Assembly: GCA_046290225.1 (NCBI GenBank)
Contig: JBKAGE010000035.1
Span: 352,001-416,000 of the forward strand
Length of the DNA stretch: 64,000 nucleotides
Direction of reading: 5' to 3'
DNA from: Bradymonadia bacterium
GTDB lineage: Bacteria > Myxococcota_A > Bradymonadia > UBA7976 > UBA1532
The notes below the pieces were generated by a model. It searched no databases. It had not been told where the DNA came from and saw nothing but the letters and a program-made list of their open reading frames with translations. Made by a program: the position numbers and the translations under genes. Of the stretch, positions 1 to 64,000 are shown in pieces (position 1 is the first letter of the stretch; each line of letters begins with the position of its first letter).

Positions 1-1
1 C

Positions 2-973
2 CCTTCGGGGGTGAACGCCCACGTACACGTGAGCTGGCTGCACCCTTACAAAGAGCAGCGCCTCGTGCTCATCGGCGAGCGGGGCATGGCGGTCTTCGAC
101 GATCAGGCCCCCTGGGAGAGCAAGCTGGTGCTCTACCCCCACGAGGTGGACTGGGTGGATCAACGCCCCGTGGCCCGCAAAGCCACAGGCGATGTCATCC
201 CCCTCGATGCCGGCGAGCCCCTCAAGGACGAGTGCGCCCACTTCCTCGCCCGCATCACCGATCGACAGGCCCCCATCACCGACGGGGCCGAAGGCCTGGC
301 GGTGCTGCAGGTGCTCGAGGCGGCCCAACGCGCTCTCGACGAGGGTCGCCCCATCGAGCTCGAGGGTGAGCAGCCCGTCACCCGATACCCTGGCGTGAAG
401 ATCCACCCCACGGCGGAGATCGACGGCCCGGTGGAGATCGGTGAAGGCACCCGCATCTGGCACTTCAGCAAGTTGTTGGGCCCGCTGCGCATCGGCGAGC
501 GGTGCAATCTCGGGCAGAACGTTGTCGTCGAGCGCAACGTCACCCTCGGCAACAACGTGAAAGTGCAGAACAATGTGTCGATCTACCAGGGGGTGATCCT
601 CGAAGACGACGTCTTCTGTGGGCCCTCGATGGTCTTCACCAATGTGCGTACCCCCCGCAGCCACGTCTCCCGGCGAGATGCCTACGAGATCACCCGTGTG
701 TGCAAGGGGGCCTCCATCGGCGCCAACGCCACCATCGTCTGTGGTGTACGGCTGGGCCGATTTGCCTTCGTGGGTGCCGGCGCGGTGGTCACAGCCGACG
801 TGCCCGACCATGGGCTCGTCTATGGTAACCCCGCGAGACTGCACGGCTGGGCCTGTCAGTGTGGTGCCATTCTCGACCTCGGCGTCGACCCCGAGATCTC
901 CGAGGAGGCCACATGTACAGAATGTGGTGCAACGTACACACGGCAAGGGATGGCGGTTGCGCTCGCCGAATAA
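2..973 (+). CDS. 5'-truncated fusion: Gfo/Idh/MocA oxidoreductase C-terminal part plus hexapeptide-repeat N-acetyltransferase (WbpB/WbpD-like sugar-nucleotide modification)
   Basis: Frame is open from the window edge. HVHVSWLHPYKEQRLV...EPLKDEC.HF is a Gfo/Idh/MocA C-terminus; then left-handed beta-helix repeats (IGERCNLGQNV, VKVQNNVSIY, VFCGPSMVFTN, GASIGANATIVCG, GNPAR) and a CxC/CxxC tail. Confidence 0.8.
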   Translation, partial: PSGVNAHVHVSWLHPYKEQRLVLIGERGMAVFDDQAPWESKLVLYPHEVDWVDQRPVARKATGDVIPLDAGEPLKDECAHFLARITDRQAPITDGAEGLAVLQVLEAAQRALDEGRPIELEGEQPVTRYPGVKIHPTAEIDGPVEIGEGTRIWHFSKLLGPLRIGERCNLGQNVVVERNVTLGNNVKVQNNVSIYQGVILEDDVFCGPSMVFTNVRTPRSHVSRRDAYEITRVCKGASIGANATIVCGVRLGRFAFVGAGAVVTADVPDHGLVYGNPARLHGWACQCGAILDLGVDPEISEEATCTECGATYTRQGMAVALAE

Positions 974-1025
974 ATGCGCATATTGCTCCCCCTCACCGAG
1001 GGTGTTCACGTCGAGAGGTTGATTC

Positions 1026-1481
1026 ATGGGCCTGGTCGGTCGATTGAGAGCGCGAGGGCGGCAAGTGGCCGAAGCGGCCATGCAGCAGCCGGCGATCCGT
1101 CGACGGGTCGAGCGCCTGAATCAGCTGACTGAGGATCTACGCACAGAGACTCAGACCCGCGTCGAGGCCTGGCTCAAGGAGATGGAGGCCAAAGCCTGGG
1201 CCTACATCCAGCAGAAGCAAGAAGAGCTCGGCAAAGCCCAGCGCCAGATGGACCGCGCTCAAAAACGCCACGAGTACTATCAGTTGCTCGGGCTGCCCGA
1301 CGGCGCCCCCCTCGACGAGGTGAAGAAAGCCTACCGCCGGAAGATGCGAGAGCATCACCCTGATCGCTTTGCCCATGATCCCGATGCAGAGGCCAATGCC
1401 CATGATCAGGCCCAACGCATCAACTCGGCCTATGCCGAGCTCACGGCGCTGCTCACCGGACGCGAGAGCCGCGTCGGCTGA
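1026..1481 (+). CDS. J-domain (DnaJ-like) protein with N-terminal coiled coil
   Basis: YYQLLGL...VKKAYRRKMREHHPDRF...INSAY; HPD motif at the C-terminus. Confidence 0.85.
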   Translation: MGLVGRLRARGRQVAEAAMQQPAIRRRVERLNQLTEDLRTETQTRVEAWLKEMEAKAWAYIQQKQEELGKAQRQMDRAQKRHEYYQLLGLPDGAPLDEVKKAYRRKMREHHPDRFAHDPDAEANAHDQAQRINSAYAELTALLTGRESRVG

Positions 1482-1519
1482 GTCGCTTCAACTGAGTCGC
1501 TTCAACCGGGCCGCTTCAG
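1478..1519. repeat. 14-bp tandem repeat CTGAGTCGCTTCAA x2 plus a degenerate third copy
   Basis: Copies at 1478-1491 and 1492-1505, variant at 1506-1519; the first copy contains the J-protein stop codon. Confidence 0.85.
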
Positions 1520-1525
1520 CTGAAA

Positions 1526-1585
1526 CAGCACAGTGACTCAGCACAGTGACTCAGCGCAGTGACTCAGCGCAGTGACTCAGCGCAG
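1526..1585. repeat. 13-bp tandem repeat CAGC(A/G)CAGTGACT x4 plus a partial copy
   Basis: Copies start at 1526, 1539, 1552, 1565 and 1578 (partial); the array duplicates the 3' end and stop of the PilZ gene. Confidence 0.9.
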
Positions 1586-1909
1586 GGCCCGACTGCCTGC
1601 CTGCATGATGTAGTCGCGAGACTCAGCGGTGAGTTCAAGGAACTTCACCCCCATGCCTGCCTCGCGCTGCGGGGGCTGTACCGTGCGCACCACCTCACCG
1701 ACACCTTCGATGATCTCGATGTCCTGGTGGATCAGGCTGAACTTCAAGTTCACCTGAGTGCCCACGGGCAGAGGATGCTTCGACCGGATGAACACCCCCG
1801 TGAGCGAGATGTCGCGGGCGTATTCGGCGACGAACTCCTCGATCGACTCGAAGTCGCGGTTGATGCTCACCCGGGTGGCCGAGCGCTTCTCTTGACGACC
1901 AGCGCTCAT
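1577..1909 (-). CDS. Stand-alone PilZ domain protein (myxobacterial type)
   Basis: RxxxR (KRSATR) and DxSxxG (DISLTGVFI) motifs, GMGVKF; ATGA overlap with the upstream RNase gene. Confidence 0.85.
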   Translation of the reverse strand: MSAGRQEKRSATRVSINRDFESIEEFVAEYARDISLTGVFIRSKHPLPVGTQVNLKFSLIHQDIEIIEGVGEVVRTVQPPQREAGMGVKFLELTAESRDYIMQAGSRALR

Positions 1910-3429
1910 GGCGCCCCTCCCGCTGCGGGGATCAGACCGCGCAGCTCGTAGTGTTCCAGGTGGAAGTCAGCCCTGATCTCCACGTGGATGCGTTTCTCCG
2001 TCTGGTTCTCGAGATCTTCGAGCATGGCGTGCTCTTCGTCGAGGAGCACCTTGGCCACTCGGGGGTGCACCGCCACCGTGAGCTCGGGATCGTGCATGAA
2101 GGGGGCCTCACGCACCAACGTGCGATAGATGTCGTAGGCCACCGTGGTCCGGCTCTTGAGCACCCCGGAGCCCTCGCAATAGAAGCACGGCTCCGAGATG
2201 GTGCGCAGCAACGACTCGCGCACGCGCTTGCGGGTCATCTCCACGAGGCCCAGATCGCTGATCTTCAGGATGTTGGTCTTCGCCCGATCGGCCTTCAGGG
2301 CATCGGCGAGGGCGGTGTACACGCGGTTGCGGTTCGCCTCGTCGTCCATGTCGATGAAGTCGATGATGATGATGCCACCGATGTTGCGCAGCCTGAGCTG
2401 GTGCACGATCTCTTCGACGGCCTCGAGGTTGGTGCGCACGATGGTGTCTTCGAGGTTGCGCCGACCCACATAGCGGCCTGTGTTCACGTCGATGGCGGTG
2501 AGGGCCTCGGTCTGATCGATGATCAGATAGCCCCCGCTCTTGAGCCACACCTTCCGGCCCAGGGCGCGGTTCATCTCGATCTCGACGCCGAAGGCCTCGA
2601 AGATCGAGGTCTCACCCTCGTACAGCTGCACCCGGTCGGTGTACCGGGGCATGAAGCGCCGCATGAAGGTCACCAGGCGCTGATGCTCACGGGGGTTGTC
2701 GATGATGACCTCGTCGACGTCGGGGGTGACCATGTCTCGGGCTGATCGCAGCACCAGATCGAGATCTTCATGCAGCGTCGCGGGGGCCGGTGACGACTCG
2801 GTCCGGGCGAGGATGTCGTTCCACACCTGCCGCAGGTACTCGAGATCGGCCCGCAGCTCTTCGGGTGATCGACCCTCGGCGGCGGTGCGTGCCACGAAGC
2901 CGCCCCCCTCAGGCACCAGCTCTTCGAGGATCCCACGCAGGCGTCGACGCTCGTCTTCTTCGGAGATACGCCGGCTGATGCCCAGATGGTCGACGGTGGG
3001 CATGTAGACCAGGTGGCGACCGGCGATGCTCACATGGCTGGTGATGCGAGCCCCTTTGGTACCGATGGCCTCTTTCGCCACCTGCACCATGATCTCCTGC
3101 CCTTCGGTGAGCAGGCTCTGGATCGGCCTCTGGCTGAGATCAGATCGGGCATCGTGCAGTGTCGAGGTGCCCGAGGCAGCCTCTGTTCGAGTGCCCCCTG
3201 TGGGGTCGGCCACGTCGGCCACGTAGAGAAACGCGGCCCGCTCGAGGCCGATGTCGACGAAGGCCGCCTGCATGCCCGGAAGCACCCGGACCACGCGACC
3301 CTTGTAAATATTGCCCACGAGGCTGCTATCCTTGCGGCGCTCTACATATAACTCGGCGACACGGTTGTCTTCGAGCAGCGCCACTCGGATCTCGTGGGGA
3401 GAGCAATCAAGCACGAGAGAAGTCTTCAT
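1906..3429 (-). CDS. rng: Ribonuclease E/G family (RNase G-like, ~507 aa)
   Basis: From MKTSLVLD: GNIYKGRVVRVLPGMQAAFVDIG (S1 domain), TEALTAIDVNTG, LRLRNIGGIIIIDFIDM, GLVEMTRKR, CxxCxGxG. The ORF-track extension to 4560 is antisense to the dehydrogenase. Confidence 0.93.
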   Translation of the reverse strand: MKTSLVLDCSPHEIRVALLEDNRVAELYVERRKDSSLVGNIYKGRVVRVLPGMQAAFVDIGLERAAFLYVADVADPTGGTRTEAASGTSTLHDARSDLSQRPIQSLLTEGQEIMVQVAKEAIGTKGARITSHVSIAGRHLVYMPTVDHLGISRRISEEDERRRLRGILEELVPEGGGFVARTAAEGRSPEELRADLEYLRQVWNDILARTESSPAPATLHEDLDLVLRSARDMVTPDVDEVIIDNPREHQRLVTFMRRFMPRYTDRVQLYEGETSIFEAFGVEIEMNRALGRKVWLKSGGYLIIDQTEALTAIDVNTGRYVGRRNLEDTIVRTNLEAVEEIVHQLRLRNIGGIIIIDFIDMDDEANRNRVYTALADALKADRAKTNILKISDLGLVEMTRKRVRESLLRTISEPCFYCEGSGVLKSRTTVAYDIYRTLVREAPFMHDPELTVAVHPRVAKVLLDEEHAMLEDLENQTEKRIHVEIRADFHLEHYELRGLIPAAGGAP

Positions 3430-3468
3430 GGCGCCATCGTCGTCGATTCCTCGGTGGAGGGAAAGCCC

Positions 3469-4542
3469 TTGGATACATTGAGCCTGATGCAGCGTCATGG
3501 CCTCGAACAGATCGTCAGCGTGCACGATCCTGCGACGGGCCTTCTGGGTTGCATCGTGATCCACGACACCACCCGCGGCCCCGCCATCGGAGGCACACGG
3601 CTCTACCGATATGCCGATCCCTCCATGGCCCTCGACGACGCCATCGAGCTGGCGGTGGCCATGACCCGGAAGTGCGCCCTCGCCGGCCTCGGTGCCGGCG
3701 GCGGCAAAGGCGTGATCATCGATCACCCGGGCATCACTGATCGCGCGGCGATGTTCGCGGCTTATGGCCGATACGTCGACAGCTTGCAGGGCCGCTTCTA
3801 CACCAGCGGTGACTTGGGCGTGACCGCGGATGATCTGCGACACATGCGCAAGAGCACCCGCTTCGTCGCCGTACCCGACGAGCAGGATCTCAACCTCGCC
3901 GGTGCCGAAGCGAAGGGCATCCTCGCAGGCATGAGCGCCACCCTGGAGGTGACCGGGCATGGCGCAGATCTGCAAGGCGCCCGAGTGGTGGTGCAGGGCC
4001 TTGGTGCCATGGGCTACGGCGTGGCCTCGCGCCTCGTAGAGGCAGGGGCAGAGGTGCTCGGGAGCGATCTCAACGAGAAGCGCCTGCAGCGTGCGGTGCA
4101 GCACCTCGGCCTCAAGCCTTTGCCAGCGGCGACGGTGTACACCACCGAAGCAGATGTCTTCTGCCCCTGTGCCACGAGCGCCGTGCTCACCCCCGACGTG
4201 GCCCGCTCGCTCAAGGTGAAGGCCGTAGTGGGGGCCGCGAACAACCAGCTGTTCAACGACGAGGCAGACCACATCATGATGGACCGCGGGGTGCGCTACG
4301 CCCCGGACTTCGCCGTGAACAGTGGCGCGGTGATCCTCGGCGCCACCCACTACCTCGAGCACCGCACCGATTGGATCGAGACCGCACAGCACGCCGCTGG
4401 TCGTATTCGAGAGAGCGTCGCCCGCATCTTCAACGAGTCCGACGCCTCCGGCGAGCCTCCGGGCGCCGTGGCGATGCGCCTCGCCGACGAAGCCCTGGTA
4501 CGTCCCCGAAGCACCGACGTGCAGTGGTGGCCGATTCACTGA
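3469..4542 (+). CDS. Glu/Leu/Phe/Val dehydrogenase (leucine dehydrogenase-like)
   Basis: IHDTTRGPAIGGTR, AMTRKCA, GGGKGVI, VQGLGAMG, GAANNQL, YAPDFAVNSGAVI. TTG start at 3469 with GGAGG 8 nt upstream. Confidence 0.9.
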   Translation: MDTLSLMQRHGLEQIVSVHDPATGLLGCIVIHDTTRGPAIGGTRLYRYADPSMALDDAIELAVAMTRKCALAGLGAGGGKGVIIDHPGITDRAAMFAAYGRYVDSLQGRFYTSGDLGVTADDLRHMRKSTRFVAVPDEQDLNLAGAEAKGILAGMSATLEVTGHGADLQGARVVVQGLGAMGYGVASRLVEAGAEVLGSDLNEKRLQRAVQHLGLKPLPAATVYTTEADVFCPCATSAVLTPDVARSLKVKAVVGAANNQLFNDEADHIMMDRGVRYAPDFAVNSGAVILGATHYLEHRTDWIETAQHAAGRIRESVARIFNESDASGEPPGAVAMRLADEALVRPRSTDVQWWPIH

Positions 4543-4552
4543 AAGATCTCTC

Positions 4553-6076
4553 ATGACCACACACTATGCCCTCTGGGCCATGGCGCTGACGTGCCTGGTC
4601 CTTGCCTGTGACGACAGCGCCACGAATGATCCGGCCGACGCAGGTCGCATCGCCCGGGACGCCCAGGCCGCACCCTCAGATATGCGCCCGATGCCCGATC
4701 TCGGTGTGGATGCACCAGACAGCCACGTCGACATGCCCGACATGCCCGATATGGGTGGTGAGGCCATGGCCGATGCAGCCCCGGAAGCGGAATGTCTGAG
4801 AGATGAGCAGTGCGGGCCCGGCCGTGTGTGCTACCGAGAGCGGTGCGTTGATGGTCAGCGATGCGATGATGAGGGCATGTGCCCCGAGGGCCTGCTCTGC
4901 ATCAACGATCTCTGCCTGCCCGATCCCACAGCAGCAGGGGGCCTCGCAGCCGAGCCCAATTTGCTGGTGTACACCTTCTTCGAGGTGGGCAGCACCGCGG
5001 TGAGAAACACCCGCATCACCAATACAGGGGAGGGCGTGCTCACCCTCACCGAGCTGAACCTCGAGGGATCGAACACCTTCGTCATCGAAGATGGCCCCCA
5101 GCTGCCTCTCCGCCTGGTGCCCGAGCAGGGCACCGACGTCTTGATCCGCTACACGGCCGACGACGACCTGCCCGACAATGGTCGGCTCGTCGTGCGCACC
5201 GATCGCGCCCAGGCAGAGCCCGTGATCGTGCAGCTCGGCACTGAGCGCAAGCAGGTGGGTGGTGCTGATCCGTGCCTCGAGGTGGTCCCTGCACGCGTGG
5301 ACTTCGGTCCAGTGGTACGTGGGCAGATCGCCCGCCGTATGGTGGAGCTGGTCTCGTGTGGTCAGGCCCCAGTGCAAATCAACGCCATCCGTCGTGGCCA
5401 GACCTTCTTCGGCACTTTGCCCACCACCTTCGACATCGTGCACCCCGTCTATCCGCTGGTACTCCAGCCTGGGCAGCGTCAGATGGTGGAGCTGAACTAT
5501 GCGCCCCGCCGCGCGGGCCTCGAGGCCGGTTTCTGGAACATCCTCAGCACTGATCCACAAAGCCCCGAGACTCGGGTGGACGTCACCGCCCTCGCCACAC
5601 CCCCACCCATCGAAGAGGTGGCATTGCACGTGCGTTTGTCGTGGGACACTGATCTCAACGACGTCGATCTGCACCTGCTTGGTCCCGGCGGGCAAATCTG
5701 GACCTGCGAAGGTGACTGTTACTTCAGCAACCCCAACCCCAACTGGGGCGATCCGAACCGATTTGAAGATGACCCGTTCCTCGACCTCGACGACGTCGAT
5801 GGCTTCGGCCCCGAGAACATCAACCTCGAAGAGCCACAGCCAGGCACTTACCGGGTGCTGGTGCAGTACTGGGCCGAGCACGAGAGCTTCGAAGCCCCTC
5901 GGGCCACCGTGGAGATATTGCAGTTTGGCAACGTGGTGGCGTCGTATGGCCCTCAACGCCTCAACAGCGTCGGTGATGAATGGCTCGTGGTGGACATCGA
6001 ATGGCCCGCGCTCAACCTGGTGCCCCTCGGTCAGGTCTCGAACAACCCCGTGGGCAACCTCTGCGGTGGCTTCTGA
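4553..6076 (+). CDS. Lipoprotein with Cys-rich repeats, two Ig-like (ASH/choice-of-anchor D-like) domains and a C-terminal YfaP/DUF2135-like domain
   Basis: Lipobox VLAC-DD; ITNTGEGVLTL and VDFGPV Ig motifs; VRLSWD...DVDLHL...LDLDDVDGFGPENI. Confidence 0.7.
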   Translation: MTTHYALWAMALTCLVLACDDSATNDPADAGRIARDAQAAPSDMRPMPDLGVDAPDSHVDMPDMPDMGGEAMADAAPEAECLRDEQCGPGRVCYRERCVDGQRCDDEGMCPEGLLCINDLCLPDPTAAGGLAAEPNLLVYTFFEVGSTAVRNTRITNTGEGVLTLTELNLEGSNTFVIEDGPQLPLRLVPEQGTDVLIRYTADDDLPDNGRLVVRTDRAQAEPVIVQLGTERKQVGGADPCLEVVPARVDFGPVVRGQIARRMVELVSCGQAPVQINAIRRGQTFFGTLPTTFDIVHPVYPLVLQPGQRQMVELNYAPRRAGLEAGFWNILSTDPQSPETRVDVTALATPPPIEEVALHVRLSWDTDLNDVDLHLLGPGGQIWTCEGDCYFSNPNPNWGDPNRFEDDPFLDLDDVDGFGPENINLEEPQPGTYRVLVQYWAEHESFEAPRATVEILQFGNVVASYGPQRLNSVGDEWLVVDIEWPALNLVPLGQVSNNPVGNLCGGF

Positions 6077-6459
6077 TCAGCAAGCTCAATCAGACCAGAG
6101 TCACTGATTACCCACACCATGTTCCTATGATGTAACAGGCTGATACACCCCATGGGTCCCTCGTGACCCATTTGAACGACCTCACCACAAAACCTGCCCA
6201 CCTCCCTCAACCAAGCCATGGTCGACGCCGTATGTCGGAGTCGGTGAGCAACACTCTTGTTGTGATGACGAGACATCAGATTCAGAGGTCCTAACACAAC
6301 AGCGGACCGAGTCAGGGTCGTGAGGCGCGAGTGAGGCGTGAGAAACACCCGCAGGCGATGCCAACGCATCGTCGAGGACGGTTTCTCGCGTCTCGCGAAG
6401 TGCATCGCGGCACTGACGACGGGAGCTGTTTTGTGAGGGCCTCTCAGTCAGGGCAATCC

Positions 6460-6792
6460 ATGGCACACGGTAAAGACAAGCGACTGGATAATCGACACGG
6501 TGTGCGCCGTGTCGTCATCGAAATCGAGAACGAATCATACCAGGTGAGCGACATCTCGCTCGGCGGGTGCTTCATCGATGGCGCCAGCAACAAGTGGCCT
6601 CCTGGCAAAGTGCTCAAAGCCACTCTGGTCATGCCGTTCAATGAGCAGATCCGGCGCGTCATGGTGAAGATGCAAATCGTCCGTGTGGCCGACAATGGCC
6701 TCGGCGCCCAGTTCCGCTTACCGACCTCTTCGACGGTCATGTACATCCGTCACTATTTGAATTCGTCCTGGGACGAATCCTTCGCCTCATAG
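6460..6792 (+). CDS. PilZ domain protein
   Basis: [23 protein letters not shown]...GLGAQF. Start re-assigned to MAHGK. Confidence 0.75.
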
Positions 6793-6844
6793 GCGACACC
6801 CAGGCGCTCCAGTCCTCACATTCGCTCCATTCAATCGAACCGTC

Positions 6845-9361
6845 ATGAGGGGGAAGCTCATGTGTCGCGGTCATCTCAAGCGTTGGGGGCGTTTTTTGCC
6901 TGCAGCGCTCTGCTTGCTTTTGCCAAGCATCGCCCTGGGTGAAGACGCACCCAAACCCATCACCCAAGAGACCATTGATGGCCTGCAAGGGAACATGAAC
7001 CATGTGTGGACGATGGTGTCCGCAGCGCTGGTGTTCCTGATGCAGTGCGGGTTCCTGTTCATCGAAGCAGGGATGGTGCGGTCGAAGAACGCCATCAACG
7101 TGGCGCAGAAGAACATCGCCGACATGTTGCTGTCGGTGGTCATGTTCTGCCTCGTGGGCTTCATGTTCATGTTCGGCAGCAGCGCCGGCGGTCTCATCGG
7201 CATCGAGGGCAAACTCTTCGCTCTCGATGGCATGGATGACTGGGGCTTTACCTTCTTCGTGTTCCAGGCAGTGTTCTGCGGAACTGCAGCGACCATCGTG
7301 TCAGGTGCTGTGGCAGAGCGCATGAAGTTCGGTGGCTACCTGGTGGTCTCGGTGGTGGTCTCGGTGCTCATTTACCCGGTCTTCGGTCACTGGGCGTGGG
7401 GCAACCTGCTCGACAGCAACAACACGGCCTGGCTGGCTGACATCGGTTTCCTCGACTTCGCAGGCTCCACGGTGGTGCACAGCGTCGGTGGCTGGGTCGC
7501 CCTTGCCATGGTCGTCATCCTCGGCCCCCGCGTCGGTCGCTTCGACGAAGAGGGCAACCCCGTGCGCATTCACGGCCACAGCTCCGTCCTCGCCACCATG
7601 GGCGCACTCATCCTCTGGATCGGCTGGATCGGCTTCAATGGTGGCTCCACGACCACCGGTGACTCCAGCTTTGCCCCCATCGTGGCCAACACCCTCATCG
7701 CCGGCGCCTTTGGCGGCTCTGTATGCATGATGATCGGCCGATACCAGGACGGTCACTATCGGCCGGACCGGTCGATCAACGGTCTGCTCGGTGGCCTCGT
7801 GGGCATCACCGCTGGCTGTAATGCAGTGTCGATTCCCTCTTCGATGGTGATCGGTACTGTGGGTGGCCTGGTGGCGTACTACGGGGCTGAGCTGCTCGAG
7901 CGCAAGTTCAAGCTCGACGACGCTGTGGGTGCTGTGCCCGTACACGGTATGGCTGGTATGTGGGGCACCATCGCCGTGGGCATCTTCGCCCCCGCTGATC
8001 AGCTCGCAGCCGGCGGTCGCTTCGAGCAGATCGCTGTTCAGGCTGGTGGGGCTCTGTTGGCCTTCGTGTGGGCTTTCGGTCTCGGGTATGTGGTGTTCAA
8101 GGCCTTCGACGTCTTCGTGGAGCGGATGCGTGTGTCCACGGAGGACGAGCTCGCTGGTCTCAACCAGATCGAGCACGGGGCGACGCTGGGTACGGGTCAC
8201 CTGCTCAAGCGCATGACCGAACTCTCTTATGGTGAAGGCGACATCAGCATGCGCTTGTCGGAGGACAGCAACGACGAGGCCGGCGAGCTGGGCTTTGCCT
8301 TCAACCGCGTCATGGACAACATCGAGCACCTCGTCCGCACCGTGGCCACTGAAGGTCAGCTGCTGAGCATCTCCGCCGAGAAGATGTCTCGGGTCTCCCA
8401 GAGCCTGTCGGAGCAATCCGAAGCGGCGGTGAGCGAAGCGAGCCGTGCGAAGGGACGGGCGTCTTCAGCGAACGAGGCTTCAGGCCAGGCTGCAGGCTCG
8501 CTGGATTCGGCGAAGCAAAGCGCCACGTCGATCGCAGAGCGTTCGGGACACCTGGCGGGTGCGGTGCATCAGGCGACGAGTGGGGTGCAGACCATCGAGC
8601 ACGAGATTCACAGCATCCAGGACACCACCGCTCAGGTCAGGCGCGTCATCGAAGAGGCCCTCGACCAGAGCACCGCTGCCAAGACCAACGTCAATCAGCT
8701 CAGCTCTGCCATCGATTCCATCTCCGGCATCCTCACCATGATCGAGCAGGTCTCCAACAAGACCCGCATGCTCGCCCTCAACGCCACCATCGAGGCCGCA
8801 CGAGCCGGTGAGGCAGGCCGAGGCTTTGCCGTGGTGGCAGAGGAGGTCAAGGAGCTCGCTGATCAGACCGCCAAGGCCGTGGACGACATCCGCGGGAAGG
8901 TTTCGGGTGTGGTCGATGAGGCGAACCATACGGTGACCATCATCGAGGCCATCACCCACACCACCGAGCAGATGGGCTCCGCTGTGGCTCAGATCGCCGA
9001 CTCCGTGGAGGCCCAGAGCCAGTCTGCATCAACCATCGTCTCGCAGATCAACCAGGCCAACGACGAGACCAACGCCGTGGCCAGCCAGATCCGCACTGTG
9101 AGCACCGATGTCGCCCAGTCTTCTGAGAAAGCACTCTCTGCGGCCCACGACACCCTCAGCGTCATGAACGACATCGAGAGTGTGGAGAACGTGGCCCGCC
9201 AGAACCTCGAGCAGGCCCAGGAGGTCATGATGACCTCACAAGAAGTTGCTGAAGTGGCTCACCGCCTCACCCAGCTCATCGCACGCCTCACCGACGTGCA
9301 GAGCGTGTATCGCGAGGCTCAGCAAGTCATCAACATGGGCGGAACAACCGCCCATTTCTGA
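6845..9361 (+). CDS. Ammonium transporter (Amt) fused to HAMP and methyl-accepting chemotaxis signalling domains
   Basis: Amt motifs [47 protein letters not shown]-like GDISMRL...[14 protein letters not shown] hairpin [33 protein letters not shown]. Confidence 0.92.
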
Positions 9362-9480
9362 GCGACCCCTTCCGCCCACACCGGCGACTCCACCCCTGGC
9401 TGCACCCACCTTGGGGCTCAATGCAGCTCAGCTTCCCCCTCACATTCTGCTGGTCAGTCACCTGCACGGCCTGAGCATGC

Positions 9481-9933
9481 TCAAGTGCTCTGCCGCTGCA
9501 CGCGATTGCGTATGCGCCGTGCCAGCCCGCCGATCACCGAGACAGCCACAGCATCATAGCGGCCTTGGCGCATCACCCTGCCCTGGCGGCGGAGCGTGAT
9601 CACTCGCCCCAAGATTTGGTGGGCCTCGAACCAACCATCGATGGTCGGCAACGCGTCGCCTTTGACACACACGCGTCCGCCGGGCAGGGCGCAAATCACG
9701 CGGTGGACGATGCCCAGCTCACCGACGTCGAGCAGTACGACTTCACCTAACTTCGGGGGCGCGCTCAAGGGCGCGATGGTGACCTGATCGCCATGACGCA
9801 GATAGGGGCGCATCGAGGCGCCGAGGGCGGTAAAGGTAAAAGGCTGGCCGCGACTCAACGCCTCGCGGGCCATCTCGGCAGCAGCGGTCTGGAGGGCGGG
9901 ATCATCCCGAGTGCTGACAGGTGATCGAATCAC
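9481..9933 (-). CDS. S24/S26 family (signal peptidase-like) serine peptidase, putative RiPP leader peptidase
   Basis: GASMRP (catalytic Ser), GDQV, IVHRV, KGDA, ILGRV. GTG start overlaps the radical SAM stop (GTGA at 9930-9933). Confidence 0.8.
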   Translation of the reverse strand: MIRSPVSTRDDPALQTAAAEMAREALSRGQPFTFTALGASMRPYLRHGDQVTIAPLSAPPKLGEVVLLDVGELGIVHRVICALPGGRVCVKGDALPTIDGWFEAHQILGRVITLRRQGRVMRQGRYDAVAVSVIGGLARRIRNRVQRQST

Positions 9934-11171
9934 CGGGCCCGGGGCTCGCCGATCTGCACCAGGGAGACACCATCGTCGCCTCGAGGGCGCAGGCGATGGC
10001 CCGGGCGAGCCATGCCGTGTCGCCGAGCAGCCCACTGACGCTCGGCGAAGGTGGGCCGAGATGCGAAGAGCTCACCTTCGTCGCCGGGGGCCGGCACCGG
10101 CTCGTCGGTCTCGTTGAGGCGGTCCATGTAATCCATGGCAGCCATGGTCAGATGGGTACGCTCGCAGACATAGGCGCTGCGACGATCAGCCTGCTCGGTT
10201 TCGGCGTGGGAGATGCCCGGGCAGTAACCGCACTTGCCGTGGAATCCGCAGCCCTCGCAGTCCTGCAGATAGTTCGCCCGCTTCAGCTCCCGCTGCTTCT
10301 TCACCGTGGGGTGATGCCACCAGAGCTCGGCGAAGCTGTGCTCTCGCAGACCCCCGATGGGCTCCCGCCAGTTGATGCAGGGGTAGAGCTCGCCATCAGG
10401 GGAGATGTAGCCCGCGGTGTGGGCCGCCGAGCAGGTGTTCCCCGAGCTGGGCACGTCGGGCATCTCGTGGGCGGGCCTGATCTCGTCGCGACGACTCTCC
10501 ATGCCCTTCATCACCGCGAGGATACGCTCCGGGTGAGTGAGACCGATGCCCGTGAGGGCGAAGTCGGACTGATCGTCGGGCATGATGTGGCCGTCGATGA
10601 CCCACTCACAATCGTACGTTTTGGCGATGGCCTCGACGGTGTGCCAGTCGGTCCGGTTGTGCACCATGACCGGTGTCTTGAGCTGCACCTTCACCCCACG
10701 CTCTCTGAGGCGGCGGGCGGCGTCGATGGTCTTCTGATGACTGCCGGGAATCCGCGTCACCGCCTCGTGGGCTTCGGGGCCGCCGGAATACAGCGACATG
10801 GCCACGCACGACACCCCCATGTCGGCGAGATCATCGGCGAGGGCATCGTCGATGAAGTTGCCGTGGGTGATGATCTTCACGTCGAACTGACGATCCCGGG
10901 CGGCCCGCAGCACCTTGGCGGCGTCGGGCCTCAGGAAGAGATCACCCCCGCTGAACAACAAGAACATGCACCCGGCTTCGGCGAGCTGGTCGAGCACGTC
11001 GACGCACTCGTCATAGGTCAGCTCGTGCTTGCGCCGATCAGTGAGATAGCAGTGCACGCACTTGTGATCGCAGCGCCAGGTGATGTCCCAGTGGATGCGC
11101 ACGGGGATGTTCAGGTCATAGGCCTGCTTGAAGATATCTGGCGGTACGCCTTCAGCGCCGCAGGCAGCCAT
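9930..11171 (-). CDS. Radical SAM / SPASM domain peptide maturase
   Basis: CDHKCVHC (CxxxCxxC), FSGGD, SPASM Cys pattern CSAA...ISPDGELYPC...CEGCGFHGKCGYCPG...C; AAGGAGG RBS. Confidence 0.92.
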   Translation of the reverse strand: MAACGAEGVPPDIFKQAYDLNIPVRIHWDITWRCDHKCVHCYLTDRRKHELTYDECVDVLDQLAEAGCMFLLFSGGDLFLRPDAAKVLRAARDRQFDVKIITHGNFIDDALADDLADMGVSCVAMSLYSGGPEAHEAVTRIPGSHQKTIDAARRLRERGVKVQLKTPVMVHNRTDWHTVEAIAKTYDCEWVIDGHIMPDDQSDFALTGIGLTHPERILAVMKGMESRRDEIRPAHEMPDVPSSGNTCSAAHTAGYISPDGELYPCINWREPIGGLREHSFAELWWHHPTVKKQRELKRANYLQDCEGCGFHGKCGYCPGISHAETEQADRRSAYVCERTHLTMAAMDYMDRLNETDEPVPAPGDEGELFASRPTFAERQWAARRHGMARPGHRLRPRGDDGVSLVQIGEPRAR

Positions 11172-12085
11172 GGGCCCTCCTTGGGGAACTCCAGCCGTAT
11201 GGGGTCGACCCGCGAGACGAGATCACAGGCCAGCCCAAATGCAGCCCCCCGAGTTGCGGGGGCGTTGTCGTAGACTGTCACACAGCGCAACAGCCAGGCC
11301 ACAGCCTCGTCGTCGGCGAGGGGACCGAGGGCCACCTGGGTGGCCTTCACCGGCCGGGTCATCACCGCGATGGGCGCCCCTCTGGGGTTCAAAGGCAATG
11401 TGCGCCCCTGACTCCAGAAGGGTGTACCCCAGGCGATGTAGCCCGCCCCGTCTCCCCGTGGTCTCACCGCCACGATCTCGTCGGCGAGCACGTGATCGAA
11501 GCCCGCCTCTCGAGCGATGGTGCTTTTGCCCGTGCCCGAAGGCCCGGGGTTGAGCCACGCGTGGCCATCGACCACACCTGCTGATCCGTGAATCAGGCCG
11601 CCGCCTTCTCGAAGCAGCAGCGCGCTCAACACCAGCTGGACCACCGCCCAGATCTCACCCCGACTGCCATCCATCCAGGTCACCCCGGTGGTGCCGTCGG
11701 CGCTCAGCTCGAGGCGTACATCCTCTCGCCAGTAGCAAAACTGCGTGCCGTCTATGGAGTTGGAGTCGCCAGCAGCTGTTCGAGTCTCACCAAGTGTGTG
11801 ATTTGAGCTGTTTTTCTGGCTCAGAGCTTCACCCATGGGGACCGGCCAGCACTCGACGACGCGCACCTCCACACAACAGGTCAAGGGCACACAGTGCAGG
11901 GCTCCATGAGATGAATACGCCTGTGCACCCTCTCCGACAGCTTCGGCAAGACCGTTGCCTGACTCAACAAAACAATCGAGGGCCTCGGCACCGAGGGGGG
12001 TGCCGAAGAAGATGTCCGTGAGGCCTTCACCATAGAGGGTGAGAGCGACACCGGCGATGTGGAGGGTGATGGATGTGGGGGGCAA
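11111..12085 (-). CDS. HPr kinase-related P-loop protein
   Basis: LIHGSA...GPSGTGKST...LADE...WGTPF. Likely TTG start just after the precursor stop; start uncertain. Confidence 0.75.
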   Translation of the reverse strand: MPPTSITLHIAGVALTLYGEGLTDIFFGTPLGAEALDCFVESGNGLAEAVGEGAQAYSSHGALHCVPLTCCVEVRVVECWPVPMGEALSQKNSSNHTLGETRTAAGDSNSIDGTQFCYWREDVRLELSADGTTGVTWMDGSRGEIWAVVQLVLSALLLREGGGLIHGSAGVVDGHAWLNPGPSGTGKSTIAREAGFDHVLADEIVAVRPRGDGAGYIAWGTPFWSQGRTLPLNPRGAPIAVMTRPVKATQVALGPLADDEAVAWLLRCVTVYDNAPATRGAAFGLACDLVSRVDPIRLEFPKEGPWLPAALKAYRQISSSRPMT

Positions 12086-12086
12086 C

Positions 12087-12290
12087 TCAGGACTGCAGGT
12101 TGCAGCCAAAGGGGGGCGGGCCGGGGGTGATGTTGAGGGCGCCACACGACAGGGCCGCGCGCTCGAAGACTACGCTGGTGACGAAGCCAGGCTTCTCGTA
12201 GGCCCGACGGGTCTCGGGGGTGCCGAGATCATCGTCGTGCTGGATCTCGTGATCCTGTTCGAATTCGGGCTGACGCTGCTCGTCGCTCAT
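12087..12290 (-). CDS. Putative RiPP precursor peptide (67 aa)
   Basis: GAGGAG RBS; acidic N-terminus, RRAYEKP (YxxP RRE-binding-type motif), FERAALS, then C-terminal CGALNITPGPPPFGCNLQS; embedded among PqqD, rSAM and peptidase genes. Confidence 0.8.
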   Translation of the reverse strand: MSDEQRQPEFEQDHEIQHDDDLGTPETRRAYEKPGFVTSVVFERAALSCGALNITPGPPPFGCNLQS

Positions 12291-12314
12291 GTGTTCGCTC
12301 CTCTCAGGAAGACC

Positions 12315-15300
12315 TTAGTAGAAGATCACCACCCGTAGGGTACCACCGGGCTCTTTATATACGATGCCGAAGTCTGCGTAACCGGTGGCATCGCCGTCAA
12401 AGTTCCCCAGGCCAGCGACCCCGATCTTGTGTCGGGCGGGGCTCGACAGGGTGAAGTCGACGCCGCGAGGCGTCTCCACCGCGTCGGTCCCGAACATACC
12501 GCTGCCGTCGTTGAAGTACACCCACGCGTCGAGATCGGGGTTGTCGATGTAGTTGTTGTGGCTCACCACCAGGTCCACGAAGCCGTCGGCGTTGATGTCG
12601 CCGGCGAGGTCGAAGATGGCGCCGTAGTTCTGCACACCGCGGCCGAAGCAGTCGGTGCTGTTCTGATCCTCGTCCCAGACCGACAAGCGACGTGAGACGC
12701 GATCGCCGACGACGAAGTCACCGCCGCCGTTGGCGTCACCGGTCAGATCGGCCCCACCGACGATGGAGCTGCCGAAGCTGCTCTGCGCTGCAGGACAGGG
12801 ATTGGCGAGGGCGAACGTTGTGGTCTCTGCAACGTTGTAGGCGTAGTTCTCGGGCAGATCGTTGGCGCCGTAGAAGACGTACACCCCAGTCCAGTTGGTG
12901 GGGGAGTCGCCCACGCTCACGGCGACATCGTCGAGACCGTCGTTGTTGAGATCACCCACCGTCGAGGACGAGGCGCCCATGTTCTGAGCCCCCGTTACCG
13001 AGATACGGGTGATGCCGTTGCCTGCGTCGAAGGCGGTGGCGTCAATGGTGGCGGGCCACGCTCCACGGCCAGCGATGACGAAGGCCTCGTCACCGGCCCG
13101 ACCGTCGAAGGCGCTGGAGCCGCCGATGAGGATGTCGTTGTAGGTCACCCCAGCCACCGTGTCGGCGTTGAGCTGGTTGAAGTTGCCCGCAGCGCCCACC
13201 CAGGTGATGTAGCGGCCGGGCACGGTGATCACAGAGTCCACCGTGGCCAGCTCCACAGGATCCGCCGAGCCAAAGTACACACCCACCGTACCGCCGAAGC
13301 CCACGGCGAAGTCCACACCGGTGATGGCGAAGTCGTCGAGACCGTCACCATTGATGTCGCCGAGACCAGTGGTCTGCAGGCCGTACTGGATCACGGGTAC
13401 GGCGCCCACGGTGGCGACGTCGAGCTCCACCGTGGAGATGCCCGCAGGATCAGCGGCACCGAGGACGATGGCGGTCTGGCTGAACTCGAAGGCGAAGGAG
13501 CCGTCGTACTGCACAGCACCCACCAACGCATCACCCCGACCATCGCCGTTCACGTCGCCCACGCTGGTGAGCAACGAAGCGGTGTTCAGGAAGTTGTCGT
13601 TGTCCCAGGCGACGTCGTTGCGGGGCGTCAGCTCCACAACAGCCTGGTTCAAAGTGACGTCCACCTCGATATTGGCCAGGTCACCCATACGGCCCACGTC
13701 GTCCATGGCACGCACGGCCACCTGATGCACCCCGTTGAGGGGGAGCAGGGCGTCGAGGGTGATGCTCTCCGCAGCGCCCGCATCAGCGGTGGCGGCGAAG
13801 GTGCCCAGATCAGTGGCTACATCCCAGGCGCCCTCGTCGGCGATGGCGGCAGCGGCATAGCGCACGGCGTACTGAGACACGCGGTCACCACCGGCGCCGT
13901 CATCACCAGGGGCGGTGAAGTTCAGCTGCACCGTGGGACGGCGGGGGTGAGTGACGGCTGCGGCGAGATCCCCAATGGCCGCAGGGGCCTCGGGGTCGAT
14001 GTTCACGTTCCGCGTGGTGCAGGCCTCGTTGCTGGCGGCGTCGCTCACACAGACCCGCAGCGCCACAGCGCCTGCAGGCACGGTCACACCGGCGAAGGTC
14101 ACGTTGGAGGGGTTCGCAGCGTTCACGGCCACGGGGCCCGCAGTCTGAATGCCGTTCACCTCGAGGTTGGCGGTCCGGTTGCTGCCATCGGTGGCCTCGT
14201 TCACCTGAGCCACGATGGTGATCTGCTGACCGGGGGTGCCGGCATCGTCGTCAGTGAGCACAGCGGCGCCGTCGGCGGGGCTGGTGACGCTCACCTGAGG
14301 GGCCTCGATGTCCACCAAGATGGACTGACCCAGCGACAGGGTGTCGTTGCCGTCGAGGCTGGCCCGCAGCTGCAGGATCGAATCCCCCGCAGGCAGCGCC
14401 ACGTCGGCGAAGCTCACGAAGCCGCCGTTCACAGCCACAGGGCCAGCGATGACCTGGCCATCCGCGAGCAGGTTTACGTCGGCGTTGAGGCAGTTGGGAT
14501 CAAAGAGGTCCACGGCACCCTCGACGGTGCGCACCAGGGTGTTGCCCTGCACATTGCCGTCTGCGGGGCCGAGGATGGCCGGCGCGCCGACGATGCCCTG
14601 GATCTGGCTGAAGCAGCCGTCGATCTCCACCTGTACGTTCACCGGCGTCGAGGCCCCAGGGTTACCGCAGGCGTCTTCGACGCGTGCCACGAGGTCGAGG
14701 CTGCCCGGGGGCAGGGTGAAGGTGGTGTTGATGGCGCCGTTGAGACCTGCAGGCACATCGAGCTGGGCCGGGGTGGTGGTGATCTGCTGCTCACCGTTGA
14801 ACACCCGGATGATCTGCCCCGCCTCGATGGCGTTGCGATCGGCGAAGTCGAGCGAAGCAGCCACCTGGAAGCCGTCGGCGGCGTTGCCGTTCGCGTCGTC
14901 GTCCGCGGTGAAGCTGCTCTGGTCAGCAGGGCTGGCGATGAGCGGCTCCGGCGCCTGCGTGTCGACCTCGAAGGGGATGGCGTTCACGGTGGCGGCGTTG
15001 CCACAATCATCGGCCACGGTGACCTCGACGTTGTAGACGCCATCGGCCACGGTGAAGTTCGGGAAGGTCATCAGACCACCACCGGACTGAGCGTTGATGG
15101 CGTTGCCGCCGTCGATGGTCAACGTGCCGTCGAGGGTCTCGCCAGCCTCACCACCAGGGGTCACCTGCAGCGCGTACTGGAAGGCGTCCTCTGCATCGCC
15201 ATCGGCAGCAGCGTTGAGGCAGCTGTTCGCCGCGAGGTTCACCACAGCGGGGGTGGGCACCACGGTGTTGATGCGCACCGCCTGATCGACGAGCTCGGGG

Positions 15301-18300
15301 GTGCCGAGGGCCGGCAGCAGGTTGCCGGCCTCGTCTGCGCCCGTGACGTAGAGCGTGTACTGACCGGGATCGAGCTCCACAGGAATGCTCACCGAGCCGT
15401 TGGACACCGTACCGCTGCCGAGCAGCGCCTCGGCCCCAGCCTGGCGTACGCGCACCGCACGGCCGTCTTCCATGCCGTCCACCGCCACAGTGACCGAGAA
15501 CTGGGCTCGATCCCCTGCAGAGGCGGCGTTGGTCCGCTCGCCGCGGTTCACACAGGCATCGGCGTTGGCATCTTGATCGATGGTGATGGTCTCCACCGTC
15601 GGCGCGCTGCAGTCTGCCACCACCGTGATGGGATCAGAGACCACCCGCTGACCGAAGACCCCCACCACGGTGAGGGTGTGGGTGCCGTTCCCCAGGTTGA
15701 GGGGGCACTCGAAGACCTCGGCAGAGTTGCCCTGAATCGCGCAGGCACCGTTGAGGGCCGACGACTGACCGTCGCAGGCAGCAGGACCGTCGCCCTGAGC
15801 GAAGTTGGTGCACACGTAGAATTCGGCATCAGCGCCAAGGCCACGGGTCTGACCGAGCAGGTTCAGCTGGCAACCCTCGACCTCGGGCTGAGCGTCCTCG
15901 TTCACCAGGACCGTAGAGCCGTCGCCGGGCGCGTTCACCACGATGGCAGCGCCGGGATCGACCACGAAGTCCACCGGGGTCTGGGTCTGGTTGCCACAGG
16001 TGTCGGAGACCGTAGCGGTGAAGCTGAGATCGCCGAGGGGCATGGTGTAGCGGTCGAGAGAGACCTGGCTGCACTCGCCAGCGCCCACCACCCGGGTCAG
16101 GGGCTCGTCACCCACGAGGGCATCAGGGTTGCTGGTGAAGGCGATGGTCTGACCCGCGGCGCCACAGACGTTCACGCGGGGCGTCACCTGGATACCGGCG
16201 GCATCAGGCACGTCGCGGAGGTCTTCGTCGTCGAAGTCGTTGAGGGTCTGACCAGGCGTAGGCTTGAGGAAGCCCACGAGGGGGGCCACCCGATCCACCT
16301 GAACCGCCGCCTGATCGTTCACGCTCTGGCCCGCAGCGTCGGCCACCGAAGCGACCATCGTGCAGTTGGCCTCGTCGGGCAGCGACAGGGGCTGGAAGTC
16401 GATGAAGCCCAGGTTGTCGACGGTGCCCGTCACCGAGATCGGCTCGCCACCATCACAGGTGGCCTCGAGCGTGGCCACCTGACCAGTATCGACGCGCTCG
16501 GTGATGGCGGTCACCGCGAACTGGAAGCCGGGCTCGGCGCTGGCGTCGGCTACCTGGCCGTTCACGCAGTCACCAAAGGCAGGCAGCTCGATGCTCGGGG
16601 GCACGAGGCGAATCGCCACAGTGATTTGCGGCCCTGCAGAGGTGCCGTCGTCGAGGCGGCCCTGCATGTTGAAGGTGTACTCCGACTCGGCGTCGGGCGG
16701 CACCGTCACCGTCACCGGGAACGACACGTTGCCGTCAGCGTCGACAGCGCGAGCGGGCAACACAGTCTCCTGCTCACCCTCGGTGACGATGAGCTCCACC
16801 CGAGCACCCTCGGGCAGGTTGGAGTCGATGTTGGCCGTAAGCTGGAAGCCTTCGACCTCCGGGTTCAAGTCTGCACCGAGGGCGAGGCTGCTGCCATCGG
16901 CGGGATCGACGATCTGAATACGAGGCGTACCGCACACCGCGGTCACCGTGGTCTCGACCGTCGTCTCGTTGCCCGCGCAGTCCTGAGCCCGCATCGAGAA
17001 GGTGTTCTCACCATCGAGCAAGGTCTCGCTCATGGTGGTGGCCACCCCATCGACGACGGCGGCGCAGCGCTCGGCGGCGCCGTTGAGGCGATAGCACACC
17101 TCGGCGACGTTGGGATCGACCACCGCCAACTCGAAGCCGGTCTGGATGCAGTCGGAGAGATCGCCATTGTCATCGTCACCGATGAGCAGGACCGAGCCAG
17201 GTGCCGGACTCTGCAGGCTCACCTCGGGATCAGTCGTATCCACGGTGAAGGCGATGGGCTCGACAGGATCGATGGGCACAGCGTTGCCACCGATGATGGT
17301 GCCGGCCACAGCCACCGTGTAGTCACCCTCGGGCAACACATCAGTGCCCTCGTCGACGCCGAGGCGGATCGACCAGGCCTCGTTGCCGCCGGCGATCAGA
17401 TCGAGGGTCTCGCTGTCACCGCCACCGGCAGGGGTGAAGGTGGCGGTGAAGGCCGCCTGATTCTCGGCGAGGTTCTGACCGCTGCCGCCCACGAAGACCT
17501 GCCCGTCTGCAAAGCACTGGCTCGCGTTGGGGCTGGTGACTTGGAACGAAGGCGTGTCGAGGACCACGAAGTAATCCTGAGGCACCTCCTGGGTGCCCGC
17601 AGGGTTCGGCGAAGCATCGGCGGTGGCGCGGCAACCGAGGCTGCCAGCGTCGGCGCCGCGGAAGGTGGCCACCACGTTGGCGCCGCCATCAACCAGATCA
17701 GAGCGACGGATGCGATCACCCGGCAAGGTGAAGCGGCTGCTGTAGTTCTGGTTGGGGCGACGACATTCGATGTAGATGTCGTAATCGACCTCAGCGGGCC
17801 GATCGTCCACCACGGTGATGGCCATGGGCACCTGGATGCCCTCATCCTCGGCGGCATCACCAGGGCGAGCATCATTCGCGGTCGTGAAGACCGAGCCACC
17901 TGCAGGGCTCACCAGCCGGATGTCGGGCTGAGTGGAGTCGAAGCAGACCTCGTACTCCACCGAGGTGTTGTTGCCGCAGTCGTCTGCAGCGGTGAGGGTC
18001 AGGGTGCGGCCGCACACATAACCCGCCACCTCCACAGGGATGCTGAAGGCGCCCTCGGCACCCACAGTAAAGTCACCATTGCGGAAGCTGGGCAACGCAG
18101 GCTCGAAGGCCGCGGTGATGTTGGCACCCTCAGGCAGCCCTTCCACGGTGCCTGTGAAGGTCACCCGCATACCGCCTTCGGGCAGCGCCTCACCGTCAGC
18201 GACGGCGAGCACGTTCTCTCGGAGGGGGCTGAGCTGGTCAGAGTTGATGACCGGGGCGCTGGCATCGACATTGTAGGTGATCTCGGCGGCTTCACCGGCG

Positions 18301-19343
18301 AGGCCCGACTGCGTGCTGCCCTGGGCCGAGACCGTGTTGGCCCCCTCGTTCAGGGTGATGAGGGCCGAAGCCGTGCCATCGACGACGTCGATGCCGGGCT
18401 GAGCCTCACCATTCACCATGAAGACCACCCGGCCACAGGTGCTCGAAGCCTGCACGTTCACCTGTACCCCGTCGATGTCGGGATCAGCATCGGCGGTGGC
18501 GTCGAAGTCACAGACCCCCTCAGTGGGCTCGGGGCTCAGGGTCACCGCACATGCGGTGACGTCTACGGTGACCGAGGCCTCGGCGATGACGCGCTCACCC
18601 TCCACAGTCTCTGCAGAGGCGATGAGGGCCACAGCGGTCTCGGCATCACCGGTGATCGGCAGGGCCACATTCTCAAAGGTGGCGTTGCCGTCAGCCAGCT
18701 CAGCGGTCCCTGCAGGGGCCCCGGCGATGGTCAGCTCCACCGTACCTGCAGGGAGATTCTCCGCAGCGACGGTGATGTTGGTCTGCAGACCGTTGTCGAG
18801 GGTGCCATCGAGATCGTCAGCGGCGGTGAACACCGTCTGATCTGCGGGGTTGGCGAAGGCCAGAGTCGGCGTGGGATTCGCCGGCACACATGCTGGATCC
18901 TCAGCATCAAAGCTGGTGTTTACGCTGACTGTAGCCGTGCTCACGACCGCGTCATCGCGCACGAGCTCCGCCACAAGGTTCACACCATCCTGCACCGGCA
19001 GGGGGAATCCTCCGAAGAGCACCCGGCCCGATGCGGGCACGGGCTGCGTCACCGGCTCGGCGTCGCCCTCGGAGATGCTCAACCGCAGCTGCAGGCCCTC
19101 GTTGGAGGCCCCTGAAAGGCGCACCAGCAGCGACACGTTGTATTCGATCGTGTCCTGGGTCTCGAGGTTCTGGTCGTCGGCGCAGGTGATGGCCTGACCA
19201 TTGGTCTCGGGGGTGACGAACTGCGCTTGGAGGCCGTTGCCTCCACTGCTGCTGCCCCCACCGTCATCACAGGCGCCGAGGCCCGCTGTCGCCGCCGCCA
19301 TCCATGCGAGCGGCTGCCAGTATCGTGACTGGAATCTCTTCAT
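12315..19343 (-). CDS. Giant surface lipoprotein (2342 aa): tandem Cys-containing Ig-like repeats, Fn3-like segment, C-terminal FG-GAP/integrin-like repeats
   Basis: Lipobox GLGAC-DD; repeated DxCGN/DxAGN and DxDx3-4GxQ motifs; GDVNGDGRGD, GDINGDGLDD, GDLNNDGLDD, GDINADGFVD; GGAGG RBS. Confidence 0.88.
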   Translation of the reverse strand: MKRFQSRYWQPLAWMAAATAGLGACDDGGGSSSGGNGLQAQFVTPETNGQAITCADDQNLETQDTIEYNVSLLVRLSGASNEGLQLRLSISEGDAEPVTQPVPASGRVLFGGFPLPVQDGVNLVAELVRDDAVVSTATVSVNTSFDAEDPACVPANPTPTLAFANPADQTVFTAADDLDGTLDNGLQTNITVAAENLPAGTVELTIAGAPAGTAELADGNATFENVALPITGDAETAVALIASAETVEGERVIAEASVTVDVTACAVTLSPEPTEGVCDFDATADADPDIDGVQVNVQASSTCGRVVFMVNGEAQPGIDVVDGTASALITLNEGANTVSAQGSTQSGLAGEAAEITYNVDASAPVINSDQLSPLRENVLAVADGEALPEGGMRVTFTGTVEGLPEGANITAAFEPALPSFRNGDFTVGAEGAFSIPVEVAGYVCGRTLTLTAADDCGNNTSVEYEVCFDSTQPDIRLVSPAGGSVFTTANDARPGDAAEDEGIQVPMAITVVDDRPAEVDYDIYIECRRPNQNYSSRFTLPGDRIRRSDLVDGGANVVATFRGADAGSLGCRATADASPNPAGTQEVPQDYFVVLDTPSFQVTSPNASQCFADGQVFVGGSGQNLAENQAAFTATFTPAGGGDSETLDLIAGGNEAWSIRLGVDEGTDVLPEGDYTVAVAGTIIGGNAVPIDPVEPIAFTVDTTDPEVSLQSPAPGSVLLIGDDDNGDLSDCIQTGFELAVVDPNVAEVCYRLNGAAERCAAVVDGVATTMSETLLDGENTFSMRAQDCAGNETTVETTVTAVCGTPRIQIVDPADGSSLALGADLNPEVEGFQLTANIDSNLPEGARVELIVTEGEQETVLPARAVDADGNVSFPVTVTVPPDAESEYTFNMQGRLDDGTSAGPQITVAIRLVPPSIELPAFGDCVNGQVADASAEPGFQFAVTAITERVDTGQVATLEATCDGGEPISVTGTVDNLGFIDFQPLSLPDEANCTMVASVADAAGQSVNDQAAVQVDRVAPLVGFLKPTPGQTLNDFDDEDLRDVPDAAGIQVTPRVNVCGAAGQTIAFTSNPDALVGDEPLTRVVGAGECSQVSLDRYTMPLGDLSFTATVSDTCGNQTQTPVDFVVDPGAAIVVNAPGDGSTVLVNEDAQPEVEGCQLNLLGQTRGLGADAEFYVCTNFAQGDGPAACDGQSSALNGACAIQGNSAEVFECPLNLGNGTHTLTVVGVFGQRVVSDPITVVADCSAPTVETITIDQDANADACVNRGERTNAASAGDRAQFSVTVAVDGMEDGRAVRVRQAGAEALLGSGTVSNGSVSIPVELDPGQYTLYVTGADEAGNLLPALGTPELVDQAVRINTVVPTPAVVNLAANSCLNAAADGDAEDAFQYALQVTPGGEAGETLDGTLTIDGGNAINAQSGGGLMTFPNFTVADGVYNVEVTVADDCGNAATVNAIPFEVDTQAPEPLIASPADQSSFTADDDANGNAADGFQVAASLDFADRNAIEAGQIIRVFNGEQQITTTPAQLDVPAGLNGAINTTFTLPPGSLDLVARVEDACGNPGASTPVNVQVEIDGCFSQIQGIVGAPAILGPADGNVQGNTLVRTVEGAVDLFDPNCLNADVNLLADGQVIAGPVAVNGGFVSFADVALPAGDSILQLRASLDGNDTLSLGQSILVDIEAPQVSVTSPADGAAVLTDDDAGTPGQQITIVAQVNEATDGSNRTANLEVNGIQTAGPVAVNAANPSNVTFAGVTVPAGAVALRVCVSDAASNEACTTRNVNIDPEAPAAIGDLAAAVTHPRRPTVQLNFTAPGDDGAGGDRVSQYAVRYAAAAIADEGAWDVATDLGTFAATADAGAAESITLDALLPLNGVHQVAVRAMDDVGRMGDLANIEVDVTLNQAVVELTPRNDVAWDNDNFLNTASLLTSVGDVNGDGRGDALVGAVQYDGSFAFEFSQTAIVLGAADPAGISTVELDVATVGAVPVIQYGLQTTGLGDINGDGLDDFAITGVDFAVGFGGTVGVYFGSADPVELATVDSVITVPGRYITWVGAAGNFNQLNADTVAGVTYNDILIGGSSAFDGRAGDEAFVIAGRGAWPATIDATAFDAGNGITRISVTGAQNMGASSSTVGDLNNDGLDDVAVSVGDSPTNWTGVYVFYGANDLPENYAYNVAETTTFALANPCPAAQSSFGSSIVGGADLTGDANGGGDFVVGDRVSRRLSVWDEDQNSTDCFGRGVQNYGAIFDLAGDINADGFVDLVVSHNNYIDNPDLDAWVYFNDGSGMFGTDAVETPRGVDFTLSSPARHKIGVAGLGNFDGDATGYADFGIVYKEPGGTLRVVIFY

Positions 19344-19553
19344 GGCCGAGCCCTCCGTGCTGCCCTTGCCGTTATCCGGTGGTTGTGCCGGAATGTGTGA
19401 TCGATCCGAAATTACTCAAATGCGTGGCTGTCCAGAGTGGGTCTGGTACGCCTCACCTTTACGGAGCGATGACCCATGGGCTTGACCCAGTTTGAAGATT
19501 TGCACGGTAACCCTTTTAGATAACTCAAGAACCACATTTACCCCCATCAACCT

Positions 19554-19841
19554 TCACTGAAAGTCGATGAAGCGACGTGTCTGCAGTTCTAAGAGAAAAT
19601 CTTCCACATCCTTGCGTGCAGTTTGCTGATCAATGGCAAACTCTTTCACAACCAGCTCGATGATTTCGCGCACGGTGTTCTTTTTATCTGTAATCAAATT
19701 CCAGACAAAGGTGCCGACACCATTGAGCCGATGGATCGAGTCATCGCTGGCATCGAGCAAAATCGCGCTGCCGGCCATGACTCGAGAGACCGAGGTCTTC
19801 GAAGGAATGGGAACGGCGTTGTGCTGAGGCATGGTCGTCAT
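19554..19841 (-). CDS. PqqD family / RiPP recognition element (RRE) protein
   Basis: 95 aa; ILLD...HRLNGVGTFVWNLI...TVREII..V..EFAID..TARKDVEDFL.EL. Confidence 0.85.
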   Translation of the reverse strand: MTTMPQHNAVPIPSKTSVSRVMAGSAILLDASDDSIHRLNGVGTFVWNLITDKKNTVREIIELVVKEFAIDQQTARKDVEDFLLELQTRRFIDFQ

Positions 19842-19996
19842 GGGTCACCTGCTGCGGCATCTCTTCCTTGAGTGCCCTGATCCCGCGGGAATATCTCACT
19901 CTTCACGCTTAAAGACGCTGGAGTGATGGGGTGCAGGTGTACTTGTCCTCTCGCAAGGGGGGTGGCGTCAACGTTATGACAGCAAGGGGAGTTCGC

Positions 19997-20989
19997 TCAG
20001 CGCCAGCGGCGGCGCCGACGCATCAGGGGGAAGGACAAGAAGACACAGGCCCAGGGGATCCACCGCACGGCCCGCTTGATCCACGGGGAGCGCTTCTTGC
20101 GTCGGCCGGTGGCCGCTTCGGCCTCGGGCACGCACCCGCCGCTGCTGTCGTCATCCCAGCTGTCGTCGTCATCTTCCCAATCATCGCCCTCACAGCCGGC
20201 GCTGTCGTCTGATCCGCTGTCGCTCCAGCTGTCGTCGTCATCTTCCCAGTCGTCGCTGTCGCACCCACCGCCGCTGTCATCGTCGCCCCAGTCGTAGCTG
20301 CCACTGTCCATGGCATCACTGTCGTCATCGTCGTCGTCCCAGCCGTCGTCATCGTCCCAGTCGCTGCTGTCACACCCACCGCTGTCTTCACTCGGAGGCG
20401 GCTCGTACTCGTCTATCCACTCGTCGCTGTCGTCATCGTCATCCCAGTCGCTGCCATCGCAGCCGCCGCTGTCGTCGACCGCCACCACGACTCGACCACC
20501 TGATCGATCCTCAGAGGGTGGGGCGGGTCCTCGCTCCAAGCGCGCAGGTGGATGCAAGAGTCCAGTGAGGTTGATGAACTGCCAGCTGGTCCCGTTGAAG
20601 ATCTCCAGGCTGAGTTCGATGGTGGCGGGGGTGTACTTGTGAAACAGGGTGAGGCTGCTGCCCTGAGCCATCTGAGGATCTTCGAAGGCCCCATCACCGC
20701 TCTCGCGGAAGTCCACCTGAGAGGGCTCAAGCTCCACGGTGCCCTGCTCGAGACGCTCTGCAGGTACGGTCAGGGTGATGTTCACGTCGATATCAGGCTC
20801 TCTCTGATATCTGACGCTCACTGTTCGCAATGTGCCGTATGTATGTGTCTTGACGAAGGCCTGGCTGTGGCCATCTCGACGATGACCTTCGATCTCGGTG
20901 GCCCACACCACATCTGCCGAGCCATCACCGGTCCATGCGACACAAAACGGCAAACAGAGCAGCAGAAGCAAGGTGTGAGCGCGGTGCAT
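19997..20989 (-). CDS. Secreted or membrane-anchored protein with Asp/Trp-rich (S)GGC repeats and a C-terminal hydrophobic segment plus poly-Arg tail
   Basis: GGAGG RBS before MHRAHTLLLLL; five G(G/A)C-type motifs among D-rich tracts; ends WIPWACVFLSFPLMRRRRRWR. Confidence 0.7.
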   Translation of the reverse strand: MHRAHTLLLLLCLPFCVAWTGDGSADVVWATEIEGHRRDGHSQAFVKTHTYGTLRTVSVRYQREPDIDVNITLTVPAERLEQGTVELEPSQVDFRESGDGAFEDPQMAQGSSLTLFHKYTPATIELSLEIFNGTSWQFINLTGLLHPPARLERGPAPPSEDRSGGRVVVAVDDSGGCDGSDWDDDDDSDEWIDEYEPPPSEDSGGCDSSDWDDDDGWDDDDDDSDAMDSGSYDWGDDDSGGGCDSDDWEDDDDSWSDSGSDDSAGCEGDDWEDDDDSWDDDSSGGCVPEAEAATGRRKKRSPWIKRAVRWIPWACVFLSFPLMRRRRRWR

Positions 20990-21062
20990 GTGGGCCTCCG
21001 ATGAATGTGGGCAACATCGGCGCGTCAGAGCGAAGTTGCCGTGGTGTTGCATCGGAGCATCT

Positions 21063-21077
21063 GCAGCGACTATGCCA
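21063..21077 (-). promoter_or_regulatory. Candidate sigma-54 (-24/-12) promoter for the Asp-rich protein gene
   Basis: Minus strand reads TGGCATAGTCGCTGC (GG-N10-GC) about 75 bp upstream of the ATG, with an AT-rich tract further upstream. Confidence 0.45.
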
Positions 21078-21184
21078 TGAGACGTTCTACTTTAATTTCA
21101 ACAACATACGATTTGGAGGCTGCAAATACTGTGAGGTGGGGCCCACAGAGTGTTGTGGCGATTCACACTCAGCTGGTTGCGGCA

Positions 21185-22681
21185 TCAAGGCTGAGGGATG
21201 TAGTCGAGGGTCAGGCGTACGCCGGGTTCAGGTAACTCGTTCAGCGAGATGAGAAATCCACCAGGGCAAGTGTTGTCTTCAGCGATGTGATATCCACTGA
21301 GCGGCACCTCGGTCCGCTGCCCTTCTGGACCACACTCTGGCTCACATGGGCCACAGATGAGGCCGACGGTGAATCTGTAGTTTCGAGGATCGTTCCATTC
21401 GCCCCCCGAGTCACAACGCGCGCCATCATCAGCAATGCAGGCTGGAGGTCGATCGAGACAGAACCCTCCTCGCCAGCTCAATTTATATTGATAGGCCTCG
21501 AACGGCACCACGTAGGCGTCTTCCATGCAGATCGAGATACATTCCGAAAACTCGTCCTCGATGGGGCAGCCGACCCCATTGACGTCAAAAGACTCGCTCA
21601 ACTGCAGATAGCGCCGCCCGGCGTATGCAGATCCCAGAGGCGATTTGCACGTGGGCTGCACTGCTCCTTCGCATTGACCCTCCGGGCAGCACATCAGCAT
21701 CGCCTCCGGGTCGAAGGCGCTGTTGTCGGGATCACAAACGCCCGGCACCCTGCCTCGAGGGGCGTTGTAGTAGATCTCCTGACCCTTGGCATCGAGTTGC
21801 CGAGGCCCGGTGACGACGCTCACGACGATCTGACGCTCGGGAGACATCTTCAGCTTGTTCAAAACGTCCTGGTACACCGCGACGGGTGTGAGCCGATCGC
21901 GATCCCACTCACATCGCGTAGGGTCAGGCGCCTCGGTGGAGATCCCATCGGCTGCTGAGCAGTCGTTCTTGTCGGTGAGGAAGTAGACCATCAACAGCGA
22001 GCCTGGCCGCGGAAAGACGAGGTCCTCGGGGTTGACCTCAGTGATGCAGCGCTTCTCACCGAGTTCACAGTACGGATCGTACGCCCAGCCCTCGGGATCT
22101 CGATTTGCCTCTTCTACAGTGAGCCCGTCTTTGGGCCGACAGCACGGCCCGAGCCTCGATCGGTTGGGGCCATTGCACGAAAGACTCTGCCGCATCGCTT
22201 CGAGGCCCTGACCGATCGACCCACCACGTGTGCCCACGCTCACCTGGCACTGCAGATCTCGAATCAAGCGCTGAGGATCATCCAGATAATGTCGTGATGC
22301 GATGACTTCGGGGACCGCCTCTGGACAACCCAGCTCAGCCTCGCTCTCAGCACCCTGCTGAAGCTTGCCTCGATGTCCTGAGTTCACCATGTCGGTGGAG
22401 ATGGTGGCGAATTGATGATCCACACTGTCATTCAGCCCGTGCGGGAGCAGCGACTCGAGGGTCTCTCGAAGCACCGCCTGCTCTTCTGCCATGGTCGATG
22501 TGTTGTCGATGACAAAGAGCACATCGAGCTGAGACCTCGGGGGCATCTCGAACTCTTGATGCACCGACGCCTGAGCCACACATGGGCCGTCGTAACAAAA
22601 CTGCGGCTCGTCGTGCAGCTGCGCATGCTGCTCACAGCTCGACAACACTGCGCACATCACCCACAACCAGAGTTTCTTCAC
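21185..22681 (-). CDS. Cys-rich lipoprotein with VWA-like (MIDAS-like) domain, myxobacterial type
   Basis: Lipobox LSSC; LDVLFVIDNTSTMAEEQ, QGLEAM, YFLTDKNDCS; many Cys. Confidence 0.7.
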   Translation of the reverse strand: MKKLWLWVMCAVLSSCEQHAQLHDEPQFCYDGPCVAQASVHQEFEMPPRSQLDVLFVIDNTSTMAEEQAVLRETLESLLPHGLNDSVDHQFATISTDMVNSGHRGKLQQGAESEAELGCPEAVPEVIASRHYLDDPQRLIRDLQCQVSVGTRGGSIGQGLEAMRQSLSCNGPNRSRLGPCCRPKDGLTVEEANRDPEGWAYDPYCELGEKRCITEVNPEDLVFPRPGSLLMVYFLTDKNDCSAADGISTEAPDPTRCEWDRDRLTPVAVYQDVLNKLKMSPERQIVVSVVTGPRQLDAKGQEIYYNAPRGRVPGVCDPDNSAFDPEAMLMCCPEGQCEGAVQPTCKSPLGSAYAGRRYLQLSESFDVNGVGCPIEDEFSECISICMEDAYVVPFEAYQYKLSWRGGFCLDRPPACIADDGARCDSGGEWNDPRNYRFTVGLICGPCEPECGPEGQRTEVPLSGYHIAEDNTCPGGFLISLNELPEPGVRLTLDYIPQP

Positions 22682-22773
22682 GGCACCCCCCCCTGAGAGA
22701 TCCTAGCCAGAATCCATCTTTGCGCGATCAGCCACTCTTCTCAACTGCCAGCAGACCTGGGACACCCATCCGA

Positions 22774-22786
22774 TGTCACAGTGACA
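22774..22786. promoter_or_regulatory. Palindrome TGTCAC-A-GTGACA, possible activator site
   Basis: Perfect inverted repeat about 50 bp upstream of a sigma-54-like promoter. Confidence 0.35.
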
Positions 22787-22834
22787 CTCCATGCCTCCGC
22801 GACGCAGTCATGGGCTTTTCGAGATGCCATCCCA

Positions 22835-22849
22835 TGGCATGCGCTTTGC
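22835..22849 (+). promoter_or_regulatory. Candidate sigma-54 promoter of the DUF1592-DUF1552 operon
   Basis: TGGCATGCGCTTTGC: TGGCA, GG-N10-GC spacing and TTGC, about 38 bp before ATG 22887. Confidence 0.6.
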
Positions 22850-22886
22850 CATTTCAGTCACCCGACACCATCTGCGGGAGATTGAC

Positions 22887-24638
22887 ATGGCAAAGACACC
22901 GCTGAGGCCTCTACTCATCGCCATCGTTCTGAACACCACCTTTGTAGGGTGTGATGCAGGTGAAGGCTCGCTCTCATCGGGCGGTATGCACGCTGATCCA
23001 ACAGGACCTGGGCCAGGGTCCGACACGGACCTGCCCCCAGACACACCCGACCCACCTGATCCCGAAGAGCGCCCAGAGCCCGGCGATGACACAGGCACAC
23101 CCCAAACGTGCGCTGAGGGCATCTGCGCCGTGGCTGCCGATATGCGGCGGCTCACCGGAGTTCAAATTCGAAACAGCGTGCACGACCTGTTCTATGGCCA
23201 GATTCACACTGAAGCGCCGCTCCCTGCGCCGGGCGTGAGCGTCACAGGCTACAGCGGCGAAGCCAACGCCAACGCCGTGAACGACGCCGCCACCGAGCAG
23301 CTACTCCATCTCGCCGAAGAGGTGGCGCTGCAGGTGGCCGAGCGCACTGGAGTTCTGCTTGAGGGCTGTGACGGCCCAGGGCGAGACGACTTCGACTGCG
23401 CGTTGCAGTTCATCGGCCACTACGGCCGCCGGGCGTGGCGTCGCCCCCTCACCGATGACGAGTGGTCCGTCGTGCTCCAGGTCTACCAGGCCGGTGAAGA
23501 GGCCGATCTCCCCTTCGAGGAGCGGATCGCCCTCATGACCGAGGTGCTGCTGCAGGCGCCGCAGTTCCTCTACCAGATCGAGATCGGAGAGCCTGTCGAC
23601 GATCAGCCCCAGCTGCGTCGCCTGACCGACTTCGAACTCGCCTCTCGCATGGCCTATCTGCTCTGGGACACCTTGCCCGACGAGGCCTTGCTCAGCGCTG
23701 CGGAAGACGGGCAGCTGCGCACTCGCACGCAGATCGAGGCTCAAGCCCGGCGCATGCTCGATGATGCCAGGGCCCACGGCGCTGCCCTGCGATTCTTCCG
23801 TGAATGGATGCAGCTCGGCGGCAGCCACCTGCACGACAAAGATTGGGCGCTCGCCGGGTTCGATCCCAGCCTCGCCGACGCAATGGAGGCAGGCCTCGAC
23901 CAGTATCTGCTGCACACCATCTTCGACACCGACGGCACCCTCGAGGATCTGCTCTCGAGCACGACAGGCTTCATCGACGAGCAGCTCGCCGACTTCTACG
24001 ACGTGCCGTTCTCCGGAGAGCCTGTCGATCTGGGCCCTGAGCGCGCCGGGCTCCTCACTCGGCCGGCATTTCTGGCCGAAAAGGCCAGCCCCACAGAGAG
24101 CTCTCCGATCCATCGAGGAGTCTTCGTCATCGAGCGCATGCTCTGTGGCGATTTGGGATCTCCCCCCGACGACGCGCTGGAGCGATTCCAGGCCCTCGAG
24201 CGGGGGGCCAACCCCCGAGCGCAGTCGGAGATCCTCCGCGCAGTGCCCGAGTGTAACGGGTGCCATGCCCGCATCGACTCCGCTGGCCTGGGCTTCGAGG
24301 CGTACGGCCCCCTCGGTGAGCTGCGCGAGGTGTACCGCGACGGCACCCTCATCGACGCCTCCAGCGAGATCTGGGAAGGCAGCGTGCGTGGATCCTTCGA
24401 GGATCTCGGCGAGATGCAGCGCTTCCTGGCAGATCAACCCGAAGTCCTGGACTGCCTGACCCGGCAGTGGTTCCAGTCCATGTTCGGCCGACACGTGCAT
24501 GATTTCACACGCGAAGATCGCCGAGCCATCGCCCACCTGCAGGGCCAGGCACGCCAGAGCGGAGGCCAGATTAGAGCGCTCATGCTCAACCTCGTGACCT
24601 CCGACGCGTTCCGCTACCGCCACATCGAGGAGAACTGA
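22887..24638 (+). CDS. DUF1592/DUF1588/DUF1595-type exported protein with a CxxCH motif
   Basis: RRLT..QIRNSV.DL, RAWRRPLT, LQAPQFLY, ELASRMAYLLWDTLPD, SPIHRG, CNGCHARID..GLGFE.Y. Confidence 0.85.
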   Translation: MAKTPLRPLLIAIVLNTTFVGCDAGEGSLSSGGMHADPTGPGPGSDTDLPPDTPDPPDPEERPEPGDDTGTPQTCAEGICAVAADMRRLTGVQIRNSVHDLFYGQIHTEAPLPAPGVSVTGYSGEANANAVNDAATEQLLHLAEEVALQVAERTGVLLEGCDGPGRDDFDCALQFIGHYGRRAWRRPLTDDEWSVVLQVYQAGEEADLPFEERIALMTEVLLQAPQFLYQIEIGEPVDDQPQLRRLTDFELASRMAYLLWDTLPDEALLSAAEDGQLRTRTQIEAQARRMLDDARAHGAALRFFREWMQLGGSHLHDKDWALAGFDPSLADAMEAGLDQYLLHTIFDTDGTLEDLLSSTTGFIDEQLADFYDVPFSGEPVDLGPERAGLLTRPAFLAEKASPTESSPIHRGVFVIERMLCGDLGSPPDDALERFQALERGANPRAQSEILRAVPECNGCHARIDSAGLGFEAYGPLGELREVYRDGTLIDASSEIWEGSVRGSFEDLGEMQRFLADQPEVLDCLTRQWFQSMFGRHVHDFTREDRRAIAHLQGQARQSGGQIRALMLNLVTSDAFRYRHIEEN

Positions 24639-24640
24639 AG

Positions 24641-26086
24641 ATGATGTTGAATCGTCGCGCTTTCTTGAGAGGTGTGGGCGGCGCCGCCCTCACTGTACCC
24701 ATGATGGGCCTGCGCCAGCACGCTCGTGCTCAAACGGCCGGTGGGCCCCGACGTCTGATCATCATGGTGCACCCCCAGGGCACCCTCCACGACGCCTGGA
24801 CCCCGAGCGGCGAGGGCCGCGGCTTCGAACTCTCACAGATTCTGCAGCCTCTGGCGCCGCACCGGGATCGACTGCTGGTGCTCTCGCAGATCGACAACGT
24901 GGTGCGCCGGGAGCAGCGCCAGGGCAATGGCCACAATCCACCAGGGCGCACCCTGCTCACGGCCTTCCCCTTCGCGGGAAGCATGGACAATGGTCGCGTG
25001 CGGCCCGAGCACGAGCAGCCCCCAAACGGTGACGCGTATGGCCCCTCGATCGATCACGTGATCGCACAGCGCATCAGCGCCGACACCCGATTTCAGTCGC
25101 TGCACCTCGGCATCGGTGGAGACGAGCTCGGGGAATACACGATGTTCTGGGAAGGCCGAGAGGGCCAGGCGGTCGCTGCGGGGTGCGAGGGTGACCCGGT
25201 GTCACTGTTTCAGAGGCTGGTGCAGGCCGCGCCGGCCCCTGAGCGAGGCCCGATGACCCGCGCCGACCGCCTCACCGCCCAGCGCGGCAGCGTGCTCGAA
25301 GCCGTCCGTGGCAACTTCAACCTGCTCCAGAGCCGGGCAGGGGCGGCAGACCGGCGCCGCCTCGAAGAACACGCCACCCGCATCCGCAACCTGGAGCGCC
25401 GTCTGCGAGCGCCGATGTCTGCTGCGGCGTGCACGATCCCTGGCGGGCACACGCTGTCACCGGGTTATCGACCCTGGAACGCCGACTTCGACAACGAATC
25501 TGCAGAAGCCCACATCGAAAACCTGATCTTCGCGATGTCGTGCGATCTGACTCGGGTGGGCACGTTGCAGTTCACGCGCTACCACGGCCCTCAGTTCCCC
25601 TTCATCGATGATTTGCCGGTCCGCTTCAACGGCATGGCAGGTGATGATGACGACGACTACCGCGGTGAGAGTGGCCTGTGGGGCACCTGGCACCAGATGG
25701 TGCACCTGGGTCGGGAAACGCCCAGCGCCAGGGCGGCCATGGTGATGGTATTCCAGTGGTACATGGCCCAGCTCAACCACCTGCTCGACCGGCTGGCCAA
25801 CACGCCAGAGCCCACAGGTGATGGCTCGATGCTCGACCACACGCTGGTGCTGGCGCTGAGCGAGCTGGGCCACGGCGGATGGCACTCTACGCGCCACCTG
25901 CCGGTCATCCTCGCAGGCAACGCTGGCGCAGGCGTACAGATGGGACGCCACTTGAGCCTGCCCGATCGAACCACAGGCGATCTCTACACCACGCTGTTGC
26001 AGACCTTCGGGGGCAACGAGACCCACTTCGGCTTGCAACGTGGCTTCGAAGGCGATCGCCTGGTTATGGGGGCGCTGCCACTCTGA
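24641..26086 (+). CDS. DUF1552 family protein with Tat signal
   Basis: NRRAFLRGVG twin-Arg; SIDHVIA, CDLTRV, SMLDHTLV, LPVILAG; usual partner of DUF1592 genes. Confidence 0.85.
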   Translation: MMLNRRAFLRGVGGAALTVPMMGLRQHARAQTAGGPRRLIIMVHPQGTLHDAWTPSGEGRGFELSQILQPLAPHRDRLLVLSQIDNVVRREQRQGNGHNPPGRTLLTAFPFAGSMDNGRVRPEHEQPPNGDAYGPSIDHVIAQRISADTRFQSLHLGIGGDELGEYTMFWEGREGQAVAAGCEGDPVSLFQRLVQAAPAPERGPMTRADRLTAQRGSVLEAVRGNFNLLQSRAGAADRRRLEEHATRIRNLERRLRAPMSAAACTIPGGHTLSPGYRPWNADFDNESAEAHIENLIFAMSCDLTRVGTLQFTRYHGPQFPFIDDLPVRFNGMAGDDDDDYRGESGLWGTWHQMVHLGRETPSARAAMVMVFQWYMAQLNHLLDRLANTPEPTGDGSMLDHTLVLALSELGHGGWHSTRHLPVILAGNAGAGVQMGRHLSLPDRTTGDLYTTLLQTFGGNETHFGLQRGFEGDRLVMGALPL

Positions 26087-26092
26087 GGCAGC

Positions 26093-27466
26093 TCAGAACA
26101 CCCCGATGGCGTGTAGGAACACAGCGCCTACAGCCACCGGCACGACATAGCGCAGCAAGTAGACCCAGCCCCAGAACAACTTGCCGTACTTGCTCCCTGT
26201 CTTGAAGCCCTGCTCTCGGGCCTGATCGCTCACCCGCCATGCCACGAAGAGCGCGATGCCCATGCCGCCGAGGGGCAGCATCCAGTTACTCGCCAGATAG
26301 TCGAACAGGTCGAACCAGTTCTTGCCCTTTTCGAAGACCGCCGTGGTGGCTTCGGCGAAGTCCTTGCCGAAGAAGTCGGTGCCACCACTCAGGGCCGAGG
26401 GCACGCCGAAAACCATGATGGTGAAGCCGGTGACGAGGGTGGCCTTGGCGCGGCTCCAGCCCTTCTCGTCGATGAAGTATGCCGCGGCCACCTCGAGCAA
26501 CGAGATGGCGCTGGTCAACGCAGCAAAGGTGAGCAACACGAAGAACACCGCCGAGAGGACAGTGCCCCCAGGCATCTGAGAGAACGCCACGGGGATGTTG
26601 GCGAAGACCAGCCCCGGCCCGGCGGAGGGCTCCATGCCATAGCTGAAGGTGATGGGGAACAGCACGAGGCAGGCGAGCAGGGCGATGCCTGTGTCGAAGA
26701 CGGCGATGATGCCGGCGCTGGCGACGATGTCTTCTTTGCGGCTGAGGTAGCTGCCGTACGTGAGCATGGCCCCCATGCCCAGGCTCAAGGTGAAGAAGCT
26801 GTGGCCCAAGGCCTCGAGCACCGAGGCGCCGGTCACCTTGTCGGCGTTGAACCCGAAGACGAAGTCGAAGGCGTCACCGAAGCCGTCCATGGTGATGGCC
26901 TTCACCAGCAAGCCCACCATCATGATGAGCAGCAGGGGCATGAGAATACGGCTCCAGCGCTCCACGCCCTTCTTCACACCACCGATGACGATGGCCATGG
27001 TCAGACCCATGAAGACCAGGTGCCAGACGAGGTTGAGATTGGTGTCGCCGTACACGCTCCCGAAGATTTTGCCGATCTCTTCAGGGCTCTGGCCGCTGAA
27101 TGTGTCGGTCACCGAGAGGTAGACGTAGTGCATGGCCCACCCGGCCACCACGCTGTAGTAGCTCAAGATCACGAAGGCGGCGAGCACACCCAGCCAGCCG
27201 ACACCGAGCCAGGGGCTTTTGGGCTTCGACATCTCCCGGAAGGCCCCCACAGGGGACTTTTGAGTGCTCCGACCCACCAGGATCTCAGCGATCAAAATCG
27301 GCAGACCCACGATGGCGATGCAGGCGAGGTAGATGAGCACAAAGAGCCCACCGCCGTTCTCACCGGTGATGTAGGGGAACTTCCACACGTTCCCCAGGCC
27401 CACGGCTGATCCTGCTGCGGCGAGGATGAACCCCAGCCGGCTGTTCCATTCTCCACGCTCTGACAT
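26093..27466 (-). CDS. Sodium-dependent transporter, neurotransmitter:sodium symporter (NSS/SNF) family
   Basis: WNSRLGFILAAAGSAVGLGNVWKFPY, FFTLSLGMG, GPGLVF, AALTSAISLLE. Confidence 0.93.
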   Translation of the reverse strand: MSERGEWNSRLGFILAAAGSAVGLGNVWKFPYITGENGGGLFVLIYLACIAIVGLPILIAEILVGRSTQKSPVGAFREMSKPKSPWLGVGWLGVLAAFVILSYYSVVAGWAMHYVYLSVTDTFSGQSPEEIGKIFGSVYGDTNLNLVWHLVFMGLTMAIVIGGVKKGVERWSRILMPLLLIMMVGLLVKAITMDGFGDAFDFVFGFNADKVTGASVLEALGHSFFTLSLGMGAMLTYGSYLSRKEDIVASAGIIAVFDTGIALLACLVLFPITFSYGMEPSAGPGLVFANIPVAFSQMPGGTVLSAVFFVLLTFAALTSAISLLEVAAAYFIDEKGWSRAKATLVTGFTIMVFGVPSALSGGTDFFGKDFAEATTAVFEKGKNWFDLFDYLASNWMLPLGGMGIALFVAWRVSDQAREQGFKTGSKYGKLFWGWVYLLRYVVPVAVGAVFLHAIGVF

Positions 27467-27598
27467 GACGCTCTCTTCACGGTACGGCCACACCACTGGG
27501 GCATGATCTACGGACCGCTCATCAAGTTTTCGAGATGCTGAATGGAATGCCCGACCCGGGGCAAAAGCTCAAGTAGGAGAGGGGAGAAGCATGCTGCT

Positions 27599-28180
27599 CT
27601 AGTCGCAGCACGCTTCTCGGCAACGCCGAGAGGCCCGAATGTTGAGCATGTGTCCGAGGAAGAGCATCAAACCCGCGAGCACGCCCACGGCGGTGCCTGC
27701 CATGTGCGCCATGGATACTTCTCCCGCTTCGTGACCATGCTCTGCATGCCCCTTGTCGTGATGCGCAGCCTCTGCATGGTGATCGTCATGGCCATGATCA
27801 GCGTGCTCTCCAGCGTGAGCATCCGCCTCACCATGGGCAACATGCCCGGACTCCGCAGCATGATCGTGATGATGCTCACCGCTCATCTCGATGACTCGTG
27901 ACGCGAGGAGGCCCATGATGCCCACAGCCAGGACAGCCGCCACCACACGGGATCGATGCTGACGCCACCCCATGACAAGGGCGACACCCGCGAACACGAT
28001 CGCCACCCCTGTGAAGATCCACTCGGTGGTGTGGCCGACAAGAAAGCCAAGCCCCAGCGCCCCGAAAGCAGCAGGTAACAGCGCACAGACAGCACAATGG
28101 ATCGCGCACAACCCGCTGGCGATGGCGCCGAGGCGATCAACGCCCTCGTTCTTCGCTGCCTTCTCTGCGGTGGTCGTCAT
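27599..28180 (-). CDS. MerC-like membrane protein with His-rich loop
   Basis: DRLGAIASGLCAIHC, four hydrophobic segments, HHHDH...GHDDHH...HHDKGH loop, terminal C...CC. Confidence 0.75.
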   Translation of the reverse strand: MTTTAEKAAKNEGVDRLGAIASGLCAIHCAVCALLPAAFGALGLGFLVGHTTEWIFTGVAIVFAGVALVMGWRQHRSRVVAAVLAVGIMGLLASRVIEMSGEHHHDHAAESGHVAHGEADAHAGEHADHGHDDHHAEAAHHDKGHAEHGHEAGEVSMAHMAGTAVGVLAGLMLFLGHMLNIRASRRCREACCD

Positions 28181-28217
28181 CGAAATACCTCATCCAACAC
28201 ATGGGCTCTGCATCATA

Positions 28218-28234
28218 ATGCAAGTCGATTGCAA
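28218..28234. promoter_or_regulatory. Zur/Fur-family-like operator ATGCAA-N5-TTGCAA
   Basis: Inverted repeat TGCAA/TTGCA in an AT-rich patch about 38 bp upstream of the MerC-like start. Confidence 0.5.
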
Positions 28235-28495
28235 TAAATATACACCTGCATTCGCAGCATCCCCTCCAATGCTGGATTTGGGGCGCTCGGGCAAGGATCA
28301 CGGCCTATCGGGGATGTGATCGTACATGCGATCGATGCGCTCGATGTCAGGGGGCCAGTGGATGCCCACAAGTGGAAGGCGCCGCTCGACTGGATGAGCG
28401 AGTCGTGACAACGTTCGTAGAGTCACGTAGTAGATGCCAGAGTATTGGTTGCCCTAAAGCAAAGGCGCGATCGATGACACAGAAGGGGGTTTCAC

Positions 28496-29878
28496 ATGAG
28501 GACAATGTCGTGGGCGAACGCGCTGCTCGCCTTGTTTATGGCCGGATGCACTCTGCTGGACACAGGTGGCTCCGGTGGATCCAACTGCGAAGATGGATCT
28601 GAGGGCTGCGCGTGTTATGGGAACAACACCTGCGACGAAGGGTTGGCTTGTGACGAGGGGCAATGCGTCGATGTCAACGATCTCGATCCAGAGTTCGAAG
28701 GACGCATCGTCGGCGGTCAGACGTCTCGCTCTTTCGCCGCTACAGGCGTGCTCATGTATCAGGGCCAAAGCTGGTGTACAGCCACACTCACAGATCCAAG
28801 TACCATCTTAACTGCTGCACACTGCGTGGACATGCTCAGCGGCCCGAGAGACGGGAATCTCAGCTTCGTCATTGGCAGTGAGCCTCTACAGCCTTCTGCC
28901 TCATCTGCCATCTCCGCCATTCATATCCATCCAGAGTGGCTGGGGTTTCCTCCGAACGGGGGCGATCTTCGACAGTTTGAGCACGGCCGAGACTTGGCGG
29001 TGCTGCGCTTGACGACCCCGATCAACTCAGTGGCCCCTGTACGACTGTGGTTTGGACCCGCAGAGCAGCTGATCGGTCAAAACATGATCTTGGTGGGCTA
29101 TGGCGCATCTCAGGTCGTCAACGATATGCCGATCGGTGGTGGTATTCGTCGGCGCACGCAGGTCACAATCAGCGCAACCATCGCTCAAGGAATCCGCTAC
29201 GAAGACGCCCGAACTGGCAGTTGCAGGGGAGACAGCGGAGGCCCTGCTTTCATGGAAATTGACGGTGTGTGGCGGCAGGTAGGTGTCACTTCGTACGGCG
29301 ACGCGCAATGCGCCTTTTTAGGCACTTACCAGCGCCTCGATCTTCACCAAGATTGGCTCGCCCAGATGGGGGTGGTGGACAACGGACGCTCGCTGACCTG
29401 CGACGAAGACGAGATGTGCGATGGGCAATGCCCTGATGACCCAGACTGCTGGACTCTACTCTGTCCAGGTGGCAGCTGCGCTGCACCCAGCGGCGAGTGC
29501 CTCTCGGATGGCACATGTGATCCATCCTGCGGTGACATAGATCCCGACTGCGGATATGACCAACCCGCACAAGATCCATGTCAGCTCTACAGCCTGTACG
29601 GCAACGGTTACTGTGATTTGTACTGCCCTCAACCTGATCCAGATTGTCAAACTCAGCCTGGCGGTGCCCAGACTTGCGGGCAGGGAGGGATTGGCTTTCA
29701 CCCGCCAACTCGACAATGTGTGTATCTAGATTTGAACGGACAGCAATGCTGGGCAGAGCCTTACGCTTTTTGGCAGGCCAACCAATTCGCCGGGCGATGT
29801 GAGTACTTTGATCGCAGCGGCAACTTCTGCGGTGCAGCGCCTCCCTGGTGCGATGGCTGGGGCTGTTATTGTCAGTAG
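28496..29878 (+). CDS. Trypsin-like (S1) serine protease lipoprotein with Cys-rich N- and C-terminal domains
   Basis: Lipobox MAGC; RIVGG activation site; LTAAHC, DLAVL, GDSGGP catalytic triad motifs; DPDC repeats. Confidence 0.9.
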   Translation: MRTMSWANALLALFMAGCTLLDTGGSGGSNCEDGSEGCACYGNNTCDEGLACDEGQCVDVNDLDPEFEGRIVGGQTSRSFAATGVLMYQGQSWCTATLTDPSTILTAAHCVDMLSGPRDGNLSFVIGSEPLQPSASSAISAIHIHPEWLGFPPNGGDLRQFEHGRDLAVLRLTTPINSVAPVRLWFGPAEQLIGQNMILVGYGASQVVNDMPIGGGIRRRTQVTISATIAQGIRYEDARTGSCRGDSGGPAFMEIDGVWRQVGVTSYGDAQCAFLGTYQRLDLHQDWLAQMGVVDNGRSLTCDEDEMCDGQCPDDPDCWTLLCPGGSCAAPSGECLSDGTCDPSCGDIDPDCGYDQPAQDPCQLYSLYGNGYCDLYCPQPDPDCQTQPGGAQTCGQGGIGFHPPTRQCVYLDLNGQQCWAEPYAFWQANQFAGRCEYFDRSGNFCGAAPPWCDGWGCYCQ

Positions 29879-30231
29879 TGACGTGAGGACGACGCTCCCA
29901 CTCTCATGAGCGAGGGCTTCACGACCAGACGACGATCAGTTGTACGATGGCAGTGAGTTGTAATCGAGCTTCGCCGAACGCTGTGGCTATATGAGTGCGG
30001 CGATGGCACGCATCAAGCCGGCGCTGGGTGCTCGCAGCACTTTTTCAGAGCCTGCCCTCCGGCTACGACTGCGCGCCCATCACCACCTTGATACGCACCC
30101 TCACCACCCTTATATCGTCGTATCAACAAAGCTGGAACGGACGTATGAACGTGCCCCCACGGAGGCGCGGAGGGGGCGAAAGTCGTCGTGAGGTCGGTGA
30201 GGTCTCGTCCAGATGCGAGCTTTCACCCGCA

Positions 30232-30250
30232 GAGGTAGCTGCGCTACCTC
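30232..30250. other. Perfect 8-bp hairpin downstream of the atp operon
   Basis: GAGGTAGC-TGC-GCTACCTC; no U-tract, function unknown. Confidence 0.35.
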
Positions 30251-30322
30251 GAGGACGGAAAGGTCGGAGCTGGGCAGGAGATCGCCGGCGTCACGGCGGC
30301 TGGCGCCGCCGGAGCGCCGGAG

Positions 30323-30727
30323 TTAGCCGAGTACCGCCTCGGCGAAGCGGGTGTCGGACTCCATCTTCTCGAACTCTTCGTCGGAGATGAAGCCGGCCTC
30401 GAGGAGGGCTTTCTTGGCGTCGTCGAGCAGGGACGACGCGATGGTCTTGGCAGACTCCAGGCTATCACCGCTCTTCACGAAGGCCTCGTCAGCGAGGATG
30501 AGCACCTTCTCGGGGCCCACCTCGGCGACGCCGCCGCGGAGCAGAATCTCACCAGCGCCCTTGGGGCCCTGGTAAGTGAGCGAGCCACCGCCGAGCATGA
30601 TGAGCCCGGGGCGGTGATCGAAGAGAATGCCCAGCTCGCCGGTGGCGCCAGGGGCCACCACCGACGTCACCTCTTCCGAGATGACTGCGCCAGTGGGGGT
30701 GACCACCTCAAGCTTCATCAGGCTCAT
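30323..30727 (-). CDS. atpC: ATP synthase epsilon subunit
   Basis: LEVVTP, PGATGELGIL..H, GGVAEV; last gene of the atp operon. Confidence 0.9.
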   Translation of the reverse strand: MSLMKLEVVTPTGAVISEEVTSVVAPGATGELGILFDHRPGLIMLGGGSLTYQGPKGAGEILLRGGVAEVGPEKVLILADEAFVKSGDSLESAKTIASSLLDDAKKALLEAGFISDEEFEKMESDTRFAEAVLG

Positions 30728-30778
30728 CACACGACTCCTTCGTCAGAAGCCCGAGGGTCGAATTGACCCTCAGACCAC

Positions 30779-33129
<2,351 letters not shown>

Positions 33130-33197
33130 TTGGGGGCCTCAGACCTCTTAAGGTGTGCCAGTGAAGTGGCTCGACCAGAACTCGGGGTGACCCGAGA

Positions 33198-34706
<1,509 letters not shown>

Positions 34707-34775
34707 CACGTTCTCCGTCTCGTCGGCCCGAAGGCCGCTGGCCCTCGGTGGGCCTGGGTTCTGTCGGCGAGGGCC

Positions 34776-35324
34776 TTAGAGGCTGGCCTCGCGGATACGC
34801 TGTTTCATGTTCTCGAGCTGGGTGCGCACGCTGCCGTCGTACACCTTGCCGCCCACGTGAGTGATGATGCCGCCCAGGATCGAGGGATCTTCTTTGATCT
34901 CGAGCACGATCTGCTGGTTGGTGATCTTCTGCAGCGCCGACTTGAGCCGGGACTGATCTGCATCACTGAGGGGGGTGGCCACGGTGACCCGAGCCCGCTG
35001 ACGACCGGACATGCTGTCGGTCAGATCATGGTAGGCGCGGGTGATCTCGGGCAGATGGCGGATACGGTTACGATCGGTGAGCAGGAACAAGAAGTTCCGC
35101 GTGATCGGGCTCACCATGACGCGCTTGAGCAGCTCGCCGAGCACGGCCTTGCGGCTGTCGACGTTGAAGCTGGGGTTGCGCATCAGCTCGGCGAGCTCGT
35201 CGCTGTTGGCGAAGAGCTTGCTGACCCGATCGAGCTCCCGACCGAGCTGCTCGAAGTTCTTCTTCTCAAGGCCGATCTCGAGGAGGGCCTGAGCGTAACG
35301 CTGATGAATGACGGCGGTGCTCAC
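34776..35324 (-). CDS. atpH: ATP synthase delta subunit
   Basis: RYAQAL, NP, DPSILGG, DGSV; position in the operon. Confidence 0.93.
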   Translation of the reverse strand: MSTAVIHQRYAQALLEIGLEKKNFEQLGRELDRVSKLFANSDELAELMRNPSFNVDSRKAVLGELLKRVMVSPITRNFLFLLTDRNRIRHLPEITRAYHDLTDSMSGRQRARVTVATPLSDADQSRLKSALQKITNQQIVLEIKEDPSILGGIITHVGGKVYDGSVRTQLENMKQRIREASL

Positions 35325-35349
35325 TTTGGCTCCTAAACCACGGGGCTCC

Positions 35350-35928
35350 TCAGCCCTTGATGCCCTCTTCGAGCTGGGTGAGGTAGTCGGCGGTCAAACG
35401 CTGACGGTCGGCGGCGTTGATCTTCTCGGAGATCAGGGCCGTGGCGGCGTCGACGGCGCGCTCGACGAGCTCGGTCTCCAGCTTGACCTTGGCCTGACGC
35501 AGCTCGTGGGCTGCGGTGCGCTCGGCCTCCTGGCGCAGGCGATCAGCGTCGGCCTTGCCCTCGGCGATGAGGTTGGCCTTCTCGCTCTCGCCCTGCTGGC
35601 GATACTCTTCGAGGATCTGCTTCTTGTTGGCGTCGAGCTCTTTGATCTTGGCGTCGTAATCGTCGAGGCGCTTCTGTGCCTCGTCGTGCAGCCGGCGGGC
35701 CTCGTCGATGTCGGCGGCCACGGCGGCGGCCTGATCTTTGAGGGCCTTCTGGATGGGGCTGCGTGCGTACTTGATCACCAGACCCAGCAGGATCACCAGG
35801 TTCACCGCGTGGAAGATCACGTTGGTGAAGCCAGCCTCACCATCACCACCAGCGATGGCGGGGGTGCTGAGGAGGGTGAGCAGGGCAACGGCTGACGCGC
35901 TCTTGAATGGCGTGCTCTGGAATGACAT
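35350..35928 (-). CDS. atpF: ATP synthase F0 subunit b
   Basis: N-terminal TM (HAVNLVILLGLV) followed by a long charged coiled coil; operon position. Confidence 0.85.
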   Translation of the reverse strand: MSFQSTPFKSASAVALLTLLSTPAIAGGDGEAGFTNVIFHAVNLVILLGLVIKYARSPIQKALKDQAAAVAADIDEARRLHDEAQKRLDDYDAKIKELDANKKQILEEYRQQGESEKANLIAEGKADADRLRQEAERTAAHELRQAKVKLETELVERAVDAATALISEKINAADRQRLTADYLTQLEEGIKG

Positions 35929-35959
35929 GGCTGTCAGTATTCCTTCTGCGTGCTGCGGT

Positions 35960-36436
35960 TCAGACCGGACGGCCGATGATCTTCTCGGCGACCTGCTTGG
36001 CGAGATCGTCGACCTGGCCGAGCATGGACTGCCGGGCGCTCTCGACGTCTGCCTTGATCCCCGCCCGTACCTCGTCGAGGTGAGCGGTGGTCTCTGCAGT
36101 GGCCTTGGCGATGGCAGCTTCCTTGGCATCGAGACCCTCACCGCGGAGCGCGGCACGAGCAGAAGACGCCTGGGTGCGGGCAGCGCCGTACTCTTCGTCG
36201 TACCGGGATGACAGCTCGGAAGCGCGGGCGTCCAGCACGCGGGCTTCCTGCCGGGTCTTCTCAGTCTTCTCGGTCCGACGGGCGTCGGCTTCGAGGAAGG
36301 GCTTGAAAACCAGGCCTCGCATGATCATCAGCAGCGCGAGAAAGAGGCCGAGTTGGATGAAGAAAGTCGCGTCGATGTCGATGAGACCCATCGACTGTAC
36401 AGTGACGTGAAGGGACTGCATGGTTGGTAATGTCAC
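35960..36436 (-). CDS. atpF: ATP synthase F0 subunit b'
   Basis: IDIDATFFIQL..F..L....LVFKP, coiled coil, KIIGR; start could be 36421 or later. Confidence 0.85.
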   Translation of the reverse strand: MTLPTMQSLHVTVQSMGLIDIDATFFIQLGLFLALLMIMRGLVFKPFLEADARRTEKTEKTRQEARVLDARASELSSRYDEEYGAARTQASSARAALRGEGLDAKEAAIAKATAETTAHLDEVRAGIKADVESARQSMLGQVDDLAKQVAEKIIGRPV

Positions 36437-36502
36437 CTTCCGTGCCTAGCCAAAAATTCGGCGCAACCTATCACCGCCCACCGGCAACGTCAATCGGGAT
36501 TC

Positions 36503-36511
36503 TGTGGACAA
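36503..36511 (-). promoter_or_regulatory. DnaA-box-like site upstream of the atp operon
   Basis: TGTGGACAA (1 mismatch to TGTGGATAA), followed by a weaker TGTGGGTTC. Confidence 0.4.
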
Positions 36512-36555
36512 ATTGTGGGTTCACATGACTGTGATGACTACCCAGATGGGTGAAG

Positions 36556-37353
36556 TCAGCCAAAGGCGGCCCGGCGACGGTAGTCTTCGCCGTTCATCGG
36601 CTGCAGATGACACATCTCGATCAGCCGGGAGTAGATGCGCTCCCCGACGCGATCGACGAGGACCTGCTGGCCATCTGCGCCGCCGTTCCCACGGCCTGGC
36701 GCATAGTTCGTCGTGAACAATGTGGTGCGGTTGGCGTTGTACCGCTTGCTGATCAGCTCGTCCAGCACCGAGAGCTCCCACTCGGTGCCCCGCCCCTTGC
36801 CCAGCTCGTCGATGGCCAGCACCGGAATGTGAATCAAGGGTTCGATGAGGGCTTCAGCGCTGCCATGACGGCCCTGATCAAATGAGGCGCGCAGATCGGA
36901 CAGCAGGTGCATGAACTCCACGAACCGCACCTGCACCCCACGTTTGATCAGCAGGTGGCGCAAGATCGCCACCATCAAGTGGGTCTTCCCGGTCCCACAG
37001 GGTCCGTAATAAAGAATGCCACGCTGCCCCGCGACGAACTCCGAGGCAAACCGATTCGCCAGCGCCCGGGCGTTGCGCTTTTGCAGATCAGGCGTCTCGA
37101 AGTTCATGAACGAGGCCTGGTTGTACCGCGCGGGCAACCGGGCGTGGTTGTAGAACTTGATGCGTTGATCGAGGGGGCTGCACTCGCAGGGCACCGCGTT
37201 CGTGTAGCCCTGATCATTGGTGACGAAGGTGAAGCCCACGCCCCCGCAGAGGGTACACTTCACCTTGCAGGTGCACCGCTCGGCGAGGGAATAGTCGCCC
37301 TGGCGTTTGGAGACGATGAACTCATTGCCGCAAATCGGGCACTCGCGCTGCAT
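36556..37353 (-). CDS. DnaC/DnaI/IstB-like AAA+ ATPase with N-terminal Cys-rich Zn-binding region
   Basis: GPCGTGKTH, LAIDELG, RYN...TLFTTN, RIYSRL; CxxC...CxC..CxxC...CxC. Confidence 0.85.
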   Translation of the reverse strand: MQRECPICGNEFIVSKRQGDYSLAERCTCKVKCTLCGGVGFTFVTNDQGYTNAVPCECSPLDQRIKFYNHARLPARYNQASFMNFETPDLQKRNARALANRFASEFVAGQRGILYYGPCGTGKTHLMVAILRHLLIKRGVQVRFVEFMHLLSDLRASFDQGRHGSAEALIEPLIHIPVLAIDELGKGRGTEWELSVLDELISKRYNANRTTLFTTNYAPGRGNGGADGQQVLVDRVGERIYSRLIEMCHLQPMNGEDYRRRAAFG

Positions 37354-37404
37354 GGCTGAACTCTCTGAAAACGGAACCGGCGTAGAGCCTTTGTGAGGGT
37401 GTCC

Positions 37405-38172
37405 TCACCACGAAGGGGGCGCAAGCCTCAACTGCAGATCGGGCAAACCCAGATGACGACGCACCTGCCGCAGACGTTGTCGATCACGGGTGGCCTGCCA
37501 ATTGGTCTGGTTCGCCACCTTGCGCTCCGCGGCGAGCATATCATCGACCTTCGCCGACAACATCTCCTGGGTGTCCGCGTCGAGGCGATCCCAGAAGGCC
37601 TCGCTGGCCTTCTCTTCTAGAGATTCCAGAGCGGTGACCGGGTCTTCAATTTTTCCGATCAAGGCATCATCTCTGAGCTGAGTCAGGCGACCGAGCAGCA
37701 GATCGACGAGGGCGATCAACCGATCTTCGTGCAGATCGGCTCTGGCACGCTCGACCTGGCTGAGCAACAAGTCGAAGGCCCGGGTCAGCTCGGCCTGCTC
37801 TGCAGCGAGGGGCTGGTGCGGTGCGATCTCCGGTCTGGGTCGAGGATCACGTGCGGGGGGTGTCAGCGGCGTCGACGGGGGCACGACAGGGGTGCCCGCT
37901 TGAGGGGTCGGGCGGCTACCCACCTGCCGGGCACGCCACGCCTGAGCGACGGCGTCCACTGACTTGAGCACCGACTCGAGGCCTCTGATCGATTTGGTCT
38001 TCTTGCGATGATCGAAGGCCCGCTCGATGCCTTGGATCACCACCTCGGCGGGCAACCCCGCCCGAGCCCAACGTTGGATCATTTCGAGATCTCGAGCGGA
38101 GAGCATCAGCCCCTTGCCGCTCTGTTCGAGGAAGGCACGCTCAATGGCGTGAATGTAGGCGCGGTCGAGCAT
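37405..38172 (-). CDS. Hypothetical protein with DnaD-like N-terminal domain
   Basis: FLEQSGKGLMLSARDLEMIQRW...GLPAEVVIQGIERAF...IRGL resembles DnaD/DnaB-type helical domains; directly upstream of the DnaC-like ATPase. Confidence 0.55.
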   Translation of the reverse strand: MLDRAYIHAIERAFLEQSGKGLMLSARDLEMIQRWARAGLPAEVVIQGIERAFDHRKKTKSIRGLESVLKSVDAVAQAWRARQVGSRPTPQAGTPVVPPSTPLTPPARDPRPRPEIAPHQPLAAEQAELTRAFDLLLSQVERARADLHEDRLIALVDLLLGRLTQLRDDALIGKIEDPVTALESLEEKASEAFWDRLDADTQEMLSAKVDDMLAAERKVANQTNWQATRDRQRLRQVRRHLGLPDLQLRLAPPSW

Positions 38173-38200
38173 GGTGAGACCAGTGTTACCGGTTCACTGA

Positions 38201-40777
<2,577 letters not shown>

Positions 40778-40899
40778 TCAAGCGCCACCGGCTCGCCAAC
40801 CCCGCGTTTATGCGGCAAATCAGCGGCCTTGAGCGCTTTACATAAAGACGAAGAAATGTACCACAAAAGAGCGCCATCCACAAGTAAACCTGCGGACCC

Positions 40900-40912
40900 C
40901 AAACACCTGATT
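40900..40912 (-). promoter_or_regulatory. IHF-like site in the gyrB upstream region
   Basis: Minus strand AATCAGGTGTTTG fits WATCAR-N4-TTR in an AT-rich patch. Confidence 0.3.
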
Positions 40913-40961
40913 TTAAAGGGAAAAATATGGTGTGAACGGCGAGGGGGTCGAGGGGGCTGAA

Positions 40962-41486
40962 TCAGGCCTCCGCGGAGGCCTCTTCGGCGACCTTTCTGGG
41001 GGCTCTCGCAGGGGCCTTTTTGGCGAACTTCCTGGCCACTTCTGCAGGCTCCAGGAGCAGGGTGCGAGGCTCGCCTTCGCCGACGCTGCGGGTGCCCACC
41101 TCGTCGTCGCCCATGAGGGCGGTGTGCGCCAGGCGACGCTCTGCAGGGGAGAGGCCGTCGAGGACCCCTCGGCGACCCGTGCGCACCACCATATCGGCGA
41201 TCTCCACCACAGCGGCGCTGATGATGGCCTTGCGACGATCGAGATCACCCCCGACGTCGAGCGTGCAGCGTACGCGGCCGCCGGTGGCCTGAGAGGCCGC
41301 GCTCGAGGTCAGCTGGGTGATGGCGGTGACCAGCTCGGGATCACGCAGCTTGGAGATGCTGCCGGTGAGGCGCAGGATGATCTCGCCGTCGACCTCGGTG
41401 CCCTCGACGTCGATCGAGAGCTGCATGCGGTCGAAGAGGCCAGTCAAAAACTCGGAGGCCGCTTGAATGGCCTGACCGTTGCTCAT
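40962..41486 (-). CDS. jag: Jag/KhpB (SpoIIIJ-associated) R3H protein, short form
   Basis: ERRLAH (R3H), TRSVGEGEPR; directly downstream of yidC; KH GxxG motif not evident. Confidence 0.75.
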   Translation of the reverse strand: MSNGQAIQAASEFLTGLFDRMQLSIDVEGTEVDGEIILRLTGSISKLRDPELVTAITQLTSSAASQATGGRVRCTLDVGGDLDRRKAIISAAVVEIADMVVRTGRRGVLDGLSPAERRLAHTALMGDDEVGTRSVGEGEPRTLLLEPAEVARKFAKKAPARAPRKVAEEASAEA

Positions 41487-41526
41487 GGAATTCTCCTGAA
41501 AATCGAGTGGAAAGCGTCGAGGGCGA

Positions 41527-43281
41527 TCAGGCCCGGGCGTTCTTGCCCTTCTTGAGGGAGGGCGCCGGCTCTGCTTCTGCCTTCTTCAACAGCACGTACT
41601 GCTGCACCAGACCCATGATGGTGTTGGCGGCAATGTACAGCACGAGGCCCGCCGGCAGGAACAGCATCATCAAGGTGAAGATGACCGGCATCAAATACAT
41701 GATGATCTTCTGCTGTGCCTGATCGCCCGCAGTGGGCGACAACCGGCTCTGCAAGAACATCAGCCCACCGAGGGCCAGAGGCAGAATGTAGAAGGGGTCG
41801 GGCTGGGACAAATCGTGAATCCAGCCACCCAGATCAGCCTGGTACAGCTCCACCGAAGAGTAGATCGTCCGGTACAGGGCCAGGTAGATGGGCATCATCA
41901 GCACCACCGGCAGGCACCCGGCAAGAGGGTTCACGTTGTGCTCTTTGTAGAGCTTCATGATCTCTTGCTGCTGCTTGAGCTTGTCCTCCTTGTACTTGGC
42001 CTGAAGCGCCTTCATCTGAGGCTGGATCTTCTTCATGGAGGCCATGGACTTGTACTGCTTCTGGGTAAGAGGCAGCGTGAGCAGCTTCACGAGGATGGTG
42101 AGCAGCACGATGGCGATGCCCCAGTTGCCCACCCAGCTGAAGAAGAGCCGCATGATCTTGAGCATGGGCACCGAGACCACGGTGAACCAGCCGAAGTCTA
42201 CGGCGTCGCTCATGGGGGGCGTGGTGGCGCTCACCACTTCGTACTTCTTCGGGCCGCCGTAAATCTGGAACTTGCGGGAGAGCGTCTGGCCAGGCTCGAG
42301 CTTGGAGGCGCCGAAGTCGGCCACCGTGACGGCGAGGCTGAAGCCCACGGGGATCTTGGTGGTCTCGGGCAGACCGGCGTTCTTGGGATCGACGAAGAAC
42401 TCACACGCCTTGATGGGATCAGCGCCGACGCCGGGCAGCATACCCATCATGAAGTAACGGTTGTTCACCGCGGCCCACTGCACCCCGTTGGCGAAGGCGG
42501 TCGGCTCTTCCGGGTCGTTCAGATCGCTGGCCACGGAGGCGATCATCTCCCGGTGGAAGACCTCTTTCTCCTGACACAACGACTCAAACAGGTAGATCGG
42601 GGGGGTGAACATCGAGCCAGTGGCTTCGCTGTCGTTCTGAAGGCCGGCCATACGACCCTTCAAGGCCACGTCGACGGCGGCATTGCCCGTGTTGCGCACG
42701 GTGACCTCGCCATCAAGCACGTACTGCAGATCGCTCACCCGCCAAGTGCGGACGATCTCCAAACCCGTCGTGGCATCACGGTGGGTGAAGCTCACCGACT
42801 TGGCATCATCTGCGACCTTGGCGTCGTACACCCCGACGACCGAAAGATCGTTCGCCAGCACGTCGAGCTGAGGCGGCAGGAAGACGCTCTTGTCGTCGGC
42901 CTCACCGAGCGGACGCACGAAGCGATCAGGCTTCAGCCCGTCATCGGTCTTGATCAGGTACTGATCTTCAGTGAGGGACCACGACTTCAACGCGCCGTTC
43001 AGGTTCGACAGCTCGAGGTTGAAGAGATCGCCGGCCTTGAGGCCAGTGATCTTCTCGAGGCTGGGGTCGAGAACCGGGATCTTCGGCGCGGGCTTCTCGT
43101 CGGGCTTCGTAGCGTCTCCGCCAGCCTTGCCTTGCTCACCACCGTTCTGAGCCACGCCCGCATCAGGGGCGTTCTGCTTCGGGGGTGGCTGCTGAGGGAA
43201 CATATAGGTCCAGAGGGCCAGGACCACGCCACTCATCACCACCGCGAGGATCATCCGCCGGTAGTCGGTGTTCTCATTCAT
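41527..43281 (-). CDS. yidC: Membrane protein insertase YidC
   Basis: [43 protein letters not shown]. Confidence 0.97.
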
Positions 43282-43493
43282 GGCTCATCCACTGGGTCGT
43301 AACCGCCTGGGCTCCAGGGGTGACAACGACAAATACGGCTACACGTGCGGCGACTGCCGCCGAAGAAGCCGTGTTTTTGATAGGCCTCGATTGCGTACTC
43401 AGAGCAGCTCGGCACGAACCTGCACGAAGGAGGCAACAACGGGGAAATGAAGTTCTGATATCCGCGAATGAACCAGACGCACAGCGCAGTCAT
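43278..43493 (-). CDS. yidD: Membrane protein insertion efficiency factor YidD
   Basis: [29 protein letters not shown]. Confidence 0.93.
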
Positions 43494-43494
43494 G

Positions 43495-44028
43495 TCAGCC
43501 CCTCGTCTCGGACTGAGTCTGGGCGCCACCTTCGTTCTGGCTGCGCCCATGACCAGACTGACCGGTACGACCCTTCTGACCACTGTGCTTGTGGCTGCCA
43601 TGCTTCTGGCCGCCTTGCTTGTGGTTCGAGTGCTTTCGCCCGGAGCCCCTTTTGCCAGAACCCTTCTGAGGCGGGTTACGCAAACGACGCAACCCTTCAG
43701 AGAGCTCTTTGTAGATCACAGCGTAGTCATCTGGCGGGGTCTGGTTCTTGGCCACGAGCACCACATCGAGACCCTTGGTCTGCGCAGCGGGGTGCTTGCG
43801 GAAAGCTTCGCGCACAAGCCGTTTTAAACGGTTGCGCACGACGGCGTTGCCCACCTTCTTGCTCACGGTGATGCCGAGACGAATCGGACGACCGCCTGTG
43901 AGGCGACCATAGAACACGAAGTGGCGGGTGCTCACCCGTGATCCTCGGCGTTGCACGAAGAGGAACTCCCTGCGACGGCGAAGGCGGCTGCTCTTGGGGA
44001 ACTGCTGACCTTCAGGCAAGGGGCTCAT
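43495..44028 (-). CDS. rnpA: Ribonuclease P protein component with low-complexity C-terminal extension
   Basis: [28 protein letters not shown]; position between rpmH and yidD. Confidence 0.93.
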
Positions 44029-44172
44029 CGGGCACCGAATGGGTTGTCGCTGAGGGGACAGCGGTGGGCACGGGGGTGGAGGCAATCGAGCGGTGACATC
44101 TTATCTCTGCGCGCGCGAGGATAAAGCGCGCACGCGTGAGAGGTGCCTGATCGGCTCGAACCCCCCAGGGGA

Positions 44173-44322
44173 TTACTTGCGGTAAGTCGCCGGGGCCAGG
44201 TTCTTGCGGCCCTTCTGACGGCGGCGCTTCAGGACTGCGCGGCCGGCACGGGTGGAGGCGCGCTTACGGAAGCCGTGGGTGCGCCGGCGGGAGGTGTTGC
44301 TGGGCTGAAAAGTGCGCTTCAT
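44173..44322 (-). CDS. rpmH: 50S ribosomal protein L34
   Basis: [28 protein letters not shown]. Confidence 0.97.
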
Positions 44323-44423
44323 GGAAAATTCCTCACGTTCGAATAGCGTGCCCTCGATTTGAGGGCGGCGAATGGAACCACAACCCCCTCGGAAGATCAA
44401 CCAAGATCACCAAACCCCTTGCA

Positions 44424-44517
44424 GATGGCACCCATGGGTCGAGCCATGGCAGTCGATGACTCCCTCGATGGCAGCCCATGACTTCCGGGATGGCACCCCA
44501 TGGCATCCGATGCCATC
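44424..44517. repeat. Cluster of GATGGCA(C/G)CC(C)ATG imperfect repeats in the rpmH-dnaA intergenic region
   Basis: Copies at about 44424, 44467 and 44489, plus inverted GATGCCATC at about 44509. Confidence 0.55.
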
Positions 44518-45040
44518 TCGAGCGGCCCGTCGGGCACCCTCCAAAAAAAACTTGAGCCGAAGATCGACAAAAATTTGGGCCCACGAGGGGGTAGACGGAG
44601 AATGGCCTGGAGCCCGTCTCAATGGGGTCACAGCGCCGGAACATGCCTGACACATTGAAAAACTCGACAGCATTCGAGTTCGGGGGTAACCACTGCACGA
44701 GTGTTCGGTTCTCTCCGGCAAAACTCAGAGTCCCTGCGACCCAAGCCCGAAACATCTTATGTAAAAGGTGAAGAAATGGGTGGCATACATCTGAAACCAC
44801 TGCTATTCTCACGAGCATAAGAAAAGAACTTGCGGGGTGATCGAGCGCCATGCTTAATGGGCCTCACCGCGGCACTGATTACGACTCGCAAGGGGACTCA
44901 GCGAGCGTGGTTTTTTGTCAGGTCACCCCGTAAAAACGATAACCATTAATGTTCGGTCGATAGCACCCTGGTGCCATCCCATATTGATATAGGGATACGG
45001 CCCCAATACGTGCCATTGACCATGATGCGAGTGCAGACAC

Positions 45041-46432
45041 GTGCGTCAGGTCTGGGAATCCGCTCTCTCCTCGATCCGATCTCGAGTCACTGCGGCCAAT
45101 TACACCACGTACTTCGAACCTCTCCGCTTGGTGAAGATCGAAGGTGGTCAGGCCCTGATTCAGGTCGAAGATCCATTCTTCGGTGACTGGGTCCGCGATC
45201 ACTACGCTGACCTTCTCGTCGATGCCCTAAGTGAAGCTTCAGGGCGTCCCGTCTCCGTAGAAATTGAGGTCAAAGAGTCAAATAAAGCTGCTGTTGGGTC
45301 CCCTCAGTCGGGCTCAGCAACAAAAGCACCTCACATTTCAAACAAAAACAGCACCAAATCGAACGCACGCAAGCGTGTCGAAGCGGTAGAGGACGACCGG
45401 ACAGCTCTTCCGGACTTCCCGCTGAACCCCCATTACACCTTCGATCAATTCGTCGTAGGTGACAGCAACCAGTTCGCCTATGCGGCGTGCGATGCCATCG
45501 CACAGCGACCCGCTCAGGCCTACAACCCGCTGTTCATCTATGGCGACACCGGTCTGGGCAAGACTCACTTGCTCCATGCCATCGCCCACGAGATGCGTGC
45601 GCGACATCAAGGTGTTCGGGTGGCTTACTTGAGCGCTGAGGAATTCACCAATCAGGTGATCAACGCCATCTCGACGCAGAGCATGGATCGTTTCCGTGCA
45701 GCTTTCCGCATGAAGTGCGATGTGCTGCTCGTCGACGACATCCACGTACTGTCGGGTAAGGAGCGTACTCAAGAAGAGTTCTTCCACACGTTCAACGCGC
45801 TCCACGCCGCTCAGAAGCAGATTGTGCTCACCAGCGACAAGACGCCCCAGGAGATCCACGGCTTGGAGAACCGACTCCGGTCACGGTTCCAGTGGGGTCT
45901 CATCGCTGACATCAAGCCCCCTGCACTGGAGACCCGTGTGGCCATCCTGCGTGCAAAGGCTGCCCGGAACGGCATCGAGCTGCCCGACGACGTGTCGATG
46001 TTCCTCGCCGAGCACATCCGCAACAACGTGCGAGAGCTCGAAGGCGCCCTGATTCGTCTCGCAGCGTATTGCAGCCTGTCGCGCAAGACGCTGACGTTGC
46101 CTGTGGCTCAAGAAGCACTGCGCAACTTGATCGACACCCGGGCGCGAGCCATCAGCATCGAAGCGATTCAGCGTCTGGTCGCCGATCACTTCGACGTGAA
46201 GATCTCCGATCTGAAGGGTCACCGGCGTCACAAGGCCGTGGCGCACCCACGAAGCGTGGCCATGTACCTCTGCCGGAAGCACACCCAGTGCTCCTACCCG
46301 CAAATCGGTGCCCGGTTCGGTGGTAAGGATCACAGCACGGTCATCGCCGCCTTCCGCAAGGTCGAACGCAACCTGAAGACCGACATGGGCCTCCGCGCCG
46401 AGGTCGAGGCCATCGAGCGCCGCATGCCCTGA
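45041..46432 (+). CDS. dnaA: Chromosomal replication initiator DnaA
   Basis: YTFDQFVVG.SN, NPLFIYGDTGLGKTHL, QEEFFHTFN, RLRSRF, NVRELEGAL, FGGKDHSTV. Confidence 0.98.
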   Translation: MRQVWESALSSIRSRVTAANYTTYFEPLRLVKIEGGQALIQVEDPFFGDWVRDHYADLLVDALSEASGRPVSVEIEVKESNKAAVGSPQSGSATKAPHISNKNSTKSNARKRVEAVEDDRTALPDFPLNPHYTFDQFVVGDSNQFAYAACDAIAQRPAQAYNPLFIYGDTGLGKTHLLHAIAHEMRARHQGVRVAYLSAEEFTNQVINAISTQSMDRFRAAFRMKCDVLLVDDIHVLSGKERTQEEFFHTFNALHAAQKQIVLTSDKTPQEIHGLENRLRSRFQWGLIADIKPPALETRVAILRAKAARNGIELPDDVSMFLAEHIRNNVRELEGALIRLAAYCSLSRKTLTLPVAQEALRNLIDTRARAISIEAIQRLVADHFDVKISDLKGHRRHKAVAHPRSVAMYLCRKHTQCSYPQIGARFGGKDHSTVIAAFRKVERNLKTDMGLRAEVEAIERRMP

Positions 46433-46460
46433 AGCTGATCTCTTCAGCTTCAACCCCAAC

Positions 46461-46491
46461 AAGGCCCCTGCTCCAAGGGGCCTTTTGTTTT
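46461..46491 (+). terminator. Rho-independent terminator after dnaA
   Basis: AAGGCCCCT-GCTCCA-AGGGGCCTT followed by TTGTTTT; a second hairpin GAAGCTGA-TCTCT-TCAGCTTC lies at 46431-46451. Confidence 0.8.
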
Positions 46492-46567
46492 CCGTGCACC
46501 TCGGAGGCAGGCTCACCTCAGTCTGGGCCACTTCTTCGCATGAATCGAGATGTCTGTACGCCCCGGC

Positions 46568-47434
46568 TCAACGTTCGACACCTGCCGAACGGGAGGCCAG
46601 TTGCCACTGCTTGGGCGTCACCCCATGATGTCGAGCGAAGGCCTGAACAAAATGGGAGAGGTTCCCGAACCCACACTCGGCACATGCATCCGTGACCGAG
46701 ATGTCGGATCCTTGCAGCAAGTCTGCGGCGAGGCCGAGACGACGCGTTCTCAACCAACGACCCGGTGAGATGCCATAGCTCGCCCGAAAGTCCCGCTTGA
46801 ACTTCGACAAGCTCCGCCCACTCAGCGCGGCGAACTCTTCGAGACCAAGTGGCGATCTGAAGTGCCTCTCCATCGTCTCTCGCAGACGCCCCTCGTGCTC
46901 TACGCCGAATCGAACGCCGTCCACCAGAATGCGACATCCTCGGACCGACTCGTGGATCAGCCGCAACACGATCTCTTCGAGCCTGAGTTTGACGATCCGC
47001 CGGCCGAGAGATCCCTCGACAGCCTCCGAGACATCACGCACCAGCGTCTGAATTGATGGCAGGGGATCCACGAGACAACCTTCCGTCCACGCCTCGCTGT
47101 TGTAGCTGGAGGCAGGGATGGTGCGCACCAGGTAGTCCGCGTCGAAGGCGATGACGGTGCTTTCGTATGCACCGTGCTCCGGGATCACTTCGGACATGTA
47201 CCGAAAGCCCACGGGCAGGAGCACCACCTCACCTGCCTGTACCACCTGGATCGGCTCACCTGGCACGCGCAGCTGCTTGATGCCTCTACGCACGTACACG
47301 AGGGTGGGGTGGGCGACCAGGACTGGCAGATCAGCCACGCCCTCCAGGTTGCGATACGCCACCACCCAGGCAGCGCGACTTCGCAGCACCGACCCACGGC
47401 CTCCGTCTTGTAAATCCCTCGGGATGGTCAACAT
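46568..47434 (-). CDS. AraC/XylS family transcriptional regulator
   Basis: LEEFAALSGRSLSKFKRDF...SPGRWL..RRL, SVTDAC.ECGFGNLSHF..AF..HHG.TP. Confidence 0.88.
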   Translation of the reverse strand: MLTIPRDLQDGGRGSVLRSRAAWVVAYRNLEGVADLPVLVAHPTLVYVRRGIKQLRVPGEPIQVVQAGEVVLLPVGFRYMSEVIPEHGAYESTVIAFDADYLVRTIPASSYNSEAWTEGCLVDPLPSIQTLVRDVSEAVEGSLGRRIVKLRLEEIVLRLIHESVRGCRILVDGVRFGVEHEGRLRETMERHFRSPLGLEEFAALSGRSLSKFKRDFRASYGISPGRWLRTRRLGLAADLLQGSDISVTDACAECGFGNLSHFVQAFARHHGVTPKQWQLASRSAGVER

Positions 47435-47931
47435 GTGTGCTCGATCTGGTAGTGTGCTGGTGATCCCGCCCTCACTGTAGCCGCACTCGACGCTTGAATC
47501 TGCGTCCCACAGTCCAATTTTTGTTGAAATCGGGCCAACTCAATTCGTGCCCGAGCACCTCTTCTGGCCTGGCTCAGAAAGTCGTTCGCTGACCTTCGAG
47601 CCCCACCTGGAGGGATCCTCAACCCCAGCCAGACCCAGGGTCATGCATCAGGAGGTCCATGAAGGGGCCTTCATCGGTCGTTTCCGTGCGAGGCCACCCC
47701 ATGGGCAGGGTGGGACGAAAACGGTCGTGAGCTGCACGGACAGAGATTTCGGCCGAACTCCATGCTCGAGCCTTATCCGACATCAACCGACAAACCGACG
47801 TTCCAGCTGATCCACACGCTCTCGGTGGGGTGCGCTGACCCCAGAGCGCATTCGACACCGTTGAGCTCCGTATTACCGATTCGTTAATGGCCACATCTGG
47901 TGCCTACACATCGGTGGGATCTGCGGATCCG

Positions 47932-48130
47932 TGATCCACAGCGATCAGTGGGTGCCTCTGGGGGAAACTTGTGGATAAACTGTGGTCGAAATGTGGACAA
48001 AAATGAAGGAGAAGATATCCCCATGTTGTCCACAGAGGTTATCGACGGATCCTGTTGAGAAAAACGATCATAAAAATCGTAGGCTTGCCTAGTTTATCCA
48101 CAAATCCACAGCGCCTACTGTTATTACGAT
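47932..48130. other. Replication origin oriC
   Basis: DnaA boxes TGATCCACA (47932), TGTGGATAA (47970), TGTGGACAA (47992), TTGTCCACA (48026), TTATCCACA (48094), AAATCCACA (48102), then GCGCC and TAC-TGT-TAT-TAC-GAT trios; immediately upstream of dnaN. Confidence 0.9.
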
Positions 48131-48205
48131 CTCCACATAAGATCTGATCGATCCTGTACAAAGAAGCGGAAAGTATCGCTGGAACATCCGTGGAGCGGAG
48201 AGCCG

Positions 48206-49324
48206 ATGAAACTGTTTGTCAGCAGGGAGCGCCTCACTCGTGGCCTGGCCCGGATCCAAGGGGTCCTGAGCCGGAAGGCCACCCTGCCAATCTTGTCGAA
48301 CGTCCTGCTGGAAGCCCGAGCTGATGGCGCTTTGCGCATCGCAGCCACCGATCTCGACGTGACCTTCGATGGTCAGATCGAGGCCCGTGTGGAAGAGGCG
48401 GGCCGCATCACCGTCGATGGGAAGAAGATCTACGACATCTGCCGAAACCTGCCTGGTGAGGAGGTGAGCCTCTCGGTCGATGATCAACAGCGCATTCAGC
48501 TGAAGTGCCGCACTTCGGATTTCGTGCTCAACGGATTGTCGGCGACGGATTACCCCTCGCTGCCCGATGGCGAGGGTCTGAATCTGGTGCCTGTCGATGG
48601 AGAGGCCCTTAAGGAGCTCATCGAGCGCACGTCGTTCTCGGTGGCCACCGACGAGTCACGGCCCAACCTCACCGGCATCTACTTCCACTGCATTTCGGGC
48701 AACCGGATGCGCCTGGTCTCGACCGATGGTCATCGCTTGAGCAAGGGTGAGCGGGTCACCAGTCGAGATGACGTGGAGATCCCCGAGCGGGATGGTGTGA
48801 TCGTGCCCCGGAAGGGCGTCACCGAGATCAAGCGTATGCTCGATGAGGCCGGCGCCGAGGTTCAGTTCGGATTCCTGGACAACAATTTCGTCCTGGAGAC
48901 GCCTGAGGTTCGCCTCTTCGTTCGCTTGATCGACGCAGCCTTCCCAGATTACCAGCAGGTGATCCCGAAGAGCACCGAGCGCGAGGTTGTGCTCGATCGT
49001 CTCACGTTCCTGCAATCGCTCAAGCGCATCGCGATCCTCGCGAGCGAGCGTACGCACGGGGTGAAGATCGAGCTGTCGGAAGGGCAGATGACCCTCGGCT
49101 CCGACAACCCCGATCTCGGACGCGCCCGTGAAGATATGACGCCGGAGAGCTACAACGGCTCTGATCTGACGATCGCCTTCAACTCTCGCTACCTGATCGA
49201 CATCTTGTCGAACCTGAAGGCGGAGAAGGTGGCGATGCACCTGAACGAGGCGCTCTCACCGGGCATCATCCGCGAGCACGAGAACGATGATTATCTCTTC
49301 GTGGTCATGCCGATGCGCCTCTGA
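48206..49324 (+). CDS. dnaN: DNA polymerase III beta sliding clamp
   Basis: TLPILSNVL, ATDL, VSTDGHRL, RLID..FPDY..VIP, FNSRYL, VVMPMRL. Confidence 0.97.
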   Translation: MKLFVSRERLTRGLARIQGVLSRKATLPILSNVLLEARADGALRIAATDLDVTFDGQIEARVEEAGRITVDGKKIYDICRNLPGEEVSLSVDDQQRIQLKCRTSDFVLNGLSATDYPSLPDGEGLNLVPVDGEALKELIERTSFSVATDESRPNLTGIYFHCISGNRMRLVSTDGHRLSKGERVTSRDDVEIPERDGVIVPRKGVTEIKRMLDEAGAEVQFGFLDNNFVLETPEVRLFVRLIDAAFPDYQQVIPKSTEREVVLDRLTFLQSLKRIAILASERTHGVKIELSEGQMTLGSDNPDLGRAREDMTPESYNGSDLTIAFNSRYLIDILSNLKAEKVAMHLNEALSPGIIREHENDDYLFVVMPMRL

Positions 49325-49333
49325 GGCGATGCT

Positions 49334-50437
49334 GTGCACCTGACCCGCATTACCCTCCAAGATTTCCGCAATCTCTCCCAGGTCGAGCTGCAAGCCCACG
49401 AGCGCTTCAACGTGCTGGTGGGCGAGAACGGCCAGGGGAAGACCAATCTACTCGAAGCCATTTACTGGTTGGCGACGCTACGCCCACTTCGGGCCAACCG
49501 CCTAGTGGAGCTGATCCGCTGGGGTTCGGATCTGGCCCGTGTGAGAGGTTTCGTCGACGTGGATGGTCTCGAGCACAGCCTCGAGGTGCGCTGTAATCGC
49601 GGCGAGCGTACGGCACTGCGAGAGGGCAAGAAATGCGGTCACTCTGATTTCTTCGGGGTGCTCTCGGTGGTCCTCTTCACCCCTGAGGATGTCGGTCTCG
49701 TACGTGGCAGCCCGGGGGATCGGCGCAAGTTCCTGGATCGTGCGATCTTCACGGGTCGATCGGCATATCTCAGCGAGGTGCAGGGTTATCGTCGTGCACT
49801 GGCTGGGCGAAATGCCCTGCTTCGTCAAGAGGCTGAAGATTATGCCCTCGAGGCGTACGAGATGACCCTGGCACGTCATGGTGCGAAGCTGATGGCTGCA
49901 CGTCGTGCCTATGTGTCTGATCTTTCACCTTTATTCGAAGAAGCCTTTGTTGCGATTGCTGGGGCGGGCCTGAAGTCGAAGATCAAATACCGCCCAAGTG
50001 TTTCTGCTCAATCTGAAGACGATGAGTCTGCTCTGCTGAAGCTCTGGCAAGGCGAGCGCGAGAAGGATCGACAACGTGGTCACACGTTGCACGGACCTCA
50101 CTCTGATGATCTCGCCATCGAGCTGACCGGGCGCTCTGCCCGAGCGTATGCGAGCCAGGGGCAACAAAGAGCCATTGTGCTCGCGTTGAAGATCGCAGAG
50201 ATCAGGTTGCTCACCGCTCTGAGAGGGGTGACCCCGGTGCTCTTGCTCGATGATGTGTCGAGTGAGTTGGATCCACAACGCAATGCCCGACTGTTCGAGT
50301 TCCTCAATGCGTTCGAAGGTCAGGTGTTCATCACCACTACGGATCCGTCTTTCTTGAAGCTCGATGCCGAGCACCGCCAGTTCAATGTTCATGAGGGGGC
50401 GATCGAAGTCGATCGTCCTGATCATCAGGAGTCCTGA
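49334..50437 (+). CDS. recF: DNA replication/repair protein RecF
   Basis: FRN, GENGQGKTNLLEAI, GPHSDD, SQGQQR, LLLDDVSSELD. Confidence 0.96.
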   Translation: MHLTRITLQDFRNLSQVELQAHERFNVLVGENGQGKTNLLEAIYWLATLRPLRANRLVELIRWGSDLARVRGFVDVDGLEHSLEVRCNRGERTALREGKKCGHSDFFGVLSVVLFTPEDVGLVRGSPGDRRKFLDRAIFTGRSAYLSEVQGYRRALAGRNALLRQEAEDYALEAYEMTLARHGAKLMAARRAYVSDLSPLFEEAFVAIAGAGLKSKIKYRPSVSAQSEDDESALLKLWQGEREKDRQRGHTLHGPHSDDLAIELTGRSARAYASQGQQRAIVLALKIAEIRLLTALRGVTPVLLLDDVSSELDPQRNARLFEFLNAFEGQVFITTTDPSFLKLDAEHRQFNVHEGAIEVDRPDHQES

Positions 50438-50439
50438 TC

Positions 50440-51723
50440 GTGGAGAAGTTCGTCATTGAAGGTCGCCATCGCCTGAACGGCACTGTGCGTCCGAACGGCA
50501 GCAAGAACGAGGCATTGCCTGTTCTGGCGGCAACGCTGCTCACTGAAGAGCCGATGATTCTGGAGAACGTGCCCCGCATCGTCGACGTCGAGGTGATGTG
50601 CGATGTGCTCCGAGCCCTGGGCGCTCAGGTAGAATGGCAGGCTGACAACCGCCTCTACATTTGTACGAAGGGGGTTTCGGACGATGCCCTCGATCCTGAT
50701 CTCTGCCGCCGCGTACGGGCGTCGATTCTGTTCGCCGGGCCCATGGTGGCCCGCCGCGGCCACGTCGTTCTGCCTCCACCTGGTGGTGACGTGATCGGCC
50801 GCCGCCGAGTGGACACACACCTGCAGGTGCTGGAGGCCATGGGTGTGCAGACGCGTGTGGACCAGAACTACGAGTTTCGGGCGGATCGCTTGCAGGGCGC
50901 TGACATCTTCCTCGACGAAGCGTCAGTGACGGCCACGGAGAACGCCATCATGGCGGCTTCGTTGGCCCATGGCACGACGATCCTGCGCAACGCTGCTTCC
51001 GAGCCGCATGTGTGCGGGCTTGCACGTATGTTGAACAACATGGGCGCTCACATCGAAGGCATCGGTACGAACACCCTGACGATCCACGGTGTGCCTCATC
51101 TGAAGGGTACGACCCACACGATCGACAGCGATTATCTCGAGATCGGCAGCCTCATCGGCCTCGCAGCGGTGACGAACTCCGATTTGGTCATCGAGCACAT
51201 TCGTCCTGAGAGCCTGCGCATGATCCTGACGGTGTTCGGGCGCTTGGGCATCGAAGTTCAAATCGAAGGCAACCGCCTGCGTGTGCCGCCGAACCAGTCT
51301 CTCGAGGTGCGCCGTGATGTGCACAACCACGTGCCCCGGGTCGACGATGCACCCTGGCCGGCGTTCCCCACTGACTTGATGAGCATCGCGATCACCGTGG
51401 CCACGCAGTGCAAGGGCACGGTGCTCTTCTTCGAAAAGATGTTCGAGGGCCGCATGTTCTTTGTGGATCACCTTCAGAACATGGGTGCGCAAATCATCTT
51501 GTGTGATCCCCACCGAGTGGTGGTGGTCGGCCCGACACCACTCCATGGTGGTCGTGTCGAGAGCCCCGACGTACGCGCGGGTATGGCCATGCTGATTGCG
51601 GGGCTGTGCGCTGAAGGTAAGACGACGATCTACAACGTGCGGCAGATCGATCGCGGTTACGAGCGCATCGACGAGAAGCTCCGGGCGTTGGGCGCGAAGA
51701 TTGAGCGCCTGCCCGTAGAGTAG
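50440..51723 (+). CDS. murA: UDP-N-acetylglucosamine 1-carboxyvinyltransferase (Asp-type active site)
   Basis: GSKN.ALP, RASIL, PGGDVIGRR, SVTATEN, P.FPTD, DRGYE. Confidence 0.95.
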   Translation: MEKFVIEGRHRLNGTVRPNGSKNEALPVLAATLLTEEPMILENVPRIVDVEVMCDVLRALGAQVEWQADNRLYICTKGVSDDALDPDLCRRVRASILFAGPMVARRGHVVLPPPGGDVIGRRRVDTHLQVLEAMGVQTRVDQNYEFRADRLQGADIFLDEASVTATENAIMAASLAHGTTILRNAASEPHVCGLARMLNNMGAHIEGIGTNTLTIHGVPHLKGTTHTIDSDYLEIGSLIGLAAVTNSDLVIEHIRPESLRMILTVFGRLGIEVQIEGNRLRVPPNQSLEVRRDVHNHVPRVDDAPWPAFPTDLMSIAITVATQCKGTVLFFEKMFEGRMFFVDHLQNMGAQIILCDPHRVVVVGPTPLHGGRVESPDVRAGMAMLIAGLCAEGKTTIYNVRQIDRGYERIDEKLRALGAKIERLPVE

Positions 51724-51732
51724 CCTGCCTGA

Positions 51733-52908
51733 TTACTGGTTGAGACCTGCCGCGGCCCGCAACTCAGGGGCCTTGTCGATCTGCTCCCACCGGAAACCCA
51801 TGTCTTCCCGACCGAAGTGGCCGTAAGCGGCGGTGCCTCGGTAGATGGGCTTGAGCAACTCAAGGTGCTCGATGATGCCCCGAGGCTTGAGGGGGAAGTG
51901 CTCCCGCACGAGGGCGGCGATGCGATCTTCGTCGATCTTGTGGGTACCGAAGGTCTCGACGTTGATGCTCACAGGATCGGCAACACCGATGGCGTAGGCG
52001 AGCTGGACCTCGGCGCGATCGGCGAGGCCGGCGGCGACGACGTTCTTGGCGATGTAGCGGGCCATGTAGGCGGCGCTGCGGTCGACCTTGGAGGGATCCT
52101 TACCGCTGAAGGCACCACCACCGTGACGGCCCATGCCACCGTAGGTGTCGACGATGATCTTGCGGCCGGTGAGGCCAGCATCACCCATGGGGCCGCCGAT
52201 GACGAACCGGCCCGTGGGGTTGATGTAGTACTGGGTGTCAGCGTCTACGAAGGCCTGAGGCAGCACATGGTCGATGACCTCGGTGCGAATGCCGGTGCGC
52301 AGAGTCTCATTGTCGACCTCTTCGTCATGCTGCGAGGAGACGACCACAGTGGAGATCCGGGTAGGCTTGCCGTTCTGGTACTCGACAGAGACCTGAGCCT
52401 TACCGTCGGGACGCAGGAAGGGGAGGGTGCCGTCCTTGCGGACCTTGGCGAGACGCGCCGTCAGCTTGTGGGACAGCGAGATCGGCAGAGGCATGAGCTC
52501 AGGGGTCTCATTGCAGGCAAAGCCGAACATGAGGCCCTGATCACCAGCGCCCTGCTCCTGGAAGTCACCTTCACCCTCGTTGACGCCCATGGCGATGTCG
52601 GGGCTCTGCTGGTCGAGGGCGACGAGCACCGAGCAGGTGCTGGCGTCGAAGCCCATGTCGGAGCTGGTGTAGCCGATCTCTCGGACAGTGTTCCGAATGA
52701 TGGACTGGTAATCGATCACAGCTTTGCTGGTGATCTCACCGGCAATGCAGATGAATCCGGTGCTGACCATGGTCTCACAGGCCACCCGGCTGGTGGGGTC
52801 CTGCTCGAGCATTGCGTCGAGGATCGAGTCTGAGATCGCGTCAGCGATTTTATCGGGATGACCTTCGGTCACCGACTCGGAAGTGAACAGAAATTTCTCA
52901 GTTGCCAT
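51733..52908 (-). CDS. metK: S-adenosylmethionine synthetase
   Basis: [42 protein letters not shown]; start re-assigned to MATEK. Confidence 0.97.
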
Positions 52909-52988
52909 GCTTCGTCGTACCTCCATCAAAAACAGGCGGAGAGGCAATAAAATCGGTGCATTCTCCTGGTGACGTGAGTCGGTGTCAA

Positions 52989-53516
52989 TCACAGAAAAAA
53001 CTCACGCAAGATCACGAAGATCGAAGCGGTAATGAGCCCACCGAGCAAGATGCCGATGATCAGGTGGTAACTTCTGGTCCGGGTTTGGACTTGTTTGGGA
53101 AATGTGATCTGATAGAGCCAGTCATTGTCAGCATCAAGAAGCAGCAAGCCATCCACTGGAAAATGAAGGCTGTATTCGAGCATCTGACGACGTGTGAGGG
53201 TATTTTTGGGTGATGCGCTCTTGCGTGTCTTCACTTCGACCAGATAAAGCTCGCCATCTCTCGATACGATCATGTCGGCTTCGAGCCGTACTTGATGAGG
53301 CTCTTCGTCAACCCAGAGTGTGTAGAACGTCTCGGGGTGGATCGCTTCGATGGTGTACCCCCGACGCCTCATCAGCTCAGGGGCTTTCTTCTCCTGGTTT
53401 CGACCATGCGCTCTGACTTTGGTGAGTTGCCGGCGACGCCACTTATTGGCGATGCTCGCGCCCATCCAGGTAAAGCCGATGGCCGCTGCGAGCCCGAGGA
53501 TGATGTAGATGCCCAT
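52989..53516 (-). CDS. Membrane-anchored PD-(D/E)XK nuclease-fold protein
   Basis: TM segments at both ends; E...ADMIV.RDG..YLVEVKT...RQ..EY. Confidence 0.6.
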
Positions 53517-53546
53517 GGGTCGGGATTGTATGTCACACTTCAGCCG

Positions 53547-55046
53547 ATGAGCACTGAGACGCCCACTTCAAAGTTCGATCATGGCCTGTGCGCCCGGTGC
53601 GGGGCCGAGACGCCCACCGATGCCTCGGAGTGCGCGGCATGTGGTGCTTCGCCACTGCTTCATGATCGCTTCCGTTTGATCGAGATTGTGGGGCAGGGCG
53701 CTGCTGGGGTGACCTATCGAGCGCTCGACCAGGAGACCGGGGACACAGTCGCCGTGAAGGAGATGCCGCTCCGACACACTCAGGCTGAATCTGTAGGTGC
53801 CCGTATGGAGCGAGAGGCTCGGGTGATCCGCGAGCTTTCTCATGGGTGCATCCCTGCCTACGTAGCGCATTTCGTCACTGGCTCGGGTAAGCACCGCGCG
53901 TTTTATCTCGTGCAGGCCTTCATCGAGGGTGCCACGCTGGCCCAGGAAATGGAGGCTCATCGCTATACCGAAACCGAGGTGTTGGAGATCGCTGATGAGG
54001 TGCTGGAGATCCTCGAGCACCTGCACAGTCTCGCGCCGCCAGTGATTCATCGTGATCTCAAGCCTGGCAATTTGATCAGGCGTCGCTCGGATAAACGCCT
54101 GGTCCTGATCGACTTCGGGGCGGTGCGAGATGTGCTCAAAGATCCTCGCTTGGGTGGCAGTACAGTCGCTGGAACGTACGGATTCATGGCACCTGAGCAG
54201 TTCCGTGGAATCGCTGAGCCTCGCACGGACTTGTACGCTGTAGGGGTCTTGATGGTGGTGCTCTTGAGCCGCCGCGATCCTCTCGATCTCGTGGGCCCTG
54301 ATCACCTGCTCAGCTGGACGCCGCATGTCCACGCTTCTCAGTCTGTGAAGTCGCTGATCTCGGCGTTGTTGTCGCCAAAGGTGGAAGACCGCCCTGAGTC
54401 TGCTGCTGAGACACGCAGTCGTCTTCAGCTCATCCTCAACGGAGAGCCTGAGCCGTCTGCACTGGTGGAGAAGCGCTCAGAGGCATTGACTCAGGTGCCT
54501 ATAACTCCACCCACGAAGAGACCACCTCAGATCATTGATCGAAATGCTCGCCGCCGCCTCAGGGCCAGAAGCAAATGGATGGCGGTGTTCCTGGCTTTGG
54601 TGGGATGTGTCTTCGGGATTCACAACTGGTATCTCGGCCGCATTGCTCGAGCCATCGGCAGCGTGCTGTTCTTCTGGACCACGGTGCCGTTCTGGATGTC
54701 GATTTATGACGTCTTTGCCCTGTCTTTCACATCTCAGGAAGCCTTCGACGAGACCTTCAACCCTGCACTGATCGAGCTCAGGCGTGGGGATGTGGGCTCC
54801 CTTGCGGAAGAGATCCGTGCGCTGCATCAACTCAAAGATGATGGGGTGATTTCGCAAGAAGAGTTCGATCAACTCAAGAGCCGTCTGCTCGGCAAACGCG
54901 AGGGGCTCATCAAGGTGTTGGGCTCAAGCGGAATCGATGGGCTGGAGAAGTTCGCCGAGGTGGTGGATCGAATCTTCGACGAGACGCCCAAGCGACTCAA
55001 GGATGAGCTCTCTCGTGCAGATCGACGTGGGCGCAAGCACGATTGA
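53547..55046 (+). CDS. Ser/Thr protein kinase with N-terminal zinc ribbon, TM2-like membrane domain and SHOCT-like tail
   Basis: CxxC..CxxC; GQGAAG, VAVKE, HRDLKPGN, DFG, GTYGFMAPE; GIHNWYLG; LKDDGVISQEEFDQLK. Confidence 0.88.
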   Translation: MSTETPTSKFDHGLCARCGAETPTDASECAACGASPLLHDRFRLIEIVGQGAAGVTYRALDQETGDTVAVKEMPLRHTQAESVGARMEREARVIRELSHGCIPAYVAHFVTGSGKHRAFYLVQAFIEGATLAQEMEAHRYTETEVLEIADEVLEILEHLHSLAPPVIHRDLKPGNLIRRRSDKRLVLIDFGAVRDVLKDPRLGGSTVAGTYGFMAPEQFRGIAEPRTDLYAVGVLMVVLLSRRDPLDLVGPDHLLSWTPHVHASQSVKSLISALLSPKVEDRPESAAETRSRLQLILNGEPEPSALVEKRSEALTQVPITPPTKRPPQIIDRNARRRLRARSKWMAVFLALVGCVFGIHNWYLGRIARAIGSVLFFWTTVPFWMSIYDVFALSFTSQEAFDETFNPALIELRRGDVGSLAEEIRALHQLKDDGVISQEEFDQLKSRLLGKREGLIKVLGSSGIDGLEKFAEVVDRIFDETPKRLKDELSRADRRGRKHD

Positions 55047-55078
55047 GACACTGAGCAAGAGCTGAGCTGTGTTGGAGG

Positions 55079-55577
55079 TTGTGACTGGGCCTTGGTAGGC
55101 AGTCATCGCTTCGCTCTGCCTGCGTAGGCAGCTTTGTCGGCCGGCCTTCGGCCCGCCTTGGAGCTGCGTACACGTCGGCACACTCGCTGGCGCGAGCAGG
55201 CCTCCGGGTAGGCAGGGTCGCTCAAGGCTTCGCCTTATTCGCTCGCTCCCCTGCGTAAAAAGTCAGTTCTGGTGTGGCTTTGTGCTGCTTCCGACGCTGT
55301 TGGGGCTTACGCCGAGCCTTGGGGCACAGGAGCTTGCAGGCTCGCGGTAGGTCGAGTCCCGGCGGGTCCAGCAATAAGATACAGAAGAAGCTCATTACGC
55401 AGGGGAGCGAGCAAATAGGGCACAGCCCTGAGCGACCCTGCCTACCCGGGAAGGTGCCTGCGTCAGCAGGTGGCTGTACGTGTACGCGACCGACGAGGCG
55501 CATCGAAGATGTGCCGAAGGCCCGGCGCCTACGCAGGCAGAGCGTAGCGATGACTGCCTACAAAGGCCCAGCCACAA
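55079..55577. repeat. Two ~180-bp imperfect inverted copies of a structured element (arms 55079-55258 and 55395-55577)
   Basis: e.g. GTAGGCAGTCATCGCT / AGCGATGACTGCCTAC, CCGGGTAGGCAGGGTCGCTCA / TGAGCGACCCTGCCTACCCGG, GCTCGCTCCCCTGCGTAA / TTACGCAGGGGAGCGAGC. Confidence 0.9.
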
Positions 55578-55624
55578 TGCCCGTCACAGCTCGAGTCGAT
55601 CCTGAATCAGCATTTGAGTCTGCT

Positions 55625-56434
55625 TCAGTAATCGAGGCCGAGGTTGAAGCTGTAGGTCTGGATGCCCTGGGCGAAGCTGGCCTCAGGCGTGAAGTTCACG
55701 TTGGCGAAGATGAAGCGCATGCCGAACACGAACCGATTCAAGAAGGGCTCTTCCTGAGAGAGGACAAAGTTTTGCTGGGGATCGTCGGCGATGGCCGGTG
55801 TAGGATCGAGGACCTCACTGCTGGCAAACACCCAGAGGGGGCTGTACGCCATGTATGGCGCGATGTTCACGACTCCGGCGACGCCAAAGCTCTTGCTCAA
55901 CACAAAGTCCATGTTGAACGACGACAGGTTCATCTGAATTGAGCCCACCATTCGGCTATAGGCTGCTCGGACAGCGAAGTCGACTGGTGCATCGTCAATG
56001 GCTTCGTTCAGCGCCCATTTGCCCTCGGCGCCGAAGGCCCACAACTCACTGTTGATCAGATACGTGGCGCTGCCCCCGACCTCGAAGCTGAAGGGGAGAC
56101 CCTTCCGAATGATGAGGTGGCTCGCCATCAGGGTTGTCGGGGGACTCGAGTCTTCCACGCCCAACTGCCAGTAGTCCTCACTGTCATTGATGTTGGTGAT
56201 GGACAACTGGGTTGCGAATTGGAATCCGTTGATGCCCAGCGTTTCGGCGGGGGCCAACAGCTTGGGCGACAGGGTGCTGCCCAACTCCAGAGCGTATTCT
56301 TTGAAGGCGGCCTGGTCTGGACGACCGTCGGCATCTTGGAAGCGATACAAACTGGGATCATTGTCCTCAGCACCGGCCTGGTGACTGCAGATCATCAGCC
56401 CGAGGAGGGTCCAGCTCGTGAGTGCGCGGCGCAT
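55625..56434 (-). CDS. Putative outer-membrane beta-barrel protein
   Basis: Signal peptide; alternating amphipathic strands (RKGLPFSFEVG, GKWALNE); C-terminal FNLGLDY. Confidence 0.7.
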   Translation of the reverse strand: MRRALTSWTLLGLMICSHQAGAEDNDPSLYRFQDADGRPDQAAFKEYALELGSTLSPKLLAPAETLGINGFQFATQLSITNINDSEDYWQLGVEDSSPPTTLMASHLIIRKGLPFSFEVGGSATYLINSELWAFGAEGKWALNEAIDDAPVDFAVRAAYSRMVGSIQMNLSSFNMDFVLSKSFGVAGVVNIAPYMAYSPLWVFASSEVLDPTPAIADDPQQNFVLSQEEPFLNRFVFGMRFIFANVNFTPEASFAQGIQTYSFNLGLDY

Positions 56435-56614
56435 GGTCAGCTCCACTGAATGTATGGGCTTTTCTTAGCAATCTGTGGTGGATAGAGCAAGGGGGAGGGC
56501 AATCGTACGTAGAGGAGCCTGACCTTGGCTCTGGTGCGGCCTCAGTTATGTGTTGTCATGGAGGCGCAGGGGCTGAGGTGGGGCGCAGCAAGTAGAGAGT
56601 TTTTTGGGTGAGAA

Positions 56615-56630
56615 TGTTTCACGTGGAACT
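56615..56630. promoter_or_regulatory. parS centromere-like site
   Basis: TGTTTCACGTGGAACT versus consensus TGTTTCACGTGAAACA; adjacent half-site GTGAAACA at 56631-56638; about 8.5 kb from oriC. Confidence 0.8.
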
Positions 56631-56646
56631 GTGAAACAGAGTGCGC

Positions 56647-58551
56647 TCACTCTTTTTCGTACACTGCCCAGTAGGGGATGTGGTTGCCACTCTCGAGGCT
56701 TTGGCCGGGGAGCCAGAATGCCGGTGAAGAGGGATCTTCGCCCCGTGCTGCGGCTTCAGGATCAATGGCAGTGATCCAAATTTGTGGGTTGGCGAATTGC
56801 CTCTGGTCGTTTTCGAGGCGGTGTCCATAGTTACGGGTGCTGCTGAAGGCAACCCAGAGGCGACCCCGCCCGTCATCGGGTGCCCACTTGGGCCAGCTGT
56901 TGCCCAACAATGCGCCCTGATTGGCTCGGCTGAGAGGGATGGGGGCACCCCCAGTGCTGTCGATGAACCACAGCTCTGAGTTCGGGTTGCCCATGTCATC
57001 GTCAGGGTTTGGGTCAGAGCCAATGCTGTTGTAGACCACCCAGTCTCCATCAGGAGAGAAGGCAGGACGGTCAAGCCAGCGCTCAGCAGGCTTTTGAACC
57101 AGAAGCTCGGGCATCTGCCACATGCCATCGACCAGCTGCCAACGATAGATGTCCGCGCTGTTGATGCCTGCATCGGGGAGGGGATTGGCCAAGCCAGAGG
57201 GGCCAATGGCTGCAACGATGCGATCACCCTGCCAGGACCAGTCAGGCGAGCCACCGACTGTGCTTGCAGGCAGAGGCAGCTGATCCATCTGTGCCCCAGT
57301 GTCAGCATTTCTGATGAGCAGTTGCCCGTTCGACCCAGCGACGATTTGCACGTTGTCAGGGGCCCAGCTGGGGAAGTAGCCCGCGATCCCCGTGGGGTCG
57401 TAGAGCATGTCAGCGGGGGCATCCACGAGGGATGTGGCCATGTCACCGAAGGGCGGGAAGCTGGTGCGCGTGAAGGCGATACGGCTGCCATCTCGCGATA
57501 GGGCATGGCATGCCGGACAGTTGATTTGAGGGGCTGTCTGAGGGTTCAGGAAAGCCTCTGCCTCATCACCTGGAGCCAGCCGCATGATGCCGGAATCAGC
57601 AGTCGACCAGTAGTAGATGGCGCCCTGAAGACTGGATGTATCGACGGTGAAGGCGTTGGTGGCCGTCGCGCAGGCGATGGGCCCATCACCCCCCAAGCCA
57701 TAGATCGTGAGGCGCAGGGGCTGACCCACCGCCGCTTGCTGCAACAGGCTGGCCCAGGAGCCTTCAGCGGGCGTGTATGCATTCTGGTTCGTGTAGTATC
57801 GGACGCTGCTGTTGCCTGCCTCGAAGGACAACATGAAGAGATCGTGGCCGTTGGTGTCCCACTGAAACTCTACGCCGGTGATGGTGCGGGGGAACACAGT
57901 GAAGGGCTCAGGGTAGAGCAGGACAGGGGGGCTGCACTCACCATCCCTGGGCGCCTCGGCAAAGCGCTCTGGAGCGTTGGGATCAGTGCCTTCAGCGACG
58001 ATGTCAGCTGAGCCTGCGATCTCTACAGTGGCGAATGCAGAGACGCCGTCCAGTCGGGCTTCCACCCGGCCCATGCCCAGCTGGTTGTTGCTGGTGAAGA
58101 GGCCATTTTCATCGATGGTGCCCAAGGTGGTGGGATTCAACAACCATTCGGCCTCGTTGCCGTCGATGGCGGTCGCGACCCCTTCCTCATCGACATCCTC
58201 GAGGGTGAACTGAGCTGTTGGCGGTACATTGCCGATCTCGAGCCGAATGCTCTCAGGGGTGAGCCGCAGACCTGGTTGAATGCCTGCGTCAGGCATGGGC
58301 GCCATGCCGCCGGCACCACCTGCCATCATGCCACCAGCACCGCCCTCGGCCATGCCGCCAGCACCACCCATTCCACCCTCTCCGCCAGCACCTCCAGGCT
58401 CAGCATCGAGCATGATGTCCCGGCCGCCGGAGCCCCCTTGACCTTGATCGGGCTCACCTGTAGCCGAGGTGCTGTCGTCACATGCCGTGAGACAGCCAAT
58501 GCTCAGCAGGGCGGTGGCAAGCCACCCCCTGCGGTGAAGACGGATATGCAT
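56647..58551 (-). CDS. Lipoprotein with Gly-rich linker, Ig-like domain and TolB-like (PD40) beta-propeller
   Basis: Lipobox LTAC-DD; GGAGG repeats; LSRDGSRIAF, PSWAPD, PDWS, PAFSPDG, PKWAP. Confidence 0.75.
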   Translation of the reverse strand: MHIRLHRRGWLATALLSIGCLTACDDSTSATGEPDQGQGGSGGRDIMLDAEPGGAGGEGGMGGAGGMAEGGAGGMMAGGAGGMAPMPDAGIQPGLRLTPESIRLEIGNVPPTAQFTLEDVDEEGVATAIDGNEAEWLLNPTTLGTIDENGLFTSNNQLGMGRVEARLDGVSAFATVEIAGSADIVAEGTDPNAPERFAEAPRDGECSPPVLLYPEPFTVFPRTITGVEFQWDTNGHDLFMLSFEAGNSSVRYYTNQNAYTPAEGSWASLLQQAAVGQPLRLTIYGLGGDGPIACATATNAFTVDTSSLQGAIYYWSTADSGIMRLAPGDEAEAFLNPQTAPQINCPACHALSRDGSRIAFTRTSFPPFGDMATSLVDAPADMLYDPTGIAGYFPSWAPDNVQIVAGSNGQLLIRNADTGAQMDQLPLPASTVGGSPDWSWQGDRIVAAIGPSGLANPLPDAGINSADIYRWQLVDGMWQMPELLVQKPAERWLDRPAFSPDGDWVVYNSIGSDPNPDDDMGNPNSELWFIDSTGGAPIPLSRANQGALLGNSWPKWAPDDGRGRLWVAFSSTRNYGHRLENDQRQFANPQIWITAIDPEAAARGEDPSSPAFWLPGQSLESGNHIPYWAVYEKE

Positions 58552-58630
58552 GATTCCTCCAGAGCGTGAGGCTGATGCGTGGGCATCTCCTCAGAAAGCA
58601 GGGCAGCTTAACTTCTGGAGCGGAGCAGCT

Positions 58631-59143
58631 TCAATCACTCGGTGAAGGTGGTCGTGGTCGAGCGAGGCCAGGCACATTCAGGAGCCGTACCCACAAGAAA
58701 GCCATCAGGCCGTATGTCACGACGCCGAGGCAACATGCGCCAAAGATGAAACCCCAGCCTGAGCCGATGATTTCGGGGGGGCTTAAAATCGCGATCAAAG
58801 CGACTGCACCACCTGGAGGGTGAATCGCGTCGAGAAGCACCATCAGGGTGATCGTAAGCCCCAAGGACAACCCCAGGGCCAGTGGATCTGGAAAATCCAA
58901 AGATCGCACCAGAACGCCAACAACCGCAGCGATGAGGTGGCCAAGGATGAGATTTCGTGGTCGGGCAATGGGGGCGTCGTGCAAACACAACAGGACAACT
59001 GAGGTGGCGCCGTATGATCCGATGAGCATGATCATGCCGGTGTGTTGGGCCCAGAGGTGCGCGAGCCAACCGAACACACCCATGCACACCGCACAACCAA
59101 GACCCATCAGAGCCGCAGAGCGGACTCGGAGTGCCAGTGTCAT
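58631..59143 (-). CDS. HPP family integral membrane protein
   Basis: GSYGATSV...PIARPRNLILGH...HPPGGA. Confidence 0.88.
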   Translation of the reverse strand: MTLALRVRSAALMGLGCAVCMGVFGWLAHLWAQHTGMIMLIGSYGATSVVLLCLHDAPIARPRNLILGHLIAAVVGVLVRSLDFPDPLALGLSLGLTITLMVLLDAIHPPGGAVALIAILSPPEIIGSGWGFIFGACCLGVVTYGLMAFLWVRLLNVPGLARPRPPSPSD

Positions 59144-59147
59144 GGCT

Positions 59148-59819
59148 TTAGATTCCGACTAACTCACGGATGTGGTCGGAGGCCGTCTGGGAGCGTGCGG
59201 AGAGCGCTCGGATCTCCTGAGCCACGACCTCGAAAGCTCGGCCTGCATCGCCCGCACGGGCCGCCTCGATGGTGGCATTGAGTGAGATCATACGCACCTG
59301 ATTGGTGATTCGGGCAATTTCGTCGAGTACGCCGCTGACAGCGTCGCTTTGCTGGTTGAGTAAGTGTTGGTGGTCATCTGCAAAGGCCTGGGTGAGCCGA
59401 TTGAGGATGGCCAGAAACTCTGTAGTCGTAAATCGAGTCAACTGGTCGATGACTTCTTGGGAAGGCTGAGCTTGATTTGCCAACCCTTCTACTTGCTGGA
59501 GCCAACCGTCAATGGTGGCCTTTGCTTCAGTGGGGGCATCGAACAAGATTTGCCTCGCAGTCGGCGAAAACAAAGGCGGCACGTGTAGTTTCTGATCTCC
59601 ATCGATGAGCATACCCAAGATGCCCTTGAACGCCTGCAAGATCTGAGAGAGCTCAGTATGTGCTGATGCGCGCTTCTCTGAATCTGGGGTCACTGTGATG
59701 ATGTTGAGAAACAACATGGCACGATGTGACAGCATGCGTAGCTTGCCTGCTGAGTTGATCAGCTGACCATATGCGGATTTCTGTAGACCCAGTTGTTGCT
59801 TGTCCGTTGAGCCCGACAT
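59148..59819 (-). CDS. Small soluble chemoreceptor: PilJ/NarX-like sensor domain plus truncated MCP hairpin
   Basis: [14 protein letters not shown] (NarX P-box-like); [37 protein letters not shown] before MSGSTDK. Confidence 0.8.
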
Positions 59820-59890
59820 CGCGTTCTCCATAGATGATGGATCTTCATCGGAAGAAGGAGAGGCTTTTCTGAAGTGTTCTTTGGGCTGAA

Positions 59891-61750
59891 TTACCTTCGG
59901 CCTGCCCTGAAATGGCTCAGCGCGTCGTGTATTTCGGTGGCCAGAGTCCATCCGATGCCCGGCACATCTGCGATCTCGTCGATGGGGGCATTTTTGAGGG
60001 CTTTGACGCTGCCGAAGGTCTTGAGCAGCGTCTTCTTGCGCCAGGGGCCCACGCCAGGGATGGCGTCGAGCACGCTGTCGAAGTTGCGCCCCATGCGAAG
60101 TTTCCTGTGAAACGTGATCGCAAAGCGGTGGGCTTCGTCGCGCAGGCGGGCCATCAAGAACATCTCGTCGGTGTTCGGCCGTAGGATGATGGGATCTTTC
60201 ACGTTGGGTTTGAACACCCGCTCGTCTGATCTCTCCATGCCGCGATTGTCGTCTCGGGGGCCATCCAGCACTCGGGCTTTCGCAAGGCCCACGACGTCTA
60301 CCCCCTCGATGCCCAGATCTTTGAACACCGCCAAGGCGACGTTCAGTTGGCCCTTACCACCATCGACGACGATCAGATCTGGCAGATCACTTTCTTTGAG
60401 GCCTCGCTTCAGACGACGAATCAGCACCTCACGCATCATCGCGTAGTCATCAGTGCCCTCGACATGCCTGATTTTGTAGTGCCGGTAGGCCGAGCGTTTG
60501 GGTAATCCACTCTCGAAGACCACCCGAGATGCCACAGGTGCGGTGCCCTGGAACAGCGAGATGTCATAGCACTCCATCGTCCGGGGGAAATTGCTCAGCT
60601 TGAGCCGCTTCTGCAGACGCTCGAGCCCCTTGTGACGTACATCTTCGGAGCGTCGCGCTTGGAAGAATGCCTGCTCTGCGTTCTTGGCCGCCATCTCCAT
60701 CAGGCGTTTGTTGGGGCCTCTCTGAGGCACCTTGATGACGCTCTTGCGACCCCTCACTTGAGTGAGACGTGCTGTAAGTGCCTCTTGCCCTTCAGCGGGT
60801 ACAGGCAGCAACACCTCGTCGGGCACCTCGTGACCTCCGTTGTAGTAGAGGTTCAGGAAGGTACTCACCATCTCCTCGTCAGGGCACTCCTGGTTCTCGA
60901 AGCTGAAGGTCTTGGAGCCCACGAGCTTGCCCGAGCGGATGAACAACAAAGCGATCTCGACAAGGCTGCCCTCTCGATAGAGCCCCATGACGTCACGATC
61001 GATGTTCTGTTGGACCACGACCTGCTGAGGTTGAAGGCTGGTCTCGATGGCCCGCACTCGATCACGGAGCACCGCCGCACGCTCGAAGTCCATGAGCTCT
61101 GCGGCCTTGATCATCTGCGCTTTGAGCTGCTCTACGAGATCGGCCTTACGACCCTGTAGGAACATCATGACGTCGCGGACTTCTTGTCGGTAGCTCTCCT
61201 CGAGGTTGGGCAACACACAGGGCGCCGAGCAACGTTTGATCTGGTACTGCAGACAGGGCCGAGCCCGATTGTGGAACGTGCCGTCTTCGCAACCACGCAG
61301 CTGGAAGTTGCGCTCGATGATTTTCACCGTCTCACGGAGCTTGCTTGCCGAATAGTACGGGCCGAAATAGCGAGCGCCGTCGTCTTGCACTCGGCGCACC
61401 ACCGAGAGGCGAGGCCATTGCTCCCGCTCGTCGATGCGGATGTGCAGGAAGCCCTTGCCGTCTTTCAGGCGCACGTTGAAACGCGGTTGGTGGCGCTTGA
61501 TCAGCTCCGCTTCGAGGATCAGCGCTTCAGCTTCGTTGTTGGTGATGAGCACCTGAACGTCGTGAAGCAGTTTGTCGAGCAGGCTGACGAAGTAGCGGGT
61601 ATCGCTGGTGTTGCCGAAGTACTGGCTCAGGCGTTTGCTCAGGTTGGCCGCCTTGCCCACATAGAAGATCTCTCCGTCGGCGCCCTTCATCAGGTACACC
61701 CCAGGATCATGTGGGATCAGGGCCAGATCAGTCTCGGGGTTGAACGGCAT
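59891..61750 (-). CDS. uvrC: Excinuclease ABC subunit C
   Basis: PGVYLM..YVGKA (GIY-YIG), [28 protein letters not shown], HhH motifs. Confidence 0.97.
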
Positions 61751-61760
61751 CTGAACCTCT

Positions 61761-63767
61761 CTACAGGGTCAACAGAAGCTTCTCGAGGGTGAGCATCTTG
61801 TCACGGACCTCGGCGGCCTTCTCGAACTCGAGCTCTGAGGCGTGTTGCCGCATCTCGTTCTTGAGGCCCTCGATCTGGCGTTCGAGATCTTTCTTGTCGT
61901 CCAGCGTACTCAGGGTCTCGGCGATCAGGCTGGCTTCGGCCCGTTGCTTCTCGTCGTCGATGAGCGACTCCACCACCTGCTCGAGATCAGTGATCGACTT
62001 GGTCACCGTTCTCGGGGTGATGCCGTGCTTCTCGTTGTAGGTGATCTGCTTGTTGCGTCGGCGGTCGGTCTCTTCGATGGCCGCCGTCATCGATTTGGTC
62101 ATGCGATCGGCATACAAGATCACTCGACCCTTGGCGTTGCGTGCGGCGCGGCCGATGGTCTGAATCAGTGAGGTACGGTTTCTGAGGAAGCCCTCTTTGT
62201 CGGCGTCGAGGATCGCCACCAAGCCCACCTCGGGCAGGTCGAGCCCCTCTCGGAGTAGGTTGATGCCCACGAGCACGTCGAACTTGCCCAAGCGCAGATC
62301 TCTCAAGATGGCCGTGCGCTCGATGGTGTCGATGTCGCTGTGCAGATACTTCACCTGCACACCCACCTCTCTGAAGTAGTCAGTGAGATCTTCGCTCATG
62401 CGTTTGGTGAGGGTGGTCACCAGAACCCGCATGCCCTGATCGACCGTGGGGCGAATCTCGCCGAGCAGATCATCGACCTGATCGAGCGCTGGTCGAACCT
62501 CGACGACTGGATCGAGCAAACCGGTGGGGCGGATGATCTGCTCCACCACCACCCCCTCTGATTGCTCGAGCTCCCAATCGCCGGGGGTGGCCGAGACAAA
62601 GATGGCCTGACGTACCAGGCCTTCGAACTCCTCGAACTTGAGCGGGCGGTTGTCGCGGGCGGAGGGCAGACGAAACCCGTGATCGACGAGGACATCTTTT
62701 CGGGATCGGTCGCCGCGATACATGCCCGAGACCTGAGGGATCGTCACATGGCTCTCGTCGACCACGAGCACCCAGTCTTTGGGGAAGTAGTCGAGCAGGC
62801 AGGGTGGTGGCTCACCGGGCTCACGACCTGTGAGGAACCGGGAGTAGTTCTCGATGCCACTGCAGTAACCGAGCTGTTCGAGCTGCTCGATGTCGAACAT
62901 CGTGCGTTGCTCGATGCGTTGCGCTTCGAGCAGCTTGCCCTGAGCATTGAAGAGCTGGATGCGCTCTCGAAGCTCGTCCTGAATCTCGGTGATTGCCTCT
63001 TTGAGCCGCCGGGTGCCCACGACGTAGTGGCTACCAGGGTAGATGGCGATCTTGTCGAGGCTGGCGATCTTGCGACCTCTCAAGGGATCGATCTCGTGGA
63101 TCGAATCGACCTCGTCGCCGAAGAACTCGATGCGGTAGGCGTTCTCTTCGGAGTGCACGGGGAACACCTCGATGATGTCGCCCCGCACCCTGAAGGTGCC
63201 GCGGTGGAAGTCGTAGTCGTTGCGGTCGTATTGAATCGAGACCAGCTGCGCCATGACCTCGTCGCGGTCGATGCGCTGGCCTTCTTCCAGAGCGACGAGC
63301 TGGTTGTAGTACGCCTCTGCTGAGCCCAGGCCATAGATGCACGACACGCTGCTCACGATGATCACGTCGCGGCGCTCCAACAAGGAGCGGGTGGCGGCGT
63401 GGCGCATGCGATCGATCTCTTCGTTGATGCTCGACACCTTCTCGATGAAGGTATCGCTCACCGGCACGTAGGCCTCGGGCTGGTAGTAGTCGTAGTAGCT
63501 GACGAAGTATTCGACGGCGTTGTTGGGGAACAGCGCCTTCAACTCTCCGTACAACTGGGCAGCCAGAGTCTTGTTGTGGGCCAGGACCAGGGCAGGTCGC
63601 TGCGTCTCGGCGAGCACGTTGGCGATGGTGAACGTCTTACCTGTACCCGTGGCGCCGAGGAGTACCTGGCGGGGCAGGCCCATGTTGAGACCTTCCACAA
63701 GCTGTTCGATGGCCTGTGGTTGATCGCCTTGAGGTGTGAACTCGCTGACAAGCTCGATGGGATTCAT
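61761..63767 (-). CDS. uvrB: Excinuclease ABC subunit B
   Basis: [52 protein letters not shown]; start re-assigned to MNPIEL. Confidence 0.98.
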
Positions 63768-63768
63768 T

Positions 63769-63785
63769 CTGCTCAACCGTTCAGT
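63769..63785. promoter_or_regulatory. Possible myxobacterial-type LexA box upstream of uvrB
   Basis: CTGCTCAACCGTTCAGT resembles the Myxococcus LexA motif (CT..N..GTTCAG), directly before the uvrB start. Confidence 0.35.
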
Positions 63786-64000
63786 GTAGACCGATGGATG
63801 ATGCCATGTTTCGACCGACAGTTGCACCGCCTGTCATGGACTAGATCGAGTCTGATGGCACTGAATGACAGGTATATGTCAGGTTTTTTTCAGGCAGGTT
63901 GGGCTTGAGCGAGATCGATGATGGGGAGCATCTGGTTCACCATTCGGTGAAGATCATCTGCAGAGGCATCATCTTGTGCTTGGGCAGAGAGCGCTTGGAG

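Follow-up and report, generated by a model that had tools for sequence, protein, structure and literature searches.

Organisation of the locus

The window, that is, the whole stretch of 64,000 nucleotides that was analysed, carries six minus-strand genes (Table 1) which, when the coordinates were re-read, proved real together with all the junctions named in the first-pass annotation. The kinase TTG lies 1 base past the precursor stop and the kinase homologues begin at this same point; the ATG of the radical SAM (rSAM) gene and its AAGGAGG site fall within the final 61 nt of the kinase gene, and an in-frame peptidase GTG overlaps the rSAM stop as GTGA. The tight coupling reported for the last four genes holds and extends to the lipoprotein gene, for which it had been missed: 24 nt separate the lipoprotein stop from the precursor ATG, and a GAGGAG site lies between them. 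A scan for sigma-70 promoters and terminators, including the 210-nt gap after pqqD, gave no match above chance.

Table 1. Features of the cassette and their positions in the window
Feature	Position	Strand	Details
PqqD-type RRE gene	19554-19841	minus	95 aa; PF05402 E 8e-17
pqqD-lipoprotein intergenic gap	19344-19553	minus	210 nt; sole sizeable gap in the cassette
Giant surface lipoprotein gene	12315-19343	minus	2342 aa; lipobox Cys25; Big_13 + FG-GAP
Integrin-alpha-like beta-propeller head of the lipoprotein	12318-13550	minus	residues ~1932-2342; AlphaFold2 + Foldseek
Precursor peptide gene	12087-12290	minus	67 aa; YEKP = residues 31-34
HprK/PEPCK-fold kinase gene	11111-12085	minus	324 aa; TTG start
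Radical SAM/SPASM maturase gene	9930-11171	minus	413 aa; PF04055, PF13186
SEC11/SipW-type (S26B) leader peptidase gene	9481-9933	minus	150 aa

Forty-five of the window's larger ORFs (13 + 32), a part of all its ORFs, were scanned with Pfam, which bore out the reported absence of a lasso cyclase, a lanthipeptide enzyme, a YcaO protein and an ABC exporter. Neither the scanned ORFs nor the recurring neighbour clusters contained a macrolactam cyclase, and the same holds for a B2 cysteine peptidase. An MsbA-like exporter was likewise absent from the scanned ORFs and from the neighbour clusters recurring in at least 4 of 61 loci, and the latter contained no linked exporter or immunity gene.

Distribution and inheritance

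The six genes are a real, inherited, single-copy pathway of uncultured myxobacteria. The precursor, kinase and rSAM genes occur in an identical set of 37 of 61 related genomes, essentially in one copy each, and the peptidase gene in 36; the kinase, peptidase, precursor and propeller profiles were built from the same genomes, so that most positive matches arise by construction and the independent evidence in these counts lies in the blanks in 24 genomes and in the displaced copies. The first-pass annotation had staked its reading on a small ORF beside the rSAM gene, and the small ORF is present in 37/37 rSAM genomes. The cassette was found in 26 of the 27 genomes of the family, and a further count of family members gave 14 of 14. 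All its parts are kept in 3/3 genomes of family f2, with the operon scattered over 3-4 places; in these split genomes pqqD still stands beside the lipoprotein gene and the kinase gene is still with the precursor. In the rSAM tree the genera with at least two rows mostly cluster together, and housekeeping genes recur as neighbours of the cassette, which, as judged from sequence, is most likely a vertically inherited, single-copy, housekeeping-like locus. The same four maturases were found in a set of mostly acidobacterial loci, in which the kinase and PqqD are present in 63/63, the peptidase in 56/63 and a homologous precursor in 55/63.

RiPP clusters are usually patchy and conflict-linked. That many rSAM RiPPs are antimicrobial lends some weight to an exported antimicrobial or conflict peptide with the lipoprotein as a co-regulated passenger, as do the retention of the peptide genes on both occasions when the lipoprotein was lost and the patchiness, like that of conflict genes, of the clusters for linear polyphosphorylated peptides (LPP) and paeninodins, whose roles are stated as unknown (PMC13381572). 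Such a product is nevertheless improbable here, the distribution being the opposite one (26/27 and 14/14, one copy, a tree that largely tracks genera), the core being under strong purifying selection and no exporter or immunity gene being linked.

The PF14907 NTP transferase was considered as a missing member and rejected, its sole copy in genome G000 being part of a polysaccharide locus on a different contig. This family is present in 8/8 and 9/9 genomes of cassette-less families and in 0/3 f2 genomes with the cassette, and it is linked in 35/63 acidobacterial loci.

The precursor peptide

The precursor, present in one copy in genome G000, comprises the YEKP RRE motif, a FER-AALS-C junction (residues 42-49) and a core with Cys49, Cys63 and the C-terminal Ser67. 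It matched no NCBIfam or Pfam family, and its nearest ESM Atlas clusters are unnamed (best 0.90) and mostly from Acidobacteriota. In 10/10 pairs, which have genomes in common and hence are non-independent, pN was far below pS (pS 0.11-0.94; pN 0-0.115); by this comparison purifying selection acts on the 67-residue precursor. The cassette is beyond chance because its gene order recurs in relatives and because pN is so far below pS.

After removal of 13 loci (L071-L083) from a clade already sampled, two loci with duplicate precursors and one spurious pattern match (L090), 82 distinct precursors were compared, 53 acidobacterial and 29 of the Bradymonadia type. The consensus for the cassette is YxKPxFxxSxxFERxAL[SA]C, with the Cys at position 19 from the leader Tyr. 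Upstream of the first Cys, Ala or Ser stands at -3 in 82/82 and a small residue at -1 in 79/82, which on sequence grounds is a signal-peptidase pattern. At least two core Cys are found in 82/82, with variable intervening residues, and the 82 cores share no aromatic or acidic acceptor. The C-terminal Ser is present in 53/53 acidobacterial and 21/29 Bradymonadia-type precursors, and is missing in 8/29 of the latter and in 3/5 distant Myxococcota precursors; near the junction, none of the internal Ser residues is invariant. A distant precursor-like ORF, L084, has no junction Cys.

The modifying enzymes

The best PDB matches of the PqqD profile (A4) were lasso-type RREs (TbiB1 5v1u, 9x8z, 9x90 and TfuB1 6jx3). 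The kinase, whose profile matches PEPCK in the PDB, has a conserved His166, P-loop (GPSGTGKST, 181-189) and Asp202-Glu203 pair, and scores 17.6 bits against TIGR04249 (cut-off 125). In five kinases (the Asn type, f3) the first catalytic acid is replaced by Asn, and all five go with precursors that lack the terminal Ser; they form one clade and count as one event, and as a counter-example one kinase whose acid pair is intact also goes with a precursor lacking that Ser.

The peptidase has Ser40, His77 and Asp99 (plus Asp93), the Ser, the His and both Asp being invariant in 28/28 sequences, and its best PDB matches were SEC11C and SEC11A. By hydropathy it has no N-terminal membrane anchor, and its motifs agree, in a comparison by eye, with S29/H68/D93 of LppS. 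In G008, a genome 99% complete, no clear peptidase orthologue was found.

The rSAM enzyme contains C34/C38/C41 and seven invariant SPASM Cys (247, 265, 305, 308, 314, 317 and 336). Its nearest solved relatives are PqqE (6c8v) and SkfB (6efn), the latter being the second-best PDB match, and it scores below every NCBIfam cut-off among the matches listed. Over its full length it resembles AhbD, NirJ, MftC and PqqE, none of which is a thioether synthase. The CxxxCxxC motif is followed by Tyr, as in SkfB and StsB, PqqE having Ser; among the catalytic-site residues compared, Tyr/Ser/Ser at positions 1, 2 and 4 are like SkfB/StsB and Ile-Asn at 5-6 are unlike them. According to a literature abstract, StsB shows that a sactisynthase can be masked by MftC-like overall similarity.

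The proposed pathway

The reading favoured, with moderate confidence, is a RiPP pathway of five genes (for the precursor, the RRE, the kinase, the rSAM/SPASM enzyme and the leader peptidase), vertically inherited in single copy and co-transcribed with the giant lipoprotein gene, whose product is cut, thioether-bridged and phosphorylated on the terminal Ser. By homology with the LPP and lasso RREs, PqqD would bind the YEKP leader. The HprK-like kinase would then phosphorylate Ser67, and the paeninodin-type kinases PadeK, ThcoK and PsmK are the precedent for action on a C-terminal Ser (PMC9266682). In the least certain step, the rSAM enzyme may form sactionine-type thioethers between Cys49 and/or Cys63 and carbons of the backbone. 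The peptidase, by homology with LppS, would finally remove the leader together with PqqD, most likely after A46-L47-S48, which would leave a 19-residue core with Cys49 at its N-terminus; a cut after F42-E43-R44 would leave 23 residues. The calculated monoisotopic mass is 7456.49 for the whole precursor and 1884.89, 2085.00 or 2227.08 for a core that begins after Ser48, Ala46 or Arg44; with one phosphate (+79.97) and one cross-link (-2.02) the 19-mer would come to 1962.84. The product is thus likely to be a C-terminally phosphorylated peptide of 19-23 residues and probably thioether-bridged, the cut site and the radical chemistry being read from sequence comparison. Its task would most likely be in the envelope or adhesion of its own cell, with the lipoprotein, rather than in warfare. 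Counted against the pathway are the terminal Ser that is not universal, L084 without the junction Cys and G008 without a clear peptidase; further such points are the rSAM relatives that are not thioether synthases and the missing linked exporter.

It is rather unlikely that the cut falls instead in the LPP register, after F42-E43-R44, with the two Cys in a disulfide and the rSAM enzyme catalysing something other than thioether formation, possibly an oxidative decarboxylation, of the MftC/AhbD kind, at the phosphorylated C-terminus, an epimerisation or a C-C link, and possibly yielding a cofactor-like product as in the PQQ and mycofactocin pathways. The latter are inherited vertically in single copy, as is the cassette, and the best full-length family scores of the rSAM enzyme are with AhbD, NirJ2 and MftC. 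This register keeps some probability because LPP is cut after F-E-T and bears its phosphate on Ser3, and because Phe at leader position 12 (78/82) and Thr at 14 (53/53 acidobacterial precursors) mirror that FET. It would, however, place Arg or Lys at P1 in 29/29 Bradymonadia-type precursors, which is unfavourable for the signal-peptidase fold; moreover, the A/S-L-small-C box is better conserved, the core is far more variable in length and sequence than cofactor precursors are, and, as far as the StsB abstract goes, an MftC-like similarity can hide a sactisynthase.

The giant lipoprotein and other secreted partners

The giant lipoprotein, listed and left unexplained in the first-pass annotation, turned out to be a conserved part of the locus. 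It has a Sec/SPII lipobox, Ig-like repeats and a C-terminal FG-GAP propeller, and most complete homologues have lipobox-type N-termini. The AlphaFold2 model of its last 470 aa (pLDDT 89.8, pTM 0.90) gave integrin alpha chains as all the Foldseek matches listed (best E 1.5e-11, TM 0.57). A paralogue of 647 aa is encoded on contig C40. The lipoprotein is present in 29 of the 61 genomes, 29/29 of them cassette-bearing, and its gene lies directly upstream of the precursor in 24/29, the rest being two cuts by contig ends and three split loci; in distant Myxococcota it is directly upstream of the precursor in 5/5 loci, even with a differing gene order. The lipoprotein therefore belongs to the peptide system. 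Eight genomes keep the enzymes without it, and since the peptide genes survive in two lineages from which the lipoprotein has disappeared, a physical partnership between the two is put forward as a hypothesis.

That the enzymes act on the lipoprotein or another protein, with the small ORF as a regulator or decoy, is highly improbable: pqqD does stay by the lipoprotein gene in the broken-up f2 operons, but the six-frame proteome of G000 contains the leader pattern a single time, namely in the precursor, no leader motif was found within the lipoprotein, the enzymes persist in the eight genomes without it, and in split genomes the precursor and the kinase gene are still together.

In acidobacterial loci a different secreted protein gene adjoins the precursor (46/55), encoding either a secreted protein of 670-720 aa or a DNRLRE/PQQ-like propeller. 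The partner protein matched no Pfam family; its fold is probably a propeller, although the model is of low confidence (pLDDT 61.9) and resembles known structures, most of them propeller proteins, weakly (E ~1e-5). A profile comparison with the FG-GAP head gave no homology (probability 0.3%).

It is tempting to speculate, as a possibility that falls well short of probable, that the integrin-alpha-like propeller at the tip of the giant lipoprotein has the mature phospho-peptide as its dedicated ligand or small subunit, the peptide thereby activating a surface adhesin; the phyla would then have recruited unrelated secreted propellers, FG-GAP lipoproteins in Myxococcota and others in Acidobacteriota. 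Such a role is favoured by the restriction of the lipoprotein to cassette-bearing genomes, by its place before the precursor, also in the distant loci, and by the acidobacterial partners; it is disfavoured by the two lipoprotein losses with the peptide conserved, by the three split genomes and by the absence of an exporter at the locus. A complex prediction of the propeller (alignment A6, residues 60-470) with the unmodified precursor (A5), run without controls, scored 0.00 and speaks neither for nor against such a complex. The idea of an unpaired lipoprotein Cys forming a mixed disulfide was unsupported, there being 38 Cys besides the lipidated one. If true, the adhesin link would be the first concrete function for phosphorylated RiPPs and would give the integrin heads that bind peptides a bacterial parallel.

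Comparison with known systems

No published description of the cassette was found in the open-licence literature, subscription papers lying outside the search. As the first-pass annotation held, it belongs to no standard RiPP class, fitting neither LPP, lasso nor SynChlorMet by the features tested. SynChlorMet (ScmC/D/E/F) and GeoRSP have the same set of HprK-like, PqqD and rSAM/SPASM proteins, and the former had been named as a similar gene set; it is not the closest system, all four Scm models being far below their cut-offs (bits/cut-off: ScmC 17.6/125, ScmD 28.7/100, ScmE 75.6/400, ScmF 54.2/400), and the name SynChlorMet was absent from the open-licence literature searched. The GeoRSP rSAM model gave 85.1/400, and the cassette has one rSAM enzyme, not two.

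Sactipeptide and ranthipeptide systems (SkfB, AlbA, StsB; CteB, QhpD) share the SPASM rSAM, the RRE and the Cys-containing core. The cassette enzyme is below the sactipeptide cut-offs (StsB 84.5/625, AlbA 53.3/850), and these systems lack the kinase and the S26 peptidase that the cassette has. The qhp operon of quinohemoprotein amine dehydrogenase serves as a works-like analogy for the ligand role, with no sequence relationship claimed: there, the gene for an rSAM-cross-linked, leader-trimmed small peptide stands among those for the extracytoplasmic proteins that the peptide joins (PMC7876137). QhpC requires an ABC exporter (QhpF) as well as a subtilisin and a monooxygenase, and the cassette is without all three.

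The phosphorylated lasso peptides (paeninodin PadeK, ThcoK, SyanK and pseudomycoidin PsmK/PsmN; PMC9266682) share the HprK-like kinase with its His-Lys-acid-acid motif, the conserved C-terminal Ser, the YxxP leader and a lasso-type RRE; the cassette differs in having an rSAM enzyme and Glu as the second kinase acid.

Among characterised systems, LPP (LppA/K/B/S/D/N) from Paenibacillus alginolyticus (Bacillota) comes closest; its leader is cut after F-E-T by a Ser-His-Asp peptidase in an RRE-dependent manner, and an HprK-like kinase phosphorylates the peptide (PMC13381572). Three of the four enzymes have an experimental precedent in it (PMC13381572). The earlier view of an RRE-guided, putatively cross-linked and possibly phosphorylated peptide with signal-peptidase-like release is supported. 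Both systems have a YxxP leader, a stand-alone RRE, a kinase of the HprK-like type and a soluble archaeal/SipW-type signal peptidase with a Ser-His-Asp triad, and both are without a lasso cyclase. The LPP leader, YxxPxVLxHQxIxFET followed by xxS, and its linear product are not matched by the cassette precursor; position 19 from the leader Tyr is the phosphorylated Ser in LppA and an invariant Cys in the cassette family, in which the conserved Ser is C-terminal, whereas the LPP phosphate is on core Ser3. The cassette is tied to a giant lipoprotein, is vertical and near-universal in its family, whereas LPP is patchy and tied to capsule loci. Identity with LPP is ruled out by the added rSAM/SPASM enzyme and two conserved Cys and by the absence of a linked nucleotidyltransferase (PF14907) and MsbA exporter. 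The main text on LPP does not mention radical SAM, Myxococcota, Acidobacteria, a propeller or a lipoprotein, and its supplement contains RRE-linked peptidases of those phyla, in other network clusters and without a precursor (PMC13381572). The cassette thus carries the LPP peptidase-kinase-RRE logic of 2026 into a radical-SAM branch in two phyla, behaves as a core gene set in an uncultured myxobacterial family, which points to a physiological RiPP role, and by its defined 67-residue substrate makes the pathway testable by simple co-expression.

Gene organization and distribution

The six co-oriented open reading frames of the cassette (pqqD, giant lipoprotein, precursor, HprK-like kinase, radical SAM/SPASM protein (rSAM) and peptidase) and their junctions, as described in the first-pass annotation, were all borne out on inspection of the window. 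In the source genome, G000, the window occupies positions 352001-416000 of contig C35. The kinase starts with TTG one base beyond the precursor stop, its 3' end shares 61 nt with the rSAM start and the ribosome site of the latter, and the peptidase starts with GTG within the rSAM stop; only 24 nt separate the lipoprotein stop from the precursor start. Pfam matches across the cassette were PqqD, Big_13 and FG-GAP, radical SAM and SPASM and, weakly, S24/S26. The precursor matched no family in Pfam or NCBIfam, and no cassette protein passed any NCBIfam cut-off that would name it. Since dnaA, dnaN, recF and yidC also lie within the window, the probable replication origin is about 25-35 kb away from the cassette.

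Location, strand and character of individual features (C, contigs; L, loci; G000, source genome)
Location	Strand	Feature	Remarks
Window 6845-9361	+	838-aa fusion of an ammonium transporter with HAMP and methyl-accepting chemotaxis domains	Convergent with the cassette; Amt-sensor fusions are a known kind
Window 11700-12000	-	Kinase N-terminal part with two insertions of ~22-24 residues	Missing from most homologues; lower GC3 (0.64)
Window 19344-19841		pqqD (50% GC) and the gap after it (53% GC)	GC-poor; window 62%
Window 19997-21052	-	351-aa secreted-looking protein, Asp-rich GCDxxDWDDDDD repeats	Sorting-signal-like C-terminus (hydrophobic stretch then Arg cluster); no Pfam/NCBIfam match; not found next to related cassettes
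Window 36556-38172	-	DnaB_2-like and IstB/DnaC-like ATPase gene pair	Between gyrB and ATP synthase genes
G000:C42:84602-84922; C78:509529-509834; C15:7623-8681		Three further S24/S26-like ORFs	Match the peptidase profile more weakly; away from cassette genes as far as checked
G000:C40:31916-33859 (L157:9917-11860)	+	Second lipoprotein, 647 aa, almost wholly the same FG-GAP propeller head	E 1e-125 to the head profile A6; remote from the cassette
L158:5098-13760 (G000:C46)		Sole PF14907 nucleotidyltransferase of G000, within a polysaccharide export locus	Wzc-like, sugar dehydrogenase, epimerase and Wza-like genes, by inspection
L084:6692-6940	+	Precursor-like ORF between a giant FG-GAP protein (before) and a kinase (after)	Lacks the junction Cys; Gly/Tyr-rich tail
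L063 (G045:C291)		Two cassettes face to face on one contig, with different precursors	Asp-Glu in one kinase, Asn-Glu in the other

Among 61 genomes (the source genome and 60 relatives) the rSAM was present in 37: 26/27 of the same family, 3/3 of the sister family f2, 5/10 of f3 and 2/2 of f5; it was not found in the 18 genomes of three other families. Kinase and precursor profiles matched in the same 37 genomes and the peptidase in 36, G008 (99% complete) having no clear peptidase orthologue; as these three profiles derive from the very genomes searched, the information lies in the 24 blanks and in the displaced copies. One genome has two cassette copies and each other carrier one. In the three f2 genomes every part is kept despite a split of the operon into rSAM alone, precursor with kinase, pqqD with lipoprotein, and peptidase. 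A phylum-wide draw, with six candidates scored per genome, gave matches in 26 of 301 genomes, including all 14 family members and none of the 27 of family f6. In the rSAM tree, genera represented by several rows mostly form clades, and f2 is nested within f1; housekeeping genes recur as cassette neighbours. Such a distribution is what vertical inheritance of a core locus would give.

Among 80 of the 480 loci confirmed by a genome scan, 63, mostly from Acidobacteriota, encode the same set of maturation enzymes (kinase and PqqD in 63/63, peptidase in 56/63), accompanied in 55 by a homologous precursor.

The precursor and its proposed maturation

The precursor is a gene under selection, pN being far below pS in 10/10 pairs (non-independent, with genomes shared between them). 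Comparison of 82 distinct sequences, 29 of Bradymonadia type and 53 acidobacterial, showed a leader beginning with [YW]xxP and, counted from its Tyr, F or Y at position 12 (81/82), A/S at 16 and L/I at 17 (both 82/82), and Cys at 19 (79/82, at position 20 in the remaining three); every core holds at least two Cys. Ser is the C-terminal residue in all acidobacterial and 21/29 Bradymonadia-type precursors, and is absent in 3/5 distant Myxococcota ones. Kinases adjoining Ser- or Ser-Gly-ended precursors have an Asp-Glu pair, and the five f3 kinases with Asn-Glu are all paired with precursors devoid of the terminal Ser, as is one Asp-Glu kinase; because the five are kin, the pairing counts as one event.

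The CxxxCxxC motif and seven SPASM cysteines of the rSAM are kept in 31/31 aligned rows, and the Ser, His and two Asp of the peptidase in 28/28. The best solved relatives of the peptidase profile are SEC11C/A; the peptidase lacks an N-terminal membrane anchor. The kinase retains His, P-loop and acid pair and weakly matches the PEPCK/HprK fold, and the RRE profile matches lasso-type RREs. From their sequences the cassette parts look functional.

What is directly established is gene content, co-occurrence, selection and intact active sites. By homology, the RRE would bind the YEKP leader and assist its removal; conservation suggests that Ser67 would be phosphorylated and the leader cut at A46-L47-S48, ahead of Cys49, since positions -3 and -1 almost always hold a small residue. 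Cleavage after the F42-E43-R44 equivalent, as in the linear polyphosphorylated peptide (LPP) pathway of Bacillota, is a live alternative, consistent with a Thr at the matching place in acidobacterial precursors, but this register would put Arg/Lys at P1 in 29/29 Bradymonadia-type precursors, which argues for the cut before Cys49. Thioether formation by the rSAM is the least certain of the proposed steps: the fixed cysteines flanking variable core residues speak for it, as does the Tyr after the cysteine motif, which in a partial comparison with the sactisynthases of PMC10288494 matches SkfB and StsB; the overall likeness to AhbD, NirJ, MftC and PqqE speaks against it.

The giant lipoprotein

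The last 470 residues of the lipoprotein have a confidently predicted integrin-alpha-like propeller fold, and most complete homologues have lipobox-type N-termini. The propeller head occurs in 29/61 genomes, each of them cassette-bearing, and immediately precedes the precursor in 24 (two are hidden by contig ends, three are the split f2 genomes). A large protein that matches the head more weakly lies just before the precursor at all five distant Myxococcota loci, one of which has another gene order. In 46/55 acidobacterial loci the precursor has, no more than 450 nt away, a secreted protein unrelated to the head; the structure model of this protein is poor, with fold matches mostly to propeller proteins, and a second partner type has Pfam PQQ-like propeller matches.

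That the mature peptide is a ligand of this integrin-like surface adhesin is a tentative and rather doubtful reading. The qhp operon (PMC7876137), where a cross-linked peptide joins co-encoded exported proteins, offers a precedent, but that operon, unlike the cassette, has its own exporter. Against strict partnership, the lipoprotein is absent from eight cassette genomes (six in one clade, two in a second lineage), a deeper search of seven of them giving no match at 1e-12, their precursors stay conserved, and the peptide has no visible export route. The 647-aa lipoprotein is a possible second client.

Comparison with known systems

SynChlorMet identity was ruled out, the models failing by wide margins. 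The LPP pathway (PMC13381572) and the cassette have peptidase, RRE, kinase and leader type in common, but the cassette does not belong to that class: there is no linked PF14907 gene and no linked exporter (none among the scanned window ORFs or recurring cassette neighbours), the junction differs, and an rSAM is present. The PF14907 family is present in 54/61 class members, and its distribution in the 61 genomes does not track the cassette. Phosphorylation of a C-terminal Ser has precedents in PadeK, ThcoK and PsmK, according to the review PMC9266682. No account of the cassette was found in the open-licence literature searched. The cassette is a real, uncharacterised RiPP pathway, a branch of LPP-type machinery equipped with a radical SAM enzyme; it is core-like in the family of its host and has a genetic tie to the giant integrin-like lipoprotein.

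Follow-up and report, generated by a model that had tools for sequence, protein, structure and literature searches.

We identified a 67-residue peptide gene on the minus strand of the window (the whole stretch of 64,000 nucleotides of Bradymonadia DNA analysed here), and this open reading frame is a real gene. Judging from the sequences of the genes encoded with it, we favour on balance the reading that the peptide is a precursor to be processed by a co-encoded RRE, an HprK-like kinase, a radical-SAM enzyme and an S26 peptidase, the likely product being 19 to 23 residues long, with a predicted thioether cross-link and predicted serine phosphorylation.

The peptide gene and its operon

The gene starts with ATG, and its ribosome-binding site, GAGAGGAG, stands 7 nt away, just past the stop codon of a giant upstream gene. 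The ORF with a good ribosome-binding site proposed in the first-pass annotation was thereby confirmed on the minus strand at 12087-12290, and Y31-E-K-P34, A-A-L-S-C49, C63 and the terminal S67 were all found as described there. The plus strand of the same segment encodes a different protein. A six-frame scan of the 8.58-Mb genome with a loose motif gave 12 strings, among which the peptide ORF was the only clean, stop-free match, and a search of the genome with a profile of homologues detected the peptide once (E 2.9e-23). For the leader block of 22 codons in 28 orthologues (leaving out two peptides of the order that have one residue more ahead of the Cys, as well as five peptides from other orders), mean pN was 0.258 against 0.652 for pS, and pN was lower than pS in 366 of 378 orthologue pairs, which are not independent of each other. 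No family in Pfam or NCBIfam names the peptide, either as a single sequence or as 20 aligned homologues, only single weak and unrelated matches being returned. The earlier remark that gene callers could easily miss this ORF was overstated: it had been called, an identical protein (P0002) being already in the protein collection, and the peptide is also in the ESM Atlas, where hypothetical clusters only were found, the near ones labelled Acidobacteriota by that source alone.

The operon consists of six genes, all on the minus strand, in the order RRE, 2,342-aa Ig/FG-GAP lipoprotein, peptide, HprK-like kinase, radical-SAM/SPASM enzyme and S26 peptidase, of which the last five abut or overlap. Its features are as follows, with counts referring to genomes or peptides of the order.

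19554..19841, minus strand: stand-alone RRE (PqqD family), 95 aa, first operon gene; PF05402 at 61.7 bits against a cut-off of 23.4; 31 of 31 genomes
12315..19343, minus strand: giant predicted lipoprotein, 2,342 aa; 25 of 31 genomes
12298..12305, minus strand: ribosome-binding site GAGAGGAG, 7 nt 5′ of the ATG; read from the sequence
12087..12290, minus strand: precursor peptide gene, 67 aa; ORF, homologues, profile search and selection test
12159..12200, minus strand: leader motif Y31-x-x-P34-x-F36...F42-E43-R44, composed of YxxP (RRE-binding) and the FE[RT] box; 30 of 30 peptides
12090..12158, minus strand: predicted core A45-S67, 23 aa, if cleaved after FER; prediction and conservation
12090..12146, minus strand: alternative predicted core C49-S67, 19 aa, if cleaved after ALS; prediction and conservation
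11111..12085, minus strand: HprK/PEPCK-fold kinase-like protein with H166, GxSGxGKST and D202-E203, putative TTG start at 12085; profile and fold; 30 of 31 genomes
9930..11171, minus strand: radical-SAM/SPASM enzyme of 413 aa with CxxxCxxC and seven invariant SPASM Cys, lacking a fused RRE; 30 of 31 genomes, single copy
9481..9933, minus strand: S26 signal-peptidase homologue of archaeal type, about 150 aa, with invariant Ser/His/Asp, its GTG start overlapping the radical-SAM stop; 27 of 31 genomes

The RRE gave PDB matches to TbiB1 and LppB (9X8Z). The giant protein carries an N-terminal lipobox-like LGAC, Ig-like repeats and C-terminal FG-GAP repeats, for which an integrin-alpha-like propeller is predicted. 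Both profile comparison and fold comparison match the kinase-like P-loop protein to PEPCK and HPr kinases: its predicted model (pLDDT 82.5) aligned with PEPCK at Z 12.4 (rmsd 5.4, 237 aligned) and with HprK at Z 9.7 (rmsd 4.1, 127 aligned), and the His and the Walker A Gly, Lys and Thr are invariant in 30 of 30 sequences. The Ser, the His and two Asp of the S26 peptidase are kept in 29 of 29. All 35 radical-SAM sequences keep CxxxCxxC and the seven SPASM Cys (10 Cys), the latter in the spacing C247-x12-G-x4-C265...C305-x2-C-x5-C-x2-C317...C336 with a last spacing of Cx2C, not Cx3C, and with no eighth conserved Cys. This enzyme passes no NCBIfam cut-off; the best model, NirJ2 (a haem d1 enzyme, not a thioether maturase), reached 123 of 500 bits, AhbD was also among the best models, MftC and PqqE scored 93.8 and 76.7 bits against cut-offs of 265 and 381, and the AlbA and StsB models stayed far below cut-off. 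None of five ABC_membrane genes lies on the cassette contig, and no exporter is linked; neither a sigma-70 promoter nor an informative terminator was detected at the cassette.

On the downstream side, an 838-aa protein that joins an ammonium transporter to HAMP and methyl-accepting chemotaxis domains (window 6845-9361, plus strand) converges on the cassette. Upstream of the RRE gene is a 351-aa protein without family match (19997-21052, minus strand), which carries Asp-rich repeats GGC-D-x-x-DWDDDD and a hydrophobic/basic C-terminal tail, and a DUF1592/1588/1595/1585/1587 protein (22791-26086, plus strand) is followed by DUF1552. A second PqqD-like RRE gene heads an unrelated cluster (G000:C36:439765-446109, L025), downstream of two large secreted-looking proteins; the motif scan found no YxxP precursor at that cluster.

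Conservation of the peptide and its neighbours

All 30 peptides of the order carry YxxP-x7-FER, two to four Cys and C-x3-S at or next to the end; 28 end in Ser and the other two in SG, 28 have small residues at -3 and -1 before the first Cys, and 25 have a Pro-rich loop with two or more Pro. Core residues apart from Cys and Ser vary widely. The logo predicted in the first-pass annotation, Y.KP....F...ALSC, proved essentially right among the collected homologues; of the PGPPPF turn proposed with it, the Pro-rich loop was recovered but the exact motif is not conserved. Searching 50%-identity representatives gave 143 matches, which include FE[RT] in 124, two or more Cys in 134, small residues at -3/-1 in 137, terminal Thr in 5 and terminal Ser in 130, the last count being biased upward because profile searches favour seed-like peptides. 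The last Cys stands four from the end in only 34 of these 143 wider relatives, the C-x3-S spacing being one that holds within the order. As to variants, the five peptides from other orders have a WxxP leader and C, CP, CPG or SG as their C-terminus; among 20 other-family peptides, four have neither Ser/Thr in last place nor Ser next to last and finish instead with L, L, Y and C, beside intact kinases; and two peptides of family f4 (L095:8169-8414 and L097:7160-7426) have lost the first Cys and kept the second, with kinase, radical-SAM and S26 genes intact beside them.

In the census of 31 genomes of this uncultured order, for which 17 of the 30 peptides had seeded the profile, the peptide, the radical-SAM enzyme and the kinase were each found in 30, the RRE in 31, the S26 peptidase in 27 and the giant in 25, and both peptide and radical-SAM enzyme are single-copy. 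The absence of three of the genes from one genome (G013) is due to a contig break within its giant gene, and the S26 gene was not found in three genomes of at least 90% completeness that keep the peptide. The peptide adjoins the radical-SAM gene in 17 of 22 radical-SAM loci, the other five being three split operons and two contig ends. Family f2 (three genomes) has the operon in pieces, RRE with giant, peptide with kinase, and radical-SAM alone, with all five genes kept and S26 found in one of the three. Among 113 genomes of the class, the peptide was detected in 35 and the radical-SAM enzyme in 41, both being absent from families f3 (0 of 43) and f8 (0 of 17); four of the six radical-SAM genomes beyond the peptide set had the peptide on inspection, and two f4 radical-SAM loci showed no peptide within the locus DNA examined. 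The closest loci come from Bradymonadia/Myxococcota MAGs, and a sample of the phylum contained the peptide in at least 67 of 401 genomes, scoring being limited to 16 candidates per genome. The cassette lies beside etfA in 16 loci and beside RNase E/G in 15 loci and in the window; etfA is on another contig in the source genome. The class showed a single case of a duplicated cassette: at L062 (G086:C291), a short contig carries two peptide-kinase-radical-SAM units that converge.

The giant gene stands directly 5′ of the peptide in 19 of 30 loci of the order, two more being cut by contig ends, and in 17 of 20 other-family loci, with three further loci outside this set; these 20 are the best-scoring of 46 and, being kin, are not independent, and the loci examined are all from Myxococcota. 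In the 19 and 17 loci, about 50-400 nt separate the end of the large gene from the leader motif downstream. Two gene orders were observed, RRE-giant-peptide-kinase-rSAM-S26 and kinase-RRE-rSAM-giant-peptide-S26. FG-GAP repeats build integrin-alpha propellers, and repeats of this type were present in 13 of 13 large giants scanned; the 811-aa neighbour of L081 is EGF-like. No giant was detected in six genomes in which the RRE stands directly before the peptide, five of them re-searched with the giant's C-terminus. These six form one clade (support 100/99), which implies a single loss with the peptide conserved, and the peptide is therefore not strictly dependent on the giant. Complex prediction with the C-terminal 440 residues of the giant and peptide residues 28-67 gave a score of 0.01, a value that weighs neither for nor against an association.

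Three further observations concern surface proteins. The signal peptide of the giant contains the string YWQP; homologous N-termini, compared by eye, lack it, and it was rejected. A 647-aa predicted lipoprotein at G000:C40:31916-33859 (L026:9917-11860) is 44% identical to the C-terminal 560 residues of the giant and lies without a cassette. P0175, a 768-aa secreted-looking protein, ends in a full precursor sequence, likely because a frameshift has fused the peptide to the surface-protein gene upstream of it; this hints that the adjacency of peptide and surface protein reaches beyond Myxococcota.

Predicted maturation and role of the peptide

The early reading of the peptide as a RiPP precursor with an RRE-binding YxxP leader was borne out by the occurrence of YxxP in 30 of 30 peptides, by the RRE gene at the head of the operon and by 11 natural RRE-precursor fusions among 29 longer matches; in two others of the 29 the precursor is fused to S26, possibly as an artefact of a frameshift. 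In the structure of LppB, N33, V35, D70 and F74 hold the leader Tyr and Pro (PMC13381572). The cassette RRE keeps the equivalents of these four residues, N40 and D78 (LppB N33 and D70) being kept in 26 of 26 and 25 of 26 sequences, respectively; the sole exception at D78 serves a Trp leader, which fits the rule given in the LPP paper (PMC13381572) in this one case (n=1). An AlphaFold model of an RRE-precursor fusion, run without alignment, had a pLDDT of 42, too low to be of use. In the proposed order of events, the RRE would very probably bind the leader via Y31, P34 and F36.

The radical-SAM enzyme may then well join the sulfur of a core Cys to a carbon of a nearby residue. With seven SPASM Cys, one auxiliary iron would be free; in CteB the open Aux I site is bound by a substrate Cys, and a non-Cys ligand could fill such an open site, as in PqqE (PMC6231123). 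C63 and the residue four on, S67, form the most conserved candidate cross-link pair within the order. A disulfide loop between the two Cys would also fit the absence of a conserved acceptor residue, the free loop length and the number of core Cys, which is at least two in 30 of 30 and in 134 of 143 peptides; the radical-SAM enzyme would then catalyse epimerisation, form a C-C cross-link or decarboxylate the terminal residue, its best models including the decarboxylases NirJ2/AhbD and MftC. We consider this quite unlikely: all the enzymes are predicted to be cytoplasmic, the seven-Cys SPASM domain has no eighth conserved Cys, and the one-Cys precursors of f4 cannot make an internal disulfide. 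Besides the thioether formation that we prefer, the kinase probably phosphorylates the terminal Ser67, once or several times, in the manner of PadeK and PsmK, which phosphorylate a C-terminal Ser (PMC6993621). Thr and Ser had been suggested as kinase substrates; conservation points to the terminal Ser (28 of 30; 130 of 143) and not to T55, which is not conserved. S67, if it is the thioether acceptor, may not also be the kinase site.

In the proposed last step, the RRE would rather likely present the leader to the S26 peptidase for cleavage. LppS requires its RRE and cuts after F-E-T, with FE[T] as P3-P1 (PMC13381572), and FER lies here four residues N-terminal of the ALS|C position. The FER box is at a fixed distance from the Tyr, while the Tyr-to-Cys distance varies and P1 of ALS|C is sometimes E, K, D or N; in distant relatives FE[RT] decays and AL-x-C stays, which counts against a cut after FER. 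By analogy with LppS, we give a cut after FER an even chance, and a cut after ALS is a plausible but more tentative choice. Signal peptidases cut where small residues stand at -3 and -1. The AALS|C cleavage first proposed fits this rule (28 of 30; 137 of 143), but the FER site of LppS type is as likely. The same ALSC had been compared with a lipobox, whose consensus is [LVI][ASTVI][GAS]C after a hydrophobic region. The Cys is near-invariant after small residues, and one peptide reads LGAC; however, the strict consensus is matched by 0 of 30 and 1 of 143 peptides, Leu is at -2 instead of -3, there is no hydrophobic segment, and the best 19-residue hydropathy, 1.26, falls over the charged leader, so that a tiny lipoprotein has a negligible chance.

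As to the role of the product, housekeeping at the cell envelope, tied to the giant lipoprotein, is likely, rather than action as an antibiotic. PQQ and mycofactocin are small cofactors derived from precursor peptides, and the peptide might likewise be raw material for a small intracellular cofactor made from its C-terminal residues, given its single-copy, order-wide occurrence in a stable position beside etfA (16 loci) or RNase E/G (15 loci and the window), the MftC and PqqE scores (93.8 and 76.7 bits) and the lack of a linked exporter. These scores are, however, far below cut-off (265 and 381), the core varies apart from Cys and Ser, the neighbour that stays constant from family to family is a surface protein and not an oxidoreductase, and etfA is here on another contig; we regard a cofactor as very unlikely. 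The matured peptide could also be a subunit, plug or ligand of the FG-GAP head of the giant, a role compatible with the proposed chemistry. The 5′ adjacency of the giant in 19 of 30 and 17 of 20 loci and in two gene orders, the presence of FG-GAP repeats in each of the 13 large giants that were scanned, and the precedent of QhpC, which after radical-SAM cross-linking becomes an amine dehydrogenase subunit (PMC7876137), argue for such a role, but the six giant-less genomes of one clade keep the peptide, the giant stays with the RRE and away from the peptide in f2, no exporter is linked, and the 20 other-family loci are kin and the best of 46. We hold this association to be unlikely, and the same applies to its boldest form, an undescribed RiPP class with a housekeeping function at the myxobacterial cell surface, in which a radical-SAM-cross-linked, phosphoserine-tipped mini-peptide would act on the integrin-alpha-like head of the giant as plug, activator or key, its maturation thereby controlling adhesion or the recognition of kin or prey in many lineages of Myxococcota.

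Relation to known pathways and meaning

The LPP system of Bacillota (LppA/B/K/S/D/N; PMC13381572) shares with the cassette a YxxP leader with an FE[T/R] box, a stand-alone RRE, an HprK-like kinase and an archaeal-type SpI peptidase with Ser/His/Asp, the catalytic residues being intact here. Beyond these shared parts, the cassette has a radical-SAM/SPASM enzyme and a two-Cys core; its leader is two residues shorter between YxxP and FE and departs from the LPP consensus YxxPxVLxHQxIxFETxxS, reading YxxP-x7-FER-xx-L-[SA]-C with Leu at +3 after FER in 28 of 30 peptides. Position 3 of the LPP core is Ser, whereas the cassette conserves a C-terminal Ser; the cassette has a linked giant lipoprotein and no linked MsbA-like exporter or NTP-transferase; and LPPs are patchy (80 of 9,173 Bacilli genomes; PMC13381572), in contrast to the order-wide single copy found here. 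The main text of PMC13381572 makes no mention of radical SAM. In six of its supplements, Radical_SAM occurs a single time, as one column of a matrix, and Myxococcota account for four rows, of which the two read belong to SSN clusters outside the study of that paper.

NTP_transf_5 was considered as a partner in trans and rejected, as it is present in 100 of 113 genomes of the class, including 39 of 43 and 17 of 17 in cassette-less families, and in 0 of 3 of f2. The gene, which is on a different contig from the cassette (G000:C46:36594-37715, L064), lies antisense between wza and an epimerase/wzc block in a polysaccharide-export locus, as in 10 of 10 relatives (L085-L094), and may have its own role in polysaccharide export.

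The lasso peptides paeninodin and pseudomycoidin (PMC6993621) are alike in the [YW]xxP leader, the discrete RRE, the HprK-like kinase and the terminal Ser, but their lasso cyclase and B2 cysteine protease are replaced here by the radical-SAM enzyme and the S26 peptidase, neither a macrolactam cyclase nor a B2 cysteine protease being among the six operon genes. Ranthipeptides and sactipeptides (CteB, SkfB; PMC6231123) share the Cys core, RRE dependence and a seven-Cys SPASM domain; the cassette differs in its separate RRE protein, in its kinase and S26 peptidase, and in a thioether that is only predicted. QhpC, the gamma subunit of quinohemoprotein amine dehydrogenase (PMC7876137), is likewise a small radical-SAM-modified, leader-trimmed peptide among larger exported proteins, but the cassette has no ABC exporter, haem subunit or CTQ-forming Trp, and its partner would be an Ig/FG-GAP lipoprotein, the binding being hypothetical. 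SynChlorMet (TIGR04248-04251) and GeoRSP (TIGR04302/04303) also combine a PqqD-like protein with radical-SAM/SPASM, SynChlorMet together with the HprK-like ScmC, whose model is touched by 27 of 30 kinases. The scores were below cut-off for ScmC, ScmD, ScmE and ScmF (17.6 of 125, 28.7 of 100, 75.6 of 400 and 54.2 of 400 bits), with one radical-SAM gene instead of two, and for TIGR04302 and TIGR04303 (31.1 of 100 and 85.1 of 400 bits). Membership in LPP, lasso, SynChlorMet and GeoRSP fails on the features tested.

The pathway thus appears, from gene content, to be the LPP machinery with a radical-SAM enzyme added and the linked exporter missing, and might be called an LPP-like radical-SAM RiPP; no description of such a pathway was found in the literature searched, a search that most subscription journals lie outside. 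The peptide, with its core of 19-23 residues, provides an unannotated substrate for a large set of orphan radical-SAM, HprK-like and S26 genes, and the leader/RRE/SpI logic of LPPs, shown so far only in Bacillota, would be extended to a pathway that uses radical chemistry. That a single copy of the peptide is retained throughout the order, even where the operon is broken up, points to a core cellular job and contrasts with LPPs and paeninodins, whose reported spread is patchy. The role of LPPs is stated to be unknown in PMC13381572, and the recurrent adjacency of the giant FG-GAP lipoprotein offers a testable lead on the function of such phosphorylated peptides.
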